From Caldilineae bacterium (lineage in GTDB: Bacteria > Chloroflexota > Anaerolineae > Epilineales > Epilineaceae): 64,000 bases of DNA. The stretch spans positions 158,275 to 222,274 of the forward strand of contig JACKBJ010000002.1 of assembly GCA_020634625.1 (NCBI GenBank). Direction: 5' to 3'. Below are positions 1 to 64,000 of the stretch, piece after piece; positions within the stretch are counted from its first letter, which is position 1; every line of letters begins with the position of its first letter. The position numbers were made by a program, and so were the translations under genes. The notes under the pieces were generated by a model, which saw only the letters and a list, made by a program, of their open reading frames with translations, was not told the DNA's origin and did no database searches.

Positions 1-303
1 TACGTGTTGGTCGAGACCCTCGCTCTGATCCAGCGGCGGCTGGGCATGGAGGCCTTCCGTGTCTTTCATACCGACATCCATCCCCTGGTGGATGTGATCT
101 GGGTCGAGGGCGAACTGCATCGATCGGCGGCGGAGCAGGTGCTGACGGCCAATCAGCGCCGGCTCAGCCTCGTGGACTGCAGCAGCTTCGTCGTGCTCCA
201 AGCTGGCGAGGCGGATCTCGTCTTCGCCTTCGACCGCCACTTCGACGAGCGAGGCTATCCCTGCCTACCCTCGCCACGCATCGCGGGGACCACCGAGGGC
301 TGA
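1..303 (+). CDS. C-terminal fragment of a PIN-domain (VapC-like) protein, truncated by the window edge
   Basis: The C-terminal motif LVDCSSFVVLQAGEADLVFAFDRHF resembles the last conserved acidic block of PIN domains. The ORF is open to the window start. Confidence 0.4.
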   Translation, partial: YVLVETLALIQRRLGMEAFRVFHTDIHPLVDVIWVEGELHRSAAEQVLTANQRRLSLVDCSSFVVLQAGEADLVFAFDRHFDERGYPCLPSPRIAGTTEG

Positions 304-356
304 GCCCGAGCCTCGGACCGCCGCGGCGGCCGTAACGAAGCGCTGGCGCGCGCGTC

Positions 357-3300
357 ATGAGTTCGTGCATGCCTCGATCCCCCGCCGGCAACCCTATCCA
401 GGCGACGCGGCCGCGCCTCGGCCCGTCCCGGACGGCCATCCTGTTGGCCGTCGGCTTCGCGTTGGGAGGCCTCCTGGTCCTTGCGGCGGCCGCTGCGCGC
501 GCCCGGGCCGTCGGGCCGGCGGCCTTCGATTCGAGCGCCTCGGATCCGACGGGGCTCGACGCCGGCCTCGCCGGCCTCGCCGCGGCCCCCGCCGGCCTCG
601 ACGACACCCCCACCGACTCCGCCGCCCCCGCCAGCCTCGCGCAGGAGCCACTTCCCGGTGCCTTGCCCGAGCGCTACGCCCTGGCCACCAGCTGGCCCAG
701 CGACCTGCCCTATGCCGGCGTCCATCAGCCCGAAGGCCTGGACATCGCCGAGGACGGCATCATCCTGGTCGCCGAGCGGGGCAACCACCGGGTATCGGCC
801 TGGGGCCTGAACAGCGGGCTCAAGGGTCAGATCGGCAGCCTCGGCGCTGGTGAGGGGCAGTTCGACGCGCCCGAGGATGTGGCCATCGTGCCCGGCGGGA
901 GCCGGATCTACGTCGCCGACACCGGCAACCGCCGCGTGGTGGCGCTGCAGCGCGGCTGGGCTGGCTTCGACCTGTCGCTGCGCTGGGTCGCCGCCTGGGA
1001 GGACGTCGGCCTGCCGCGGGGCATCGCCGCCGACCGCGATGGCAGGGTCTACGTCTCGGACGCCGAGGGGCACCGGATCCTCGTCTTCGATGCCGAGGGC
1101 AACCGGCTGGCTGCCTGGGGTGGCTTCGGCCGCGCGCCGGGCGCCCTGGATACGCCGCTGGGCCTCTCGGTCGAGCCGGGCGGGCGGCTGCACATCGCCG
1201 ACAGTGGCAACCAGCGCGTGCTGACCTGGGACCTCGACGGCAACGTCATCTCGATGCTGCGCCTGGACAACGTCGGGCAACCCGGCGGCGTGCCCTACGA
1301 CGTCGGCGTCGACGAGAAGGGCGACACCTACGTGAGCGTGGAACGCGGGGTCCTGCGCTTTCGCGCCGCCACCGGCTACGCCGAGACCCTGTCGCCGCTG
1401 CGCCTGGTCGAACGCGCGGGCTGCCGTTGCTACCAGTGTGGGGGGAACACCAGCCCCCAATGCTGTCCGGCCGAGTACGCGCCGGCGCCGGCCAGCCACG
1501 AGGGCACGCGCCGCCTGGCGGTCCACTTCGAGCACGGCATCTTTTTCAGCTACGCGCCCGAGCTGCGCTTCGACGATCGGATCGTGGCGCTGCCCCGCCG
1601 TGGCTTCGACAGCGCCTTCCCCTTGGCCAGCTGCGCGACCGGTCCAGATTGGCGGAAGGTCTACGACCCGACCCGCATCGACGCCGGCCAGGACCCGGCC
1701 GCCGCTCAGGTGCTCGACACCTCCGGTCTGCTTCGCTTCTACCGTCAGAGCGGCGCCTGGTACGACGGACGCAACATCTTTCGGGGGGGGCCGGGCATCG
1801 ACATCGCCGCCGATCCGGTCGAGGCCGACTACACCTATGTCCTGACCGGCAATCAGGTCCAGGTGTCCTGGCGGCGCTGCTTCCTGGGTTGTCCACCGCA
1901 TCCGACGGAGGCCCTGGACGAACGCCAACGCCAGCGACGCAACGACAAGACCGGCGACCTGGAGCCCGACTTCCGTTGGTGGCTGACAGCCTTGGCCTCG
2001 GGAGCGGGCAAGCAATGGGCGGTCCTGGATGCCGGGCTCCAGCGCGTGATCCTGCGCGGTCCCTGGCGGGTGCAACAACCCATTACTGGCGCCTTCTGCG
2101 ACGGCGCCGCCAACTGCCAGCTGCTGCCGATGGCCTGGCTGGAAGCGCCGCTCGTCGCCGCGGTCTCGCTCAACCGACCCAGCGCCCCCTTCCGCGCCTT
2201 TCGCGACCTGGCCTACGACAGCCGCGGCAACCTGCGGGTGCTGACCGCCGACGGCGAGGTCCAGACCTTCGATGCGCGCGGCCGCGATGCCGAGCCGATC
2301 CAGCTGGCGGGCCTGCGCGGCCGGGCGCTCGAGGCCCTGGCCGCCGGCTTCGACGAGAACGGGGTGACCCTCTTCACGCTCTCGGCCGACGGCTGGGCCT
2401 TCAAGCACGATGCCGCCGGCCGCATGCTGGCGGCCTGGGAGCTGGAGGCGGAGGCTGGCCCCGGCCGCTACCGCGACCTGACGGTCGACGGCCTCGGCCG
2501 GGTGCTGATCCCCGACGGCGATGCCAACCGCATCCTCGTCTTCGACCGCCTGCCCACCCAGCCCAGCGAGGCACCGCCCGACCCGCGCGGCGAGGCCTGC
2601 CGGATCACCACCAGCAAGGGCGCCACCCCCGGCCGCCTGGCACTCGGCGAGACCACCGAGGTCCGCCTCTCCCTGGCCGCCGACTGCGGCCCGGCCTGGG
2701 ATGCCCTGGACGTCGTGCTCAGCATCGACCAGAGCTGCCAGATGGGCGGCGAGCGCCTGGCCGCCGCCCGCGCCGCCGGCAACGCCCTCATCGACGCCCT
2801 GCGCGTCGAGGCCGACCGCCTGGCCCTGGTCGGCTTCAACGACGAAGCCGATGGCGCCCGACTGCTGGTCCCGCTCACCGACGACAAGCAGGCCCTGCGC
2901 GAGGCCTTGGCCAGCCTCTCGACCGAATGCCTGCCGCCGATCTTCTACCCCGAGCGCCGCTACGACGCGCGCAACGCCGCCGGCCTGCGCGCCGGCGGCG
3001 AGGCCCTCTTCGGCCCGGCGGGCCGACCCGCGGCCGGCAAGGTGCTGGTCCTGGTCTCGGCCAGCAGCATCGACCGCGAGCAGGCCGAGCGCCTCTTCGG
3101 TCGCAGCCTGCCCGGCAGCCTCGCCGCGCCGGTCAGCGATCGCGAGCACGCGCTCTGGGAGGCCTGGCGGCTCTGGGCCAGGGGTGCCCGCATCTACAGC
3201 GTCGGCGTCGGCCTGCCCGCCCAGCGCCTCGGCATGCCGGCGCCGCCAGCGCCCGACCTGCAGTCCAGCCAGCCGCCCGACGAGGGCCTGCTGGCCGCCC

Positions 3301-4421
3301 TGGCCAACCCGCCATCCGGCTACCGCAAGGCCGAGTCCCCGGCCGACCTGGCCGGCATCGCCAACGACATCGGCCTGACCCTGTCCGACCGACGCCTGTT
3401 CCAGTCCCTGGTCATCACCGACCGTGTGCCGATCAACATGCGCCTGCTTCCGGGCAGCATCAGCCCGCCGGCGACCCTCATCCCCGATCCCGACCCCGCC
3501 TCGAGCGCCCTCTTGCGCTGGGACCTCGGTCCCGTCGCCCTCGGTGCCGCGCCCCCCAGCCTGTCCTACCTCCTCGAGCCCTTGCAGTCCGGCCGCCACC
3601 CGACCAACGTCGAGGCCCTCGCCAGCTATACGGATGGCCTCGACTACGCTGGCCGGGCTCGTTTTCCCGTGCCCGAGGTCGAGGTCATCGGCGCCACCGA
3701 GACGCCTAGCCCCTCGCCTTCGCCCGAAGCCTCCGCGACGCCCCGCGATACGGGCACCTCGACGCCGACCGGGACGCTGCCGCCCTCGCCGACCCGACCC
3801 AGCGCCACCCCGCGACCGACCGGCCCGCCGCGGCCGATCCACCTGCCCATCCTCTTCCGCGAGCAATGCGTGCCCAAGGCGCGGCCGGTCGATGTGGCGC
3901 TGGTCATCGACACCTCCTCCTCGATGAACGGCGCCAAGCTCGCGGCCGCGCGATCGGCCGGGCGCAGCTTCGTGGCCCTGCTCGACCCGAGCCGCGATCG
4001 GGCCAGCATCGTCGGCTTCGACAACGAGGCCCGGCTGGCCCAGCCGCTGACCGGTGACCAGGCCGCCCTGGGCCGGGCCCTGGATGGGCTGGCGACGGCG
4101 GTGGGCACGCGAATCGATCTGGGCCTCTGGACGGCGCTGGGCGAGCTCACCGGCGCCAACCGTCGGGCCGAGGCCGACCGGGTCATCGTCCTGCTCACCG
4201 ACGGCCGGCCCCAGCTGGGCACCGAGCCGGCCATGCGGGCCGCCGCCCAGCTGGCCCGCGACGTGGGCGTGGCCACCTACGTCATCGGCCTCGGCGAGGA
4301 CGTGCTGCCCGAAGTCCTGCGCGAGATCGCCGGCGCCGAATCGCGCGTCTACCTGGCCCCGGACGGGGCCGCCCTCTCCGCCATCTACCGCGACATCGCC
4401 CGACTGATCCCCTGCCGCTAG
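357..4421 (+). CDS. Large secreted/surface protein with an N-terminal signal or TM segment, NHL beta-propeller repeats, a Cys-rich segment, two von Willebrand factor A domains and a Pro/Thr/Ser linker
   Basis: At least four NHL-type repeats are present (GNHRVSAW, GNRRVVALQ, EGHRILVFD, GNQRVLTWD). Two vWA-like blocks are visible (DVVLSIDQSCQMGGERLAAARAAGNALIDAL...VGFNDEA and DVALVIDTSSSMNGAKLAAARSAG...VIVLLTDGRPQ). A PT-rich linker reads TETPSPSPSPEASATPRDTGTSTPTGTLPPSPTRPSATPRP. The 1395-aa ORF on the opposite strand is low-complexity R/G/A translation and is taken as a shadow. Confidence 0.8.
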   Translation: MSSCMPRSPAGNPIQATRPRLGPSRTAILLAVGFALGGLLVLAAAAARARAVGPAAFDSSASDPTGLDAGLAGLAAAPAGLDDTPTDSAAPASLAQEPLPGALPERYALATSWPSDLPYAGVHQPEGLDIAEDGIILVAERGNHRVSAWGLNSGLKGQIGSLGAGEGQFDAPEDVAIVPGGSRIYVADTGNRRVVALQRGWAGFDLSLRWVAAWEDVGLPRGIAADRDGRVYVSDAEGHRILVFDAEGNRLAAWGGFGRAPGALDTPLGLSVEPGGRLHIADSGNQRVLTWDLDGNVISMLRLDNVGQPGGVPYDVGVDEKGDTYVSVERGVLRFRAATGYAETLSPLRLVERAGCRCYQCGGNTSPQCCPAEYAPAPASHEGTRRLAVHFEHGIFFSYAPELRFDDRIVALPRRGFDSAFPLASCATGPDWRKVYDPTRIDAGQDPAAAQVLDTSGLLRFYRQSGAWYDGRNIFRGGPGIDIAADPVEADYTYVLTGNQVQVSWRRCFLGCPPHPTEALDERQRQRRNDKTGDLEPDFRWWLTALASGAGKQWAVLDAGLQRVILRGPWRVQQPITGAFCDGAANCQLLPMAWLEAPLVAAVSLNRPSAPFRAFRDLAYDSRGNLRVLTADGEVQTFDARGRDAEPIQLAGLRGRALEALAAGFDENGVTLFTLSADGWAFKHDAAGRMLAAWELEAEAGPGRYRDLTVDGLGRVLIPDGDANRILVFDRLPTQPSEAPPDPRGEACRITTSKGATPGRLALGETTEVRLSLAADCGPAWDALDVVLSIDQSCQMGGERLAAARAAGNALIDALRVEADRLALVGFNDEADGARLLVPLTDDKQALREALASLSTECLPPIFYPERRYDARNAAGLRAGGEALFGPAGRPAAGKVLVLVSASSIDREQAERLFGRSLPGSLAAPVSDREHALWEAWRLWARGARIYSVGVGLPAQRLGMPAPPAPDLQSSQPPDEGLLAALANPPSGYRKAESPADLAGIANDIGLTLSDRRLFQSLVITDRVPINMRLLPGSISPPATLIPDPDPASSALLRWDLGPVALGAAPPSLSYLLEPLQSGRHPTNVEALASYTDGLDYAGRARFPVPEVEVIGATETPSPSPSPEASATPRDTGTSTPTGTLPPSPTRPSATPRPTGPPRPIHLPILFREQCVPKARPVDVALVIDTSSSMNGAKLAAARSAGRSFVALLDPSRDRASIVGFDNEARLAQPLTGDQAALGRALDGLATAVGTRIDLGLWTALGELTGANRRAEADRVIVLLTDGRPQLGTEPAMRAAAQLARDVGVATYVIGLGEDVLPEVLREIAGAESRVYLAPDGAALSAIYRDIARLIPCR

Positions 4422-4594
4422 CCCGACGCTGCATGCCGGCACTCGGCCTCGGGCCCGGACCGGTCGCCCCCGCGGGTCACTTTTGCGTTAATTGTCCACC
4501 ACCGCGTCCACGGCCAGGTAAGAACCTGGACAGAAGCGGCGCCTGACCCCTCGATTGCTGAACAATACCTTCTCACTACCTGAACGGAGGCACC

Positions 4595-7129
4595 ATGAAG
4601 CAACGCTTTGCCCTGATCGGCGCCCTGGCCCTTTTGGTGGCCGTGGCCGCTCCGAGCCCCCGCCTGCTCCAGGCCGACGCGTCCTCGGAGCTGGCACGCC
4701 TGCGCGTCGCGCATGCTTCGCCCGATGCGCCGGCCGTCGACATCCTGGTCGACGACGCGCTCGCCTTCGCCAACATCGACTTCGAGGATCTGACCGACTA
4801 CGCCATCCTGCCCGCCGGCACCCACACCATCAAGGTCGTTCCGACCGGCGCCACCGAGCCGGTGGTGATCGAGGCCGAGCTGACCCTGGCGGCCGAGACC
4901 GACTACACCGTCGCCGCCGCCGGCCTGCTGGCCGAGATCGCGCCGGTGGTCTTCGTCGACGACAACCGGCTGCCCGAGCCGGGCAAGGCGCACCTGCGCT
5001 TCGTCCACCTGTCGCCCGATGCGCCGGCCGTCGACATCGGCGTCAAGGACGGGCCGACGCTCTTCGAGAACGTGGCCTTCCCCGAAGCCGGCGCCTACGT
5101 CCCGGTCGACGCGGGCCGCTACACCCTCGAGGTCAGCCCGAGCGGTATGCCCGTGGTGGCGCTGGAGGTGCCCGACGTCGCGCTCGAGGCGGGTACCGTC
5201 TACACCGTCTTTGCCATGGGCCGCCTGGCGGACATGTCGCTGGAGCCGGTGATCGCTGTCGACGCCACGACGCCGGATCCGGGTCGGGCCCGCGTCCGGG
5301 TCGCGCATGCCTCGCCCGACGCGCCGGCCGTCGACATCCTGGTCGACGACGCGCTGGCCTTCTCGAACGCGTCCTTCGGCGCCATCACCGACTACGCCGA
5401 GCTGCCCGCCGGCACCCACACCATCAAGGTCGTTCCGACCGGCGCCACCGAGCCGGTGGTCATCGAGGCCGAGCTGACCCTGGCGGCCGAGACCGACTAC
5501 ACTGTCGCCGCCGCCGGCCTGCTGGCCGAGATCGCGCCGGTGGTCTTCGTCGACGACAACCGGCTGCCCGAGCCGGGCAAGGCGCACCTGCGCTTCGTCC
5601 ACCTGTCGCCCGATGCGCCGGCGGTCGACATCGGCGTCAAGGACGGGCCGACGCTCTTCGAGAACGTGGCCTTCCCCGAGGCCGGCGCCTACGTCCCGGT
5701 CGACGCGGGCCGCTACACCCTCGAGGTCAGCCCGAGCGGTATGCCCGTGGTGGCGCTGGAGGTGCCCGACGTCGCGCTCGAGGCGGGTACCGTCTACACC
5801 GTCTTTGCCATGGGCCGCCTGGCGGACATGTCGCTGGAGCCGGTGATCGCTGTCGACGCCACGACGCCGGATCCGGGTCGGGCCCGCGTCCGGGTCGCGC
5901 ATGCCTCGCCCGACGCGCCGGCCGTCGACATCCTGGTCGACGACGCGCTGGCCTTCTCGAACGCGGCCTTCGGCGCCATCACCGACTACGCCGAGCTGCC
6001 CGCCGGCACCCACACCATCAAGGTCGTTCCGACCGGCGCCACCGAGCCGGTGGTCATCGAGGCCGAGCTGACCCTGGCGGCCGAGACCGACTACACCGTC
6101 GCCGCCGCCGGCCTGCTGGCCGAGATCGCGCCGGTGGTCTTCGTCGACGACAACCGGCTGCCCGAGCCGGGCAAGGCGCACTTGCGCTTCGTCCACCTCT
6201 CGCCCGATGCGCCGGCGGTCGACATCGGCGTCAAGGACGGCCCGACGCTCTTCGAGAACGTGGCCTTCCCCGAGGCCGGCGCCTACGTCGCGGTCGACGC
6301 GGGCCGCTACACCCTCGAGGTCAGCCCGAGCGGTATGCCCGTGGTGGCGCTGGAGGTGCCCGACGTCGCGCTCGAGGCGGGTACCGTCTACACCGTCTTT
6401 GCCATGGGCCGCCTGGCGGACATGTCGCTGGAGCCGGTGATCGCTGTCGACGCCACGACGCCGGATCCGGGTCGGGCCCGCGTCCGGGTTGCGCATGCCT
6501 CGCCCGACGCGCCGGCCGTCGACATCCTGGTCGACGACGCGCTGGCCTTCTCGAACGCGGCCTTCGGCGCCATCACCGACTACGCCGAGCTGCCCGCCGG
6601 CACCCACACCATCAAGGTCGTTCCGACCGGCGCCGCCGAGCCGGTGGTCATCGAGGCCGAGCTGACCCTGGCGGCCGAGACCGACTACACCGTCGCCGCC
6701 GCCGGCCTGCTGGCCGAGATCGCTCCGCTGGTCCTGGTGGACGACAACCGCCAGCCGGCAGCCGGCCAGGCGCATGTACGCTTCGTGCACGCCTCGCCCG
6801 ATGCCCCGGCGGTGGACATCGCCGTCGCCGACGGCGGCCCGGTCCTCTTCGCGAACATCGCCTTCGGCGAGGTCGGCGCCTATCTGCCGGTCGGCGCGAA
6901 CCGCTACGACCTGGAGGTGCGCCTGGCCGGCACCGACACGGTTGCCCTGACGGTGCCCGGCCTGAAGCTGGAGGCGGGCAAGGTCTACACCGTCTTCGCC
7001 ATGGGGCTCGCCGGCGGCGAGCCCAGCCTGCGCGCCGTCGCGACCGTCGACGCCAGCTACCCCGACCTCACGCCACCGACGCCCGACGTCAACACGATCT
7101 ACCTGCCGGCCCTCATGAAGTCGTACTGA
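4595..7129 (+). CDS. Secreted repeat protein built from eight or more DUF4397-like modules
   Basis: There is an RBS (ggagg) 5 nt upstream of the ATG and a signal peptide (MKQRFALIGALALLVAVAAP). The motif R[VL]xVAHASPDAPAVDI alternating with LRFVHLSPDAPAVDIGV recurs throughout. The gene is followed by a strong hairpin. Confidence 0.75.
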   Translation: MKQRFALIGALALLVAVAAPSPRLLQADASSELARLRVAHASPDAPAVDILVDDALAFANIDFEDLTDYAILPAGTHTIKVVPTGATEPVVIEAELTLAAETDYTVAAAGLLAEIAPVVFVDDNRLPEPGKAHLRFVHLSPDAPAVDIGVKDGPTLFENVAFPEAGAYVPVDAGRYTLEVSPSGMPVVALEVPDVALEAGTVYTVFAMGRLADMSLEPVIAVDATTPDPGRARVRVAHASPDAPAVDILVDDALAFSNASFGAITDYAELPAGTHTIKVVPTGATEPVVIEAELTLAAETDYTVAAAGLLAEIAPVVFVDDNRLPEPGKAHLRFVHLSPDAPAVDIGVKDGPTLFENVAFPEAGAYVPVDAGRYTLEVSPSGMPVVALEVPDVALEAGTVYTVFAMGRLADMSLEPVIAVDATTPDPGRARVRVAHASPDAPAVDILVDDALAFSNAAFGAITDYAELPAGTHTIKVVPTGATEPVVIEAELTLAAETDYTVAAAGLLAEIAPVVFVDDNRLPEPGKAHLRFVHLSPDAPAVDIGVKDGPTLFENVAFPEAGAYVAVDAGRYTLEVSPSGMPVVALEVPDVALEAGTVYTVFAMGRLADMSLEPVIAVDATTPDPGRARVRVAHASPDAPAVDILVDDALAFSNAAFGAITDYAELPAGTHTIKVVPTGAAEPVVIEAELTLAAETDYTVAAAGLLAEIAPLVLVDDNRQPAAGQAHVRFVHASPDAPAVDIAVADGGPVLFANIAFGEVGAYLPVGANRYDLEVRLAGTDTVALTVPGLKLEAGKVYTVFAMGLAGGEPSLRAVATVDASYPDLTPPTPDVNTIYLPALMKSY
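4690..6730. repeat. Tandem direct repeat, 594-bp unit, about 3.4 copies, nearly identical at the nucleotide level, inside the DUF4397-like gene
   Basis: Identical shadow ORFs recur at 5019, 5613 and 6207 on the plus strand and at 5200, 5794 and 6388 on the minus strand, giving a period of 594. The protein copies differ by only one or two residues (NASFGA versus NAAFGA, YVPVD versus YVAVD). The first and last copies are more diverged. Confidence 0.85.
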
Positions 7130-7178
7130 TCGAAGCCTCCGTCCATCGTTGAACGAACGCTGAGCCCATCCGCAATCC

Positions 7179-7212
7179 GGCCGCGGCGCCCCACCCCGGG
7201 GGCGCCGCGGCC
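7179..7212. terminator. GC-rich hairpin (14-bp perfect stem, 6-nt loop) between convergent genes, likely a bidirectional terminator
   Basis: ggccgcggcgcccc-acccc g-ggggcgccgcggcc. It sits 50 nt after the DUF4397-like stop codon. Confidence 0.55.
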
Positions 7213-7539
7213 AGTTCAAGCACCGGAGGCAGGTGCTGCCCCCGGTCGCCGCTGTCTCCTTCCGCCCTACTCCCCCTCGCCACCCGACGAGGTGGGCGTG
7301 CCCTGGGGCGCGATCACGCCTGTCCGAGGCTCAGACCGCCGCCCCGAGCGACGAAAGGCCGCATGAGGGCGCCTGCGGCCCTACGTCACGCCATCCGCCC
7401 ACCGAGTTCGTGAGCGCGCCCCAGGGCATGCCCGCCTCGTCGCGACCCCGGTCGTCGCACCATCCTTCCGCCTTTCTGCCGCCTCAACGCCCTGCCGCCT
7501 CATCGCCCTGCCGCCCCGCCACCCCGCCACCCACCAAGC

Positions 7540-8874
7540 TCACGGCGCCGCCTCCGCCGCCGCCTCCGCCATGATCAAGTACAGCCCCTGCCCATACGGC
7601 TTGATCGCATCGAACGGCACCTGGCCGTAAACCTCGATCGAAGGCGCCACCCCGGTACCCGTCGACACCCGCGTCAGCGTCCCGTCCTCGGCCACCAGCG
7701 CGTCCACCGCCCGGGCCGCCGTCAACCCGACCGATCGCAGCCGCCCATCGACCCAGCCGGCCTCGCTCGCGCGCAGCATCGCCGCCGCGATCGCCGCGCT
7801 GCCGGAGCTCTCTTCGTAGAAATCGTTGCGCGTCACGACCGTATGCCACAACCCGGACCGCGCCTGAAGCACCGCCAGCCCGGTCAGCTGCCGCTCCAGG
7901 CGCGCCCGCAGCTGGGCCTGCCAATAGCCGTCCTCCGGCAGCCAGCGCAGCGCCTCCGTCGTCGCCAGCGCCGCCCAGCCGTTGCCGCGGGCCCACTGCG
8001 CCGCCGACAGATGCGGCTGCAGCCCGGCCCGGAAGTCCGACAGGTCCCAGCCGTGGAACCAGCGCCCGCTGGCCGGATCCTGAAGCCGTCGCGCGTGCGC
8101 CAACAGCTCGTCGACCGCCAGGCTCAGACAGCTGGCGCAGCCCTGCTGGGCGCCGTAGCGCGCCAGGAGCGGCACGCTCACGATCAGCGTGTCGTCCCAG
8201 AGCTGGTCGTCATAGTGGGCCAGCGTGCCGTGGACCCGCGGCGCTCGGTTCATCAGGTAGTCCACCGATCGGCGGGCGACCGCCAGGTAGCGTGGGTCCG
8301 GGCGCAGCTCGTAGAGCATGAGCGCCGCCCAGGCCGGCGTCGCCTGGTTTGGATGCGACAGGACCGGATCCGTCACCAGACGGGCGTCGAACCAGGCCGC
8401 CACCGCATCGAGCAGCGCCGGGTCCTCGGTCTGCCGGTAGGCCTGCATCAGGCCGGCCATGGCCACGCCGGCCTCCCAGTCCCAGACGTTGATCGCCGCG
8501 TCGGGCGCCTCGGTCATCGCCAGCGTGCGCGCCGCCACCCGCAGGCTGCGCTCGCGGGCGGCCGATTGGTCGATGACGCCGACCGCCGCCGGAGCTGGCG
8601 CGGCGCCCGAGGCTCCCGCGGCCTGCGCCGCTTCCGTCGGCCCCGCCGCGCGGGACGGAATCGTCGTGGCGGCGCCCGCCGCAGCCGCCACGACCCGCAC
8701 GCTCGGGATCTCCAGGGCCGCCCGCGGGGCGAGCGGCCGGCTCGAACCGGCCAGCGGCAGCGCCCCGAGCAAAAACGCCACGAGCGGCGGCACCGCGAGT
8801 CGAAGGGCATGCCGGTCGCGGCATCCGCCGGCAACCTGGCGTCTCGCGTCCCGATCGGCTCTCGGATCGTGCAT
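7540..8874 (-). CDS. Glycoside hydrolase family 88/105 (unsaturated glucuronyl / rhamnogalacturonyl hydrolase, YteR-like), secreted
   Basis: Family motifs are present: VWDWEAGVAMAGLMQAY, DDTLIVSVPLLARYG and RGNGWAALATTEAL. The protein has an N-terminal hydrophobic signal region. Confidence 0.7.
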   Translation of the reverse strand: MHDPRADRDARRQVAGGCRDRHALRLAVPPLVAFLLGALPLAGSSRPLAPRAALEIPSVRVVAAAAGAATTIPSRAAGPTEAAQAAGASGAAPAPAAVGVIDQSAARERSLRVAARTLAMTEAPDAAINVWDWEAGVAMAGLMQAYRQTEDPALLDAVAAWFDARLVTDPVLSHPNQATPAWAALMLYELRPDPRYLAVARRSVDYLMNRAPRVHGTLAHYDDQLWDDTLIVSVPLLARYGAQQGCASCLSLAVDELLAHARRLQDPASGRWFHGWDLSDFRAGLQPHLSAAQWARGNGWAALATTEALRWLPEDGYWQAQLRARLERQLTGLAVLQARSGLWHTVVTRNDFYEESSGSAAIAAAMLRASEAGWVDGRLRSVGLTAARAVDALVAEDGTLTRVSTGTGVAPSIEVYGQVPFDAIKPYGQGLYLIMAEAAAEAAP

Positions 8875-8968
8875 GGCCCAACTTTACAGGAAGCGGGACT
8901 GAACGGCCCCGCGCGAGCCGGTTGGAGACATGACGCAGGACCGCGAGGCTGGCTTGCAGTGGCGCCAT

Positions 8969-9013
8969 GCAAACGAGCAGCCCACGCGCCGAAGCGGTGG
9001 GCTGCTCGTTTGC
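8969..9013. terminator. 17-bp perfect-stem hairpin immediately 3' of tRNA-Ala (GCAAACGAGCAGCCCAC / GTGGGCTGCTCGTTTGC)
   Basis: Perfect inverted repeat with an 11-nt loop. It lies 10 nt downstream of the tRNA 3' end on the minus strand. Confidence 0.6.
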
Positions 9014-9023
9014 GAGGCATCAG

Positions 9024-9096
<73 letters not shown>

Positions 9097-9107
9097 GGAA
9101 GACCGAT

Positions 9108-9113
9108 ATTATA
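9108..9113 (-). promoter_or_regulatory. -10 element (TATAAT) for tRNA-Ala
   Basis: The minus strand reads cctataatatcggtcttcc followed by the tRNA +1. Confidence 0.5.
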
Positions 9114-9185
9114 GGACGGTGCCGCCGGCGAGGTCAACCATGACGCAGGGCTTCGGTCGGTCGCCGCTCGGCGCCTGGCTGCCGC

Positions 9186-9545
9186 TCACGCCAGGCGCTG
9201 GATGATCTGCAGCGCGTTCCCGTCCGGGTCGGTGAAGCTGCCGAAGACGGCGTTGGGGGTGCGGTTCTCGAAGCTGAACGCGACGCCGCGGGTCTCGAGC
9301 TCGGCCTTGGCCGCGGCGTAGTCGGCCACGCCCAGCACCGGGGTCGCGCCGAAGCGCCGGCCCTCCGGCCCGGCTTCGACCCCTTCGCCGCCGTGCAGCG
9401 ACAGCGTCAGGTTCCCGGCGCCGAGCACCGCGAAGTCGCCATGCTGGAAGCGCGGCTCCAGGCCGAGCACGTCGTGATACCAGGCGACGCTGCGGGCGAC
9501 GTCCGAAGACCAGAGCATGATCGAATCGACGTTCTGGATCTGCAT
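9186..9545 (-). CDS. Glyoxalase/bleomycin-resistance/VOC-family protein (119 aa)
   Basis: It occupies the C-terminal frame of the 771-aa track ORF and begins at MQIQNVDSIMLWSSDVARSVAWYHDVLGLE. The size and the pattern of His/Glu ligands are typical of VOC proteins. Confidence 0.65.
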   Translation of the reverse strand: MQIQNVDSIMLWSSDVARSVAWYHDVLGLEPRFQHGDFAVLGAGNLTLSLHGGEGVEAGPEGRRFGATPVLGVADYAAAKAELETRGVAFSFENRTPNAVFGSFTDPDGNALQIIQRLA

Positions 9546-9634
9546 GGAAGGGCTCCTGGAAAGGGTGATGGCGCCGCGTCGAGCGGGGTCGAGCGGGCGG
9601 TCGAGGGGGCGGGCGGGTCCATCGGCAGGGCAGG

Positions 9635-10153
9635 CTACCAGTCGCCGGCGTAGCCCGGGTCGTAGGGCGCCGCGTGCTCGCCCAGCCAGTGATGCTGCAG
9701 CTCGGTCAGCTGTCGGATGTGCAGGAGGTCGTGCTCCAGCCAGGCGTGCAGCAGGCTGCCGGCCGACATCGCGCCGAAGACCGGATGCACGTTCTCGGCC
9801 GACCAATCCGGTGCCGCGAGCCGGCGGAGCCAGGCGAGCGACCGGTCCCGCTCGGCGCTGAAACGGGCCAGCGCCTCGTCCAGGTCCTGCTCGGCATAGG
9901 CCCGATCCCGCACCCAGCCCTGCGGGTCGATCGACGGCCAGGCGGTGCCCGGCTGGTGCAGGGTCAGGTCGAGCCGGGTGCGGAAGTCCTCGACCTCCTC
10001 GTCGGCCAGGTGGCAGACCACCTCCAGGAGCGACCAGGCCTCGGGTGCCGGCCGCCAGCCGGCCTGCTCGGCCGAGACCCCGTCGACCAGGCCGCGGATC
10101 ACGATCCGATTCGCTTCGAGCCGGGCCAGGGCTTGGTCCTTCGCGATCGCCAT
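9635..10153 (-). CDS. DinB-family (DinB_2 / YfiT-like) putative metal-dependent protein
   Basis: Histidine-containing blocks are present: HLADEEVEDFRTRLD and HAWLEHDLLHIRQL. The length is 172 aa. Confidence 0.65.
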   Translation of the reverse strand: MAIAKDQALARLEANRIVIRGLVDGVSAEQAGWRPAPEAWSLLEVVCHLADEEVEDFRTRLDLTLHQPGTAWPSIDPQGWVRDRAYAEQDLDEALARFSAERDRSLAWLRRLAAPDWSAENVHPVFGAMSAGSLLHAWLEHDLLHIRQLTELQHHWLGEHAAPYDPGYAGDW

Positions 10154-10267
10154 GGGTATCGATGCTCCTTGATTCCGTGCGTTCGATTCGCTCCGGCGCG
10201 CGTGAGCATGATCGTCGCGCGCGGGATGGGGCGTGATCCGGTCCGTTGACTCGGGCGCTTCCCGGGC

Positions 10268-11578
10268 TCAGTCGGTCCAGTAGACCGCCCAGCTGTCCTC
10301 GGGCAGGGTCCAGCCGAGGGTGCCGCGGGCGCTGCCATCCAGGGCATGCACCACCAGGCGGGTCCAGCCCGGGCTGAAGCTGTCGTCGGTCTCGCCGACC
10401 AGGAGGTAGCGCCCGTCGGGCGAGAAGGCCAGCGGCGCCGCGTCCTGGCCCGTGATCGGCAGGCGCTGCGTGGCGCCGGCCGCTTCGACGTCGGCCCAGC
10501 CGATGCCCAGCGCGATCGGCGCGCCGTCCGCGCCGGTCGGGAGCGGCGCCTGGGTCCAGGCCGCTCGCTTCCCCGCCGCGTCCCAGAGCAGGCGCCGTGC
10601 CTGGCTGCCCTCGTCCAGCGCCAGGTCCGACTGTCGGCCGGCCGCAAGGTCGATCCGGTGCAGGTGGGCCTCGGACTCGCCGGCCTCGGCCAGCAGCAGC
10701 AGGCGGCCGCTCGGCGCGGTCCGGGCTTCGGCCCAGGTCTGGGTTCCGGCGCGCGTCTCCAGCTCGGCCAGCCGGTCCCCGGAGCGGGTGTCGATCAGCT
10801 GGACGCCGGCCAGCATGCCGCTGTCGGCCGCCTGTTCCAACAGCGCCGCGCGTCCGCTCTCGGGGTCCCAGGCCAAGAGCGAGAGCGGCCGACCGGGCGA
10901 GACCGCCTGGCTCTGCCAGAGCACGCGCTCGTCCACCGTCGGGCCGGCATCGCCACCGACCGCGACGGCGTGCAGCGCCCAGACCGCGGGCCGCGCGGCC
11001 AACGCCGGCTCCTGGCCGGGCAGGCCGCCGGTTTGCCGTCCGTAGGCCAGGCTGCTGCCATCGGGCGACCAGGCGAAGCCGACCAGGCGTGCCAGCGCGG
11101 TGTCGGCGCTGGCGACGATGCGCGGTCTGGCCTCGGGCGTCAGGTCCTGGACCACCAGCTGCTCGTCGGCGATGGCCGGCTCGCCCGGGGCCCGCTGGAT
11201 AGCGCGATAGGCCACCTGGTCGCGCTTGGGCGAGAGGGTCCAGTCGGAGATGTTGGCCCCGTCGGTGGTGACCCACAGCGTCTCGCGTCGGCCATCGACC
11301 AGGCCGAAGCGGTTGGCGCGGTTGGAGACGCCGGCCGGCGAGGCCGTCAGCGCCACCAGCGCGCCGGCAAGGGTTGATGGATCGAGCGCGGCGGCCGGCG
11401 CGGCCGGGGCCGCGGCATCCGAGGGCCCGGCGCCGGTCGCGGCCTGGCTCGCGCTGCGGTCGGTCTCGGGCCCGGGCGGCGGCGTCGAGCCCTCGCGACA
11501 CGCGGCGATCGACCCGCCCAGGATCAGCGCGGCAAGAAACGGCAGCCGGCGGCTTCGGATGGCGCGCAAGGCTGGCAT
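10268..11578 (-). CDS. Lipoprotein with TolB/PD40-like beta-propeller repeats
   Basis: The lipobox signal is LILGGSIAAC. PD40-like repeats are WSPDGSSLAY and FSPDGRYLLV. Confidence 0.6.
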   Translation of the reverse strand: MPALRAIRSRRLPFLAALILGGSIAACREGSTPPPGPETDRSASQAATGAGPSDAAAPAAPAAALDPSTLAGALVALTASPAGVSNRANRFGLVDGRRETLWVTTDGANISDWTLSPKRDQVAYRAIQRAPGEPAIADEQLVVQDLTPEARPRIVASADTALARLVGFAWSPDGSSLAYGRQTGGLPGQEPALAARPAVWALHAVAVGGDAGPTVDERVLWQSQAVSPGRPLSLLAWDPESGRAALLEQAADSGMLAGVQLIDTRSGDRLAELETRAGTQTWAEARTAPSGRLLLLAEAGESEAHLHRIDLAAGRQSDLALDEGSQARRLLWDAAGKRAAWTQAPLPTGADGAPIALGIGWADVEAAGATQRLPITGQDAAPLAFSPDGRYLLVGETDDSFSPGWTRLVVHALDGSARGTLGWTLPEDSWAVYWTD

Positions 11579-11744
11579 GGCATCACCTCCACATGGGTGC
11601 CGATACCCGATTATAGGCCGCCCGGCGTCGCTGGCATCGCTTCCAGGCCCGGTTTATACTCAGCGTGGCGGGCTCCGGGGTCCGGCGGGCCCCGCCTGTG
11701 CGCCCAACCGATCTCAACCATCCGGCCTGGAGCTCGTCGCGGTC

Positions 11745-12829
11745 ATGCCCCAGCCTCCGCCTCCGCCGCGCCTCGTCGTCTTCGGGCTGAGCCTGGCCCT
11801 CGGGCTCTGGCCGGCTGCCTGCCAGGGGCCGAGCCCCACGCCGGAGCCCATCGAGGCGGGGCCGATCGCGCTGGTCGCCCCACCCGGCGCGCTGCCCGAG
11901 GCGCTGCTGGACGGGTTCACGCGCGCCACCGGCATCTCGGTCGCGCTGCGCGAGTCGGTCGAGGTCGAAGCCCTGCTGCGCGCCGGCGAGCCGATCGATC
12001 TGGCCCTGCTGCCCACCGAGGCCCTGCCCGGCCTGATCGAGGACGGTCTGCTGGCGCCCATCGACCACAGCCGCCTGCCGGGCTTCCGGCGCGTGCCCTA
12101 CAGCTTTCGCGACCTGGCCTACGACCCGGGCAATCGCTACTCGGTGCCGCTGCGCTACGGCATCTCGGGGCTGATCCTGCGCCTCGGAGCGGTCGAGGCC
12201 TTCCCCCGCAGCTGGGCCGAGCTCCTGTCCCCCGGCCCGGGCGGGCGGCTGATCCTGCCCCGACGCCCACGCGAGGTGATCGGCGCGGCCCTGCTGGCCG
12301 GCGGACACGACGCCAACGCCGAGGATCCCGCGGCCCTGGCGGCGGCGCTGGAGCGCTGGCGGGCTCTGGGCCCGCGGCGCTTGCAGGTCCTCTCCCCCGG
12401 CGAGTCGGGCGCCGAGGCGCTGGCCCGGCCCGGGGCGGCCGGTCTGATCGGCCGCGCGGCCGACCTGTCGGCCGCCCGCGCGGCCGGCCTGGATGTCAGC
12501 TTCGTCGTGCCGGTCGAGGGTGGGCTGCTGTGGATCGAGCACCTGGTGCTGCCGGAGGCCGGAACCCGGCCGGCGAGCGCCCTGCGACTGGTCGAGCACC
12601 TGCTGCGGCCGGACGTGGCGGCCGAGCTGGCCCGATCCGGCTCGGTGGCGCTGGCCAACACGGCCTTGCCCGACGCGCTGGCGCCGGACCTGCTGGCCGA
12701 CCGCGCGGTCTGGCCGGAGCTGCGGGTCCTGCGCCGATCGGGCATGCTGCTGCCCCTGAGCCCCGCTGGCCGCGCCCTCCACGCCTCGATCTGGGAGCAG
12801 CTGTTGGCGCTCTTGGGCGGAGCCGGCTC

Positions 12830-12833
<4 letters not shown>
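11745..12833 (+). CDS. ABC-type periplasmic substrate-binding protein, PotD/PotF (polyamine) family
   Basis: A signal-peptide-like N-terminus precedes a PotD-like block (IDLALLPTEALPGLIEDGLLAPIDHSRLPGF). The true ATG at 11745 was chosen over the long N-terminal extension in the track. A TATACT -10 lies upstream. Confidence 0.65.
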
Positions 12834-14677
<1,844 letters not shown>

Positions 14678-14842
14678 AACGGCCTGGCCCTACGGGCCCG
14701 TTCGAGGGCGAGGCGGCGTCGACCGGCCAGGGGCCTTGGTGCGCGTGCCGCGGCCCGGTATACTGAGCGCCGATGCACCGACGCTGGACTCCTCGGGCGG
14801 CGCCCCTCCCCGCGCCCCCTGCCCCCCGTTTCGCGAGGCCGC

Positions 14843-15610
14843 ATGCGACGCCCGTTGATCGCCGGCAACTGGAAGATGCACAAGACCGCGGCCGAGGCCC
14901 GTGAGCTGGCCCGAGCCGTCGCCCTGGGCTGCGCGGGCCAGGATGGCTTGGACGTGCTCCTGGCGCCGCCCTACACCGCCCTGTCGGCCGTGGCCGAGAT
15001 CGCCCGGCCGGCCGGCCTGCTGCTGGCCGCGCAGGACATGCACTGGGCCGAGCAGGGCGCCTTCACCGGCGCCATCAGCCCGGGCATGGTGGCCGAGTGG
15101 GCCAGCCACGTCATCCTGGGCCACAGCGAACGGCGGGCCCTCTTCGGCGAGACCGACATCGAGGTCAACCGCAAGCTGCACGCCGCCTTCGCCCAGGGCC
15201 TGCTGCCCATCATCTGCGTCGGCGAGAGCGCGGAGCAACGCGATGCGGGTCAGGCCGACGCGGTGGTGGCGGCGCAGGTCGTGGCCGCCTTCGAGGGCAT
15301 TCCGGCCGACGAGGCCGCCCGCGCCATCCTGGCCTACGAGCCGGTCTGGGCCATCGGCAGCGGGCGCGCCTGCGATCCGGCCGAGGCCGCTCGGATGATG
15401 GCCCGGCTGCGTGCCGGGCTGGCCGAGCGCTTCGACGCCCGAACCGCCCAGGCGATGCGCCTGCTCTACGGCGGCTCGGTCAAGCCCGACAACATCCGCG
15501 ACTACCTGGCCGCCGCCGACATCGACGGCGCGCTGGTCGGCGGCGCCTCGCTGGGCGCCGAATCCTTCAACACGCTGCTGCGCCTGAGCGCCTCGGCCCC
15601 TCCGGGCTGA
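14843..15610 (+). CDS. tpiA: Triosephosphate isomerase
   Basis: MRRPLIAGNWKMHKT, plus an active-site region (ILGHSERR) and GGASL near the C-terminus. Confidence 0.93.
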   Translation: MRRPLIAGNWKMHKTAAEARELARAVALGCAGQDGLDVLLAPPYTALSAVAEIARPAGLLLAAQDMHWAEQGAFTGAISPGMVAEWASHVILGHSERRALFGETDIEVNRKLHAAFAQGLLPIICVGESAEQRDAGQADAVVAAQVVAAFEGIPADEAARAILAYEPVWAIGSGRACDPAEAARMMARLRAGLAERFDARTAQAMRLLYGGSVKPDNIRDYLAAADIDGALVGGASLGAESFNTLLRLSASAPPG

Positions 15611-15659
15611 GGCCGGGCCGGCGCTCCGTTCCGATGCAACCCCACAGGAAGGACCTTCC

Positions 15660-17300
15660 TTGAACGAGAAGCTGAAGATCATCCCGCTCGGCGGCCTGGG
15701 CGAGGTCGGCCGCAACATGACCGTCATCCAATACGGCGACGCCATGATCGTGATCGACTGTGGCTTGATGTTCCCCGAGAGCGACATGCCGGGCGTCGAC
15801 CTGGTCCTGCCGAACTTCACCTACCTGGCCGAGAACGTCGAGCACCTGCTGGGCTACTTCATCACCCACGGGCACGAGGACCATCACGGTGCGCTGGGGC
15901 ACGTGCTGCCGCAGGCGCCGGCGCCGATCTACGCCACGCGGCTGACCCGCGGCCTGATCGAGGTGCGGCTCAAGGAGCACAAGCTCCTGGACTCGGCCGT
16001 GATCCATACCGTGGAGCACGACGACGTGATCGAGATCGGCCCCTTCCGGATCGAGCCGATCCGGGTGGCGCACTCGATTCCGGACGCCGTCGGCTACGCC
16101 GTCCACACGCCGCTGGGCACGGTCGTGCACAGCGCCGAGTACAAGTTCGACCTCACGCCGGTGATGGGCAACACCACCGACATCCACAAGCTGGCCCGGT
16201 TGGGCGAGGCGGGCGTGCTGGCCCTGCTCTCGGACAGCACCAACGCCGAGCGCGCCGGCTGGACCCCCTCCGAGTCGATCGTCCGCGAGACCCTCGAACG
16301 GGTCTTCGAGCGCGCCGAGGGACGCATCATCATCGCCACCTTCGCCTCGAACATCTCGCGGGTCCAGGAGGTGATCAACGTGGCCGAGGAGTTCGAGCGG
16401 CGCGTGGGCCTGGTGGGCCGCTCGATGGAGAACAACGGCGAGATGGCGCACAAGCTGGGCTATCTCGAGAGCGAGCCGGGCACCCTGGCCTCGATCGGCG
16501 AGCTGGACGGCCTGCCGGATGACGAGGTCGTGATCTGCTGCACCGGCACCCAGGGCGAGCCGACCAGCGCCCTGGTGCGCATGGCCGACGGCCGGCATCC
16601 ACGCATCAAGCTGCGGCCGGGCGATACGGTGGTGCTCTCGGCCTCGCCCATCCCCGGCAACGAGGAGCTGGTGCACCGGACCCTGGACAACCTCTTCCGG
16701 CAGGGCGCCCACGTGCTGTACCAGGCCCTGGCGCCGGTGCACGTCTCGGGCCATGCCAGCCGCGAGGAGCTCAAGCTGATGCTCAAGCTCACCTCGCCGC
16801 GCTACTTCATCCCCTCGGGCGGCGAGTACCGCATGCTGGCGCTGCACAAGGAGCTGGCCGAGGAGCTGGGCATGCCCAGCGAGAACATCTTCGTCATCGA
16901 GAGCGGGCAGGTGCTCGAGTTCGACGCCAACGGCGTGCGGCACGGCGACAGCGTGCCCGGCGGCTACATCTTCGTCGACGGCTCCGGGATCGGCGACATC
17001 GGCGAGGCGGTGCTGCGCGAGCGCCGCTCGCTGTCCTTCGCCGGCTTCGTGATCGTCAACCTGGTCGTCGACGCCCAGAGCGGCGAGGTCAAGGACCTCG
17101 AGCTGATGACGCGCGGCTGGGTCTATCGACCGGAGTCCGAGGCCGTCCTGTCCGAGCTCGAGGACTTCGTGCGGCGCATGGTCCGCGGCGCCGAGCCCGG
17201 CGGCAACCTCTCGGAGCTGCTGCGCAAGCGCGTCGGCGACCTGGTCTACGAGCGCACGCGGCGACGCCCGATGGTCATGGTCAGCGTGCTGGAAGCCTGA
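15660..17300 (+). CDS. rnj: Ribonuclease J (metallo-beta-lactamase / beta-CASP)
   Basis: KLKIIPLGGLGEVGRNMTVIQYGDAMIVIDCG, the HGHEDHHGAL motif and a beta-CASP region. TTG start with an aggaagga RBS. Confidence 0.9.
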   Translation: MNEKLKIIPLGGLGEVGRNMTVIQYGDAMIVIDCGLMFPESDMPGVDLVLPNFTYLAENVEHLLGYFITHGHEDHHGALGHVLPQAPAPIYATRLTRGLIEVRLKEHKLLDSAVIHTVEHDDVIEIGPFRIEPIRVAHSIPDAVGYAVHTPLGTVVHSAEYKFDLTPVMGNTTDIHKLARLGEAGVLALLSDSTNAERAGWTPSESIVRETLERVFERAEGRIIIATFASNISRVQEVINVAEEFERRVGLVGRSMENNGEMAHKLGYLESEPGTLASIGELDGLPDDEVVICCTGTQGEPTSALVRMADGRHPRIKLRPGDTVVLSASPIPGNEELVHRTLDNLFRQGAHVLYQALAPVHVSGHASREELKLMLKLTSPRYFIPSGGEYRMLALHKELAEELGMPSENIFVIESGQVLEFDANGVRHGDSVPGGYIFVDGSGIGDIGEAVLRERRSLSFAGFVIVNLVVDAQSGEVKDLELMTRGWVYRPESEAVLSELEDFVRRMVRGAEPGGNLSELLRKRVGDLVYERTRRRPMVMVSVLEA

Positions 17301-17333
17301 GCCGCGATCCGGGTCGAGCCGGGCCCGTCGACG

Positions 17334-18767
17334 TCAAGGCGCGGCTTCCGGCTCGATCTCGACCGCGCGCATCCCCAAGCCCAGGATCAGCCACATCAGG
17401 GCGAAGGCGTGGGGGTAGGTGAAGAAGTAGTGGTCGACCAGGCCGGTGGTCAGCGCCGTGGCCAGCGCGGCCAGGCAGCCGAGCACCAGGGCGCGCTGGC
17501 CGCCGGCCGGCATGCCGTGCCAGGCCAGGAGCAGGCGCAGGGTCGCCGTGGCCATCAGGCCCAGGAAGGCCGTCAGGCCGATCAGGCCCATGGTCTCGGC
17601 GATGATCAGGTAGAGGCTCGAGACGCCGCGATAGAGGTCGATGTCGCGCGGGCTGCCGAAGCCGACGCCGAACCAGGGATAGCGCTCGATCAGCCGAAGG
17701 GCGTCCTTGTACTCGCCGAAGCGCATGACCGTGGCGCGGTCCCGGCCGGCCAGGCCGGCCAGAAAGTGCTCGACATAAGCATGGGTCCAGGGCAGGACCT
17801 GGGCCAGGGCCAGCAGGCCCAGCCCGGCCACCAGGCCGAGCGCCAGCATGCGCCGATCGCGGACCAGGCCGATGACGCCCAGCGCCGCGACGAAGCCCAC
17901 CAGCGAGCCGCGCGAGACGGTCGCCAGCAGGGCCAGGCTCATCAGCGCGACGGCGGGCAGCACCAGCCGGCGGTCGATCAGCGGGCGGCGGCTGATGGCC
18001 TGCGGCAGCAGCAGCGCGGTCATCACCCCCAGCATGCCGCCGAAGGAGTTGGGGTCGATCGAGGTGCCGGTGGCGCGCTGCAGACGTCCGGGATCGTCGT
18101 TGAGGAAGCGCAGCACGCCCGGGCCGCTGGGGTAGTCCAGCACCGAGAGGGTCGACAGCAAGCGCACCTGCAGCCCGTCGGGCAGCAGGTAGAGCGCCAG
18201 GCCGATGCATGCCGCGGCGAAGCCGAAGCCGACCAGGGCCAGGAAGATGCGGCGCAGGCGCTGGCGGTCCTCGATCAGGTTGGCCACCACGAAGAACAGG
18301 CCGGCGCCCAGCAGGAGCTCGGCGAAGCCGCGGATCTGGTTGCGGCCGGGCATGCCGTTGGCGCTGCCGGCCAGGAGCGCGGCGACCATCAGGCCCATGA
18401 ACAGCAGCACGCCGCCCGAAAGGGGCGGCAGGTGGACCCGGGCCTGGTCGCGCAGCACCAGGCGCATCAGGAAGATCAGGTAGACCGTGCCCAGGGCCAG
18501 GTCGAGCAGGGTCGGGTTGAAGCCGATGCCGAAGGGCAGGGCGGCGAAGGGCAGCAGCGTGATGACGGCGACCAGGGCCAGGAAGGCCAGGTCGATGTCG
18601 CGCATCACGAAGGGCGCGGCGGCCAGTGCCAGGAGGCAGGCCAGCGCCGCCAGCGGGTGGACGAAGACCGCCAGCGCGGCGCCGAGCAGGGTCGCCAGGA
18701 CGGCGCCGGCCAGGACGATGCGGACGCGGGCGCGCGGGTCGTCGATGCGCAGGCGGGCGAGGAGCAT
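17334..18767 (-). CDS. O-antigen ligase / Wzy_C-family polytopic membrane protein
   Basis: Multiple TM helices and a Wzy_C-like block (SRGSLVGFVAALGVIGLV). The start was chosen at the internal ATG (MLLARLRIDD), after an R/P-rich shadow extension. Confidence 0.6.
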   Translation of the reverse strand: MLLARLRIDDPRARVRIVLAGAVLATLLGAALAVFVHPLAALACLLALAAAPFVMRDIDLAFLALVAVITLLPFAALPFGIGFNPTLLDLALGTVYLIFLMRLVLRDQARVHLPPLSGGVLLFMGLMVAALLAGSANGMPGRNQIRGFAELLLGAGLFFVVANLIEDRQRLRRIFLALVGFGFAAACIGLALYLLPDGLQVRLLSTLSVLDYPSGPGVLRFLNDDPGRLQRATGTSIDPNSFGGMLGVMTALLLPQAISRRPLIDRRLVLPAVALMSLALLATVSRGSLVGFVAALGVIGLVRDRRMLALGLVAGLGLLALAQVLPWTHAYVEHFLAGLAGRDRATVMRFGEYKDALRLIERYPWFGVGFGSPRDIDLYRGVSSLYLIIAETMGLIGLTAFLGLMATATLRLLLAWHGMPAGGQRALVLGCLAALATALTTGLVDHYFFTYPHAFALMWLILGLGMRAVEIEPEAAP

Positions 18768-18922
18768 GGGCGCAATCCTAGGCCGGCGGGCCGATGGGTC
18801 AAGCCCCGGCTGCCGCCCGGCCGGGACCGATCGGGCGCGCGATTGACCGCCGGCCGTACGCGTTGCAGGATTGAGGCCCCCGCGCGCGCTGCTTCCGCGC
18901 GCGACCGAGCCAGGAGGTACCG

Positions 18923-19864
18923 GTGCACCATCCATCCGACCCGTCGTCCGGGCTCGCTCGCCGCCAGGGTCCCGCCGGCCGTCCAGGCCCGACCGAGCCC
19001 TCCGGTCCGCCCGGCCGCTTCGGCGCCCTTGGCCGGCTGACGTTGTTGGGGCTCCTGCTTCTGGCCGGCTGTCGCGGCGATCCGGCCGCCGCGCCGTTCG
19101 TCGATCTGGCCGACGCCGACTTCGAGGTCGGCGTGACCCCGCTGCCGCTGCGGGTCGAGGTCCTGGCCAGCCATCCGCACGATCCGTCGGCCTTCACCCA
19201 GGGCCTGATCGACTACGGCGGCAAGCTCTACGAGAGCACCGGGCTCAACGGCCGTTCCAGCCTGCGCCGGGTGGACATCGAGACTGGCGCCGTCGAGCTG
19301 CAGGTGCCGGTCGACGAGGCCTACTTCGCCGAGGGGCTGGAGCGGGTGGACCAGCGCCTGATCCAGCTGACCTGGCAGTCCGGCAAGGCCTTCGTCTACG
19401 ATCTGGACAGCTTCGAGCTGCTGGCCGAGCTCGACTACGCGACGGAGGGCTGGGGCCTGTGCCTGGCCGAGGCCGCCGGGCACCTGGTGATGAGCGACGG
19501 CAGCGACCAGCTCTACTTCCGCGACCCGGAGACCTTCGCGGAGCTGGGCCGGGTCGCGGTCACGCGGGCCGGCCAGCCGCAGACCATGCTCAACGAGCTG
19601 GAGTGCGTCGGCCAGGTGGTCTACGCCAACGTTTGGCAGACCGACGAGATCGTGGTCATCGACCCCGATACGGGCGCCATCGGAGCGGTCATCGACACCG
19701 CGGCCCCCGGCTCCGACCCGCTGTTGACGCCGGAGGAGCGCGCCTCGGCCGACGTCCTCAACGGCATCGTCTGGCTGGAGGACGCCGACCGCTTCCTGAT
19801 CACCGGCAAGCTCTGGCCGAGGCTCTTCGAGGTCGGATTCCAGCCGGCGGAGCCAGGCGGATGA
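18923..19864 (+). CDS. Glutaminyl-peptide cyclotransferase (plant/bacterial five-blade propeller type), lipoprotein
   Basis: The protein is collinear with Xanthomonas-type QC: SHPHDPSAFTQGL...YESTGLNGRSSLRRVDIETG...NELECVGQVVYANVWQTDEIVVIDPDTG...DVLNGIV...ITGKLWPRLFEV. The lipobox is LLLAGC. Confidence 0.85.
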   Translation: MHHPSDPSSGLARRQGPAGRPGPTEPSGPPGRFGALGRLTLLGLLLLAGCRGDPAAAPFVDLADADFEVGVTPLPLRVEVLASHPHDPSAFTQGLIDYGGKLYESTGLNGRSSLRRVDIETGAVELQVPVDEAYFAEGLERVDQRLIQLTWQSGKAFVYDLDSFELLAELDYATEGWGLCLAEAAGHLVMSDGSDQLYFRDPETFAELGRVAVTRAGQPQTMLNELECVGQVVYANVWQTDEIVVIDPDTGAIGAVIDTAAPGSDPLLTPEERASADVLNGIVWLEDADRFLITGKLWPRLFEVGFQPAEPGG

Positions 19865-21660
19865 GCCGGCACCGCTCGAGCCCTTCGGCCCCGCCCGCCG
19901 CCCGCCGCCCGCTCGTCGTGCCGAGCCGGCCCCGCCGACCCGCCGCGGCCCTGCTCGCCGGCCTGCAGGGCGGCCTGGCCGCGCTGGCCCTGCTGGCCGG
20001 GCCAGCGCCGCCGGCGACCCGCGCCCAGCCGGGGGTCGAGCGCCTGAAGCTGGAGCTGCTGGCCGAGCACCCGCACGACCCGCTGGCGCATACCCAAGGC
20101 CTGCTGTTCCACGATGGCCGGCTCTACGAGAGCGAGGGCAAGGACTACGCGCCCTTCGGCGCCGGCCAGCCCGACTACCGCTCCTCGCTGCGTCAGGTCG
20201 ACCCGAGCAGCGGCGAGGTCCTGCGCCGGGTCGACCGCAGCGACTACTGGGCCGAGGGCCTGGCACGGGTCGACAGGCGCCTGGTGCAGATCAGCTACCT
20301 GGCGCGCCGGGCCACCTTCTACGACCTCGACAGCTTCGCGGAGCTGGCTGGGGTCGACTACGAGGTCGAGGAGGGCTGGGGCCTCTGCCACGACGCGCCC
20401 CGTGATCGCCTGCTGATGAGCGACGGCTCGAGCCGGCTCTACCTGCGCGACCCGCGGAGCTTCGCGCCGCTCGGCAGCCTGACGGTGACCCTGGCGGGTC
20501 GCCCGCTGGCCAAGCTCAACGAGCTGGAGTGCGTCGGCGACCGCGTCTACGCCAACCTCTTCCCCGACATCGGGCGCCCCGACCTCTACGACACCATCGC
20601 GCGCATCGATGCCCGGACCGGGGTCGTCGACGGGCTGATCGACGCCGGCGGCCTGCTGAGCGCCGCCGAGATGGCCGAGTTCGGCGTGGCCGAGCTCAAC
20701 GGCATCGCGGCCGATCCGGAGCGCCAGGTCTTCTACCTCACCGGCAAGCTCTGGCCCAAGCTCTTCGAGGTGCGCCTGGTGCCCGACGATTCGCGCGGGA
20801 CGGTCACGCCCGAGCTCTCGCCCTCGCCGGAGCCCAGCGCCAGCCCCTCGAGCGGCCCCAGCGCCACGCCGACGGCCGCGCCCACCCGGCCCCCGGCGCC
20901 GCCCGAACGGCTGCGCGTGCAGGTGCTCGAGCGCCTGCCCCACGATTCGACCATCTACACCCAGGGCCTGCTGCTCCACGAAGGCATCCTCTACGAGACC
21001 TCGGGTCACCCGTCGGCGGCCACCGGCGGCCCGGTGCGGCTCTCCGCGCTGCGGGCGCTGGTGCCCGAGACGGGCGAGCAGCTGCGCATCACCGAGCTCG
21101 ACGACCGCTATTACGGCGAAGGCCTGGCCTTGCTGGCCGACCGGCTCTTCTGGATCACCTGGCAGGACGGCCTGGCCTTCGAGTTCGATCGCGACAGCTT
21201 CGAGCGCCTGGAGGTGCACAGCTATGCCGGCGAGGGCTGGGGCCTCTGCTCGGACGGCCACGACTTGTTCATGAGCGACGGCTCGGCCCGCATCACCCGC
21301 CGCGATCCCGAGGACTTCAGCGTCCTGGGTCAGGTCGAGGTGCGCGACATGGGCCAGCCGGTAGCCCGGCTCAACGAGCTCGAATGCGTGGACGACCAGG
21401 TCTACGCCAACGTCTGGAAGACCGACGAGATCCTGCGCATCGACCGCCGCAGCGGCAACGTGCTGGCTCGGATCGACGCCAGCGGCCTTCGGCCGGCCAG
21501 CGCCACCAACCGCGAGGCCGTGCTCAACGGCATCGCCTGGGATGCGGCCAGCCAGACCTTCCTGATCACCGGCAAGTGGTGGGACCTGATGTACCGCGTC
21601 CGCTTCGTGCCCGCGTCCGCCGCGCCGATCTATCTGCCGCTGCTGCGGCAGGGTGGCTGA
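19861..21660 (+). CDS. Tandem double glutaminyl cyclase: two QC propeller domains joined by a Pro/Ser linker
   Basis: Both QC domains are complete (HPHDPLAHTQGLL...NELECVGDRVYANLF...GKLWPKLFEV and LPHDSTIYTQGLL...NELECVDDQVYANVW...GKWWDLMYRV). The ATG overlaps the upstream stop (ATGA). Confidence 0.85.
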   Translation: MSRHRSSPSAPPAARRPLVVPSRPRRPAAALLAGLQGGLAALALLAGPAPPATRAQPGVERLKLELLAEHPHDPLAHTQGLLFHDGRLYESEGKDYAPFGAGQPDYRSSLRQVDPSSGEVLRRVDRSDYWAEGLARVDRRLVQISYLARRATFYDLDSFAELAGVDYEVEEGWGLCHDAPRDRLLMSDGSSRLYLRDPRSFAPLGSLTVTLAGRPLAKLNELECVGDRVYANLFPDIGRPDLYDTIARIDARTGVVDGLIDAGGLLSAAEMAEFGVAELNGIAADPERQVFYLTGKLWPKLFEVRLVPDDSRGTVTPELSPSPEPSASPSSGPSATPTAAPTRPPAPPERLRVQVLERLPHDSTIYTQGLLLHEGILYETSGHPSAATGGPVRLSALRALVPETGEQLRITELDDRYYGEGLALLADRLFWITWQDGLAFEFDRDSFERLEVHSYAGEGWGLCSDGHDLFMSDGSARITRRDPEDFSVLGQVEVRDMGQPVARLNELECVDDQVYANVWKTDEILRIDRRSGNVLARIDASGLRPASATNREAVLNGIAWDAASQTFLITGKWWDLMYRVRFVPASAAPIYLPLLRQGG

Positions 21661-21665
21661 GCCGC

Positions 21666-22286
21666 ATGGCCTGGATCGAGACCGTTCCACCGCGTGACGC
21701 GACCGGACGCTTGGGGCGCATCTACGCCCAGGCCATCGCCCGGGCCGGGAAGGTCTTCCAGATCCTGCAGATCCAGAGCCCGAACCCGGCCGTGCTCCAG
21801 GGCAGCATGCAGCTCTACACCGCCAGCATGATGGGCGCGTCGCCCCTCTCGCGGGCCGAACGCGAGGCGCTGGCCACCACCGTCAGCCGCCTCAACGCCT
21901 GCCACTACTGAACCCAGGCCCATGCGGCGGACTTCCGGTCGGAGGTCGAGGCGGAGATCGCTGCCGGCACCTGGCCCGGCCCCGGCGACGTCGGGGCGAT
22001 GGTCGACGCCTTGATCCACGACGATGCGCGCGTCGCCTGGTCGCCCCGTCTGCGCGCCCTGCTCGACTATGCCGCGACGCTGACGCGCCGCCCCGCCAGC
22101 GTCGATTCCGCCGATCTCGACGCGCTGCGCGCCCAGGGCCTCGGCGACCGCGCCATCCACGACGCGGCCCAGGTCATCGCCTACTTCAACTACATCAACC
22201 GCGTCGCCGACGGCCTGGGCGTCGATCTCGAGCCGGACATGCCGCCTCGGCCGCTGCATTCCCAGGTCGCGCCGCAGGAGCCCTAG
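21666..22286 (+). CDS. AhpD/carboxymuconolactone-decarboxylase-family 'peroxidase-related' protein with an in-frame TGA (selenocysteine candidate, CxxU), or a nonsense-disrupted pseudogene
   Basis: The two track ORFs (ending 21911, starting 21999) share one frame with no other stop between them. The TGA at 21909-21911 falls exactly where the second Cys of the family motif belongs (VSRLNACHY-U-TQAHAA versus the family VSxxNGCxYCxxxH). A hairpin with a GGUC loop lies 19-37 nt downstream. Confidence 0.5.
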
Positions 22287-22288
22287 CC

Positions 22289-23149
22289 ATGAGCCGCGCC
22301 GATGGTCTTGCCTCAGCCGAGCCATTCCGCATCTCGCCGATCCGCGCCGGCCTGGGCGCCCGCATCGAGGGCCTCGACCTTTCGGCCCCGCTGGATGAGA
22401 CGACCTTCGAGGCCATCCGGCGCGCCTTCTTCGAGCACCACATTCTGGCCATTCCCGGCCAGGACATCTCCGCCGCCGACCTGGTTCGCTTCAGCAAGCG
22501 CTTCGGTGAGCTCGAGCCGCACCTGCTCGACCAGTTCCACCATCCCGACTTTCCCGAGATCCTGATGCTCTCCACCGTGGTCGAGGACGGTCGGCCGCTG
22601 GGCTTCGCCACCCCGCCCGACCCGGCCTTCCACTCCGACCTCTCCTACCGACCCCTACCCAGCCGCGTCACCCTCCTCTACGCGCTGGAGGTGCCGACCG
22701 ACGGTAGCGGCGACACCCGCTTCATCGACACCGTGGCGGCCTACGAGGCCCTGCCTGCCGAGATCCAGAGATCGATCGGCCATCTCCGGGCGGTCCACAA
22801 CTACGCCTACCGCTACGGCGACCGTCTGACGCCCGAGCAGTTGGCCAGGACCGAGGATGTCGTGCACCCCGTCGTGCGCCGCATCCCCGAGACGGGCCAG
22901 CGGTCGCTCTTCGTGAACCCCAGCTTCACCGGGCGCATCGAGGATCTGCCGGAGCGGGCCAGCCAGAACCTCCTAAGCCAACTCTTCGAGCATTGCGAGC
23001 AGGAGCGTTTCGGTCTGACCTACGCCTGGACCGCCGGCGACCTCGTCTTCTGGGACAACGCGGCCACGATGCACGCCGCGACGGCGCTGCCGGAGGGGGC
23101 GCGGCGAACCTTGATGCGGACGACGGTGATCGGAGAGGTTCCGATCTGA
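22289..23149 (+). CDS. TauD/TfdA-family Fe(II)/2-oxoglutarate-dependent dioxygenase
   Basis: Family-typical blocks are HSDLSYRPLPSRVTLLYALEVP, GDTRFID and DLVFWDNAATMHAA. The ATG lies 2 nt after the upstream stop. Confidence 0.85.
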   Translation: MSRADGLASAEPFRISPIRAGLGARIEGLDLSAPLDETTFEAIRRAFFEHHILAIPGQDISAADLVRFSKRFGELEPHLLDQFHHPDFPEILMLSTVVEDGRPLGFATPPDPAFHSDLSYRPLPSRVTLLYALEVPTDGSGDTRFIDTVAAYEALPAEIQRSIGHLRAVHNYAYRYGDRLTPEQLARTEDVVHPVVRRIPETGQRSLFVNPSFTGRIEDLPERASQNLLSQLFEHCEQERFGLTYAWTAGDLVFWDNAATMHAATALPEGARRTLMRTTVIGEVPI

Positions 23150-23534
23150 GAGCCTGTCCGAGCAGAGACCTCGGTGGGCAAGCGCGTATCGAGGTCGTCT
23201 GTGTCCGACTACGTGAACACAGTCGCCTGGAAGCGTCCGGTTCTGGTGGCCGAGCTCGGGTGACTCCGCCTGCGAGCCTATCTCGCCGGCAGCCCGATAT
23301 GAAGTTCCCCGGTGGACTCGTGCTGACAGGCGATCCGGCCTGGCCGTGGAGGAAGGCTTGCGGTAAGCAGCGCCCTGCCGTCTCCGAAGCGGGTTGTCCG
23401 AAGTCTTCCAGCCCTACCGGTCTCTACTTTCCGTCGAAAGACGACAGGGGCACCCGCTTGGACACCCCTGTTCATTCACGTTCATTCACGTTCAGCGCAC
23501 GCTCGCGCCCGAGGCCAGCCGACGTGGACGGAGG

Positions 23535-24758
23535 CTAGGACTCCACCACCGCCATCGCCGCCTCGCGTAGCGCAGCTGCCCGGTCGGTCCGCTCCCAGGG
23601 CAGGTCCAGGTCGTCGCGGCCGAAGTGCCCGTAGGCCGCCGTCTGGCGGAAGATCGGCCGGCGCAGCTTCAGGTCGCGGATGATGGCGCCCGGCCGCAGG
23701 TCGAAGTGCGCCTGCACCAGCTCGCGGATGCGCTCGGGGTCGATCGTCTCGGTGCCGAAGGTGTCGATGTTCAGCGAGAGCGGCTCGGCCACGCCGATGG
23801 CGTAGGCCAGCTGGATCTCGACCCGCGTGCAGAGCCCGGCCGCGACCAGGTTCTTGGCCACCCAGCGCGCCGCGTAGGCGCCCGAGCGGTCGACCTTGGT
23901 GGCGTCCTTGCCGCTGAAGGCCCCGCCGCCGTGGCTGGCCATGCCGCCATAGGTGTCGACGATGATCTTGCGGCCGGTCAGGCCGCAGTCGCCCTGAGGG
24001 CCGCCGATGACGAAGCGCCCGGTCGGGTTGGTCAGGATGCGCGTCTCGGCGTCCATCAGCTCGGCCGGCATGACCGGCTTGATCACGTGCTCGATCAGGT
24101 CGCGGCGAATCTGCTCCTGGCTCGCGTCCGGGTCGTGCTGGGTCGAGATGAGCACGGTCGTGACGCGCTTGGGCTTGCCGTAGGCGTACTCGACCGAGAC
24201 CTGGCTCTTGCCGTCCGGGCGCAGGTACTTCAGGGTCGAGTTCTTGCGCACGTAGGCCAGCCGGCGGGTCAGCTGGTGCGCCAGGTGGATCGGCAGCGGC
24301 ATCAGCTCGTCGGTCTCGTCGCAGGCGAAGCCGATCATCATGCCCTGGTCGCCGGCGCCGATGGCCTCGACCTCGGCGTCGCTCATCGCGCCTTCCTTGT
24401 GCTCCAGCGCCTCGTCGACGCCCATCGCGATGTCGGCCGACTGCTTGTTGATGGCCGTGATCACGCCGCAGGTGTCGGCTGCGATGCCGTAGGCGGCGTC
24501 GGTATAGCCCGTGGCGCGGATGGCGTCGCGGATCACCTGCGGGTAGTCGACCGTCGCGCTGGTGGTGATCTCGCCGGTGACCAGGGCCAGGCCGGTGGTC
24601 ACCACCGTCTCGCAGGCCACCCGGCCGCGCGGGTCCTGCTCCAGAATGGCGTCCAGGATGGCGTCCGAGATCTGGTCGCAGAGCTTGTCCGGGTGGCCCT
24701 CGGTCACCGATTCGCTGGTGAACAGGAATCGGGGCGAGGACATGAACGAGGTCGTCAT
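23535..24758 (-). CDS. metK: S-adenosylmethionine synthetase
   Basis: [34 protein letters not shown] and the full MAT signature. An alternative start is the ATG 15 nt downstream (MSSPRF). Confidence 0.95.
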
Positions 24759-24760
24759 CG

Positions 24761-25768
24761 TCAGGCTCCTTGATGCCGGCCGGCATGGCGGCCATGCTGG
24801 TGCGCGCGGTTCAGGGCGTCCACGAGCGCGTCGGGGATGTCGCCGAAGTGCTCGGCATAGCGCTTGGTGAAGCTGGGGATGGTGTAGCGGTGGGCCTGGG
24901 TCCCCAGCGATTCCAGGGCGTAGGTGGCGGCCAGCGCGCCGGCGCGGCCGGCCACCGGCCAGGGCAGACCGTGCAGCAGCCCGAACATGATGCCCGAGCG
25001 GTAGGCGTCGCCGATGCCGGTGGGATCGACCTGGCGCGTGGCGGGCACGGCCGGGATGACGTGCGTCTCACCGCCGGCGCGGATCACCGAGCCCTTCTCG
25101 CCGTGGGTGATCACCACCACGTCGGTCATGCCGACGATGGCATCCTCGGTCAGGCCGGTCTTCTCGTGCACCAGCTCGAACTCGTACTCGTTGGCCACGA
25201 AGCAGGTGCAGCCCTCGATGCCGGCCACCAGCGCCTCGCCCGACAGCCGCACGATCTGCTGGCTGGGGTCGTAGACGTAGGGGATCTCGAGGTCCCGGCA
25301 CTCCTGGACGTACTTGACCATCGCCTCGGGCGCGTTGGGCGCGATCACGGCCAGCTCGATCGAGGCCGCGTCGAGGTCGTGGAAGGACAGCTGCGTGGCC
25401 GAACCCATCGCGCCGACGTAGAAGCTGGCGATCTGGCGGTTCTTGCGGTCGGTCGAGACGAAGAAGCTCGAGGTGCTCTCGTCCGGCAGGACCCGGGTCA
25501 GGGACATGTCCACGCCGTGCTGCTCGAGGCGCTCGTGGTCGTAGGCGAAGTCGGCGCCGACGGTGGCCATGACGTGCGGGCATTCGCCGAGCAGGGCCAG
25601 GTTGTAGGCGATGTTGGCCGCGCAGCCGCCCGGCTCGCGACGCAGGCTGTCGACCAGGAAGCTGACCGAGAGCACGTCGATCTTGTCGGGCAGGATGTGC
25701 TCGCTGAAATCGCCCGGAAAGGACATGATGTAGTCGTAGGCGACCGATCCGGTGATGATGATGCGCAT
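24761..25768 (-). CDS. PfkB-family carbohydrate/nucleoside kinase (adenosine kinase, or 5-deoxyribose / methylthioribose-type kinase)
   Basis: Ribokinase fold motifs are present: the GG motif ([16 protein letters not shown]) and the anion-hole [12 protein letters not shown]. It is sandwiched between mtnA and metK in one operon. Confidence 0.75.
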
Positions 25769-25792
25769 GGCGTTGCTCCTGGGTCGCTGGGG

Positions 25793-26878
25793 CTAGGACG
25801 CGGGCACCGGGCTGGCGGCGGCCTCGACCGCCGCGCGCAGGCCGGCTTCGAAGGGTGGGCGCAGCACGCCTGCCTCGGTCACGATGGCGCTGATGTAGCG
25901 GGCCGGCGTCAGGTCGAAGGCCGGGTTGGCGGCCGTGACCCCGGCCGGCGGGATGCGCCGACCGGCGATCTCGGTGACCTCGGTCGGGTCGCGCAGCTCG
26001 ATCGGGATTTCGGCGCCGCTGGGGCAGCCCAGGTCGATGGTCGAGCTCGGGGCGACGACGTACACCGGCACGCCGTTCTCGCGGGCGACCACGGCCAGCG
26101 GATAGGTGCCGACCTTGTTGGCCACGTCGCCGTTGGCCGCGATCCGATCGGCGCCGACCAGCACGGCGTCGACCTCGCCCCGCTGCAGATAGTAGCCGGC
26201 CGCTCCGTCGACGATCAGGGTCTGCGGCACGCCCAGCCGCGCCAGCTCCCAGGTGGTCAGCCGCGCGCCCTGCAAGCGCGGCCGCGTCTCGTCCACCAGG
26301 ACCCGGATTCGCTTGCCCTGCTCGTGCGCGGCCCGGATCACGCCCAGGGCGGTGCCGTAGTCGACCGTGGCCAGCGCGCCGGTGTTGCAGTGGTGGATCA
26401 CGGTGCAGCGCTCGGGCAGGAGCGCCGCGCCATGGGCGCCCATGCGCCGGTTGGTGGCCAGGTCCTCGTCGGCGATGCGCTCGGCCTCGGCCAGCGCCAG
26501 CGTGCGCAGGGCGGTCGGCTCGGTCTCGCCGGCCGCGATCTCGGCGTCGAGTCGACCGAGCACGCGGCGCAGGGCCCAGGCCAGGTTGGAGGCGGTCGGC
26601 CGGGCCGCCAGGAGCGTCTCGGCGTCGATGGCCAGATCGGCGCGCAGGCCGGCGGCCGTCGACGCCGTCGACCCCTGGGCACCGAGGGCCAGGCCGTAGG
26701 CCGCCGTGGCGCCGATGGCCGGGGCGCCGCGCACGGCCATGTCGCGGATGGCCTCGGCCAGACTGGCCACGTCGTCCAGGACCAGCGTCGACTCCCGCTC
26801 GGGGAGCAGGCGCTGGTCGATCATGCAGACGCGCGCGTCGCGCCAATAGACGGTTCGTGTCGGGCTCATCGCCTTCAT
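25793..26878 (-). CDS. mtnA: Methylthioribose-1-phosphate isomerase family (MtnA/DrdI, eIF-2B-like)
   Basis: [19 protein letters not shown] and [15 protein letters not shown]. The start was set to the ATG (MKAMSPT) because the TTG at 26911 would overlap the riboswitch terminator. Confidence 0.85.
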
Positions 26879-26900
26879 CGCATGCCTGCCCTGCCGTGGC

Positions 26901-26941
26901 ACCAAAAACAAACGACGTCTCGCCGCAGGCGCAGAGACGTC
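26901..26941 (-). terminator. Intrinsic terminator forming the riboswitch expression platform
   Basis: The minus strand reads GACGUCUC-ugcgccugcggc-GAGACGUC followed by GUUUGUUUUUGG. Confidence 0.7.
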
Positions 26942-26950
26942 GGGGAGAAC

Positions 26951-27062
26951 CTCTCATCTCTCGATCCGCGCTGTCGCGCGAGCCGGCGGACTTGGCACCG
27001 TGGCCTTGGCCTGGTTGCCGGGGTTTCGTCGGGCCGTTCCCTCCACCCCTCTCGATAAGATC
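26951..27062 (-). promoter_or_regulatory. SAM-I (S-box) riboswitch aptamer
   Basis: The minus strand reads UCUUAUCGAGAGGGGUGGAGGGAACGGCCCGACGAAACCCCGGCAACCAGGCC...GGUGCCAAGUCCGCC...GAUCGAGAGAUGAGAGG. This matches the S-box consensus blocks (UCUUAUCaAGAG, GGAGGGA, GGCCCgAUGAA, GCAACC, GGUGCnAAnUCC, closing AGAUGAGAG). The P1 helix is UCUUAUC/GAUGAGA. Confidence 0.85.
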
Positions 27063-27181
27063 ACGGACTGTGAAATTGTCGGCCAGATTGTACAACAGGC
27101 CCGCCGCCCGACAAAAAGCCGGGCTCGCCGCGCCCAGCGCGCGGGCCGACGCGGATGATTGTCGCAAGGCCGGGCCGGCTG

Positions 27182-27190
27182 TGCTAGCCT
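27182..27190 (+). promoter_or_regulatory. Extended -10 (TGcTAGCCT) 9 nt before the MscS ATG; implies a leaderless mRNA
   Basis: ctgTGcTAGCCTggacgggcgATG. Confidence 0.35.
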
Positions 27191-27199
27191 GGACGGGCG

Positions 27200-28036
27200 A
27201 TGGATCTCCTGGAACTCCTATCCGGCACGATGGGCGAGGGCATGCGCAGCGATGGGCTGGGCTCGCTGCCCCAACGGCTCGTCCTGCTGGCGGGCCTGCT
27301 GCTGGCCGTCTGGATCGGCCGGCGCCTCTCCTGGCCTCTGGCCTGGCGCCTGGTGCGGCTGTCGCGCTACGCGCACCGCGCCCGGGCGCATCGGCCGGAG
27401 CGCCAGACCACGCTGCAGGGTCTGATCGCCGACCTGATCGGCTTCGCGGTGCTGATCGTGGCCTTCATCGTCGGCGTGGTGCAGCTGGTCGGTGTCGACG
27501 TCGACACGGTCGTCTGGACGGTCGGCTTGCTCAGCGCCGGCTTCGGCCTGGGGGCGCGACCGATCATCAGCGACATCCTGGCCGGCATCAGCTACGTCTT
27601 CGAGGACGCCTTCTCGGTGGGCGAGAAGGTGCTCTTCGCCGAGGTCGAGGGCGTGATCGAGCAGGTCAACCTCCGCACGACCCACATCCGGGCGCCCTCG
27701 GGCGAGCTCTGCATCGTGCCCAACGGCGAGATCCGGGTGATGCGCAACTTCAGCCGCGGACGCTTCTCGACCGCCAACGTCACCCTGTCGGTGGCCAGCA
27801 GCGACCTCGGCCGCGCGCTCGAGATCCTCGAAGACCTCGGGCCCGCGGCGGCGGAGGCCTTGCCCGACCTGAACCTGCCCTGGCAGCTGATCAGCAAATC
27901 GGGCGAGCTGGGGACGCGGATGGAGCTGACCCTCCTGGCCCGCACCCGCTTCGGGACCGGCGCGGAGCTTCGACCCCGGCTGATGGCCCTGGTGCACGAG
28001 CGGTTGAGCGCGGCGGGGATCGATTTCGATGCCTGA
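27200..28036 (+). CDS. Small-conductance mechanosensitive channel (MscS family)
   Basis: TM helices are followed by the MscS beta-domain (VGEKVLFAEVEGVIEQVNLRTTHIRAPSGELCIVPNGEI). Confidence 0.85.
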   Translation: MDLLELLSGTMGEGMRSDGLGSLPQRLVLLAGLLLAVWIGRRLSWPLAWRLVRLSRYAHRARAHRPERQTTLQGLIADLIGFAVLIVAFIVGVVQLVGVDVDTVVWTVGLLSAGFGLGARPIISDILAGISYVFEDAFSVGEKVLFAEVEGVIEQVNLRTTHIRAPSGELCIVPNGEIRVMRNFSRGRFSTANVTLSVASSDLGRALEILEDLGPAAAEALPDLNLPWQLISKSGELGTRMELTLLARTRFGTGAELRPRLMALVHERLSAAGIDFDA

Positions 28037-28628
28037 GCGCGCGCCGAATCGGCGCTCGATCGGCTGCGCCCGCGGGCGGCGCGGCCGCGCGCTGGCCCTT
28101 GGCTGGGCGCTCGTCGCCGGACTGTTGCTGGCGCCGGTCGGGCGGGGAACGACCCGGCCCCCATCGGCCGCGGCCCAGGCTTCGGTCCTGGACATCGACG
28201 TGACCGTGCGCGGCATCGCGCGGCTCTACGCCGCCGAGATCGGCCTGCGCTTCGACCCGACGCAGGTGACGCCGGTCGACGCGATGCCGTCGCGGCCCGG
28301 GCTGCAGCTGGCGGCCGGCAGTGGCTGGGGCGGCAGCCCCTTCACCCTGGTCAACGCGATCGATGCCGACGCGGGAACGGCCCGCTTCGCGGCGACCCTG
28401 CTCGCGCCCGCGCCGGCGCTGACCGGTGACCGCGTGCTGGTCACCCTGCGTCTCAGCCCGCGCCGCCTGGAGCCAGAGGATGCCTGGGGGCTGACCGACG
28501 TCCGGCTCGTCGATCGACGGGGTCAGGTCCTGGAGGCGGTCTGGGAGGGCGTCGAGATCCGTCCGGTCATCGCCTGGACCCGTCTGGAGCCCGGCGCCTT
28601 TCTGCCCTGGACGGCGTCGGGGCCCTGA
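28029..28628 (+). CDS. Secreted protein with a cohesin-like beta-sandwich domain
   Basis: A signal peptide is present, and the ATG overlaps the MscS stop. Pattern VLDIDVTVRGIARLYAAEIGLRFDPTQVTPVD...GTARFAATL...DRVLVTLRL resembles cohesin domains. This is motif-level only. Confidence 0.4.
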   Translation: MPERAPNRRSIGCARGRRGRALALGWALVAGLLLAPVGRGTTRPPSAAAQASVLDIDVTVRGIARLYAAEIGLRFDPTQVTPVDAMPSRPGLQLAAGSGWGGSPFTLVNAIDADAGTARFAATLLAPAPALTGDRVLVTLRLSPRRLEPEDAWGLTDVRLVDRRGQVLEAVWEGVEIRPVIAWTRLEPGAFLPWTASGP

Positions 28629-28646
28629 GGGGGTCGGTCCCGCGGT

Positions 28647-29810
28647 TCACGGCAGCTTGCTTTGGGCAGCGCCGGGAGGCGGCGACGCCAGGTGCGCGGC
28701 GATCCGGGTCAGGCCGGCCCGCTCGGCCAGCGCATGGGCTTCGCTTCGGAGCAGGTCGCCGTGAGCGGCGTCCGAGCCCTGCTGCGCGAGGAGCCTGGCC
28801 TTGGCCGCCAGCAGATCGATGTGGTCGATCACGCTCGGCGCGTCCCCGTCGGCGATATGGCCGGCGCGTTCCCGCAGCGCAAGCGCCGCGTGATCCGGTA
28901 GGGCTCGCGCCAGGTAGAGCTCGACCCAGCGGATCCCGAGCCGAAGGCAGAGCGGCGGCGCATCGGGACCGAGCAGCGCCTCGGCGCGCTCGAGCAAGGA
29001 CTCGACCTCGCGGACCGAGAAGCGCGGTCGGGCGACCTGCAGGCGGGCCTGGGTCACGGCCAGCCGAGGCAGCCAGAGGCGTTGCAGACCCAGGCGGACC
29101 GCGGTCTCGGCCGCGCGGTCCAAGTGCTGCTGCGCCGGCCGCGACTGCCCCAGCTCGACATAGATCCGCCCCAGCAGCTCGGCGCAGGACAGGTCCAGCA
29201 TGTCGATGCGGCTTCGGGTCCCCCGGTGGGCCGGTCGATCCAGGAGCCCGAGCTGCGCCTCGGCCAGGTGGGCGCGGAAGATCGCCATCGAGTGATGGCC
29301 CCGCAGCATCAGGCATTCGGCCAGGCAGAGGCTGTAGCGGATGTAGGCCAGCGGATGGCTGCGTGGGCCGACCTGGCCCAAGCCGATCTCGCACATGCGC
29401 ATCACCAGATCCGTGGCGTGGCGCAGCTCATCGGGATGCGGCGTCGACTGCGCTCGGGCGAGCAGGTCCTCGGCGACCGCGACGAGCGCCGTGCAGGCCT
29501 CCGCATCCGGGGTCCGGAGGGTGGCGGGCCTGGCGCGGTGCGCGGCGAGCATGTGCTCGAGCAGGTCGCCGCGCTCGGCGGCCGCGAGCGGAAGGTGTCG
29601 GGCGATGCGCCGCGCCAGCGCCGGGCTCGGCGAGCGCTCCTCGCCGGCTTCGTCCGACTGCGCCAGCAGGTAGCTCAGGTGCTGGGGCGTGATGTCCAGC
29701 TGCCTGGCGAAGCGACGCTTGCTGCCCGGCTTGTCGAGGCAGCGGTTGATGATGGCGATATAGGCGGCGCGGTGCGCCCGCAAGCTCTCGACGCGCATGC
29801 CCTTCTGCAT
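28647..29810 (-). CDS. HTH (XRE-like) transcriptional regulator with a helical repeat (TPR-like) C-terminal domain
   Basis: N-terminal HTH (RFARQLDITPQHLSYLLAQ) and a long alpha-helical Leu/Ala/Arg-rich remainder. Confidence 0.5.
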   Translation of the reverse strand: MQKGMRVESLRAHRAAYIAIINRCLDKPGSKRRFARQLDITPQHLSYLLAQSDEAGEERSPSPALARRIARHLPLAAAERGDLLEHMLAAHRARPATLRTPDAEACTALVAVAEDLLARAQSTPHPDELRHATDLVMRMCEIGLGQVGPRSHPLAYIRYSLCLAECLMLRGHHSMAIFRAHLAEAQLGLLDRPAHRGTRSRIDMLDLSCAELLGRIYVELGQSRPAQQHLDRAAETAVRLGLQRLWLPRLAVTQARLQVARPRFSVREVESLLERAEALLGPDAPPLCLRLGIRWVELYLARALPDHAALALRERAGHIADGDAPSVIDHIDLLAAKARLLAQQGSDAAHGDLLRSEAHALAERAGLTRIAAHLASPPPGAAQSKLP

Positions 29811-29974
29811 GGTGACCCCCTATTCCTTCGACCGGCGCCGGCTCCGGCAAGACGGGCCTAATCCAAGCCGGCGCGCAATTAACCTCGTCTGACGGAGCGC
29901 ATCGGTTAGCCTGGGCGCGCATGTATCCGGCGCCATGCGGGCGCACGTGAACAGCCCAATGAGAGACCTCGACC

Positions 29975-30409
29975 ATGAAGCGCTCGATCCTGGCCAGTCT
30001 GTTGCTCCTCGCCGTCGCTCGGCACGCGGGTCCGCCCGTGTCGCGGGTGGCGCTTGCCGACAGTGATCCCTGCGCGGCGGTGGCCGGTCTGCCGGCGCCT
30101 CCCGGTGGCCATCCTCGACCCACCATCGGCGGCCGCGTGACCGACGCGACCCTCGGCCTCGGCATCGAGGGCGTGTCGGTCGAGCTGCATCGATGCTCGG
30201 GAACCCGGTCCGTCCCGCTCGCCAACACGAAGACCGCCTCGGACGGCGTCTACGCCTTCGAGGGCCTGGCGTCGGGGGTGTACTACTTCATCGCTGTGCC
30301 CCTGTCGGGGCCGCTCACCGGCATGACTCCGGCGAACGGTGTCGCGGCGCTCTCGGAACTCCTCGGGCTTGGAGAGAGCATCTCCGGTCTGGACTTCGCA
30401 TTCGAGTGA
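29975..30409 (+). CDS. Small secreted protein with a Cna-B / carboxypeptidase-regulatory-like domain
   Basis: Signal peptide (MKRSILASLLLLAVA). GGRVTDATLGLGIEGVSVEL...DGVYAFEGLASGVYY is typical of SdrD-B/CarboxypepD_reg folds. Confidence 0.45.
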   Translation: MKRSILASLLLLAVARHAGPPVSRVALADSDPCAAVAGLPAPPGGHPRPTIGGRVTDATLGLGIEGVSVELHRCSGTRSVPLANTKTASDGVYAFEGLASGVYYFIAVPLSGPLTGMTPANGVAALSELLGLGESISGLDFAFE

Positions 30410-30507
30410 TGCCGTCGTAGACACCGAAGGGCGGTGGGGTGTCGGCCCCGCCGCCCTGTTTTACGTTCGACCCGGGTTCCGGTTACGTCTGCTTCCCGCC
30501 AAGGCAC

Positions 30508-32226
30508 CTAGGCCTTGGCGGGGCCCTCCAGCACGCGCTGCCAATGCGCGTCGTGCAGGGCGCGGTAGAGATCGCGGCTCATCGCGCGACTGCGTTCGGC
30601 AGCCTCGGCATCGCCGAGGTCCTGCAGCAGCGCCGAACGATAGAAGCTGACCTCGGCCACGCCGCGCATGTGTCCGATCGCACGGAAGGCGAGCTCGCTC
30701 TGCCGAAAGTGTTCGAGCGCCGCGTCGAGCTCGCCGGCCTGATGCGCCAGGTAGCCGCAGACCTCGAGGCAATAGGCATGGCCGGCGGGGTCGGCGACGT
30801 CCTGGTAGATCTCGAGCGCCTGCTTGGCCAGCGCTCGCGCTTCCGGCCAGCGCCCGAGGTTCTGATAGACGGTGCTGAGATCCACCCGCAAGCTGGCGAT
30901 CGCCGCGCCGTCCTCGGAGGCGATCGCGATCTGTAGGGCTTCGTCGAGCAGGGTCTCGGCGCTGGGGTACCGGCCGAGCGCCATCTCGGTCAGCGCGGCG
31001 TTCTTGAGCGCGATGGCGGTCAGGGCCGAGCGGTTCAACCCGCGCAGCAGGGTCAGGCTCTCGGCGTGCCACTCGGCCGAGCGCGTGAGGTCTCGCTCGC
31101 GGAAGGCGATGACGCCGAGGCTGCCCAGGGCGCGCGCCAGCCACTCCCGGTTGCCGATCGTCTGCCAGATCCGCAACGCCGACTCGAGGCGTTCGCGAGC
31201 GATGCCCAGATCGTCCTGCTGCAAGGCCAGGATGCCCGAGCCGTGCAGCACCTTGGCGTACACCGCGCTCGTGCCGGGCTTGAGGGCGAGCAGCACGCGG
31301 TCCATGCACACACGCCCGCGATCGACCTGCGGATGATCGACCCAGATCGGCCAGATCGCGCCCGCCAGACGAGCGACGGGATCCAGCTCCTCGGCGGCCA
31401 GGCCGAGCTCCATGCACTCGAGAATCGCCGTCAGGTTGGCCTCGATCACGCGCAGCCAGCGCTCGCGCTCGGGCCCCCAGATCTCGAGGCTGGCCTCTTC
31501 GACCAGGGTGACGTAGCCCGTCAAGCGGTCGCGCCAGCCCGGCGCCCGCGACGGGGGTTCCGCGACGGCCGGTGGGGGGGCCGGGCCGATGTCCGGGCGA
31601 TCCTTCGCGTACGACGGCAGACGATCGGCGTCGATCGCCGGGGGCCGATCCGCGGTCGACCAGCCTGCCGGCGCCCGCGACGTCACCGCCTGTCCCGCGA
31701 ACGCCAGCTCGACCACCGATTCGGTCTGCCGCAGGGCCGCGGCCTGCAGGGCGGCGAAGCGGCGGCGTTCGCGCACCGCCCATTCGTCGGTGAAGAGCGG
31801 CAGGAGGCCGATGCCGTAGACCTCGGCCAGCGATGCGCGGAGCGCTGGCGCTTGCGACGGCTCGCGCAGATCGCCGGCCCTGGCCAGCAGCGCGGCATGC
31901 GCCTGCACGTCGGTCGCGATCGACGGGTTGAGCTGGATCACGCCGCGCGGGCTCAGCACGGTCTCTTCCGGCATGCCCAGCTCGGCCAGCATCCGACGCA
32001 GGCGCACCAGCACCTCGGTCAGTCGGTTGGTGGCCAACGCCTCGGGCTTGCCGGGCCACAGCTCGGCCGCGATCTCGCTGCGGGCGACGGCCGCGCCGCC
32101 ATGCACCACCAGGAGCGCAAGCAGCGCTTCCTGGCGCCGATTCTCGAAGCGGTGGGTGACGCGACCCTCGACCTCGACACGATAGGTGTCGAAGACGCAG
32201 ATGCGCCAGGGATAACGATCCAGCAT
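30508..32226 (-). CDS. SARP/AfsR-type regulator: OmpR-like winged helix, BTAD and TPR repeats
   Basis: wHTH (WRICVFDTYRVEVEGRVTHRFENRRQEALLALLVVH), BTAD (LPLFTDEWAVRERRRFAALQAAAL) and C-terminal TPRs. The overlapping 591-aa same-strand ORF is R/G-rich junk. The start was placed at MLDRYPWRI. Confidence 0.7.
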   Translation of the reverse strand: MLDRYPWRICVFDTYRVEVEGRVTHRFENRRQEALLALLVVHGGAAVARSEIAAELWPGKPEALATNRLTEVLVRLRRMLAELGMPEETVLSPRGVIQLNPSIATDVQAHAALLARAGDLREPSQAPALRASLAEVYGIGLLPLFTDEWAVRERRRFAALQAAALRQTESVVELAFAGQAVTSRAPAGWSTADRPPAIDADRLPSYAKDRPDIGPAPPPAVAEPPSRAPGWRDRLTGYVTLVEEASLEIWGPERERWLRVIEANLTAILECMELGLAAEELDPVARLAGAIWPIWVDHPQVDRGRVCMDRVLLALKPGTSAVYAKVLHGSGILALQQDDLGIARERLESALRIWQTIGNREWLARALGSLGVIAFRERDLTRSAEWHAESLTLLRGLNRSALTAIALKNAALTEMALGRYPSAETLLDEALQIAIASEDGAAIASLRVDLSTVYQNLGRWPEARALAKQALEIYQDVADPAGHAYCLEVCGYLAHQAGELDAALEHFRQSELAFRAIGHMRGVAEVSFYRSALLQDLGDAEAAERSRAMSRDLYRALHDAHWQRVLEGPAKA

Positions 32227-32429
32227 GGCAGTCCATCTCGCTCGGGCGCCGGCACTTGACGACGCATAGGGCGCGTCAAGTCTCGTCAAGAGCATACAGC
32301 AGGGACGCGTCGGGTGCGAATGGGTCTCGCCCTGCCTTTCGCGCGACGCCGGGCGGCGCTAGAATCCCACTCAGGCCGCGCTCGAAGCCGCGGCCCAGCG
32401 TCTCGACCGACCGCAGGAGGACCCAGCCC

Positions 32430-33536
32430 TTGAAGCGCACTCCGCTGTTCGAAGCCCATCTGGCGCTCGGTGCCCGCATGGTCGAGTTCGGTGGCTGGGA
32501 GATGCCGGTCTGGTACGCCGGCATCCAGGCCGAGCACAATGCCGTGCGCGAGCGCGTCGGCCTCTTCGACGTCAGCCACATGGGCGAGTTCGTGGTCTAC
32601 GAGCGGGGCGCTACCGACTTCCTGCGCCGCGTCCTGAGCAACGATGTGGCCGAGCTGGCGCCGGGTCAGGCCCAGTACACCTTGATGCCCAACGCCGAGG
32701 GTGGCACCGTCGACGACCTGCTGGCCTATCGGCTGCCGGACGGCAAGAGCGGTCATCCGGTCTACCTTCTGGTGGTCAACGCCGGCAACCTCGAGAAGGA
32801 TTGGGCCTGGCTGGCCTCGCAGCGCCGCGAGGGCGAGCCGGTCGGCCTGGACGACCACTCCGAGAGCAAGGGGCTGGTGGCGTTGCAGGGGCCGCGCGCC
32901 GCGATGGTGCTCAACGAGGTCTGCCGGCTGCCGATCTTCCACATGCCCTATTACGGCTTCGAGCGGGGCGAGGTGGCCGGCGTGCAGGCCCTGGTCTCGC
33001 GCACCGGCTATACGGGCGAGGACGGCTTCGAGATCATGACCGAGGCCGACGAGATCGAGGTCGTCTGGGATGCCCTGCTGGACGCTGGCGCGGCCCACGA
33101 GATCCAGCCCTGTGGCCTGGGCGCGCGCGACAGCCTGCGCATCGAGGCCAGCATGCCGCTCTACGGCCACGAGCTCGGCGACGACATCAGCGCCGTCGAG
33201 GCCGGTCTGGGCTACTTTCTCGAGCTGGACAAGCCCGAGCAGGTCGGCGGCGAGCGGCTGCGCCGCGAGAAGGTGGAGGGCCGGTCGCGCAAGCTGATCT
33301 GCTTCAAGATGACCGGCCGCGGCATCCCGCGCCAGGGCTATCCGATCCGCGTGGGCGGCGAGACCGTCGGCGCCGTGACCAGCGGCTTGCAGTCACCGAC
33401 CCTGGGCGAAGCCATCGGCATGGGCTTCATCCCCGAGGCTGCGGCCAAGCTGGGCGATGCCATCGAGGTCGAGGTGCGCGGTCGTTCCGTGCCGGCCGAG
33501 GTCTGCCGGCGCCCCTTCTACAAGCGGCCGCACTGA
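32430..33536 (+). CDS. gcvT: Glycine cleavage system T protein (aminomethyltransferase)
   Basis: LFEAHLALGARMVEFGGWEMPVWYAGIQAEHNAVRERVGLFDVSHMGEF. TTG start with an aggagga RBS. The 5' extension in the track was rejected. Confidence 0.9.
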   Translation: MKRTPLFEAHLALGARMVEFGGWEMPVWYAGIQAEHNAVRERVGLFDVSHMGEFVVYERGATDFLRRVLSNDVAELAPGQAQYTLMPNAEGGTVDDLLAYRLPDGKSGHPVYLLVVNAGNLEKDWAWLASQRREGEPVGLDDHSESKGLVALQGPRAAMVLNEVCRLPIFHMPYYGFERGEVAGVQALVSRTGYTGEDGFEIMTEADEIEVVWDALLDAGAAHEIQPCGLGARDSLRIEASMPLYGHELGDDISAVEAGLGYFLELDKPEQVGGERLRREKVEGRSRKLICFKMTGRGIPRQGYPIRVGGETVGAVTSGLQSPTLGEAIGMGFIPEAAAKLGDAIEVEVRGRSVPAEVCRRPFYKRPH

Positions 33537-33618
33537 ACGCCGACGGCTCGCGCGATCCCATGACCCCTCCGCCGCTTCGGACCGGCCGGCGGTCTCACTG
33601 CCTGGAGGATCGGGCGCG

Positions 33619-34263
33619 ATGATCGGGGGCCACGCGGCGACGCGCCTGGTCGGGCAGCGGGTTGCCTTGCGACCCTATTCCGAGGGCTTCGATGAGGCCG
33701 AGCTGCGCGCGCTCTACCGCTGGGCCCGAGACCCCGAGCTGCTCCGCCTGACCGGCGGGCTGCCGCTCGACCTGTCCTTCGCGCGCTTTCGCGAGGTCTT
33801 CCGGGACAAGCTGACCCGGCTCGACCCGACGCGCGAGCTGCTCTACGCGTTGCTGGACGAGCAGGGCCACCTGATCGGCCGCATCGGCCTCTTCGCCTTG
33901 GACCCGGCCGCCGGCAGCGCCGAGCTCGGGATCGTGCTCGGCGAGCGCGCCAGCTGGGGCCGTGCGCGCGGCCGCGAGGCCATCGGCCTGCTGGCGGGCC
34001 ATGCCTTCGGCGAGCTGAAGCTGTCGCGCATCCTGCTGCACACCTATCCCGAGAACACGCGCGCCCAGCGGGCCTTCGCGGCCGCCGGCTTCCGAGAGAC
34101 GCGCCGGTTGCGCCGCTTCTCGCTCGACCGCGGCACGCATGACGAGATCGAGATGCAGCTGGTGCCGGCCGACCTCGAACGGGTCCAGTCGCTGGCCGCG
34201 CTGTTGCGCTGGCGTGAGTCCGAGTCCCGGCCGGACCGCGATGCCGCGGCCGGTGAGGGCTGA
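33619..34263 (+). CDS. GNAT-family N-acetyltransferase (RimJ/RimL-like)
   Basis: GNAT motif A region (RIGLFALDPAAGSAELGIVLGERASWGRARGREA) and HTYPENTRAQRAFAAAGF. Confidence 0.7.
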   Translation: MIGGHAATRLVGQRVALRPYSEGFDEAELRALYRWARDPELLRLTGGLPLDLSFARFREVFRDKLTRLDPTRELLYALLDEQGHLIGRIGLFALDPAAGSAELGIVLGERASWGRARGREAIGLLAGHAFGELKLSRILLHTYPENTRAQRAFAAAGFRETRRLRRFSLDRGTHDEIEMQLVPADLERVQSLAALLRWRESESRPDRDAAAGEG

Positions 34264-34329
34264 CCGGCCGCGCCGGTCACCTCGCGTTGCGGCAGCCGAA
34301 TCCGCGGCAGCCGTCGAGCGCGGACCGGT

Positions 34330-36306
34330 TCAGCGACGCCAGGCCTGTCCGAGCAGCGGCACGAAGACCCGCTGGCGCGGTTCGACCACCCGGTAGCGGG
34401 CCACGGCCGGCCGGCCGCCGGCCAGCCAGACCGTGATGTCGCGCTTGTCGGGATCCAGGCGGAGGGCGCGCACCCGCCGCGGCTCGATCGAGGCGCCGAG
34501 CGGCGACAGGATGTGGTACTCCCAGGTCAGGCCGTTCCAGTGCAGCAGGCCGTTGGCGTCCACCAGCACCCAGGCCGTCCCCGGCGCCGGCGAGTCGACG
34601 TCCAGCAGCCCGATGGCTTCGGGGATCGGCAGCTCGACCGGCGTCCAGGTCTGCCCATCGAAGCGAAGCAGCCGATCGGCCTCGGTGCCGCTCCGCGCCC
34701 GCGCGATGGCCCAGCCCTCGTTGGCCGTGCTGACCACGAGGCGCGGCACCCAGTAGCCCTCGCCGATGGCCTGGGCGGTCCAGAGGCCGTCGGCCAGATG
34801 CAGGATCTCACCCTCGGCGCCGAACCAGCCCTCGGGCTCGACTCCGCCCCGGAGCATCGAGAAGGCGCCAAAGCGGGCGCTGAACGGCGCCCCTTCCACC
34901 TGCTGCCAGTCGCTGCCGTCCCAGCGGGCCACGACGTTGCTGCCCGTGAGCCAGGCCTCCTGCTCGGAGATGGCCTGCACCGCGTACAGATCCCAGGTCT
35001 TTTCGACCGGCCAGGCGCGCCAGGCCGCGCCGTCCCAGCGCCAGGCCAGGGCTTCGGGCGGGCTGCCCGGCGCGCTGCCGACCGCCCAGCCTTCGCGCTC
35101 GCTGGCCAGGTCGAGGTCGGTCACCCGCGTGCCAGCGGGCATGGCCTGGGCCAGCCGCCAAGGGCCGTCGCTGGCACCGACCATGCCGGCGCTGACGGCC
35201 AGGCCGCCGGCCCAGCCGAAGTCATCCGAAACGGCATCGAGCGCTTCGAGGGGATTGGCCTGCGGCCACAGGGATTCGGCGGCCTGGCCGTCTCGCACGC
35301 GCAGCACCTCGCCCTGCGTGCCCAGGGCGAAGAAGCCGTCTTGGCCCGGCGCCAGGCCGCTGACGACCGAGCCGGTCGGAAGCTCCACCGGCGACCAGTC
35401 GAGCGCGGCGTAGCGATAGACCTTTTCGCCGACCAGGACGTAGGCGGTCGATCCGCGCCAGACCGCGTCATGGTAGACGAGATCGTCCGGACCGGCCTCG
35501 CGCCAGACGCCGTCGGCGAGCTCCCAGGCGCCGGCGCCGAGGAAGAGCCCCCGGCCCTCGGCCGAGAATGCGATGGCCGCCGGGCGTCGAATCCGCGGTG
35601 CGGTGGCGTCGATCTGCCAGCCCGTGCCATCGTTGACCAGGACCTCGCCGCTGGCCGCCATGGCGTAGGCTCGCCCGCCTCCAGCGCTGGCCACCGCGCG
35701 GATATCGACCAGACGCAGCGCGTCGGGCACCGCCGTCGGTCGCCAGATGCCGCCGTCCCAGTAGAGGATGGTGCCGCGCGTGCCGGCCGCCCAGCCGTCG
35801 GCGGGCCCGGCGAGGTCGAGGCTGGACAGGCTGCTGCCGGTCGGTGACGGGTAGCGCAGCCAGCTGGATCCGATCAGGCGAAAGATCGCTCCGCCGTCGC
35901 CGACCGCGAAGCCGGTCGAACCGACGATCGCGATGCGCGAGAGGCTGACGTCGTTGACGATCTGAGCGCTGCGCCAGACCCCGGCCTCCCAGCGCACGAA
36001 GCTGGTCTGGTCCCGAGTGTCGCGGCCAGCCACGAAGGCGGAGCGATCGAGACCCCAGGCCGAATCGGCAGCCACGAGCGCCAGATCGTCGACCTGGCGA
36101 AAGCCACCGTAGAGCAGCTCCCAGCTCGGAACCCAATCGCCGCGTGGCAGCATGGCCTGGGCCCGGGCCACCGGGCCGCCCGAGCCTCCGAGGATCAAGG
36201 CCGCGGCGAGCGCGGTGGCCAGCCGCCCGGCCCGACCAGGCTGGGATCGACGCAGGGGTGTGAGCATTCGGAGCCTCCCGTGACGCGTGCCGAAGCGCCA
36301 GCGCAT
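34330..36306 (-). CDS. Secreted BNR/Ycf48-like beta-propeller repeat protein
   Basis: Signal peptide present. Blades of the form GWAxG...W(D/N)G..W recur many times (GWAAGTRGTILYWDGGIWRP, EAWLTGSNVVARWDGSDWQQV, GTAWVLVDANGLLHWNGLTWEY). Confidence 0.55.
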   Translation of the reverse strand: MRWRFGTRHGRLRMLTPLRRSQPGRAGRLATALAAALILGGSGGPVARAQAMLPRGDWVPSWELLYGGFRQVDDLALVAADSAWGLDRSAFVAGRDTRDQTSFVRWEAGVWRSAQIVNDVSLSRIAIVGSTGFAVGDGGAIFRLIGSSWLRYPSPTGSSLSSLDLAGPADGWAAGTRGTILYWDGGIWRPTAVPDALRLVDIRAVASAGGGRAYAMAASGEVLVNDGTGWQIDATAPRIRRPAAIAFSAEGRGLFLGAGAWELADGVWREAGPDDLVYHDAVWRGSTAYVLVGEKVYRYAALDWSPVELPTGSVVSGLAPGQDGFFALGTQGEVLRVRDGQAAESLWPQANPLEALDAVSDDFGWAGGLAVSAGMVGASDGPWRLAQAMPAGTRVTDLDLASEREGWAVGSAPGSPPEALAWRWDGAAWRAWPVEKTWDLYAVQAISEQEAWLTGSNVVARWDGSDWQQVEGAPFSARFGAFSMLRGGVEPEGWFGAEGEILHLADGLWTAQAIGEGYWVPRLVVSTANEGWAIARARSGTEADRLLRFDGQTWTPVELPIPEAIGLLDVDSPAPGTAWVLVDANGLLHWNGLTWEYHILSPLGASIEPRRVRALRLDPDKRDITVWLAGGRPAVARYRVVEPRQRVFVPLLGQAWRR

Positions 36307-36418
36307 GATGCGGAAGCAGGGGTCGTCGAGTCAAGCCGAGCCCGAGCGTCCGCGCGGCCGATGGCGCTCCGGCATCGGCCGGCGTCGCAAATCGGTCGGA
36401 TCGAGCATAGAACATTTG

Positions 36419-36427
36419 TGCTATACT
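36419..36427 (+). promoter_or_regulatory. Extended -10 (TGcTATACT) for the M23 peptidase transcript
   Basis: catttgTGcTATACTccgcac, about 80 nt upstream of an aaaggag RBS. Confidence 0.4.
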
Positions 36428-36506
36428 CCGCACTCGAGAGGCTCGGTCCCGGGCTCCCCCCGGGGTTCGGCCGAAGCGGCCGACGACGAAAGGAGATGAC
36501 GAAGCC

Positions 36507-38408
36507 ATGCTCGGGCGAGCGACACGACACGATTCCCACCGAAGCGCGATCCGCCGCGAGGTTGCCGGATCGGGCACGGGTCGGCGTATCTCGACGGTCT
36601 GGCTGCTGGTCGGCTTGCTGGTCAGCCTGCTGATCCTGTCCCAGCTGGGTCGGGGCGGGCGCCTCGAAGCGCGCGCACGCGCGGTCCCGGCACCGCTCGG
36701 GTCGCCGGCCGAGCCGCTCGCCCCAGGGCTCGCGGACTTCGTCCGCGGCCCGGAGCAGCTGCTCCAGGATGCGGAGCTCGTCTTCGGCGCTGGCGCCGGA
36801 CGCTTCGACACGGCGGCCTTCCTGGCAGGCCGGCCCGAGCTGCTGCCCGGGCCGCCGGCCGCGACGGCCGCCGCCATCGACGGGGTGGCGCGGCGGCACG
36901 CCATCGATCCGCGCCTGCTGCTCAGCCTGCTGAGCCTGGATCCGGCTGGGGAAGGCGTCGACACCGCCGACCGCGCGGCGCGCATCGCCGTCTGGCTGGC
37001 CGACGGCTACTACGGGCTCAAGCTCCGCGGCGAGGCCGATCTGATCTTCGCCGACGGCAGCCGCCAGCGAGGACCGGTCGAGGGCGGCGCCGCGCACTTC
37101 GCCGTCGCGCGCTATCTGGCCCGTCAGGGGACGGCCGTCGAGCAGCCAGCGCGACAGGCCCGTTTCGCCGAGCGCTACGCCGAGCTCTTCGGTGCTGCGC
37201 CCCGTCTGGAGGCACCGGTGCCGGATGGGTTGCGGCAGCCGCCCCTCCTGCTGCCCTGGGCCGAAGGGCAGCGCTGGCACTACACCGGCGGTCCACATGG
37301 CGCCTGGGGCGTGGCCTCGGCCTGGGGTGCGGTCGACTTCGCCCCGCCCTCGCTCGTCGGCTGCCGGGCCGCTCCGGAATGGACCCTCGCCGCGGCGCCC
37401 GGACGGGTCACCTGGTCGGACACGGGTCTGGTGCTGGTCGACCTGGACGGCGATGGCAACGAAGGCACGGGCTGGGTGCTGGCCTACCTGCACATGGCCA
37501 GCGAGGGCCGGGTCGCGGTCGGCCGATGGCTGGAGGCGGGCGAGCCGCTGGGGCACCCCTCCTGCGAGGGCGGTGTGGCCGACGGCGCGCATCTCCACTT
37601 CGCGCGGCGCTACAACGGGGAGTGGCTCCCGGCCGCCGGTGGGCCGGTGCCGATGGAGCTCTCCGGCTGGCGCTTCAGCTCCCTGGGCGGGGAGTATGAC
37701 GGCAGCATGCAGCATCCCGAGCAGGGCGAGCGGATGGCCGTTACCAGCCGCCGCGGCGGCGCATCCGACCTGGTCAGCGATAACGGGCCGGCGCGCCGTG
37801 AGGCCCTCGCCAGCGCCTGGGCGGCGCTGTCCGCCGGCGCGCCGGCCCGACTCGAAGACGCCGACTCGGGGCTGTCGCGCGCGCCCGAACCGATGACCGA
37901 AGCGGCGCGTCCCGCCGCGCCGGCGACTGCGGCCGCTGCCATGTCGGCGGCCGGCGGCGCCACGGGCGCGGCCACGATCGCCGTCCGAATCGCCCTCGAA
38001 GGCCGGGATGACGCGTCCACGCCGGTCGTGCTCGGCCTGGTCGGCGCCGCCGCGCCGCCACTGGTGTTGATGGCGCGCACCAACGCGGCCGGTGAGACCG
38101 GCGCCATCGCGCTTCCGGACGAGGCCCGCGGGATCTACGATCTGACCCTACGAGCGCCGGGCTTCGCGCCCGCCTTCGTGCTGGGTGTGACGATCGGCGA
38201 GCCGGGCCTCGAGATCGACCTCAGCGCCGGCGGACGGCTGCGCCTGGCTGCCGGCGAGCTCAACGGCGATGACGTGATCGACGGGCGTGACCTCGGCGCC
38301 TGGCTGACGCATTGGCGCGCCGGGCGTCCACTCGCCGATCTGGACGGCGATGGCTGGGCCGGACCGGGTGATCTCTGGCGGGCCATGAACGCCGCCGCGG
38401 GACGCTGA
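36507..38408 (+). CDS. M23-family (LytM-like) metallopeptidase with a C-terminal dockerin-type Ca-binding module
   Basis: The M23 core is GGPHGAWG...WGAVDFAP...GWVLAYLHM...HPSCEGGVADGAHLHF. The C-terminal dockerin-like repeats are LNGDDVIDGRDLGAWL and DLDGDGWAGPGDLWRAM. Confidence 0.75.
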   Translation: MLGRATRHDSHRSAIRREVAGSGTGRRISTVWLLVGLLVSLLILSQLGRGGRLEARARAVPAPLGSPAEPLAPGLADFVRGPEQLLQDAELVFGAGAGRFDTAAFLAGRPELLPGPPAATAAAIDGVARRHAIDPRLLLSLLSLDPAGEGVDTADRAARIAVWLADGYYGLKLRGEADLIFADGSRQRGPVEGGAAHFAVARYLARQGTAVEQPARQARFAERYAELFGAAPRLEAPVPDGLRQPPLLLPWAEGQRWHYTGGPHGAWGVASAWGAVDFAPPSLVGCRAAPEWTLAAAPGRVTWSDTGLVLVDLDGDGNEGTGWVLAYLHMASEGRVAVGRWLEAGEPLGHPSCEGGVADGAHLHFARRYNGEWLPAAGGPVPMELSGWRFSSLGGEYDGSMQHPEQGERMAVTSRRGGASDLVSDNGPARREALASAWAALSAGAPARLEDADSGLSRAPEPMTEAARPAAPATAAAAMSAAGGATGAATIAVRIALEGRDDASTPVVLGLVGAAAPPLVLMARTNAAGETGAIALPDEARGIYDLTLRAPGFAPAFVLGVTIGEPGLEIDLSAGGRLRLAAGELNGDDVIDGRDLGAWLTHWRAGRPLADLDGDGWAGPGDLWRAMNAAAGR

Positions 38409-38471
38409 GGGGCTTCGGCCCGCCATCTGCGCTCGTCTCGGCGTCCCGTCGGTGCAGGATGGCGACCCAGG

Positions 38472-38480
38472 TGCTACAAT
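38472..38480 (+). promoter_or_regulatory. Extended -10 (TGcTACAAT) 9 nt before the ATG; implies a leaderless mRNA
   Basis: gTGcTACAATcggcgcctcATG. Confidence 0.4.
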
Positions 38481-38489
38481 CGGCGCCTC

Positions 38490-40757
38490 ATGTCACCCCT
38501 GCTAGCCCTCGCATCTCCGGTCTCGCTGGCGCTCGCCGCCCTTGCGAGCCTCGTTCCCGCCTCGAGGCAGCGCTTCCGACCGCGACTGCTGCTGCCGCTG
38601 CTGGCGCTCGTCGCGCTCGGCGCCGCGGTGACGCAGCTGGCCATGCTCTGGGACGGCACGCGGGCGAGCCTGGGCGTGACGCTCTCGCCCTGGACCGCGC
38701 GCCTGTTCACCGTCGGGCCGCGTCTCGAGGTCGATGCCTTGGCGGCCTACGGCGTCCTCCTGGTCTGCCTGGCGAGCCTGGTGGCGCTGCTGCATGGCCT
38801 GCGGGATGAGTCCCTGGCGATCGAGTCGCTGGCCGGCCCCTTGGCGGTGGCCAGCAGCGCCACGCTGTTCTGTGCCGCCACGCGTTCGCCCCTCGGGCTG
38901 GTGTCGAGCTGGCTCTTGATGGACCTGGCGCTCTTCTTCGGCGCCGGCGTTCGCCGGCGTGGCCTCCTGGCTGGCCAGCTCGGACTGCTCTTCATCCTGG
39001 CCGGCCTCATGGGCCTGGCCGACCCGAGCCTGGTCGGCGGCGAGCTTGGCAGCTGGCCGCGCCTCTGGCTGCTGGCCGCGGCCGGCATCCGGATGGGGAC
39101 CTATCCCTTCTCCTGGGCCCTGCCGCGGACTCGGATGGACGGTGTCTGGCGGGCCGGCATCCTGCGTCTCGGACCCGCGGTCGCCGGTGCCACGTTGGCC
39201 ATCCGGGCTGGCGCGAGCCTCGGCTCGGGCAACGGGGTCGATCCGCTGTCGCTGCTGCCCGGCGCGCTCGCCATGCTCTTCGGCGGCCTCCTGGCCTGGC
39301 TCTCGGCGGAGCGCGGCACCGCGCTCGACTGGGCGTTCACCGCCGGAGCGGGCCTGCTGCTGACCGCTGCGGCCCTCGGAAGTCCGGTCGGCACGACGGT
39401 CGCGGCCCTGCTGCTGGCGGACCTGGTGCTCGGCCGCCTGGCGCAATACCTGGCCGAGGATACCCCCGGTCAAGCGCCGCGCCTTGCCTGGGGACTGTCG
39501 GCAGCCAGCCTGGCCGGCCTGCCGCCCTTGCTGGGCTTCTTCGCGCGCGTGCTGCTCTACCGGGCCCTGCTCGATGGCGGACATGGTTGGGTGCTGCTCA
39601 CGGCGGCCCTGTCGACGGCGCTGACGGCGGCCCCCTTCGGTCGGCTGCCCGCCCTGTCTCCCAGGACCGAGGGCCCGAGCGCCTGGCAGCTGCTGCCGCT
39701 CGGCCCGGCGCTTCCGCTGGTCCTGCTCGGTCTGCTGTCCGGCTGGCTGCCGTTCGCCCTGTCCGGCGCCGAGTGGTCGCCGATGGCGGGGAGCGCGCGC
39801 GCCTTGCTCGGCCTGGATTGGCGCCTGATCTCGGCCTTGCTGGTGCCGCCGCTGCTGGGCTTCGCGATTCACCGCAGCGGATGGGGCAGCCGGCGGCCGC
39901 CCGTCGATGCGCCCCGCCGGCGTGTCAGCCGATTGCTGCGCCTGACCGAGCTCTTCGACGGCATGCGGACGGCCTTGATCCAGACGGGCCGGATGATCCA
40001 TCGCAGCCTCGGGCTGGTCGAGGGGCATCGCACCATGGCGTTGACCCTGCTGGCGGCCGTGGGCGTGGGCCTGACGGTCCTGGCCGGCGCCGGTCCCCTG
40101 CCCGATCCGGTCGGACCGGGTCTCGACGGGGTGGGCATGATCCTCTGGGGCGTGGCGACGCTCATCGCGGTGGTCAACCTGCTCGTCACCCGGCGCCTGG
40201 TCACCCTGATCATCCTGTGGGTCAGCTACCTGCTCGTCGCGGCGGTGCTGCTGGTCAGCGGCGGCACGCCGACGCCGGCGGCGCTGGTCGTCAGCGCCCT
40301 GGTCAAGGGACTGGCCGGCATCGTCGTCGTGGCGATCCTGTCCATCAGCGTGGTTCAGCTCGGTGCGGACGGCGCGGCGGGGGCGGCGCGTCGCGCCCCG
40401 CTGTTGGCGGCCGAGCCGAGCGATCGCAACGAGACCCCCTTGCGCCTCCTGGCCCTGTGCATCGCCGTGCTCCTCACCGGCAGCCTGCATGCCACCACCC
40501 TGCAGCCGACGCTGCCGGACATGGTCCTGCGCCCGGCCCTGACCCTGATCGTCGGCGGGGTCTTGACCGCCATCTTCGCGCGCAGCCCGCTGCGGCTCGC
40601 CGTGTCGGTGCTGGTCGCCCTGTGCGGCTTCGAGCTGATCTATGCTCGGCTCGATCCGGGGCTGTTCATGACCGGTAGCCTGGCCGCGTTCCACATCCTC
40701 TTCGCCATCCTGGCCTCGCTCTATGTCGGGCTGGCCTTGGACCCCGAAACGGCATGA
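38490..40757 (+). CDS. Highly divergent NuoL/M/N-like (PF00361, complex I/Mrp antiporter-like) polytopic membrane protein, 755 aa
   Basis: About 20 predicted TM helices. A degenerate core (GTYPFSWALP...AGATLAIRAG) aligns to FPLHTWLPDA...AATMVTAGVYLLIR, and AYSSIAHMG corresponds to AFTAGAGLLLTAAALG. The antisense 730-aa ORF is a shadow. Confidence 0.5.
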   Translation: MSPLLALASPVSLALAALASLVPASRQRFRPRLLLPLLALVALGAAVTQLAMLWDGTRASLGVTLSPWTARLFTVGPRLEVDALAAYGVLLVCLASLVALLHGLRDESLAIESLAGPLAVASSATLFCAATRSPLGLVSSWLLMDLALFFGAGVRRRGLLAGQLGLLFILAGLMGLADPSLVGGELGSWPRLWLLAAAGIRMGTYPFSWALPRTRMDGVWRAGILRLGPAVAGATLAIRAGASLGSGNGVDPLSLLPGALAMLFGGLLAWLSAERGTALDWAFTAGAGLLLTAAALGSPVGTTVAALLLADLVLGRLAQYLAEDTPGQAPRLAWGLSAASLAGLPPLLGFFARVLLYRALLDGGHGWVLLTAALSTALTAAPFGRLPALSPRTEGPSAWQLLPLGPALPLVLLGLLSGWLPFALSGAEWSPMAGSARALLGLDWRLISALLVPPLLGFAIHRSGWGSRRPPVDAPRRRVSRLLRLTELFDGMRTALIQTGRMIHRSLGLVEGHRTMALTLLAAVGVGLTVLAGAGPLPDPVGPGLDGVGMILWGVATLIAVVNLLVTRRLVTLIILWVSYLLVAAVLLVSGGTPTPAALVVSALVKGLAGIVVVAILSISVVQLGADGAAGAARRAPLLAAEPSDRNETPLRLLALCIAVLLTGSLHATTLQPTLPDMVLRPALTLIVGGVLTAIFARSPLRLAVSVLVALCGFELIYARLDPGLFMTGSLAAFHILFAILASLYVGLALDPETA

Positions 40758-42076
40758 TCGCCACCAGCCTTCTCCTGGCGCTGGCCCTGCTGCCCCTGTG
40801 TGCGGCGCTGCTCTGCATCTGGTTGGCGCCGCGCGATCCCGAGAAGTCCCTGAAGCTTTCCTATGGGGCGGCGCTGCTGCTCGTGCTGCTGGTCTCGCTC
40901 TCGGTGGTGGATGCCCGGATCGGGCTCTTCGCCGGGCGTGCCTTGGAGCTGCAGCCCATCGCCCAGCTGGGCGTTCAGCTGCTGGGTCTGGCGATGTTGG
41001 GCTTCCTGCTCTCGCTCAATCGGGCGCAGGCCCAGTGGCTGGAGGCCTGGCTGCCCCTGGCCTGGCTGAGCCTCTTCGGCCTGATCCTGTCGCTGCTCAT
41101 CTCCTCGCTGCCGGTCGCCCTGCTCATCTTCCTCGGCGCGGCCCTGCTCTGGGCCTTCGCGCTGCCGCCCTCGGCGCGGGCGAGCTCGGCCGGGGTGACC
41201 ATGCGCTTCGCGGCGCTGATCTCGCTGACGCTGCCCCTGCTCCTGATCGCCTTCCGGCTTGCCGAGGAGCGCGCCGCAAACGACTCGGTCGAGCGGCTGG
41301 TCCTGGCCTTGGCCGTGCCGGCCTTCGGGCTCATCCTGGGCCTGATCCCCCTGCATGCCTGGACCCTGACCCTCGCCGGCGGCACGCCGCGCGCGATGGT
41401 GTTCGGCGTCATCTCCCTGGTGCAGACCACGGGCTTCATGCTCCTCCTGCGCACATTGGCCGAGTACCCCTGGGCGACCGAAGTGGCCCGTGGCACGCTG
41501 GTGGCGGCCGGCGCCCTGTCCGCCCTCGTCGGCGGTTGGATGGCGCTCTCGGCCCGCCGCGACGATCCCGACGACTGGCTGGTCTACGCCGCCATCGCCA
41601 ACAGCGGCATGCTCCTGGCCGGGCTCGGCACCCAATCCGAGGTGGCCGGGGCCGGCGTGGCGCTGCTGCTCTTCGCCCGCGTCCTGGCGCTGGTCTTGCT
41701 CGACCTGGCGCCCCGGGTGCCGCGGCTGCTGCGGCGACTGGCCTATGCGGCCGGTACGCTCGCCCTGGCGGGAACGCCCGGCCTGGCCGGTTTCCCCGGC
41801 CTGTGGCTGATCCTGCTCAAGCTGCAGGCGGGTCAGAACGGGGTGGCGAAGCCGGCCATCCTGGCCGGCAGCGGACTGCTCTTCGCGACGGCCGTGCGCC
41901 GCTGGCGGGCCGACACGGTCATCGAGGATGCGACCTGGATCGACGTGCCCGACCCGGGCGCGCGCCGAGCCGCGCTGATCCTGCTGGCGCTGCTCGTGTT
42001 GCTGGGCATCGCGCCCCAGATCGTCGCGCCCGCCTTCGGCATCGCCCTGCGCGACATCTTCTTCTCGCTTCCTTGA
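40754..42076 (+). CDS. Divergent NuoM/N-like (PF00361) membrane protein, 440 aa
   Basis: LIPLHAWTLTLAGGTPRAMVFGVISLVQTTGFMLLLR aligns with FPLHxWLPDAhxGAPTPVSALLHAATMVTAGVYLLIR. AYSSIAHMG corresponds to YAAIANSGMLLAGLG. The start overlaps the upstream stop by 4 bp. Confidence 0.6.
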   Translation: MIATSLLLALALLPLCAALLCIWLAPRDPEKSLKLSYGAALLLVLLVSLSVVDARIGLFAGRALELQPIAQLGVQLLGLAMLGFLLSLNRAQAQWLEAWLPLAWLSLFGLILSLLISSLPVALLIFLGAALLWAFALPPSARASSAGVTMRFAALISLTLPLLLIAFRLAEERAANDSVERLVLALAVPAFGLILGLIPLHAWTLTLAGGTPRAMVFGVISLVQTTGFMLLLRTLAEYPWATEVARGTLVAAGALSALVGGWMALSARRDDPDDWLVYAAIANSGMLLAGLGTQSEVAGAGVALLLFARVLALVLLDLAPRVPRLLRRLAYAAGTLALAGTPGLAGFPGLWLILLKLQAGQNGVAKPAILAGSGLLFATAVRRWRADTVIEDATWIDVPDPGARRAALILLALLVLLGIAPQIVAPAFGIALRDIFFSLP

Positions 42077-42113
42077 GCCCCGCGGCCAGCACGTGCCGTG
42101 GCGGGTAGGGTGC

Positions 42114-42142
42114 TTGACTCCACCCTGGCGAGTCGCTTTAAT
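42114..42142 (+). promoter_or_regulatory. Sigma70-type promoter: TTGACT, 17-nt spacer, TTTAAT
   Basis: gtgcTTGACTccaccctggcgagtcgcTTTAATc, about 100 nt upstream of the S1-domain gene in a locally AT-richer segment. Confidence 0.55.
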
Positions 42143-42237
42143 CTTCCTTTAAGGCTCGTCGGCTGCCTGCCAGCCGGTCGTGGCCTGCCGAAGCGCCGGC
42201 CAGCCCGAGGGCGAGCCGGCGGGAGTCGCCGAACGAA

Positions 42238-43236
42238 ATGTTGAACGGGGACGGAGACATGGGCACACAACCGCAAGAGCTGCCGCATGCCGAGTTCAGC
42301 GAGGACTATTGGAAAGCCCTGCTGGAGCAGGGTGAGGGTTCGGCCGAGATCCCGATCGGACCGGTCGAGGCCTTCGAGCCCGGCGACCTGGGAGCCGGCT
42401 ACGCCAATGGGGCGCCCCGCGCCGTCAACCGGCGCGAGCCGGAGAAGTGGGACCAGCTGGATGAATGGCACGACGCTGGCAAGGAGTTCGTGGCGCCGGT
42501 GATCGGCTGCAACAAGGGCGGTCTGCTCGTGCGGGTCTGCGAGGGGCTTGGATTCGTGCCGGCCTCACAGCTGGTGGATCTGCCGCATTCGCTCGGCACG
42601 CCCGACCTGCGCTCCGATCTGGAGAAGATGGTCGGCCACGAGATCACGCTGCGTCTGATCGAGATCGATCGCGACCGCGATCGGGTGATCTGTTCTGAGC
42701 GCGCCACGCGCTGGCACGGCGGTGATGCGGACGCGCGCCTGGCCAGCCTGCAGGAGCGCATCGGCGAGGACATCGAGGGCACCGTGCGCAGCGTCTGCGA
42801 CTTCGGCGTCTTCGTCGACCTGGGCGGGATCGACGGATTGATCCACATCTCGGAGCTCAGCTGGCAGCGGGTGAGCCATCCCTCCGACGTGGTGGCCCTC
42901 GACGAGCGTCTGCGGGTGCGCATCCTGAACGTCGACCTCGAGGGACGCCGCGTGGGGCTCAGCCTCAAGCGGCTGCGCGACGACCCCTGGCAACGGGTGG
43001 CCGACCGCTATGCCGTCGGCGACGTCATCGAGGCCAAGGTCACGAACGTGGTTCATTTCGGCGCCTTCGCGCAGGTGGACGAAGGCGTCGAGGGGCTCAT
43101 CCACATCTCCGAGCTGTCGGACACCCCCTTTCTGTACGCCCAGCAGGTCGTCAGCGAAGGCCAGGTGGTGAAGGTGCGCGTCCTGCACATCGATCCAGGG
43201 TCCCGCCGTCTCGGCTTGAGCATTCGTCAGGCCTGA
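42238..43236 (+). CDS. S1 RNA-binding domain protein (truncated ribosomal protein S1-like, three S1 domains)
   Basis: Three S1 OB folds are present (GDIEGTVRSVCDFGVFVDLGGIDGLIHISELSW and GDVIEAKVTNVVHFGAFAQVDEGVEGLIHISELS). Confidence 0.8.
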   Translation: MLNGDGDMGTQPQELPHAEFSEDYWKALLEQGEGSAEIPIGPVEAFEPGDLGAGYANGAPRAVNRREPEKWDQLDEWHDAGKEFVAPVIGCNKGGLLVRVCEGLGFVPASQLVDLPHSLGTPDLRSDLEKMVGHEITLRLIEIDRDRDRVICSERATRWHGGDADARLASLQERIGEDIEGTVRSVCDFGVFVDLGGIDGLIHISELSWQRVSHPSDVVALDERLRVRILNVDLEGRRVGLSLKRLRDDPWQRVADRYAVGDVIEAKVTNVVHFGAFAQVDEGVEGLIHISELSDTPFLYAQQVVSEGQVVKVRVLHIDPGSRRLGLSIRQA

Positions 43237-43253
43237 GGCGAGGGACGCCGGCC

Positions 43254-45500
43254 ATGGCCGCCAACACGGGCTGGCGTCCGGTCCCCGCGTTGGGCTGCGC
43301 CTCGCTCGGCGTCGGCGGCCTGGCGCTGGTCGCGCTCGGCTTTGGCGAGGGCATCGCCTTCAGCGTGCTCGGCCGTCGTCCCCTGGCCGGTCTGGGCGAG
43401 CTCTGGTGGCGGCTGCTCGGTTGGGGCGCCTGGCCTTGCGCCCTGCTCCTGGCGCTGGCCGGAGTCGGGCTGCTGGCGCGGGCCGACGAGCTGCCCTGGC
43501 GCCTGCCCTGGGGCCGAGCCCTGGCGGTGGAGACCCTGCTCGCGGCGCTCTTGACGCTCATCGGCCTGGCGCGTGGCGCTGCAACGGCGGCCGATGCCGG
43601 GCCGGAAGGTCAGCTTGGCTGGGCGCTCGCCGCCGTTTCGCGCGAGGCCCTGGGCAGCACCTCGGCCTTCCTGCTCTGGCTCGCGGCGGCCCTGCTGGGC
43701 GGGCTCTCGACCCTGCGGATCGGCGGGGCGCGCCTGGCCGCCGGCCTCGAAGCCCTGGCCGACGCCTTGGCCATGGAAGTGCCGCCGCCGCCCGATCCCG
43801 ACACGCTCGCGCCGCCATCGCGGCCGGTCGTGCGGGCTTCCGCCCAGCCGCCCGCCAGCGCCGCGCAGAGCGCGACGGTCGGAGCCCTGCGTCACCGCGG
43901 CCAGGCCCCCATGCCTCCCGCGGAATCGGGCATCGACCGCGAGACGACCTCTGCCGGGCCAGCGCCGGCCCCGACCCTGCCCGGACCGCGGGACCCCGCC
44001 GCCGACGATGCGCGTCGGCGCCCGCCGCCGGTCCGTGACGCGTCCCGCCCCTCGGGCGCCAAGCCGCGCGCGGGTCGTCGCTCGACGCTCCTGCCCGGCC
44101 TGGACCTGTTCGACCCGGCGCCCGCGGGCGAGGCGCGGGTGGAGGATGGCGCGTTGCAGGCGGTCGGCCGTCGGATCGAGGAGACCTTGGCCGGCTTCGG
44201 CGTGCCGGTGCAGGTCGTGGAGATCGAGCGCGGGCCCACCTTCACCCGCTTCGGGCTCCGGCCGGGCTACGTGATGCGCGGCGACCAGCGCCTGCGGGTG
44301 AAGGTGTCGCGCATCACCGCGTTGCAGCAGGACCTGGCCCTGGCCCTGGCCGCGCCGACGGTGCGCATCGAGGCGCCCGTGCCGGGTCGCCCGATCGTCG
44401 GCATCGAGGTGCCCAACCCGGATTCGACCGCGGTCGGGTTGCGCGCGATGCTCGAGGATCCCGCCTTCCGCCGCGTCGCGCGTGCCGGCGGTCTGGCTCT
44501 GGCGATGGGGCGCGAGGTCACCGGTGAGACCGTGGTGGCCGACCTGGCGCGCATGCCGCACCTGCTGGTGGCCGGCGCGACCGGCAGCGGCAAGAGCGTC
44601 TTCCTGAACGTGCTGTTGGCCAGCCTGCTCTTCCAGCACACGCCGGACGACCTGCGGCTGATCCTGATCGATCCGAAGCGGGTCGAGCTCGGTCGCTTCG
44701 GCACGCTGCCGCACTTGATCGCCGGGGTGGTGACCGACCCGGCCGAGGCGGTCGGCGCCCTGCGCTGGCTGGTGGCCGAGATGGAGCGTCGCTACCAGGT
44801 CTTCTCGGAACGGGGCGCACGCGACCGGGCTGGCTTCAACGCCCAGTCGCCAGCCGGCGAAGCGCCCTTGCCGGCCCTGGTCGTGGTCATCGACGAGCTG
44901 GCCGACCTGATGATGACGGCTCCGGAAGAGGTCGAGCCGCTCCTGACGCGCCTGGCCCAGATGGGCCGCGCCACCGGCATCCACCTGGTGGTCGCCACGC
45001 AGCGGCCGTCGACCGACGTGGTCACCGGCCTCATCAAGGCCAACTTCCCGGCGCGAGCGGCCTTCGCCGTCTCCAGCGGGATCGACTCGCGGGTGATCCT
45101 GGACCAGATGGGCGCCGAGAGCCTGCTCGGCCGCGGCGACATGCTCTTCCAGCCGCCCGACCGGCCGCATGCGCGCCGCCTGCAGGGTGCGTTGGTCGCG
45201 GACGCCGAGCTCGACCGGCTGATCGACTTCTGGCGCGGCTCGCACTGGGACGCACCGCGCCGGCTGCCGCCCTGGGAGGATCTGGTGCCTTCCGGCGATC
45301 CCGACGCCGAGCTGCTCGACCAGGCCCGGGCGATCGCCCAGGAGGGGCGCGAGCTGAGCGCCTCGCTGCTGCAGCGCCGCCTGCGCATCGGCTACTCTCG
45401 GGCGCGCAAGCTCTACGACCGGCTGTCCGAGGAAGGCCTGGTCGCCGGCAGCCGCGACAGCGAGGGCTTCGACTGGGTCGACGACGAGTTCGACCGCTAG
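43254..45500 (+). CDS. ftsK: DNA translocase FtsK/SpoIIIE
   Basis: N-terminal TM region. The motor has Walker A (VAGATGSGKSVFLNV) and Walker B (VVVIDELADLM), plus a C-terminal gamma winged helix (RIGYSRARKLYDRLSEEGLV). Confidence 0.9.
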   Translation: MAANTGWRPVPALGCASLGVGGLALVALGFGEGIAFSVLGRRPLAGLGELWWRLLGWGAWPCALLLALAGVGLLARADELPWRLPWGRALAVETLLAALLTLIGLARGAATAADAGPEGQLGWALAAVSREALGSTSAFLLWLAAALLGGLSTLRIGGARLAAGLEALADALAMEVPPPPDPDTLAPPSRPVVRASAQPPASAAQSATVGALRHRGQAPMPPAESGIDRETTSAGPAPAPTLPGPRDPAADDARRRPPPVRDASRPSGAKPRAGRRSTLLPGLDLFDPAPAGEARVEDGALQAVGRRIEETLAGFGVPVQVVEIERGPTFTRFGLRPGYVMRGDQRLRVKVSRITALQQDLALALAAPTVRIEAPVPGRPIVGIEVPNPDSTAVGLRAMLEDPAFRRVARAGGLALAMGREVTGETVVADLARMPHLLVAGATGSGKSVFLNVLLASLLFQHTPDDLRLILIDPKRVELGRFGTLPHLIAGVVTDPAEAVGALRWLVAEMERRYQVFSERGARDRAGFNAQSPAGEAPLPALVVVIDELADLMMTAPEEVEPLLTRLAQMGRATGIHLVVATQRPSTDVVTGLIKANFPARAAFAVSSGIDSRVILDQMGAESLLGRGDMLFQPPDRPHARRLQGALVADAELDRLIDFWRGSHWDAPRRLPPWEDLVPSGDPDAELLDQARAIAQEGRELSASLLQRRLRIGYSRARKLYDRLSEEGLVAGSRDSEGFDWVDDEFDR

Positions 45501-45512
45501 CGCGGATCCGTC

Positions 45513-45538
45513 GCGGCCGAGACGCGGCGCTCGGCCGC
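45513..45538 (+). terminator. Hairpin after ftsK (9-bp stem GCGGCCGAG/CTCGGCCGC, 8-nt loop)
   Basis: Inverted repeat 13 nt after the ftsK stop. Confidence 0.4.
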
Positions 45539-45575
45539 CCGCGTCGGGCCGCGCCGCCGAGGCGGCCGGATCGCT

Positions 45576-45584
45576 GTGCTATAA
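45576..45584 (+). promoter_or_regulatory. Extended -10 (TGcTATAAT) upstream of yebC
   Basis: cgcTGTGcTATAATcgcccgg. Confidence 0.5.
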
Positions 45585-45649
45585 TCGCCCGGTCACCCTG
45601 ACGCGCACCTGCGCCGGCCCCGGCCGGCATGGACGAGACGAGGATAGTC

Positions 45650-46402
45650 ATGGCCGGTCACTCCAAATGGGCCAACATCAAGCATCGCAAGGCCGCCGTC
45701 GACAAGAAGCGCGGCGCCTTGTTCACCAAGCTGGCGCGCGCCATCACCTCGGCCGCACGCGAAGGCGGGCCCGATGTCGAGATGAACTTCTCGCTGCGCC
45801 TGGCCGTCGACAAGGCCCGCGCGGCCAACATGCCCAAGGACAACATCGAGCGCGCCATCCAGCGCGGCGCCGGTGGTGCCGAGGGTGAGTCGCTCGAGAC
45901 GGTGACCTACGAGGGCTATGGCCCGGGCGGCGTGGCCATCATGGTCGTCGCCACCACCGACAACCGCAACCGGACGGCCGGTCAAGTGCGCAGCAGCTTC
46001 AGCAAGCATGGCGGCAACCTGGGCGAGAGCGGCGTGGTGGCCTGGCAGTTCGACCAGCGCGGCACCATCAACATTCCGGCCGCCGACGTCGACTCCGAGC
46101 TGCTGGCGCTGGAGGCGATCGACGCCGGCGCCCTGGACGTCGAGGTCGACAGCGAGCTGGTGGTGGTCTACACCGAGGTGTCCGACTTCCAGCGGGTCAA
46201 GCTTGCCCTCGACGCGGCGGGCTACGACACCAGCGAAGCCGAGCTGGCCATGATCCCCTCGGTGCAGATGGCGGTCGAGGACAAGCAGGCCCTGAAGGTG
46301 CTCCGGCTGGTCGAGGTGCTCGAGGACTTCGACGACGTCGACCAGGTCTGGAGCAACCTCGAGCTCTCCGACGAGCTGATGGCGCAGCTGGAAGCCGACT
46401 GA
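45650..46402 (+). CDS. yebC: YebC/PmpR-family transcriptional regulator
   Basis: MAGHSKWANIKHRKAAVDKKRGALFTKLAR. Confidence 0.93.
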   Translation: MAGHSKWANIKHRKAAVDKKRGALFTKLARAITSAAREGGPDVEMNFSLRLAVDKARAANMPKDNIERAIQRGAGGAEGESLETVTYEGYGPGGVAIMVVATTDNRNRTAGQVRSSFSKHGGNLGESGVVAWQFDQRGTINIPAADVDSELLALEAIDAGALDVEVDSELVVVYTEVSDFQRVKLALDAAGYDTSEAELAMIPSVQMAVEDKQALKVLRLVEVLEDFDDVDQVWSNLELSDELMAQLEAD

Positions 46403-46431
46403 GCTTCGGTCGGCCGGGGACGGGCGTCGGC

Positions 46432-46923
46432 ATGCGGGTGCTGGGCATCGATCCCGGGACGGCGACGACCGGCTTCGGCTTGATCGAGGGCCTGCCGGGC
46501 AGCGCCGACGCGCTGCGCTTGTTGGACTACGGAACCGTGCGCACCGCGCCGGAGACCCCGATGCCGCTGCGCCTGGTCGAGCTCCACGAGGGCATCGCCG
46601 GCCTGATCCGCGATCTGGCGCCGGACGAGCTGGCGGTCGAAGAGCTCTTCTTCTCGACCAACGTGTCGACCGCCATCAGCGTCGGACAGGCTCGCGGCGT
46701 CATCCTGCTGGCCGGGGCGCAGGCCGGCCTGCCCATCGGCGAGCACAAGCCGATGCAGGTCAAGCAGGCCCTGACGGGCTATGGCGGGGCCGACAAGCGT
46801 CAGGTGCAGGACATGCTGCTGCGCCTCTTGCACCTGGATCGCGTGCCGCGCCCAGACGACGCCGCCGATGCCATCGCGATCGCCATCTGTCACCTGCAGA
46901 CGGCCCGGCTGCGCGGGCTCTAG
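46432..46923 (+). CDS. ruvC: Crossover junction endodeoxyribonuclease RuvC
   Basis: MRVLGIDPGTATTGFGLIE and DAADAIAIAICH. Confidence 0.92.
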   Translation: MRVLGIDPGTATTGFGLIEGLPGSADALRLLDYGTVRTAPETPMPLRLVELHEGIAGLIRDLAPDELAVEELFFSTNVSTAISVGQARGVILLAGAQAGLPIGEHKPMQVKQALTGYGGADKRQVQDMLLRLLHLDRVPRPDDAADAIAIAICHLQTARLRGL

Positions 46924-46952
46924 GGCGCGCAGCCGGGCATCGTTCGGGCCGG

Positions 46953-49031
46953 TTAGTGCTCTTCCTCGGCCACCTTCTGCACCTGGGCGATGATGCCGGG
47001 CATCAGCTGCTGGGGCACCGGCGCGAAGTGTGAGAACTCGGCGGTGTAGTAGCCCCGGCCCTGGGTCATCGAGCGCAGGTCGGTCGAGTAGCGCTGCATC
47101 TCGGCCAGCGGGACGTGGGCCGAGACGACGGCCTTGCCGGCGATCTGCTCGGTGCCCTGGACCATGCCGCGCCGCGTGTTGAGGTCGCCCAGCACGTCGC
47201 CCATCTGGCTGTTGGGCACGATGACGCGAACGTTCAGGATCGGCTCGAGCAGGGTCGGGCCGGCGTCCTGCATGGCCTTCTTGAAGGCTTCGCGTCCGGC
47301 GATCTGGAAGGCGATGTCCTTGGAGTCGACCGGATGCTCCTTGCCGTCGTAGACCACGGCGCGCACGTCGACCACCGGGCAGTGCGCGATGACGCCTTCC
47401 TGCAGCATCTGCCGCACGCCCTTCTCGATCGAGCTGATGAATTGGCTCGAGATCGCGCCGCCGAAGACCTCGCTGGCGTACTCGAAGCCGCTGCCGCTCT
47501 CGAGCGGCTCGAGGCGCAGGTGCACCTCGGCGAACTGACCGGCGCCACCGGTCTGCTTCTTGTGGCGGTACTGGGCCGAGGCCTTGCGGGTCACGGTCTC
47601 GCGGTAGGGAATGCGCGGCGTGGCCGTATGGACGTGGACGCCGTACTTCTCCTCGAGGTGGTGCACCGCCACGTCGATGTGGGCGTTGCCCATGCCCGAC
47701 AGGATCAGCTCGTGCGTGGCGTCCTCGAAGTGCGACTGCAGGGTCGGGTCTTCCTCGACGATCTTGTGCAGGGCCTGGCCCAGCTTGGCGCCGTCGGCCT
47801 GGCTGGACGGGACCACCGCCACCGAGTAGAGCGGCTGGGGGTAGACGAAGGGGCGGAGCTCGAAGGGATGCTCCTTGTCGGCCAGGGTGTCGCCCGTCTG
47901 GCTGTGGTGCAGCTTGGCGACGGCGCCGATGTCGCCGGCATGCAGGTGTCCGACCGTGATCTGCTCCTTGCCGCGCAGGACGTAGAGCGGCCCGACCCGC
48001 TCCTCCTCGTTGTGGTTGACGTTCAGCACCCGCGAGTCGGCCTGGAAGCTGCCGGAGATGACGCGCAGGTACTGCAGCTTGCCCACATAGGGATCGGCCT
48101 GCGTCTTGAAGATGCGCAGCACCAGCGGGCCCCCGTCCTCGGTGACGAGCTCGACCGTCTCGTTGCTGCGCTTGTCGATCGCCGTGCGCGACACGCTCTC
48201 GGCCGGCGACGGCGCCAGCAGCTTGATCGAGCCGAGCAGGGCATGGATGCCGATGCAGTCGGTGGCGGCGGTGAAGAGCACCGGCACGTAGGCGTTCTTG
48301 CGGCCGCCGGCCAGGAGGCCTTCGCGCACCTCGTCCGGGGTCAGGTCGCCCTCGTCGAAGTACTTCATCATCAGCGCATCGTCCGACTCGGCGGCCGCCT
48401 CGACCAGGGCCTCGCGGTAGTCGTCGGCCTCGGCCAGGATCTCGGCCGGCGCCTCGCCCGGTTTGCCTTCGGGGCCGAGGCTGGTCGTGCCCGTGTTGAG
48501 CCGGTAGATGCCCTTGAAGGCGTCGGCCTTGCCGATCGGCAGCTGCAGCGGGGCGAAGCGGGTGTCGGGGAAGGCCTCGCGCAGCTCGCCCATGACGCGG
48601 GTCCAGTTGGCGTTGTCACGGTCCATCTTGTTGATGACCACCATCCGCGGCAGGTTCAGCTCGTCCAGGTACTGCCAGGCGATCTCGGTGCCCACTTCGA
48701 CGCCGGCCACGGAGTCGACCACCACCAGCGCACAGTCCACCGCCTTGAGCGCGGCCATCACCTCGCCCACGAAGTCGGCGTAGCCGGGCGTGTCGATGAA
48801 GTTGATCTTGTAGCCCTCCCATTCGACCGGGATCAGGCTGCTCGAGATCGAGATGCTCCGGCGGTGCTCCTCTTCGTGGAAGTCGGAGACCGTGTTGCCC
48901 TCCTCGGTCTTGCCCATGCGGGTGATGACCTTGGTGGCGTAGAGCGCCGCCTCGGCGATGGCGGTCTTGCCGGCGCCGCTGTGGCCGACAATTGCGACGT
49001 TGTGGATCTTGTCGGTGCTGTATTCCTTCAT
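46953..49031 (-). CDS. Elongation factor G paralog (EF-G2-like translational GTPase)
   Basis: G-domain motifs are IHNVAIVGHSGAGKT, DTPGYADF and NKMD. EF-G domains II-V are present. Start at ATG 49031 (MKEYSTDKIH). The antisense 647-aa ORF is a shadow. Confidence 0.85.
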   Translation of the reverse strand: MKEYSTDKIHNVAIVGHSGAGKTAIAEAALYATKVITRMGKTEEGNTVSDFHEEEHRRSISISSSLIPVEWEGYKINFIDTPGYADFVGEVMAALKAVDCALVVVDSVAGVEVGTEIAWQYLDELNLPRMVVINKMDRDNANWTRVMGELREAFPDTRFAPLQLPIGKADAFKGIYRLNTGTTSLGPEGKPGEAPAEILAEADDYREALVEAAAESDDALMMKYFDEGDLTPDEVREGLLAGGRKNAYVPVLFTAATDCIGIHALLGSIKLLAPSPAESVSRTAIDKRSNETVELVTEDGGPLVLRIFKTQADPYVGKLQYLRVISGSFQADSRVLNVNHNEEERVGPLYVLRGKEQITVGHLHAGDIGAVAKLHHSQTGDTLADKEHPFELRPFVYPQPLYSVAVVPSSQADGAKLGQALHKIVEEDPTLQSHFEDATHELILSGMGNAHIDVAVHHLEEKYGVHVHTATPRIPYRETVTRKASAQYRHKKQTGGAGQFAEVHLRLEPLESGSGFEYASEVFGGAISSQFISSIEKGVRQMLQEGVIAHCPVVDVRAVVYDGKEHPVDSKDIAFQIAGREAFKKAMQDAGPTLLEPILNVRVIVPNSQMGDVLGDLNTRRGMVQGTEQIAGKAVVSAHVPLAEMQRYSTDLRSMTQGRGYYTAEFSHFAPVPQQLMPGIIAQVQKVAEEEH

Positions 49032-49315
49032 CTGGACACACGTTTCCCTGGTGGCTGACCGGGCCGGTCGGGGTGTGGCCCGGATCGGGTGGATGACCGG
49101 TATGTACAGGTGCCCCAGACCGAGGACCGGGGCACGGATGCGCGGAATTCGAGCTTGCTCCAGAGCCATCGAGTATAGACCCGAAGCCGGGAGCGGGCCA
49201 GCGTGTTTCGGCCGCTGCCGAGCGGGCGGGCGCTCCGGGTCGCGCCGCGCCTGCCGGGGCGCGGAAGCGGCCGCCGCGGGGCTCGCGCCCGCCAGGCTGC
49301 GGGTGACGCGAGGCG

Positions 49316-49920
49316 CTAGGGGGCGGTCGGGCTGGCCGGTTCCAGCGCGGCCAGCCCGGATGCGGCGCGGTCGCGGGCGGCTTCGGCCAGGCGGAGCAGG
49401 TGCTCGGCGTCGTCGGCTCGGTTGGTTCCGACCAGGATGAGCGCGTCGTCGATGCGGAAGGAGGCGGCCTGATAGACGCCCGAGACCCAGCGCCGGCCTT
49501 CGGTGACGCCGTCGAGCGCCAGCGCTTCGCTCTGGAGGCCGAGGGCCGAGCCAAGCAGGGGCGCGGCGGCGGCGTCGAGCGCGCGGGCCTCGTCGGCGCT
49601 GGCGAAGAGGAGCGCGGCGCTGCTGATCTCCTCGCCGGTGCTGGCATCGCGCCAGGTCACGAGCTCGCGGCTGGCCGGCAGCGCGAGGCGGCCCAAGGTG
49701 GCGCCGCTGGCCATGCGCTCGGCCTGGCGCAGATCGATCGGCGGGCTGCTGCGCTGCAGCGGGCCGATGGGGAGGGTGGCCGAGATGTCGTCGCCGCTCA
49801 GGGTCAGGCGGGCGGCGCGGTCGTCGGCGGGGGCGGCCGGGGGAGCGAGGCAGCGGTTGATGGACAGGGTGGCGATGGCCAGGGCGGCCAGGGCCAGGAG
49901 GAGCGGGCGGCGTCGGCGGG
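49316..49920 (-). CDS. Hypothetical protein with an N-terminal Arg-rich / TM anchor (RRRRPLLLALAALAIATL)
   Basis: The ORF continues into the C-rich strand of the G-run region, which is probably not coding. The true start is uncertain. Confidence 0.3.
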
Positions 49921-50064
49921 GTGGGGGGGGGGTGTGGATCGTGGGGGGGGCGTCGAGCGGGGAGGCGGTGGGGAGGCGGAAGGCGATGGGGATCCAGTGG
50001 GGGGTTGCGTGTTCATGCTGGGGATTATAGCGGGGGGAGCACGTATAATCGGGGGGGTGTGGCG

Positions 50065-50211
50065 GGGCGGGGCCTGCCGTGGAGCGGGGCATCGGAACTC
50101 GGGGGGCGGCTGGGGCGGGGGCGGGGCAGGGCGCGCGGCGGTGGATGGGGCGGTGGGCGGGTCAGATCGCCCTCGGACGGTCAATGCCCCGCTCCACGGC
50201 AGGCCCCGCCC
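50065..50211 (+). repeat. 28-bp perfect inverted repeat flanking a 91-nt G-rich spacer, in the leader of the Sua5-like gene
   Basis: 50065-50092 is GGGCGGGGCCTGCCGTGGAGCGGGGCAT, and 50184-50211 is its exact reverse complement. TATAAT-like boxes lie just upstream at about 50025-50048. Confidence 0.8.
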
Positions 50212-50330
50212 TGGTGGACCGGGAAGCGTTGAGGATGGAGCGGGGGAGTTGGTTGGAATCGGGAGAGCTGGATGAGGAGCTCCCATGGCTGGGTGAAGGG
50301 GGAGGGGAGATCGGGGTGAGGGCGCGGGTG

Positions 50331-51497
50331 ATGTGGGTGGTGGAGGGGGCCGCGTTGGTGGAGGCGCTGGCGCCGGCGGCGGCGTTGTTGCGGGCGGGCG
50401 GGTTGGTGGCCTTTCCGACCGAGACCGTCTATGGGTTGGGCGCGAACGCGCTGGACGCGGTGGCGGTACGGCGCATCTTCGAGGCCAAGGGGCGGCCGGC
50501 GGAGGATCCGCTGATCGTGCACGTGCTGGGGCTGGCGGAGGCGCAGGCGTTGTCGCCGGGCTTTCCCGAGCTGGCGCGGCGGCTGGCCGAGGCCTTCTGG
50601 CCCGGCCCGCTGACCCTGGTGGTGCCGCGTGGCCCGTCCCTGCCGGCGGCGGTCAGCGCGGGGCTGGACAGCGTGGCGCTGCGGGCGCCGTCGCACCCGG
50701 TGGCCCGGGCCCTGCTGCGCGCGGCGGGCGTTCCGGTGGCGGCGCCCAGCGCCAACCCCTTCGGCCGCATCAGCCCGACCCGGGCCGAGCACGTGCTGGC
50801 CGACCTGGGCGATCGCATCGACCTGGTGATCGACGGGGGACCGGCCGAAGTCGGCGTCGAGTCGACGGTGGTGGACTGTCGCGGTGAGCAGGCGCTGCTG
50901 CTGCGGCCGGGTGGGGTGTCGCTGGAGGCGCTGCGGGCGGTGGTCGGGGAGGTCCGGCTGGCGGGGGCGGGTGAAGCGGAGGCGGGGATGGGGCCGCAGC
51001 GGTCGCCGGGGACGATGCTGCGGCACTATGCGCCGCGGGCGCGGCTGGTGCTGGTGGTCGGTGAGGCGGAGCAGGTGGGCGAGGCGATCGGCCAGGCGGC
51101 GCTCGGGCTGGCGGCGAAGGGCCGGCGGGTGGGGCTCTTGCTGGCCGAGGAAGATCGGGCGCGCTGGGCCGGGGAGGAAGACGGGCAGGCTGCGGGAGGC
51201 GGGTCGGGGCCGGCGCCGGAGCAGACCGCCGGGCCGCCGGGCGGGCCGCGATGGCGGGTGCTCGGGAGCCTGAGGGACCTGGAGGCGGTGGCGCGGGCCC
51301 TGTTCGGGGCGCTGCGCGAGCTGGACGCGGCGGGGGTCGACTGCATCCTCGCGCGGGACTTCGGCGGGCAGGGGATGGGGCTGGCGCTGCGGGATCGGCT
51401 GAGCCGGGCGGCCGAGGGGCGGGTGCTCAGGCTGGAGTCGCAGGAAGGGCCCTCGGCCGCCGCGGCTCGGATCGAGCGGGCGGTCGAGGGCCCTTGA
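50331..51497 (+). CDS. L-threonylcarbamoyladenylate synthase (Sua5/YciO/YrdC family, YrdC domain plus Sua5 C-terminal domain)
   Basis: LRAGGLVAFPTETVYGLGANALDAVAVRRIFEAKGRPAEDPLIVHV. The start was set at MWVVEG; the upstream G-rich extension in the track is judged non-coding. Confidence 0.8.
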   Translation: MWVVEGAALVEALAPAAALLRAGGLVAFPTETVYGLGANALDAVAVRRIFEAKGRPAEDPLIVHVLGLAEAQALSPGFPELARRLAEAFWPGPLTLVVPRGPSLPAAVSAGLDSVALRAPSHPVARALLRAAGVPVAAPSANPFGRISPTRAEHVLADLGDRIDLVIDGGPAEVGVESTVVDCRGEQALLLRPGGVSLEALRAVVGEVRLAGAGEAEAGMGPQRSPGTMLRHYAPRARLVLVVGEAEQVGEAIGQAALGLAAKGRRVGLLLAEEDRARWAGEEDGQAAGGGSGPAPEQTAGPPGGPRWRVLGSLRDLEAVARALFGALRELDAAGVDCILARDFGGQGMGLALRDRLSRAAEGRVLRLESQEGPSAAAARIERAVEGP

Positions 51498-51518
51498 GCG
51501 GCCGCGGGCGGTTCCGGG

Positions 51519-52922
51519 CTACTTGCGCTCGGCGACCGTGACGCGTTCCGTGACCTCCTCGCCGCCGCGCAGGAGCTTGAGCTCGACGGTCTGGCCGGGC
51601 TCGGTGCGGATGGCGATGTAGGCCAGGAGGTCGTCGAAGGATTGGACCGGCTGATCGTCGATGCCGATGATGATGTCGCCGCCGAGCGGCAGCTGCTGGG
51701 CGTTGGAGGCGGGCTCGTCGATGCCTCGCAGGATGCCGGCGGAGGGTCCGTCGGCCGGCACGCCCAGGATGTAGGCGCCGATCGGCTCGCTCAGGCCGTT
51801 GGCCTTGGCCACCTCGACCGTGAAGCGATCCTCCGGCAGGCCCGAGACGCCCAGGAAGGACCAGGTCATCTTGCCGGTCTCGATCAGCGCGGGCGCGACC
51901 TTGGCCACGATCGAGGCGGGGATCGAGAAGCCGACGCCCGAGTTGCCGGGCACGCCGCCAGCCTGGTTCGTGGTGTTGATCTGGGCGTTGATGCCGATGA
52001 CCTCGCCCGAGAGGTTGAGCAGCGGGCCACCCGAGTTGCCCGGGTTGATGGCCGCATCGGTCTGGATCGTCTGTGGGATGCCGTAGCCCGGCTGGCCCGG
52101 GTCGAGGTCGGCCGGGATCGTGCGGCCGAGCGCGCTGAGGATGCCGTAGGTCATCGAGTTGGCGCGGCCGAAGGGCGCGCCGATGGCCACGGCCGGCTGG
52201 CCGACCTTCAGCGAGCCAAAATCGTCCTCGAGGGGCAGCGCGCGGGCGCTGGCGGGCATCTCGTCGACCGCCACCACCGCCAGGTCGCTGTAGGCGTCGG
52301 CGCCGACCACGCGGCCCTCGCGCCGACTGCCGTCGAAGAAGACGACCTCGATGCTGTCGGCGCCGTCGATCACGTGGTTGTTGGTGATCAGGTGCGAGCC
52401 GTCGTAGACGAAGCCCGATCCGCCACCGGTCTGGCTGAACTCCTGGTTGCCCATCGTCACGGACTGCTGGACCAGGATGCTGACCACGCCCGGGTTGACC
52501 TGCTCGTAGAGTCGCGTGAGCACCCCATCGCCTTCGACGGCCACGCCGCGCAGCGGCAAGGGTTCGCGCGGGCTGGAGTCGACGTTGCGCTCGAGGGTGC
52601 GCAGCTGGCTCGGCAGGCCGGTGCCCGAGCCGTCGCGTGCCCGACTCTGCTCGCGGGCGGGGGCCGTCGTGTCGCCCGGACTGGCATCCTCGGCAGCGGC
52701 CGGCTGCTCGCCCGCGGCCGGGGCAGTGCGGGCTTCCGCGCCCGCCGCCGGCGCGGCGTCGGGGGCCTGCGCGACGCTGCCTCGGATGCGCTCGAGGCCG
52801 TTGGTCAGGTTCGCGGTCTGGCCGGTCGTGACCAGCCAGAGGCCGCCAGCCGAGGCCATGCAGAGCATGACCACCGCGCCGAGGCAGCCCAATCCGATCA
52901 TGAGGCGTTCGCTGCGTGTCAT
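51519..52922 (-). CDS. HtrA/DegP-family serine protease (S1C) with a PDZ domain and an N-terminal membrane anchor
   Basis: Catalytic blocks are ITNNHVIDGADS, DLAVVAVD and GNSGGPLLNLSGEVIGINAQI. Confidence 0.9.
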   Translation of the reverse strand: MTRSERLMIGLGCLGAVVMLCMASAGGLWLVTTGQTANLTNGLERIRGSVAQAPDAAPAAGAEARTAPAAGEQPAAAEDASPGDTTAPAREQSRARDGSGTGLPSQLRTLERNVDSSPREPLPLRGVAVEGDGVLTRLYEQVNPGVVSILVQQSVTMGNQEFSQTGGGSGFVYDGSHLITNNHVIDGADSIEVVFFDGSRREGRVVGADAYSDLAVVAVDEMPASARALPLEDDFGSLKVGQPAVAIGAPFGRANSMTYGILSALGRTIPADLDPGQPGYGIPQTIQTDAAINPGNSGGPLLNLSGEVIGINAQINTTNQAGGVPGNSGVGFSIPASIVAKVAPALIETGKMTWSFLGVSGLPEDRFTVEVAKANGLSEPIGAYILGVPADGPSAGILRGIDEPASNAQQLPLGGDIIIGIDDQPVQSFDDLLAYIAIRTEPGQTVELKLLRGGEEVTERVTVAERK

Positions 52923-53290
52923 CTGGGTTCATCTCCTCGAGCAAGATGGGCTCTCGGGCTCGTCGGCAAGAGTCGACCATGGGGCTTGCGCGGCGGGCGA
53001 CGGTTTCAAGGATCGTTCAAGGTGCCATTCATCATACATCAGCCTTCGAACGGCGAGGATAGGCCGGCGGGCTGAGCCGGGGCTGAGCGATGGCTTAGGG
53101 CTCGCTCACCTTCGCCGGCCTGGCGCGGCCGGGACCGGGAATGGAACCAAATCGGTTGGGCCGACGTTCTATAGGTGTCCCGGATGCCGGCACGGGCTTG
53201 GCCCAGGTCGGGGCAGGGGTCCATCATGAACGGGTCGAGGTCGCGGCGGGCCCTCGGGGGCCGGCCGATAGCACGGAGGCAAGAAACGTC

Positions 53291-56200
53291 ATGCGCACGA
53301 TGTTGCGGGTCCTGCTGGTCACGAGCGCGCTGCTGGCGGTCACCGCTGGCTGCACGAAGAAGGAGACGCCGGTGTCGCCGTCGGGCGAGGGGCAGGGGCC
53401 AGGCGATGGCGCCGGCGGACGGCCCTTGGCCGCGCCCGAGCCCACGCCCGGGATCTACTTCCGCCTGTCCGACGCAGGGGCCGGTGGCGCCGAGGACGCT
53501 GCCGCGGTGACGCCGGCCGAGGCGGCGCCGCTGAGCGGGGCGGAGCTGGCGGCCATCCTGGGCCGGCTGCCCGCGATGCCGGAGGGCAGCTCGGTGCAGG
53601 CCGACTTCGCGCTGCAGCCCGGCCCCAAGCCGCCGGCCGTCGCCGGCGAGACCCGGCCCCAGGCCTTCCCGCCCGTCGACGAGCGGGGCGATCCGCCGCC
53701 GAGCGTCGAGGCCGGGCCCCTGACGGTGCTGCGCTTCGGGCCGGAGGGCGAGCTGGACTCCGCGCCGCGGCTCTCGATCACCTTCTCCAAGGCGATGGTG
53801 CCCCTGACCTCGCAGGCCGCCTTGGCCGCGGCCGAGGTGCCGGTGACGCTGGAGCCCCAGCCGGCCGGCCTCTGGCGCTGGGTGGGCACCCGGACCCTGA
53901 TCTTCGAGCCCGAGGGCGAACGCTTTCCCAAGGCCACCGACTACACCGTCACGGCGCCGGCGGGGTTGAAGGCCGCCGACGGCGAGGCCCTGGCCGAGGC
54001 GGTCAGCTGGCGCTTCGGCACGCCGCCGGTGAGCCTGAGCGTGTTCCACCCGGACGACTATCCGCCCGCTGATCGGTTGCCGCTGCTCTTCCTCGGCTTC
54101 GACCAGGCCGTCTCGGTCGAGGCGCTGCTGCCCTTCGTCGAGCTTCGCGCGGCGGGCCAGTCCTTTGGGCTGCGCCCGGCGACGCCGGCCGAGATCGCCG
54201 ACGACCGCGAGGTCGCGGGACTGGTCGAGGACTGGTCGGCGGCGCCGCGCGCCGATCGCTGGATCGTGCTGCGGCCGGAGCGCGAGCTGCCCCTGGGCGC
54301 CAAGGCGGAGCTTCGCCTCGCCAAGGGCCTGCCTTCGGCCGAGGGACCGCGGACGACGAGCCGGGTCCAGAACCGCGACTTCGAGGTCTATGGCCCGCTG
54401 CGCGTGACCCGGATCAGCTGCTCGGGCGACGACTACCAGGAGAAGGTGCTGCGCGAGGACACGCGTCGGGCGAGCCTGGGCAAGTGCGCACCCTTCGGGT
54501 ACTGGAGCATCGAGCTGAGCAATCCGCTGGCGCTCGAGACGGTCGACGCCGAAGCCATCGACATCGAGCCGGCTCTGCCGGGCCGGCGGGTGACGGTCGG
54601 CGAGGGCAGCATCCAGATCGGCGGCGCCTCGGCCGGTCGTAGCCGCTACACCGTCACGTTGCCGGGCGACATCCAGGACGTCCACGGTCAGCGCCTGGAG
54701 GAGGGCTTCGCGCTGCGTTTCGAGACCGGCGACATGCGGCCGGCGTTGGCGGTACCGGGTGACGAGATGCAGCTGCTCGACCCGGATGCCGGCGGCAAGC
54801 TGCAGGTCTACAGCATCAACAACGACGGGCTGCGGGCCAGCCTGTATCGGGTCGGACCCGAGGACTGGAGCGCCTACCAGATCGCGCGCAACGCGATCGC
54901 TGCCGAACAGCCGCTGGATCCGCCCGGCGAGCGGGTCTGGCAGGGGGATCTGCGGCCGAAGGGCGATCGCGATGCGGTGGCGACGGCCCAGCTGGACCTG
55001 GCGCCGGGCCTGGATGCCGAGGGCCATGGGCAGCTGATCGCCGTGATCGAGCCCGCCAAGTGGAGCCCGCGCGACGAGAATTGGTCCAACCGCCCGCAGT
55101 GGCGCTGGGTCCAGGTCAGCGCGCTCGGCCTGGACGCCTTCGGCGAGGCCGAGGGCGTCACCGCCCGCGTGACCGATCTGGCGGACGGCGCGCCGCGCGC
55201 CGAGGTCGATCTGGAGCTCTACCGCTTGCCACGCATCGCGTGGCGCGGCGGGGAGACCCTGGCGTCGGCGCCGGTCTCGGCGGCCCGTGGCCGCACGGAC
55301 CGCGACGGACTGGCCCTGCTCGCGGTGCCGGCCGTCACGGACGGCGAGCCGAGCGAGACGATGCTGGTCGCGCGTGCCGGTGGCGACACGGCCATGCTGC
55401 CCTACGGCGTCCTGGGCTGGCGGGCCGGCGGTGAGCAGCTGGCCTGGCAGGTCTTCGACGATCGCGGCCTGTACAAGCCGGGCGAGGTCGCCAGCGTCAA
55501 GGGTTGGGTGCGGCGCCTGGACCTGGGCAAGGGCGGTGACGTCGGGGCCTTGGAGGACTGGCCCGAGCGCATCGACTGGAGCTTGCGGGCGCCCAACGGT
55601 GAGGAGGCCGGCAGCGGCAGCTTCGCGGTGACGCCGCTGGGCGGCTTCGCCGGTCAGGTGCCCATTCCGGAGGGCAGCGAGCTGGGCGAGGCCTGGCTGC
55701 AGCTGCGGGCCGTGGGTGGCCGCCTGCCGGCCGACGGCCGCGAGAGCGGCCTCGGGTTGCAGATCGCCGAGTTCCGACGGCCCGAGTTCGAGGTGACGAC
55801 GCGCCTGGACGAGCCGAGCCTGATCTTCGGCGACACGGCGCGGGTGACGGCCAAGGCCGAGTATTACGCCGGCGGCCCGCTGCCCGGCGCCGAGGTGGAC
55901 TGGATGGTCCGTGCCGAGCCGAGCGCGTACAGCCCGCCCGGCCACGACGACTTCGTCTTCGGCACCTGGCGACCCGGCTGGGGCTTCTGGGAACAGCCGG
56001 GCGGCCAGGGCGGCGAGCAGTCGCATCAGGGCCGTACCGACGCGGTGGGCGAGCACGGCCTGGCCGTGGCCCTCGAGGGCGCGGTCCCGGTCGGACCGGC
56101 CAGCTTCCTGGCCCAGGCCACCGTCATGGACGTCAACCGCCAGGCTTGGACCAGCTCCACGAGCTTCCTGGTCCACCCGGCCCGTGACTACGTCGGCCTG

Positions 56201-59200
56201 CGCTTGGACCGCTGGTTCACCGATCCGGGCCAGCCGATCACGGTCGAAGCCATCGTGGCCGACATCGACGGCGCTCTGGTCAGCGGCCGGGCGATCGAGC
56301 TGGTCGCCGAGCGGGTGGAGGGCCGCTGGCAAGGCGAGCGCTGGGTCGAGGAGACCCTGCCCGCCGGCGACTGCAGCCTGACCAGCGCCGAGGAGCCGGT
56401 CGCCTGCGCGCTGCGCTTCGAGACCGGCGGCATGTACCGTCTGACGGCCGAGGTGGCCGACGCCCAGGGCCGGCCCAACATGAGCCAGCTGACGCTCTGG
56501 GTCTCGGGCGGCGCGCCGAGCCTGCCGCGGGGCGATGGCCTCGAGGAGGCGTCGGTCACGCTGATCCCCGACGCCGACAGCTACCAGCCCGGCGATACGG
56601 CCCGGGTCCTGGTCCAGGCGCCCTTCGCCCCGGCCGCGGGCCTCTGGAGCCTGCGACGATCGGGCCTGGTCGAGCGCCGCGCCTTCCAGATCGACGAGAG
56701 CGGCTCGGCCGTCCTGGAGATTCCGATCACCGAGGACTACCTGCCGGGCATCCAGCTGCAGGTGGACCTGACCGGTCGCGCGCCGCGCGCTGGCGCCGCG
56801 CCCGACGCCCAGCTGCCGCCGCGGCCGGCCTATGCCAGCGGCCAGCTGAAGCTCGAGGTGCCGCCGGAGTCCCGGCGGCTGAAGGTCGAGGCGCTCGCCC
56901 GCGAGGCCGCCATCGCGCCCGGCGGCAAGACGACGGTCGACATCCGAGTGCGCGATGCCGAGGGCCGGCCGTTGGCCGACGCCGAGCTGGCCCTGATCGT
57001 GGTCGACGAGGCGGTCCTGGCCCTGACCGGCCACGACATCGGCGACCCCATGGCCGCCTTCTACCCCGAGCGCGATCCGGGCGTCCGCGACGAGCGCCTG
57101 CGCCGCTGGCTTCAGCTGGCCGATCCGGGCCTGATCGGGGCGGCCGGGAACCTGGCGAACAGCGGCCGCCAGGATCGGATGGGCGCCGAGCCGATGTCCG
57201 GCGCGCTGCCGCCCGGCGCCAGCCTCGATCCGGGCGCTGCCGAAATGGAGATGGCCGCCGACGCGGCCGACGAGTCGGCGGGGGCCGACCGGATGTACAG
57301 CATGGCCGCGACTCCGGGGCTGCCCCCGCCGCTCACCGGCGGCGGCGCCGAGCCACCGACCATCGTCGAGCGCAGCAACCTCGATCCGCTGGCCGCCTTC
57401 CTGCCCGATCTGCGAACGGATGGCGAGGGCAAGCTGGCGGCCGAGATCACGCTGCCCGACACCGTGACGCGCTACCGGATCTGGGCGGTGGCCAGCGACG
57501 GCGGGGCCCGCTTCGGAAAGGCCGATAGCAGCCTGACCGCGCGACTGCCGCTGATCGTGCGCCCGTCCGCGCCGCGCTTCCTGAACTTCGGCGACCGCTT
57601 CGAGCTGCCGGTGGTGGTGCAGAATCAGACCGACGCGGACCTCGAGGTGTCGGTGGTGGTTCGGGCGGCGAACCTGGATCTGGGCGCAGGGCCCGGCGCG
57701 GGTACCGGGACGGCCGACGAAGCGAGTGCCGATGCGGAGGCACCGGCGGCTGCGCCGGACGCGGCCGGTGCCGCGGATCTCGCGACGGCCGGCCTGCGGG
57801 CGACGATCCCCGCCGGCGACCGGCGCGAGCTGCGCTTCCCGGCCGCCGCCCGCCTGCCTGGCACGGCCGCCTTCCAGGCGGTGGTCGTCAGCGGCGACCT
57901 GAGCGATGCGCAGCGGGTGACGCTGCCGGTCTGGACGCCGGCCACCACCGAAGCCTTCGCCACCTACGGCGAGATCGACGCGGGCGCCATCGCCCAGCCG
58001 GTCGAGCGCCCGCCGGAGGTCGTCGCGGGCTTCGGCGGCCTGGAGCTGACGACCAGCTCGACCGCGCTCAGCGCCCTGACCGATGCCTTCCTCTACCTGG
58101 ACAGCTACCCCTTCGAGCACGAGGAGGCGACCGCCTCGCGGCTCCTGGCCAGCGTGGCCCTGGTGGACGTGCTCGAGGCCTTCGGGGCCGAGGGCATGCC
58201 CGATCGGCCGACGGTCGAGGCGCGCATCGCCGCCGACATCGACCGGCTCGCCGGCCGTCAGAACGGCGATGGCGGCTGGGGCTGGTGGCCGAGCGAGGGC
58301 CGGTCGGCGCCCTTCGGGTCGCTGCACGTGATGCACGCGCTGGCCCGGGCCAGCGCCAAGGACTACCCGGTGCCGGAGGAGACCCTGGCGCGGGGCCGAG
58401 ACTACCTCCAGGCCGTCGATGACCATGCATCGGCTTTCGACTATGCCGCCGACGTCCGCCTCGGCCTGCGGGCCTACGCGCTCTACGTGCGCGCGCTGAC
58501 GGGCGACCTCGACGCGACCGAGGCGCGGGCGCTCTACGCCGAGCGCGACCGGCTGGGCATCGACGGCGAGGCCTGGCTCCTGACGGTGATGGCCGGCGGC
58601 GAGGGCTTCGACGCCGAGCGCACCGAGCTGCGCCGCGCGCTCGGGAACGCCGCCATCGAGGAGGCCGGCACGGCCCAGATCACGACCGGCTACGAAGAGA
58701 CCGCCTCGGCCCTCCTCCTGGCCAGCGATCGGCGCACCGACGCCCTCGCCGTCGAGGCCCTGATGGCCGACCAGCCCGAGAGCGACCTGATCCCCAAGCT
58801 GGTGCGCGGCCTCCTGGCCCATCGGGTCAAGGGTCGCTGGGGCTCGACCCAGGAATGCGCCTGGGTGCTCCTGGCCCTGGACGGCTACTTCCGGGCCTAC
58901 GAGGCCGAGACGCCGAGCTTCGAGGCCAGCGCCTGGCTGGGCGCGGACTTCCTGGGTCGCTCGCGCTTCGAGGGCCGCAGCCCGGACCGAGCGCTGACCG
59001 AGGTCCCGATGGCCTTCCTGCCGGCCGATGCGCCGGCCGACCTGGTGTTGAGCAAGACCGGGCCGGGGCGGCTCTACTACCGCCTGGGCCTGCGCTACGC
59101 GCCGAGCGACCTCGATCTGGCGCCGCTGGAGCGCGGGTTCAGCGTCGAGCGCCGCTACGAGGCGGTCGACGATCCGGACGACGTTCGCCGAACCGCCGAC

Positions 59201-59623
59201 GGTGGCTGGGAGGTGAAGGCCGGCGCACGGGTGCGGGTACGCCTGGGCCTGGTGGCGCCGGCGCGGCGCTACCACGTGGCATTGGTCGACCCGCTGCCTG
59301 CCGGACTCGAGGCGCTCAACCCGGAGCTGGCGACGACCGGCGAGCTGCCGCGGGACCCCGCGGACCTCGAGGTGGAAGACGGCGGCTTCGACGGCTGGCC
59401 CTGGTGGCGTTGGTGGACCTGGTACGAGCACGAGGCCTTCCGCGACGCGCGGGTCGAGGTCTTCAGCAGCCTGCTCTGGGACGGCGTCTACGACTACAGC
59501 TACATCGCGCGGGCGACGACGCCCGGCGACTTCGTCGTCCCGCCGGCCAAGGCCGAGGAGCTGTTCCAGCCCGAGACCTTCGGCCGCAGCGGCAGCGACC
59601 GGCTGCGGGTGGTGCTGCCCTAG
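53291..59623 (+). CDS. Bacterial alpha-2-macroglobulin-family lipoprotein lacking the thioester motif
   Basis: Lipobox LLAVTAGC. MG domains run throughout. The thioester site reads YPFEHEEATAS instead of YP(F/Y)GC(L/T)EQT. The C-terminal domain is conserved (LPAGLEALNPEL...WWRWWTWYEHEAFRDARVEVF). Confidence 0.8.
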   Translation: MRTMLRVLLVTSALLAVTAGCTKKETPVSPSGEGQGPGDGAGGRPLAAPEPTPGIYFRLSDAGAGGAEDAAAVTPAEAAPLSGAELAAILGRLPAMPEGSSVQADFALQPGPKPPAVAGETRPQAFPPVDERGDPPPSVEAGPLTVLRFGPEGELDSAPRLSITFSKAMVPLTSQAALAAAEVPVTLEPQPAGLWRWVGTRTLIFEPEGERFPKATDYTVTAPAGLKAADGEALAEAVSWRFGTPPVSLSVFHPDDYPPADRLPLLFLGFDQAVSVEALLPFVELRAAGQSFGLRPATPAEIADDREVAGLVEDWSAAPRADRWIVLRPERELPLGAKAELRLAKGLPSAEGPRTTSRVQNRDFEVYGPLRVTRISCSGDDYQEKVLREDTRRASLGKCAPFGYWSIELSNPLALETVDAEAIDIEPALPGRRVTVGEGSIQIGGASAGRSRYTVTLPGDIQDVHGQRLEEGFALRFETGDMRPALAVPGDEMQLLDPDAGGKLQVYSINNDGLRASLYRVGPEDWSAYQIARNAIAAEQPLDPPGERVWQGDLRPKGDRDAVATAQLDLAPGLDAEGHGQLIAVIEPAKWSPRDENWSNRPQWRWVQVSALGLDAFGEAEGVTARVTDLADGAPRAEVDLELYRLPRIAWRGGETLASAPVSAARGRTDRDGLALLAVPAVTDGEPSETMLVARAGGDTAMLPYGVLGWRAGGEQLAWQVFDDRGLYKPGEVASVKGWVRRLDLGKGGDVGALEDWPERIDWSLRAPNGEEAGSGSFAVTPLGGFAGQVPIPEGSELGEAWLQLRAVGGRLPADGRESGLGLQIAEFRRPEFEVTTRLDEPSLIFGDTARVTAKAEYYAGGPLPGAEVDWMVRAEPSAYSPPGHDDFVFGTWRPGWGFWEQPGGQGGEQSHQGRTDAVGEHGLAVALEGAVPVGPASFLAQATVMDVNRQAWTSSTSFLVHPARDYVGLRLDRWFTDPGQPITVEAIVADIDGALVSGRAIELVAERVEGRWQGERWVEETLPAGDCSLTSAEEPVACALRFETGGMYRLTAEVADAQGRPNMSQLTLWVSGGAPSLPRGDGLEEASVTLIPDADSYQPGDTARVLVQAPFAPAAGLWSLRRSGLVERRAFQIDESGSAVLEIPITEDYLPGIQLQVDLTGRAPRAGAAPDAQLPPRPAYASGQLKLEVPPESRRLKVEALAREAAIAPGGKTTVDIRVRDAEGRPLADAELALIVVDEAVLALTGHDIGDPMAAFYPERDPGVRDERLRRWLQLADPGLIGAAGNLANSGRQDRMGAEPMSGALPPGASLDPGAAEMEMAADAADESAGADRMYSMAATPGLPPPLTGGGAEPPTIVERSNLDPLAAFLPDLRTDGEGKLAAEITLPDTVTRYRIWAVASDGGARFGKADSSLTARLPLIVRPSAPRFLNFGDRFELPVVVQNQTDADLEVSVVVRAANLDLGAGPGAGTGTADEASADAEAPAAAPDAAGAADLATAGLRATIPAGDRRELRFPAAARLPGTAAFQAVVVSGDLSDAQRVTLPVWTPATTEAFATYGEIDAGAIAQPVERPPEVVAGFGGLELTTSSTALSALTDAFLYLDSYPFEHEEATASRLLASVALVDVLEAFGAEGMPDRPTVEARIAADIDRLAGRQNGDGGWGWWPSEGRSAPFGSLHVMHALARASAKDYPVPEETLARGRDYLQAVDDHASAFDYAADVRLGLRAYALYVRALTGDLDATEARALYAERDRLGIDGEAWLLTVMAGGEGFDAERTELRRALGNAAIEEAGTAQITTGYEETASALLLASDRRTDALAVEALMADQPESDLIPKLVRGLLAHRVKGRWGSTQECAWVLLALDGYFRAYEAETPSFEASAWLGADFLGRSRFEGRSPDRALTEVPMAFLPADAPADLVLSKTGPGRLYYRLGLRYAPSDLDLAPLERGFSVERRYEAVDDPDDVRRTADGGWEVKAGARVRVRLGLVAPARRYHVALVDPLPAGLEALNPELATTGELPRDPADLEVEDGGFDGWPWWRWWTWYEHEAFRDARVEVFSSLLWDGVYDYSYIARATTPGDFVVPPAKAEELFQPETFGRSGSDRLRVVLP

Positions 59624-59628
59624 CCCGA

Positions 59629-59663
59629 GGGCCCGGCCACCGCGCCGAGCGGTGGCCGGGCCC
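59629..59663 (+). terminator. 14-bp perfect-stem hairpin (7-nt loop) 6 nt after the A2M stop
   Basis: GGGCCCGGCCACCG-cgccgag-CGGTGGCCGGGCCC. Confidence 0.6.
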
Positions 59664-59839
59664 CGGCGCTTGCCGAGCCCGCCGCGCGCCGATGGACGGG
59701 ATGCGGCGGCGCCCCTCCCCCGCCGCCGATCGACGGCGGGGCGAGGGCATGCCGCGAGGCTCTGCGCTATCCTCTTCCCGCCGGCCGCGTTGAGCCTGGC
59801 AAGCGCTCCGGTCCGCGGAGCGTCCTTCAGGAGTCGATC

Positions 59840-62296
59840 ATGCCGCTGCACATCCCCACCCAGCAGTCCCGATCGCGCCGGCGACTGGCGCCCTTCCTGG
59901 CGCTGGTCGCTCTCGGCGTCGGCTCGGTAGCCAGCTCGGTCGGCGCGCAGAACCCACCCGATCCCGAGCTCTTCGACACCGGCGTCCTGCGCGACTTCGA
60001 CATCGACTTCGACGCCGCCGATTGGCTGGCGCGGATCGAGCGGGGCGAGACGGTGACGGCCGACCTGCGGGTCGAGGGCGAGACCTATGCCGATGTGGGC
60101 ATCAGCGAGAAGGGGAACAGCTCGGCCCGGGTCTCGGGCGCCAAGCAGCCCATGAACGTCACCCTGGACGCGACGGTCAAGGGCCAGCGCCTGATGGGCT
60201 ACGACGTGATCAACCTCAACAACGGCTTCATGAACCCGACCTTCACCCGCGAGGTGCTGACCCTGCGCAGCCTGGCCGAGCACATGCCGATGCCCCAGGG
60301 CGCCTGGGCTCGCGTGAAGGTCGGCGGGGAGTACTTCGGCCTCTACGTGCTGGTCGAGCAGATCGAGGGCACCTTCCTCAAGCGTTGGTTCCGCGGCAAC
60401 GGTGGCTGGCTCTTTAAGGCCGACGCGCCGGATGGTGCCGGGGGACCGGTCGGACCGGGCCCGGGTCCGCGTCCCTTGGCCGAGCGGGCGACCCTGGGGG
60501 CGCCGGCGGCGCTCTCGGCCGGCTCGCTGGCCTTGACGCGACCGGCGGCCCTCGGAGCGGCCGTCGGCGGCCTCCGCTCCGGGCCGGCTCCGCTCGCGCC
60601 CGATCAGGGTGGCGGCGGCGGTTTTCGCTCGGCGCTGCAGTGGCAGGGCGAGGACCTGGCTGCCTACCAGGCCAGCTACGACCTCAAGTCGACCGCGACC
60701 GACGACGCGCCCTGGCAGGCCCTGCGCGAGCTGACGCGGGTGCTCGACGCCAGCGAGGCCGAAGGCGGCCCCAGCCCCGAGGCCTTCCCGGAGGCGATCC
60801 GCCAGGTGCTCGACGTGGATGGCGTGCTCTGGTACCTGGCCGGCATGAACCTCTTCACCAACTTCGACAGCTACTACTCCGGTCACAACTTCTACCTCTA
60901 CCGGGCCGAGGAGGACGGGCGCTGGCATGTCCTGGCCTGGGACGTCAACGAAGCCTTCGGGCTCTTTCCCGGCGCCGGCATCGATCCGAGCGACTCGACG
61001 GCCGTGGCACGGACCGATCCCTTTCTGATGGCCGAGGGCCAGTCGGCCGCCAGCCGGCCCTTGATCCGCAAGCTGCTGGCCGTGCCGGCCTTCCGGGCCG
61101 ACTACCTGGCCCACTACCGCACGCTGCGCGAGACGGTCTTCGAGCCGGTCGGCCTCGCGCAGCGCATCGCGGCCTATCAGGACCTGATCCGCGAGGCCGC
61201 CGAGACCGACCCCAACCGGCTCTATCCCTTCGATCTGTTCGCGCGGAACGTCGACGAGGACGTGCGCGCCAACGGCCGGGCGATTCCAGGCATCCTCGGC
61301 GTGGCCGAGGCGCGCCAGGCCTGGCTGGGTGCGCGGGCCGACCTTCAGGCGCCGGACCTGAGCCTGGCCGAGCGGCAGCTCCTGCCGGCCACCCCGGTCG
61401 CCGGCGAGCCGGCCGCGCTGCGCCTGCGGCTCGATGGGGCCGATCAGCCGCGCTCGCTGACCCTGGTCTATCGCGTGAACGACGGCGCGCCGCAGCGCGA
61501 GACCATGGCCATCGGGCGGGACGGCGATTGGCTGGCTTCGCTGCCGCTGCTCGACCGGGACGACCGGGTGAGCTACTTCGTCCGGGCCGAGCTGAGCGAC
61601 GGTCGGGCCGACTTCTTCCCGGCCTCCAACCTGCTGCACCCCTGGACCTATCGGGTGGCCGGCGCCAGCCTGCCCAACCAGCTGGGCGGGCCACTGGTCA
61701 TCAACGAGGTGCTGGCCGACAACGGCAGCATCCTGGCCGACCCCGCCGGCGAGTTCGACGATTGGGTCGAGCTCTACAACCGCGGCGACGTGCCGATCCA
61801 GCTGGCCGGCTACCACCTGTCGGACGATCCGGAGGACCCGCTGGCCTATGCGCTGCCCGAGCTGAGCCTGGCACCGGGCGGCCACTACCTGGTCTGGTGC
61901 GACAACGACCCCGACCAGGGGCCCGACCATGCCGGGTTCCGGCTGGCCAAGGGCGGCGAGACGCTGATCCTTTCGACCGAGACCGGCACCGTCGATCGGA
62001 TCGATTTCGGCGAGCAGACCACCGACGTCAGCCTGGCGCGCCTGCCGGACGGCGCCGAGCTCTGGCGCGATTGCCGCGAGCCCTCGCCGCTGGCGGTCAA
62101 CGCCTGCAGCGGCGAGCCGAGCGTGACGGTGATGCCCGGTCCGACCCCGAGCGCCGAGCCGACCGAGCCGGGCGGGACGCCGACCGAGCCGACCGCCACC
62201 CGCGAGCCCGGTCCGGGGCCGAGCGAGACCGCCGGGCCGACGACCTCGCCTGGCGGGCCGGGCCGGGTCTATCTGCCCGTCCTGCGACGAAGCTAG
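59840..62296 (+). CDS. CotH-family (atypical kinase fold) secreted protein with a C-terminal lamin-tail domain
   Basis: The CotH core is NNGFMNPTFTREVLTLRSLAEH...VGGEYFGLYVLVEQIEGTFLKRWF. The LTD is PLVINEVLADNG...DWVELYNRGD...GYHLSDD. A PT-rich tail follows. Confidence 0.8.
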   Translation: MPLHIPTQQSRSRRRLAPFLALVALGVGSVASSVGAQNPPDPELFDTGVLRDFDIDFDAADWLARIERGETVTADLRVEGETYADVGISEKGNSSARVSGAKQPMNVTLDATVKGQRLMGYDVINLNNGFMNPTFTREVLTLRSLAEHMPMPQGAWARVKVGGEYFGLYVLVEQIEGTFLKRWFRGNGGWLFKADAPDGAGGPVGPGPGPRPLAERATLGAPAALSAGSLALTRPAALGAAVGGLRSGPAPLAPDQGGGGGFRSALQWQGEDLAAYQASYDLKSTATDDAPWQALRELTRVLDASEAEGGPSPEAFPEAIRQVLDVDGVLWYLAGMNLFTNFDSYYSGHNFYLYRAEEDGRWHVLAWDVNEAFGLFPGAGIDPSDSTAVARTDPFLMAEGQSAASRPLIRKLLAVPAFRADYLAHYRTLRETVFEPVGLAQRIAAYQDLIREAAETDPNRLYPFDLFARNVDEDVRANGRAIPGILGVAEARQAWLGARADLQAPDLSLAERQLLPATPVAGEPAALRLRLDGADQPRSLTLVYRVNDGAPQRETMAIGRDGDWLASLPLLDRDDRVSYFVRAELSDGRADFFPASNLLHPWTYRVAGASLPNQLGGPLVINEVLADNGSILADPAGEFDDWVELYNRGDVPIQLAGYHLSDDPEDPLAYALPELSLAPGGHYLVWCDNDPDQGPDHAGFRLAKGGETLILSTETGTVDRIDFGEQTTDVSLARLPDGAELWRDCREPSPLAVNACSGEPSVTVMPGPTPSAEPTEPGGTPTEPTATREPGPGPSETAGPTTSPGGPGRVYLPVLRRS

Positions 62297-62394
62297 GGCC
62301 TGTCTGCAAGTCCGTTTCGAGCGAAGGCGAGCGACCCACGCAGCCAGACCGTTCAGCAGATGCGTGCAGCCGAGGGCGGGTCTGCGGTCATGCC

Positions 62395-63672
62395 CTAGGG
62401 GCGGCCCGGAGCGGTCGGGACGGCGCGCGTCTGCGAGGTCAGCGTGCCGAAGTCGCTGCCGGTGGGGCTCTGGAAGACCTTGAGGTCGAACTCGGGCACC
62501 GTCGCCAGCAGGTGGTCGAAGATGTCGGCCTGGATGGCCTCGTAGCGCTCCCAGACGGTCTCGGTGCAGAAGACGTAGACCTGGATCGGCAGGCCGAGCT
62601 CGGTGGGCGGGAGCTGCCGCACCAGGAACGACATCTCCGGGTCGATCATCGGATGCCGTCGCAGGTAGGCCGCGACGTAGGCCCGGAAGGTGCCGACGTT
62701 CGTCAGCCGGCGGCCGTTGATCGGCAGCGAGCCGGCTTCGAGCACCCCGTTGTGACGCGCGATCTCGTCGCGCTTGCGTTGCATGTACTCGGCCAGCAGG
62801 TCGATCCGGGCATAGCGCTCGACCATCGCTTCCGTGCAGAACCGGATCGAGTTGATGTCGAGGTGGATGGCGCGCATGATCCGGCGCCCTCCGCTCTCCG
62901 ACATGCCGCGCCAGTTCTTGAAGGACTCGCTGATGAGCGCGTGGGTTGGGACCATCGTGATCGTGTTGTCGAAGTTCCGGACTTTGACCGTCGTGAGGCC
63001 CACCTCGATGACGTCCCCGTCGGCGTCGTAGGAGGGCATCTCGATCCAGTCGCCTGGCGCCACCATCTCGTTCGAGACCAGGTGGATGCCGGCGACGAAG
63101 CCCAGGATCGGGTCCCTGAAGACCAGCATGAGCACCGCGCCCAGGGCGCCCAGGCCGGTCAGCAGGACCATCGGTGACTGGTCGAGCAGGATCGCGCCGA
63201 CGAGGAGCGCGCCGACCAGGGCGACGACCAGCTTGGCGGCCTGGATCGGGCCGCGGATCGGCATCTCGGCCTTCGCGTCCAGCATGGCGTAGATGTCGTA
63301 GGCGGCGCTGAGCAGCGCCTGGAGCACCCAGACGCCGATCATCACGACGGCCACCTCGACCGCGCTCCGCACGAAGGCGACGATCTCGCCCTGGCCATCG
63401 AGCAGCCACGGCGACAGCAGGTAGGCCGCCAGCGCGGGCGCGAGGTAGGACAGTCGGTGGATCACCCGGTGCGCGATCAGGGCATCGTCCCAGCGGATCG
63501 AGGATCGCTCGGCCCAGTGGATCAGCTGCGACAGGATGATTCGCGAGCACAGCAGATAGAGCAGGATGCTCGGCACGAGGACGGCCAGCACGCCGATCCA
63601 CGGCGTCAGCGCGACGGCGCTGGCGTCGCTCAGTCCGGCCGCCGTGAGCCACAAGCGAAAGGTGTCCGACAT
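62395..63672 (-). CDS. Mechanosensitive channel, MscS family (YbdG/MscM-like)
   Basis: N-terminal TM helices. The MscS core is LGFVAGIHLVSNEMVAPGDWIEMPSYDADGDVIEVGLTTVKVRNFDNTITMVPT. Confidence 0.85.
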   Translation of the reverse strand: MSDTFRLWLTAAGLSDASAVALTPWIGVLAVLVPSILLYLLCSRIILSQLIHWAERSSIRWDDALIAHRVIHRLSYLAPALAAYLLSPWLLDGQGEIVAFVRSAVEVAVVMIGVWVLQALLSAAYDIYAMLDAKAEMPIRGPIQAAKLVVALVGALLVGAILLDQSPMVLLTGLGALGAVLMLVFRDPILGFVAGIHLVSNEMVAPGDWIEMPSYDADGDVIEVGLTTVKVRNFDNTITMVPTHALISESFKNWRGMSESGGRRIMRAIHLDINSIRFCTEAMVERYARIDLLAEYMQRKRDEIARHNGVLEAGSLPINGRRLTNVGTFRAYVAAYLRRHPMIDPEMSFLVRQLPPTELGLPIQVYVFCTETVWERYEAIQADIFDHLLATVPEFDLKVFQSPTGSDFGTLTSQTRAVPTAPGRP

Positions 63673-63731
63673 GACCGACTCCTGGTGGACGTTGGACGGT
63701 AGGTCGCGAACGACGCCGGCGGGTCCGGCGC

Positions 63732-63977
63732 TCAGCCGTCCGCGGCGATCAGCTGCCAGCGATCGCTGGCAGGGTCGTAGCGCAGGTCGATCTCGCGCTC
63801 CTCGCGTCGGGCGGCCACCTGCAGGCTGTAGTTGAAGTCCATCATGTGCAGCCGCAGCTGCGGGCCGGCACCGAAGCGCAGGCGGCGCGGCGTCGCGAGC
63901 CCGCCGCGCACCTGATCGGCCAACGAGAGCTCCAGGCGCGGCGCACCGACGAAGGCGCCCGTCGCGTCCAGCGCCAC
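63732..63977 (-). CDS. Small hypothetical ORF; possibly the C-terminal part of a gene that extends beyond the window
   Basis: No recognisable motif; codon usage was not assessed. Confidence 0.2.
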   Translation of the reverse strand: MALDATGAFVGAPRLELSLADQVRGGLATPRRLRFGAGPQLRLHMMDFNYSLQVAARREEREIDLRYDPASDRWQLIAADG

Positions 63978-64000
63978 GCTGTGCAGCTCGGGGCTGCGGG

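Follow-up and report, generated by a model that had tools for sequence, protein, structure and literature searches.

A perfect 28-bp inverted repeat in the sua5/tsaC leader of a Caldilineae bacterium, possibly a copy of a small MITE-like repeat family

Our analysis of a 64-kb stretch of DNA from a Caldilineae bacterium (the window) shows that a perfect inverted repeat, referred to here as element A, is located upstream of sua5/tsaC (50331..51497, plus strand). This gene codes for a threonylcarbamoyl-AMP synthase containing two domains, Sua5_yciO_yrdC and Sua5_C, and corresponds to NCBI MCB9175930.1 from a Caldilineae bacterium MAG. The inverted repeat is real and stable across strains. We put at about one half the probability that element A is one copy of a family of small, MITE-like palindromic intergenic repeats of ~150-160 bp, and that this copy landed in the sua5 leader. 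The MITE-like reading is supported by a second inverted repeat in the window, element B, which shares the geometry of element A and is similar to it in sequence, and by the absence of an inverted repeat from the equivalent region of a relative. The original prediction for this locus had offered two readings, an attenuator or regulatory RNA and a MITE-like element, and the second proved the better of the two.

The arms of element A (50065..50092 and 50184..50211, plus strand) are 28 nt long and exact reverse complements of each other, and they enclose a G-rich spacer of 91 nt (50093..50183, plus strand) which would form the loop of a hairpin. When imperfect pairing is included, the arms extend to 44 nt (50065-50108 and 50168-50211) at 84% complementarity. 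The element spans 147 bp between its perfect ends (50065-50211) and ~50056-50216 with the imperfect extension. With up to 3 mismatches allowed, the 28-mer was found at these two sites only in the 64-kb window, against 0 expected from 100 shuffles, and the 28-bp perfect repeat with a 91-nt spacer described in the original prediction was in this way confirmed. The predicted RNA fold of 50040-50240 has a free energy of -120.8 kcal/mol (z -5.4) when the plus strand is used and of -94.9 kcal/mol (z -6.7) for the minus strand; the 28-bp stem by itself is worth -72.6 kcal/mol, and in the MFE structure the extended stem begins at 50056. Terminal inverted repeats and a small size (147-165 bp) without coding capacity are features that element A has in common with MITEs, and codon periodicity is absent over 50030-50300. 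Inspection of the flanks, GTGTGGCG before the left arm and TGGTGGAC after the right arm, revealed no clean direct repeat that could be a target-site duplication. Starting from an ATG at their inner ends, both arms can be translated outward into MPRSTAGPA, which we take as incidental because the arms of element B do not have it.

The same sequence was recovered from four independent short-read assemblies of the species. Logan contig L009 contains both arms and the spacer at 100% identity, and contigs L021, L022 and L023 contain the spacer and the right arm. A palindromic chimera or mis-join in hard-to-sequence G-rich DNA could be suspected from the fact that short-read contigs of several samples end in or next to the region (L001 ends at ~49893, and L009, L022, L023 and L021 start at 50033, 50079, 50096 and 50122, respectively). 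However, since L009 spans the whole element and the three further assemblies, from other runs, share its spacer and right arm, an assembly artefact deserves practically no credence and is refuted for the inverted repeat itself, the homopolymer lengths at 49923-50004 excepted. The region is nevertheless hard to assemble, as all short-read contigs examined end in it or adjoin it. Sequence changes in the element were few among the strain assemblies. A SNP in the loop (50164 A>C in L021) and two variants at the stem base were the sole changes in the interior and at the base of the stem. Both of the latter lengthen the repeat, 50212 T>CG in L023 by 2 bp, giving a 30-bp stem, and 50212 T>CC in L021 by 1 bp. 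The right arm showed no variation in 5 sequences. Element A was present in all strain-level assemblies, and no empty site was found among them.

On the other side of the element, a gene for a membrane-anchored protein without an assigned family is transcribed divergently (49316..50016, minus strand). Its body lies in the frame of the ORF 49316..50092, its likely start is the ATG at 50016-50014, and a Pfam search of the protein returned no family. GC3 in this frame is 0.93-0.97 up to ~49970, and ~115 nt of the span previously taken as intergenic consists of proline-codon (CCC) sequence. The stretch from 49900 to ~50016 probably encodes the Pro-rich N-terminus of the protein instead of being intergenic. 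The divergent intergenic region that had been placed at 49900-50330 consequently holds from ~50016 rightward, whereas its left part is likely coding, as judged from GC3 and from a homologue of the protein in a relative (contig L010). Two homopolymers of the plus strand, G10 (49923-49932) and G8 (49943-49950), are CCC proline codons of the N-terminal tail when read on the minus strand. In this assembly the ATG at 50016 is shifted by one base relative to the frame of the gene body, and a single additional C in the C6, C8 or C10 run would bring the two together. The discrepancy reflects either a homopolymer error in the long-contig assembly or a variable run length, with the G10 and G8 runs as candidate sites; a homopolymer-length error is probably what puts the start of this neighbouring gene out of frame.

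Two TATAAT boxes lie back to back between the two genes, one on the minus strand (50024-50029) and one on the plus strand (50044-50049), the latter being the putative -10 box of sua5. TATAAT occurs 5 times in the 64-kb window against 0.29 expected, and two of the five are at this locus; of the other three, one immediately precedes a tRNA gene (9024-9096, minus strand) and another immediately precedes yebC (45629). Because the hexamer is rare and precedes the tRNA gene and yebC, it looks like a real -10 signal in this genome. The pair of boxes reported in the original prediction is thus perfect in sequence and highly non-random in occurrence. A two-hexamer scan for promoters of the sigma-70 type, with a spacing of 16-18 nt, found no matching -35 hexamer for either box. 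The gap between the minus-strand box and the ATG at 50016 is 7 nt, which suggests that the mRNA of the divergent gene is leaderless. On the plus strand the hairpin starts ~8-15 nt past the -10 box, and for this reason it is likely to be co-transcribed with sua5, as had been proposed. With the plus-strand TATAAT ending at 50049, transcription of sua5 would start at ~50056, within a G7 run, and would place the stem at the extreme 5' end of a leader of ~275 nt.

An attenuator is a different matter. No terminator-like site was found in 49700-50500, and the sequence that follows the stem, CCCUGGUGGACCGGG, holds no U-tract, which indicates that the hairpin is not an intrinsic terminator or attenuator; that part of the original prediction was not borne out. 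The suggestion of a regulatory RNA did not lead to a known one either, since Rfam 15 gave no match at the gathering score over the whole window. At E<=10, the only match in the region of element A was a chance one outside the element (50415-50500, E 6.7), and nothing overlapped element B.

G runs are abundant at the locus for three reasons: the divergent gene uses CCC proline codons (49900-50016), the element has a C-rich strand, and the leader is rich in purines. Six of the nine runs of at least 6 G in the window fall within 49923-50106, namely the G10 and G8 homopolymers mentioned above and, also on the plus strand, G6 at 49999-50004, G6 at 50032-50037, G7 at 50051-50057 and G6 at 50101-50106. 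Canonical G-quadruplex (G4) motifs, defined by a regular expression as four G3+ tracts with loops of 1-7 nt, are concentrated in the same way, with four of the six in the window located within 50051-50349 on the plus strand (50051-50072, 50101-50126, 50291-50316 and 50320-50349) and none on the minus strand. The second of these is in the spacer of element A, and the last two overlap the Shine-Dalgarno-like GGAGG and the start region of sua5. When G-quadruplex energies were included, ViennaRNA placed one G4 in the loop of element A, with the stem kept, and another across 50300-50322, beside the start codon. Together with a GC skew of +0.5 to +0.58, these counts agree with the G-run cluster, the skew and the G4 potential that had been pointed out from the sequence, G4 folding being a prediction. 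The locus resembles bacterial promoters and 5'-UTRs with G-quadruplex motifs in having four canonical G3+N1-7 motifs on the sense strand, here around the promoter, the loop and the ribosome-binding site. It differs from them in that the sua5-leader motifs are absent from element B and from relatives and are known here as sequence predictions.

Element B (7285..7442, plus strand) is the sole other long inverted repeat with a large loop in the window. It consists of 34-nt arms at 91% complementarity around a 90-nt spacer and sits in a convergent intergenic region, between the genes 4595..7129 and 7540..8874, the latter coding for a GH88 enzyme. Its sequence was identical in two further samples, its fold has a z-score of -6.9, and no empty site was found in the sampled strains. 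As for element A, the flanks (CGCCACC before the first arm and CGACCCC after the second) showed no clean direct repeat indicative of a target-site duplication.

Aligned over 153 columns, the plus strand of element B and the reverse complement of element A are 62% identical. The whole-element alignment scored 79, against 43 +/- 7 in shuffles that preserve the inverted repeat, and 0 of 2000 shuffles reached it. The spacers compared on their own, with element A again as reverse complement, scored 39 against 9 +/- 7.5 (0 of 3000 shuffles), and in the opposite orientation the score was -6 against about -10 +/- 7 (p 0.31). When real 90-nt windows of the sequence were used as background (mean 0.4), a fraction of 0.0009 reached the spacer score of 39, and among C-rich real windows (mean 11.6) the fraction was 0.0036. 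A direct blastn of A against B inside the window gave E ~0.1. An inverted repeat from another locus, with a 94-nt spacer (L026, 5079-5210), was used as a control and showed no similarity to the elements (p 0.35-0.89), which indicates that the spacer test is not triggered by just any pair of repeats; the same result removes this repeat as a possible third member of the family. Taken at the level of sequence, elements A and B are probably homologous, a judgement that rests on p values of ~0.001-0.004 and not on an unambiguous alignment. Between the two stems, 10 of the 29 long-arm pairs differ on both sides with pairing kept (36 predicted pairs in all).

The search for further copies did not extend this pair. 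A covariance model built from A and B (R1) found no third copy in the window, in 14 related loci or in the 10 kb past the right end, and its other matches were generic hairpins only (E>0.0005). Two copies, 62% identical, were found in ~74 kb of DNA of this species. Among GTDB representative genomes, an exact 22-mer scan returned a single match, which was inside an Acidobacteria coding sequence and due to chance. The exact 20-mer scan of JGI metagenomes gave six, none of them related to the element; these were also chance matches in coding sequence, and four of the six lie in nearly identical coding sequence whose frame reads ...YVPAVERGI..., which we take to be EF-G-like. These exact scans miss copies as diverged as element B, and they did not return the source locus itself. 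Searching A and B by blastn against a plasmid collection gave no match, and neither element has a known transposase partner. Additional same-arm copies of the 28-mer, which had been expected of a MITE, were therefore found neither in the window nor, by exact scans, in GTDB representatives and JGI metagenomes. The proposal of a MITE-like element of ~147 bp keeps in its favour a diverged second element and a relative without the inverted repeat, but same-arm copies, clean direct repeats and insertion polymorphism were not seen.

Outside the species, the closest Sua5 proteins are 59-63% identical. In a distant relative, L010, the divergent pair is kept, with an uncalled ORF that matches the minus-strand protein at 46% identity over 166 aa (E 3e-33) and a Sua5 at 63% identity. 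Only ~84 nt separate the two start codons in L010, with a single TATTATAAT box at the place equivalent to the sua5 -10 box, and no long inverted repeat was found in this intergenic region. In L011 and L014 other genes are upstream of sua5, and there is no comparable inverted repeat. Since these relatives do not have it, element A is best regarded as a lineage-specific addition and not as a conserved sua5 leader; conservation upstream of sua5 was not found in relatives at 59-63% protein identity.

Three other explanations were weighed against a MITE-like repeat. Element A could have arisen locally by a neutral rearrangement (inverted duplication through fold-back or template switching, or quasi-palindrome correction) in a G-rich, mutation-prone promoter, with neither family nor function. 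The perfect identity of the arms and the sharp boundary agree with such an origin, as do the strain variants exactly at the stem base that lengthen the repeat, the failure to find same-arm copies elsewhere and the lack of a target-site duplication. We nonetheless consider it unlikely, because element B repeats the arm and spacer geometry of A, with a spacer that is similar in one orientation only, which would be unexpected from two independent local events, and because every strain sampled carries the element. Element B also bears on the possibility of a locus-specific cis-regulatory leader RNA of sua5/tsaC, where the stem and a G4 loop would act as a switch, thermosensor or ligand sensor, and translation or stability would depend on that structure or on a second G4 at the ribosome-binding site. 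The hairpin begins right past the inferred transcription start, ViennaRNA places a G4 in the loop and near the start codon, and the arms are invariant in 5 strain sequences against 4-5 changes in the downstream leader. The difference in variation between arms and leader is not significant, however (estimated p ~0.06-0.09), nothing similar precedes sua5 in the relatives, there is neither an Rfam family nor a U-tract past the stem, and the homologous element B lies 3' of two convergent genes that have no relation to sua5. A locus-specific leader RNA of this kind is, in our assessment, quite improbable.

The remaining alternative makes A and B genes of a new structured non-coding RNA family with transcription of their own, on the minus strand for A and on the plus strand for B, and with a long closing stem around an interior of ~90 nt. 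Ten stem pairs changed on both sides with pairing kept, spacer lengths of 90 and 91 nt and strong folds in the relevant orientations (z -6.7 for minus-strand A, z -6.9 for B) would all fit with it. Covariation between two sequences only, however, is indistinguishable from that of co-evolving terminal repeats of a mobile element. Moreover, neither element has a promoter and terminator flanking it in that orientation, the interior is weakly conserved and Rfam gave no match, so that we regard an independent RNA family as very unlikely.

If element A is a MITE-like repeat, a copy would have inserted downstream of the native -10 box of sua5 and ahead of its start codon in this Caldilineae lineage. 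Transcription from the TATAAT at 50044-50049 would start at ~50056, and a stem of 28-30 bp would form at the 5' end of the leader. This stem would act, if at all, after transcription, either as a double-stranded substrate of the RNase III type or as a hairpin shielding the 5' end of the mRNA, with the G4-prone loop and the G4-prone ribosome-binding region as possible extra modulators. RNase III processing, 5'-end protection and G4 formation are thus the routes by which the model would predict effects on sua5 expression. If true, an essential tRNA-modification gene whose promoter-proximal region was short or leaderless has acquired a long, highly structured, G4-prone leader through a palindromic repeat. 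Long leaders that have a stable stem at their 5' end or close to it are also found in E. coli ompA, rnc and pnp, where they carry 5'-terminal stabiliser hairpins or are processed by RNase III. The stems of these leaders are short or imperfect and conserved with their genes, whereas element A is a perfect duplex of 28-30 bp of recent, lineage-specific origin. In a bolder version, which we hold to be a long shot, A and B belong to an undescribed Caldilineae family of ~150-nt hairpins selected for their structure (RNA, cruciform or G4 DNA), and the sua5 copy serves as a switch for t6A synthesis in which the 28-30-bp stem, the loop G-quadruplex and the G4 over the ribosome-binding site would be coupled. 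The basis for this version is the long stem that co-varies between A and B and the conserved length of the ~90-nt interior.

Among the systems described, the Correia element (CREE/NEMIS), a MITE of Neisseria, is the closest parallel to element A. Both are ~150 bp long, have terminal inverted repeats of ~26-28 bp, and are intergenic and often 5' of genes. Correia elements (153-157 bp) located between promoter and gene are transcribed into the mRNA, and their hairpin is bound or cleaved by RNase III (PMC2649163). Correia elements, on the other hand, exist in 100-250 near-identical copies with documented insertion polymorphism and an IHF site, and can create promoters, whereas here two copies at 62% identity are known, no target-site duplication, polymorphism or IHF-like AT-rich core was seen, and the interior is extremely GC-rich and G4-prone. 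REP/BIME sequences and the RAYT-mobilised REPINs are likewise hairpin-forming and intergenic, with two inverted units around a spacer and pairing that is kept as the sequence diverges. According to PMC3733652, REP units are imperfect palindromes of 20-40 bp with a GTAG or CGTC tag. The arms found here are not self-complementary and carry no GTAG or CGTC tag at their ends, the outer ends being GGGCGG (A) and CGACGA (B). Repeats of the ERIC/IRU, RUP and BOX type, reviewed in PMC2229807 and PMC10969869, are small non-coding imperfect palindromes of transcribed intergenic regions that can alter mRNA stability. On that description, element A is like them in its size, its imperfect palindrome without coding capacity and its probably transcribed intergenic setting, and differs from them in that those repeats are defined by many copies and a consensus, with no sequence relationship to A or B. 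A literature search returned no paper on small palindromic repeats of this kind in Chloroflexota, and they apparently are uncharacterised in the phylum so far. The sua5-leader element has no bearing on a long-standing open question.

The position of the element also affects how sua5 is annotated. The start of Sua5 given by NCBI in both MAGs is the ATG at 50331, and besides the resulting protein of 388 aa there are gene models of 420 aa and 437 aa, from the ATG at 50236 and the ATG at 50184, respectively. The remainder of the leader (50212..50330, plus strand) is purine-rich and contains three independent 1-nt indels among 5 strain-level sequences, and since the indels differ among strains this stretch is non-coding. 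An N-terminal extension from either upstream ATG would lose its frame at these indels (50212, 50298 and 50303), and the two longer models are over-extensions. In practical terms, the G-run and hairpin region breaks all short-read assemblies examined and misleads gene callers into such Sua5 extensions.

All short-read assemblies of the species break within or beside the G-rich hairpin region (49893-50122; contigs L001, L009 and L021-L023, and a further locus, L008), and the Sua5 gene models that gene callers then give are 388, 393, 420, 429 or 437 aa long. The same region holds the likely start of the divergent minus-strand gene (49316-50016), which codes for an unknown membrane-anchored protein. 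The ATG at 50016 is likely a leaderless start, and its frame is off by one base relative to the conserved body of the gene. G6, G8 and G10 homopolymers sit between this ATG and the conserved body (49923-50016), and the offset would reflect either an error in homopolymer length in the long contig or a run of variable length; the number of short-read contigs that span 49893-50033 is zero.

Within sua5 itself (50331-51497, plus strand), the GC skew is positive again (+0.25 to +0.40) over 50800-51400, a segment that matches an insertion rich in Gly (…EEDGQAAGGGSGPAPEQTAGPPGG…) separating the two Sua5 domains. Insertions in this interdomain linker differ among relatives, with protein lengths of 341 to 486 aa.

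The inner end of each arm of element A, the perfect inverted repeat in the sua5 leader, is an ATG when read outward (50092-50065 on the minus strand and 50184-50211 on the plus strand), and ORFs in both directions therefore start with MPRSTAGPA. A 1354-aa ORF at position 357 of the window has MSSCMPRSPAGNP as its N-terminal start, and the correspondence between the two starts is probably a coincidence. The arm 20-mer CCTGCCGTGGAGCGGGGCAT was also found within coding sequence of four unrelated metagenome contigs (L015, L016, L018 and L020), where the frame over it translates to ...YVPAVERGI..., which we take to be a conserved EF-G motif. Such matches in unrelated coding sequence call for caution with short GC-rich probes.

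The second palindromic element of the window, element B, lies between convergent genes at 7285-7442, has 34-nt arms at 91% and a 90-nt spacer, and its predicted fold reaches -102.3 kcal/mol (z -6.9). The reverse complement of element A shows significant similarity to element B, the sequence of which is unchanged in two other samples. At 4595-7129, the plus strand codes for a secreted protein of 844 aa with four nearly identical repeats of ~198 aa each, for which an exact look-up in the contig index returned no record.

Other hairpins were observed as well. One with 29-nt arms (8957-9025) adjoins a minus-strand tRNA gene (9024-9096) that has a perfect TATAAT directly upstream (9108-9113). Another, with 28-nt arms (93%) and a 1-nt loop, is found in the sister MAG (L026, 8795-8851), about 1.2 kb (1,150-1,210 nt) past the right end of the window; it occupies a further intergenic region, from which a VWA gene and an unknown gene diverge. 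The window also carries a SAM riboswitch (S-box, RF00162; 77.3 bits) on the minus strand at 26951-27061.
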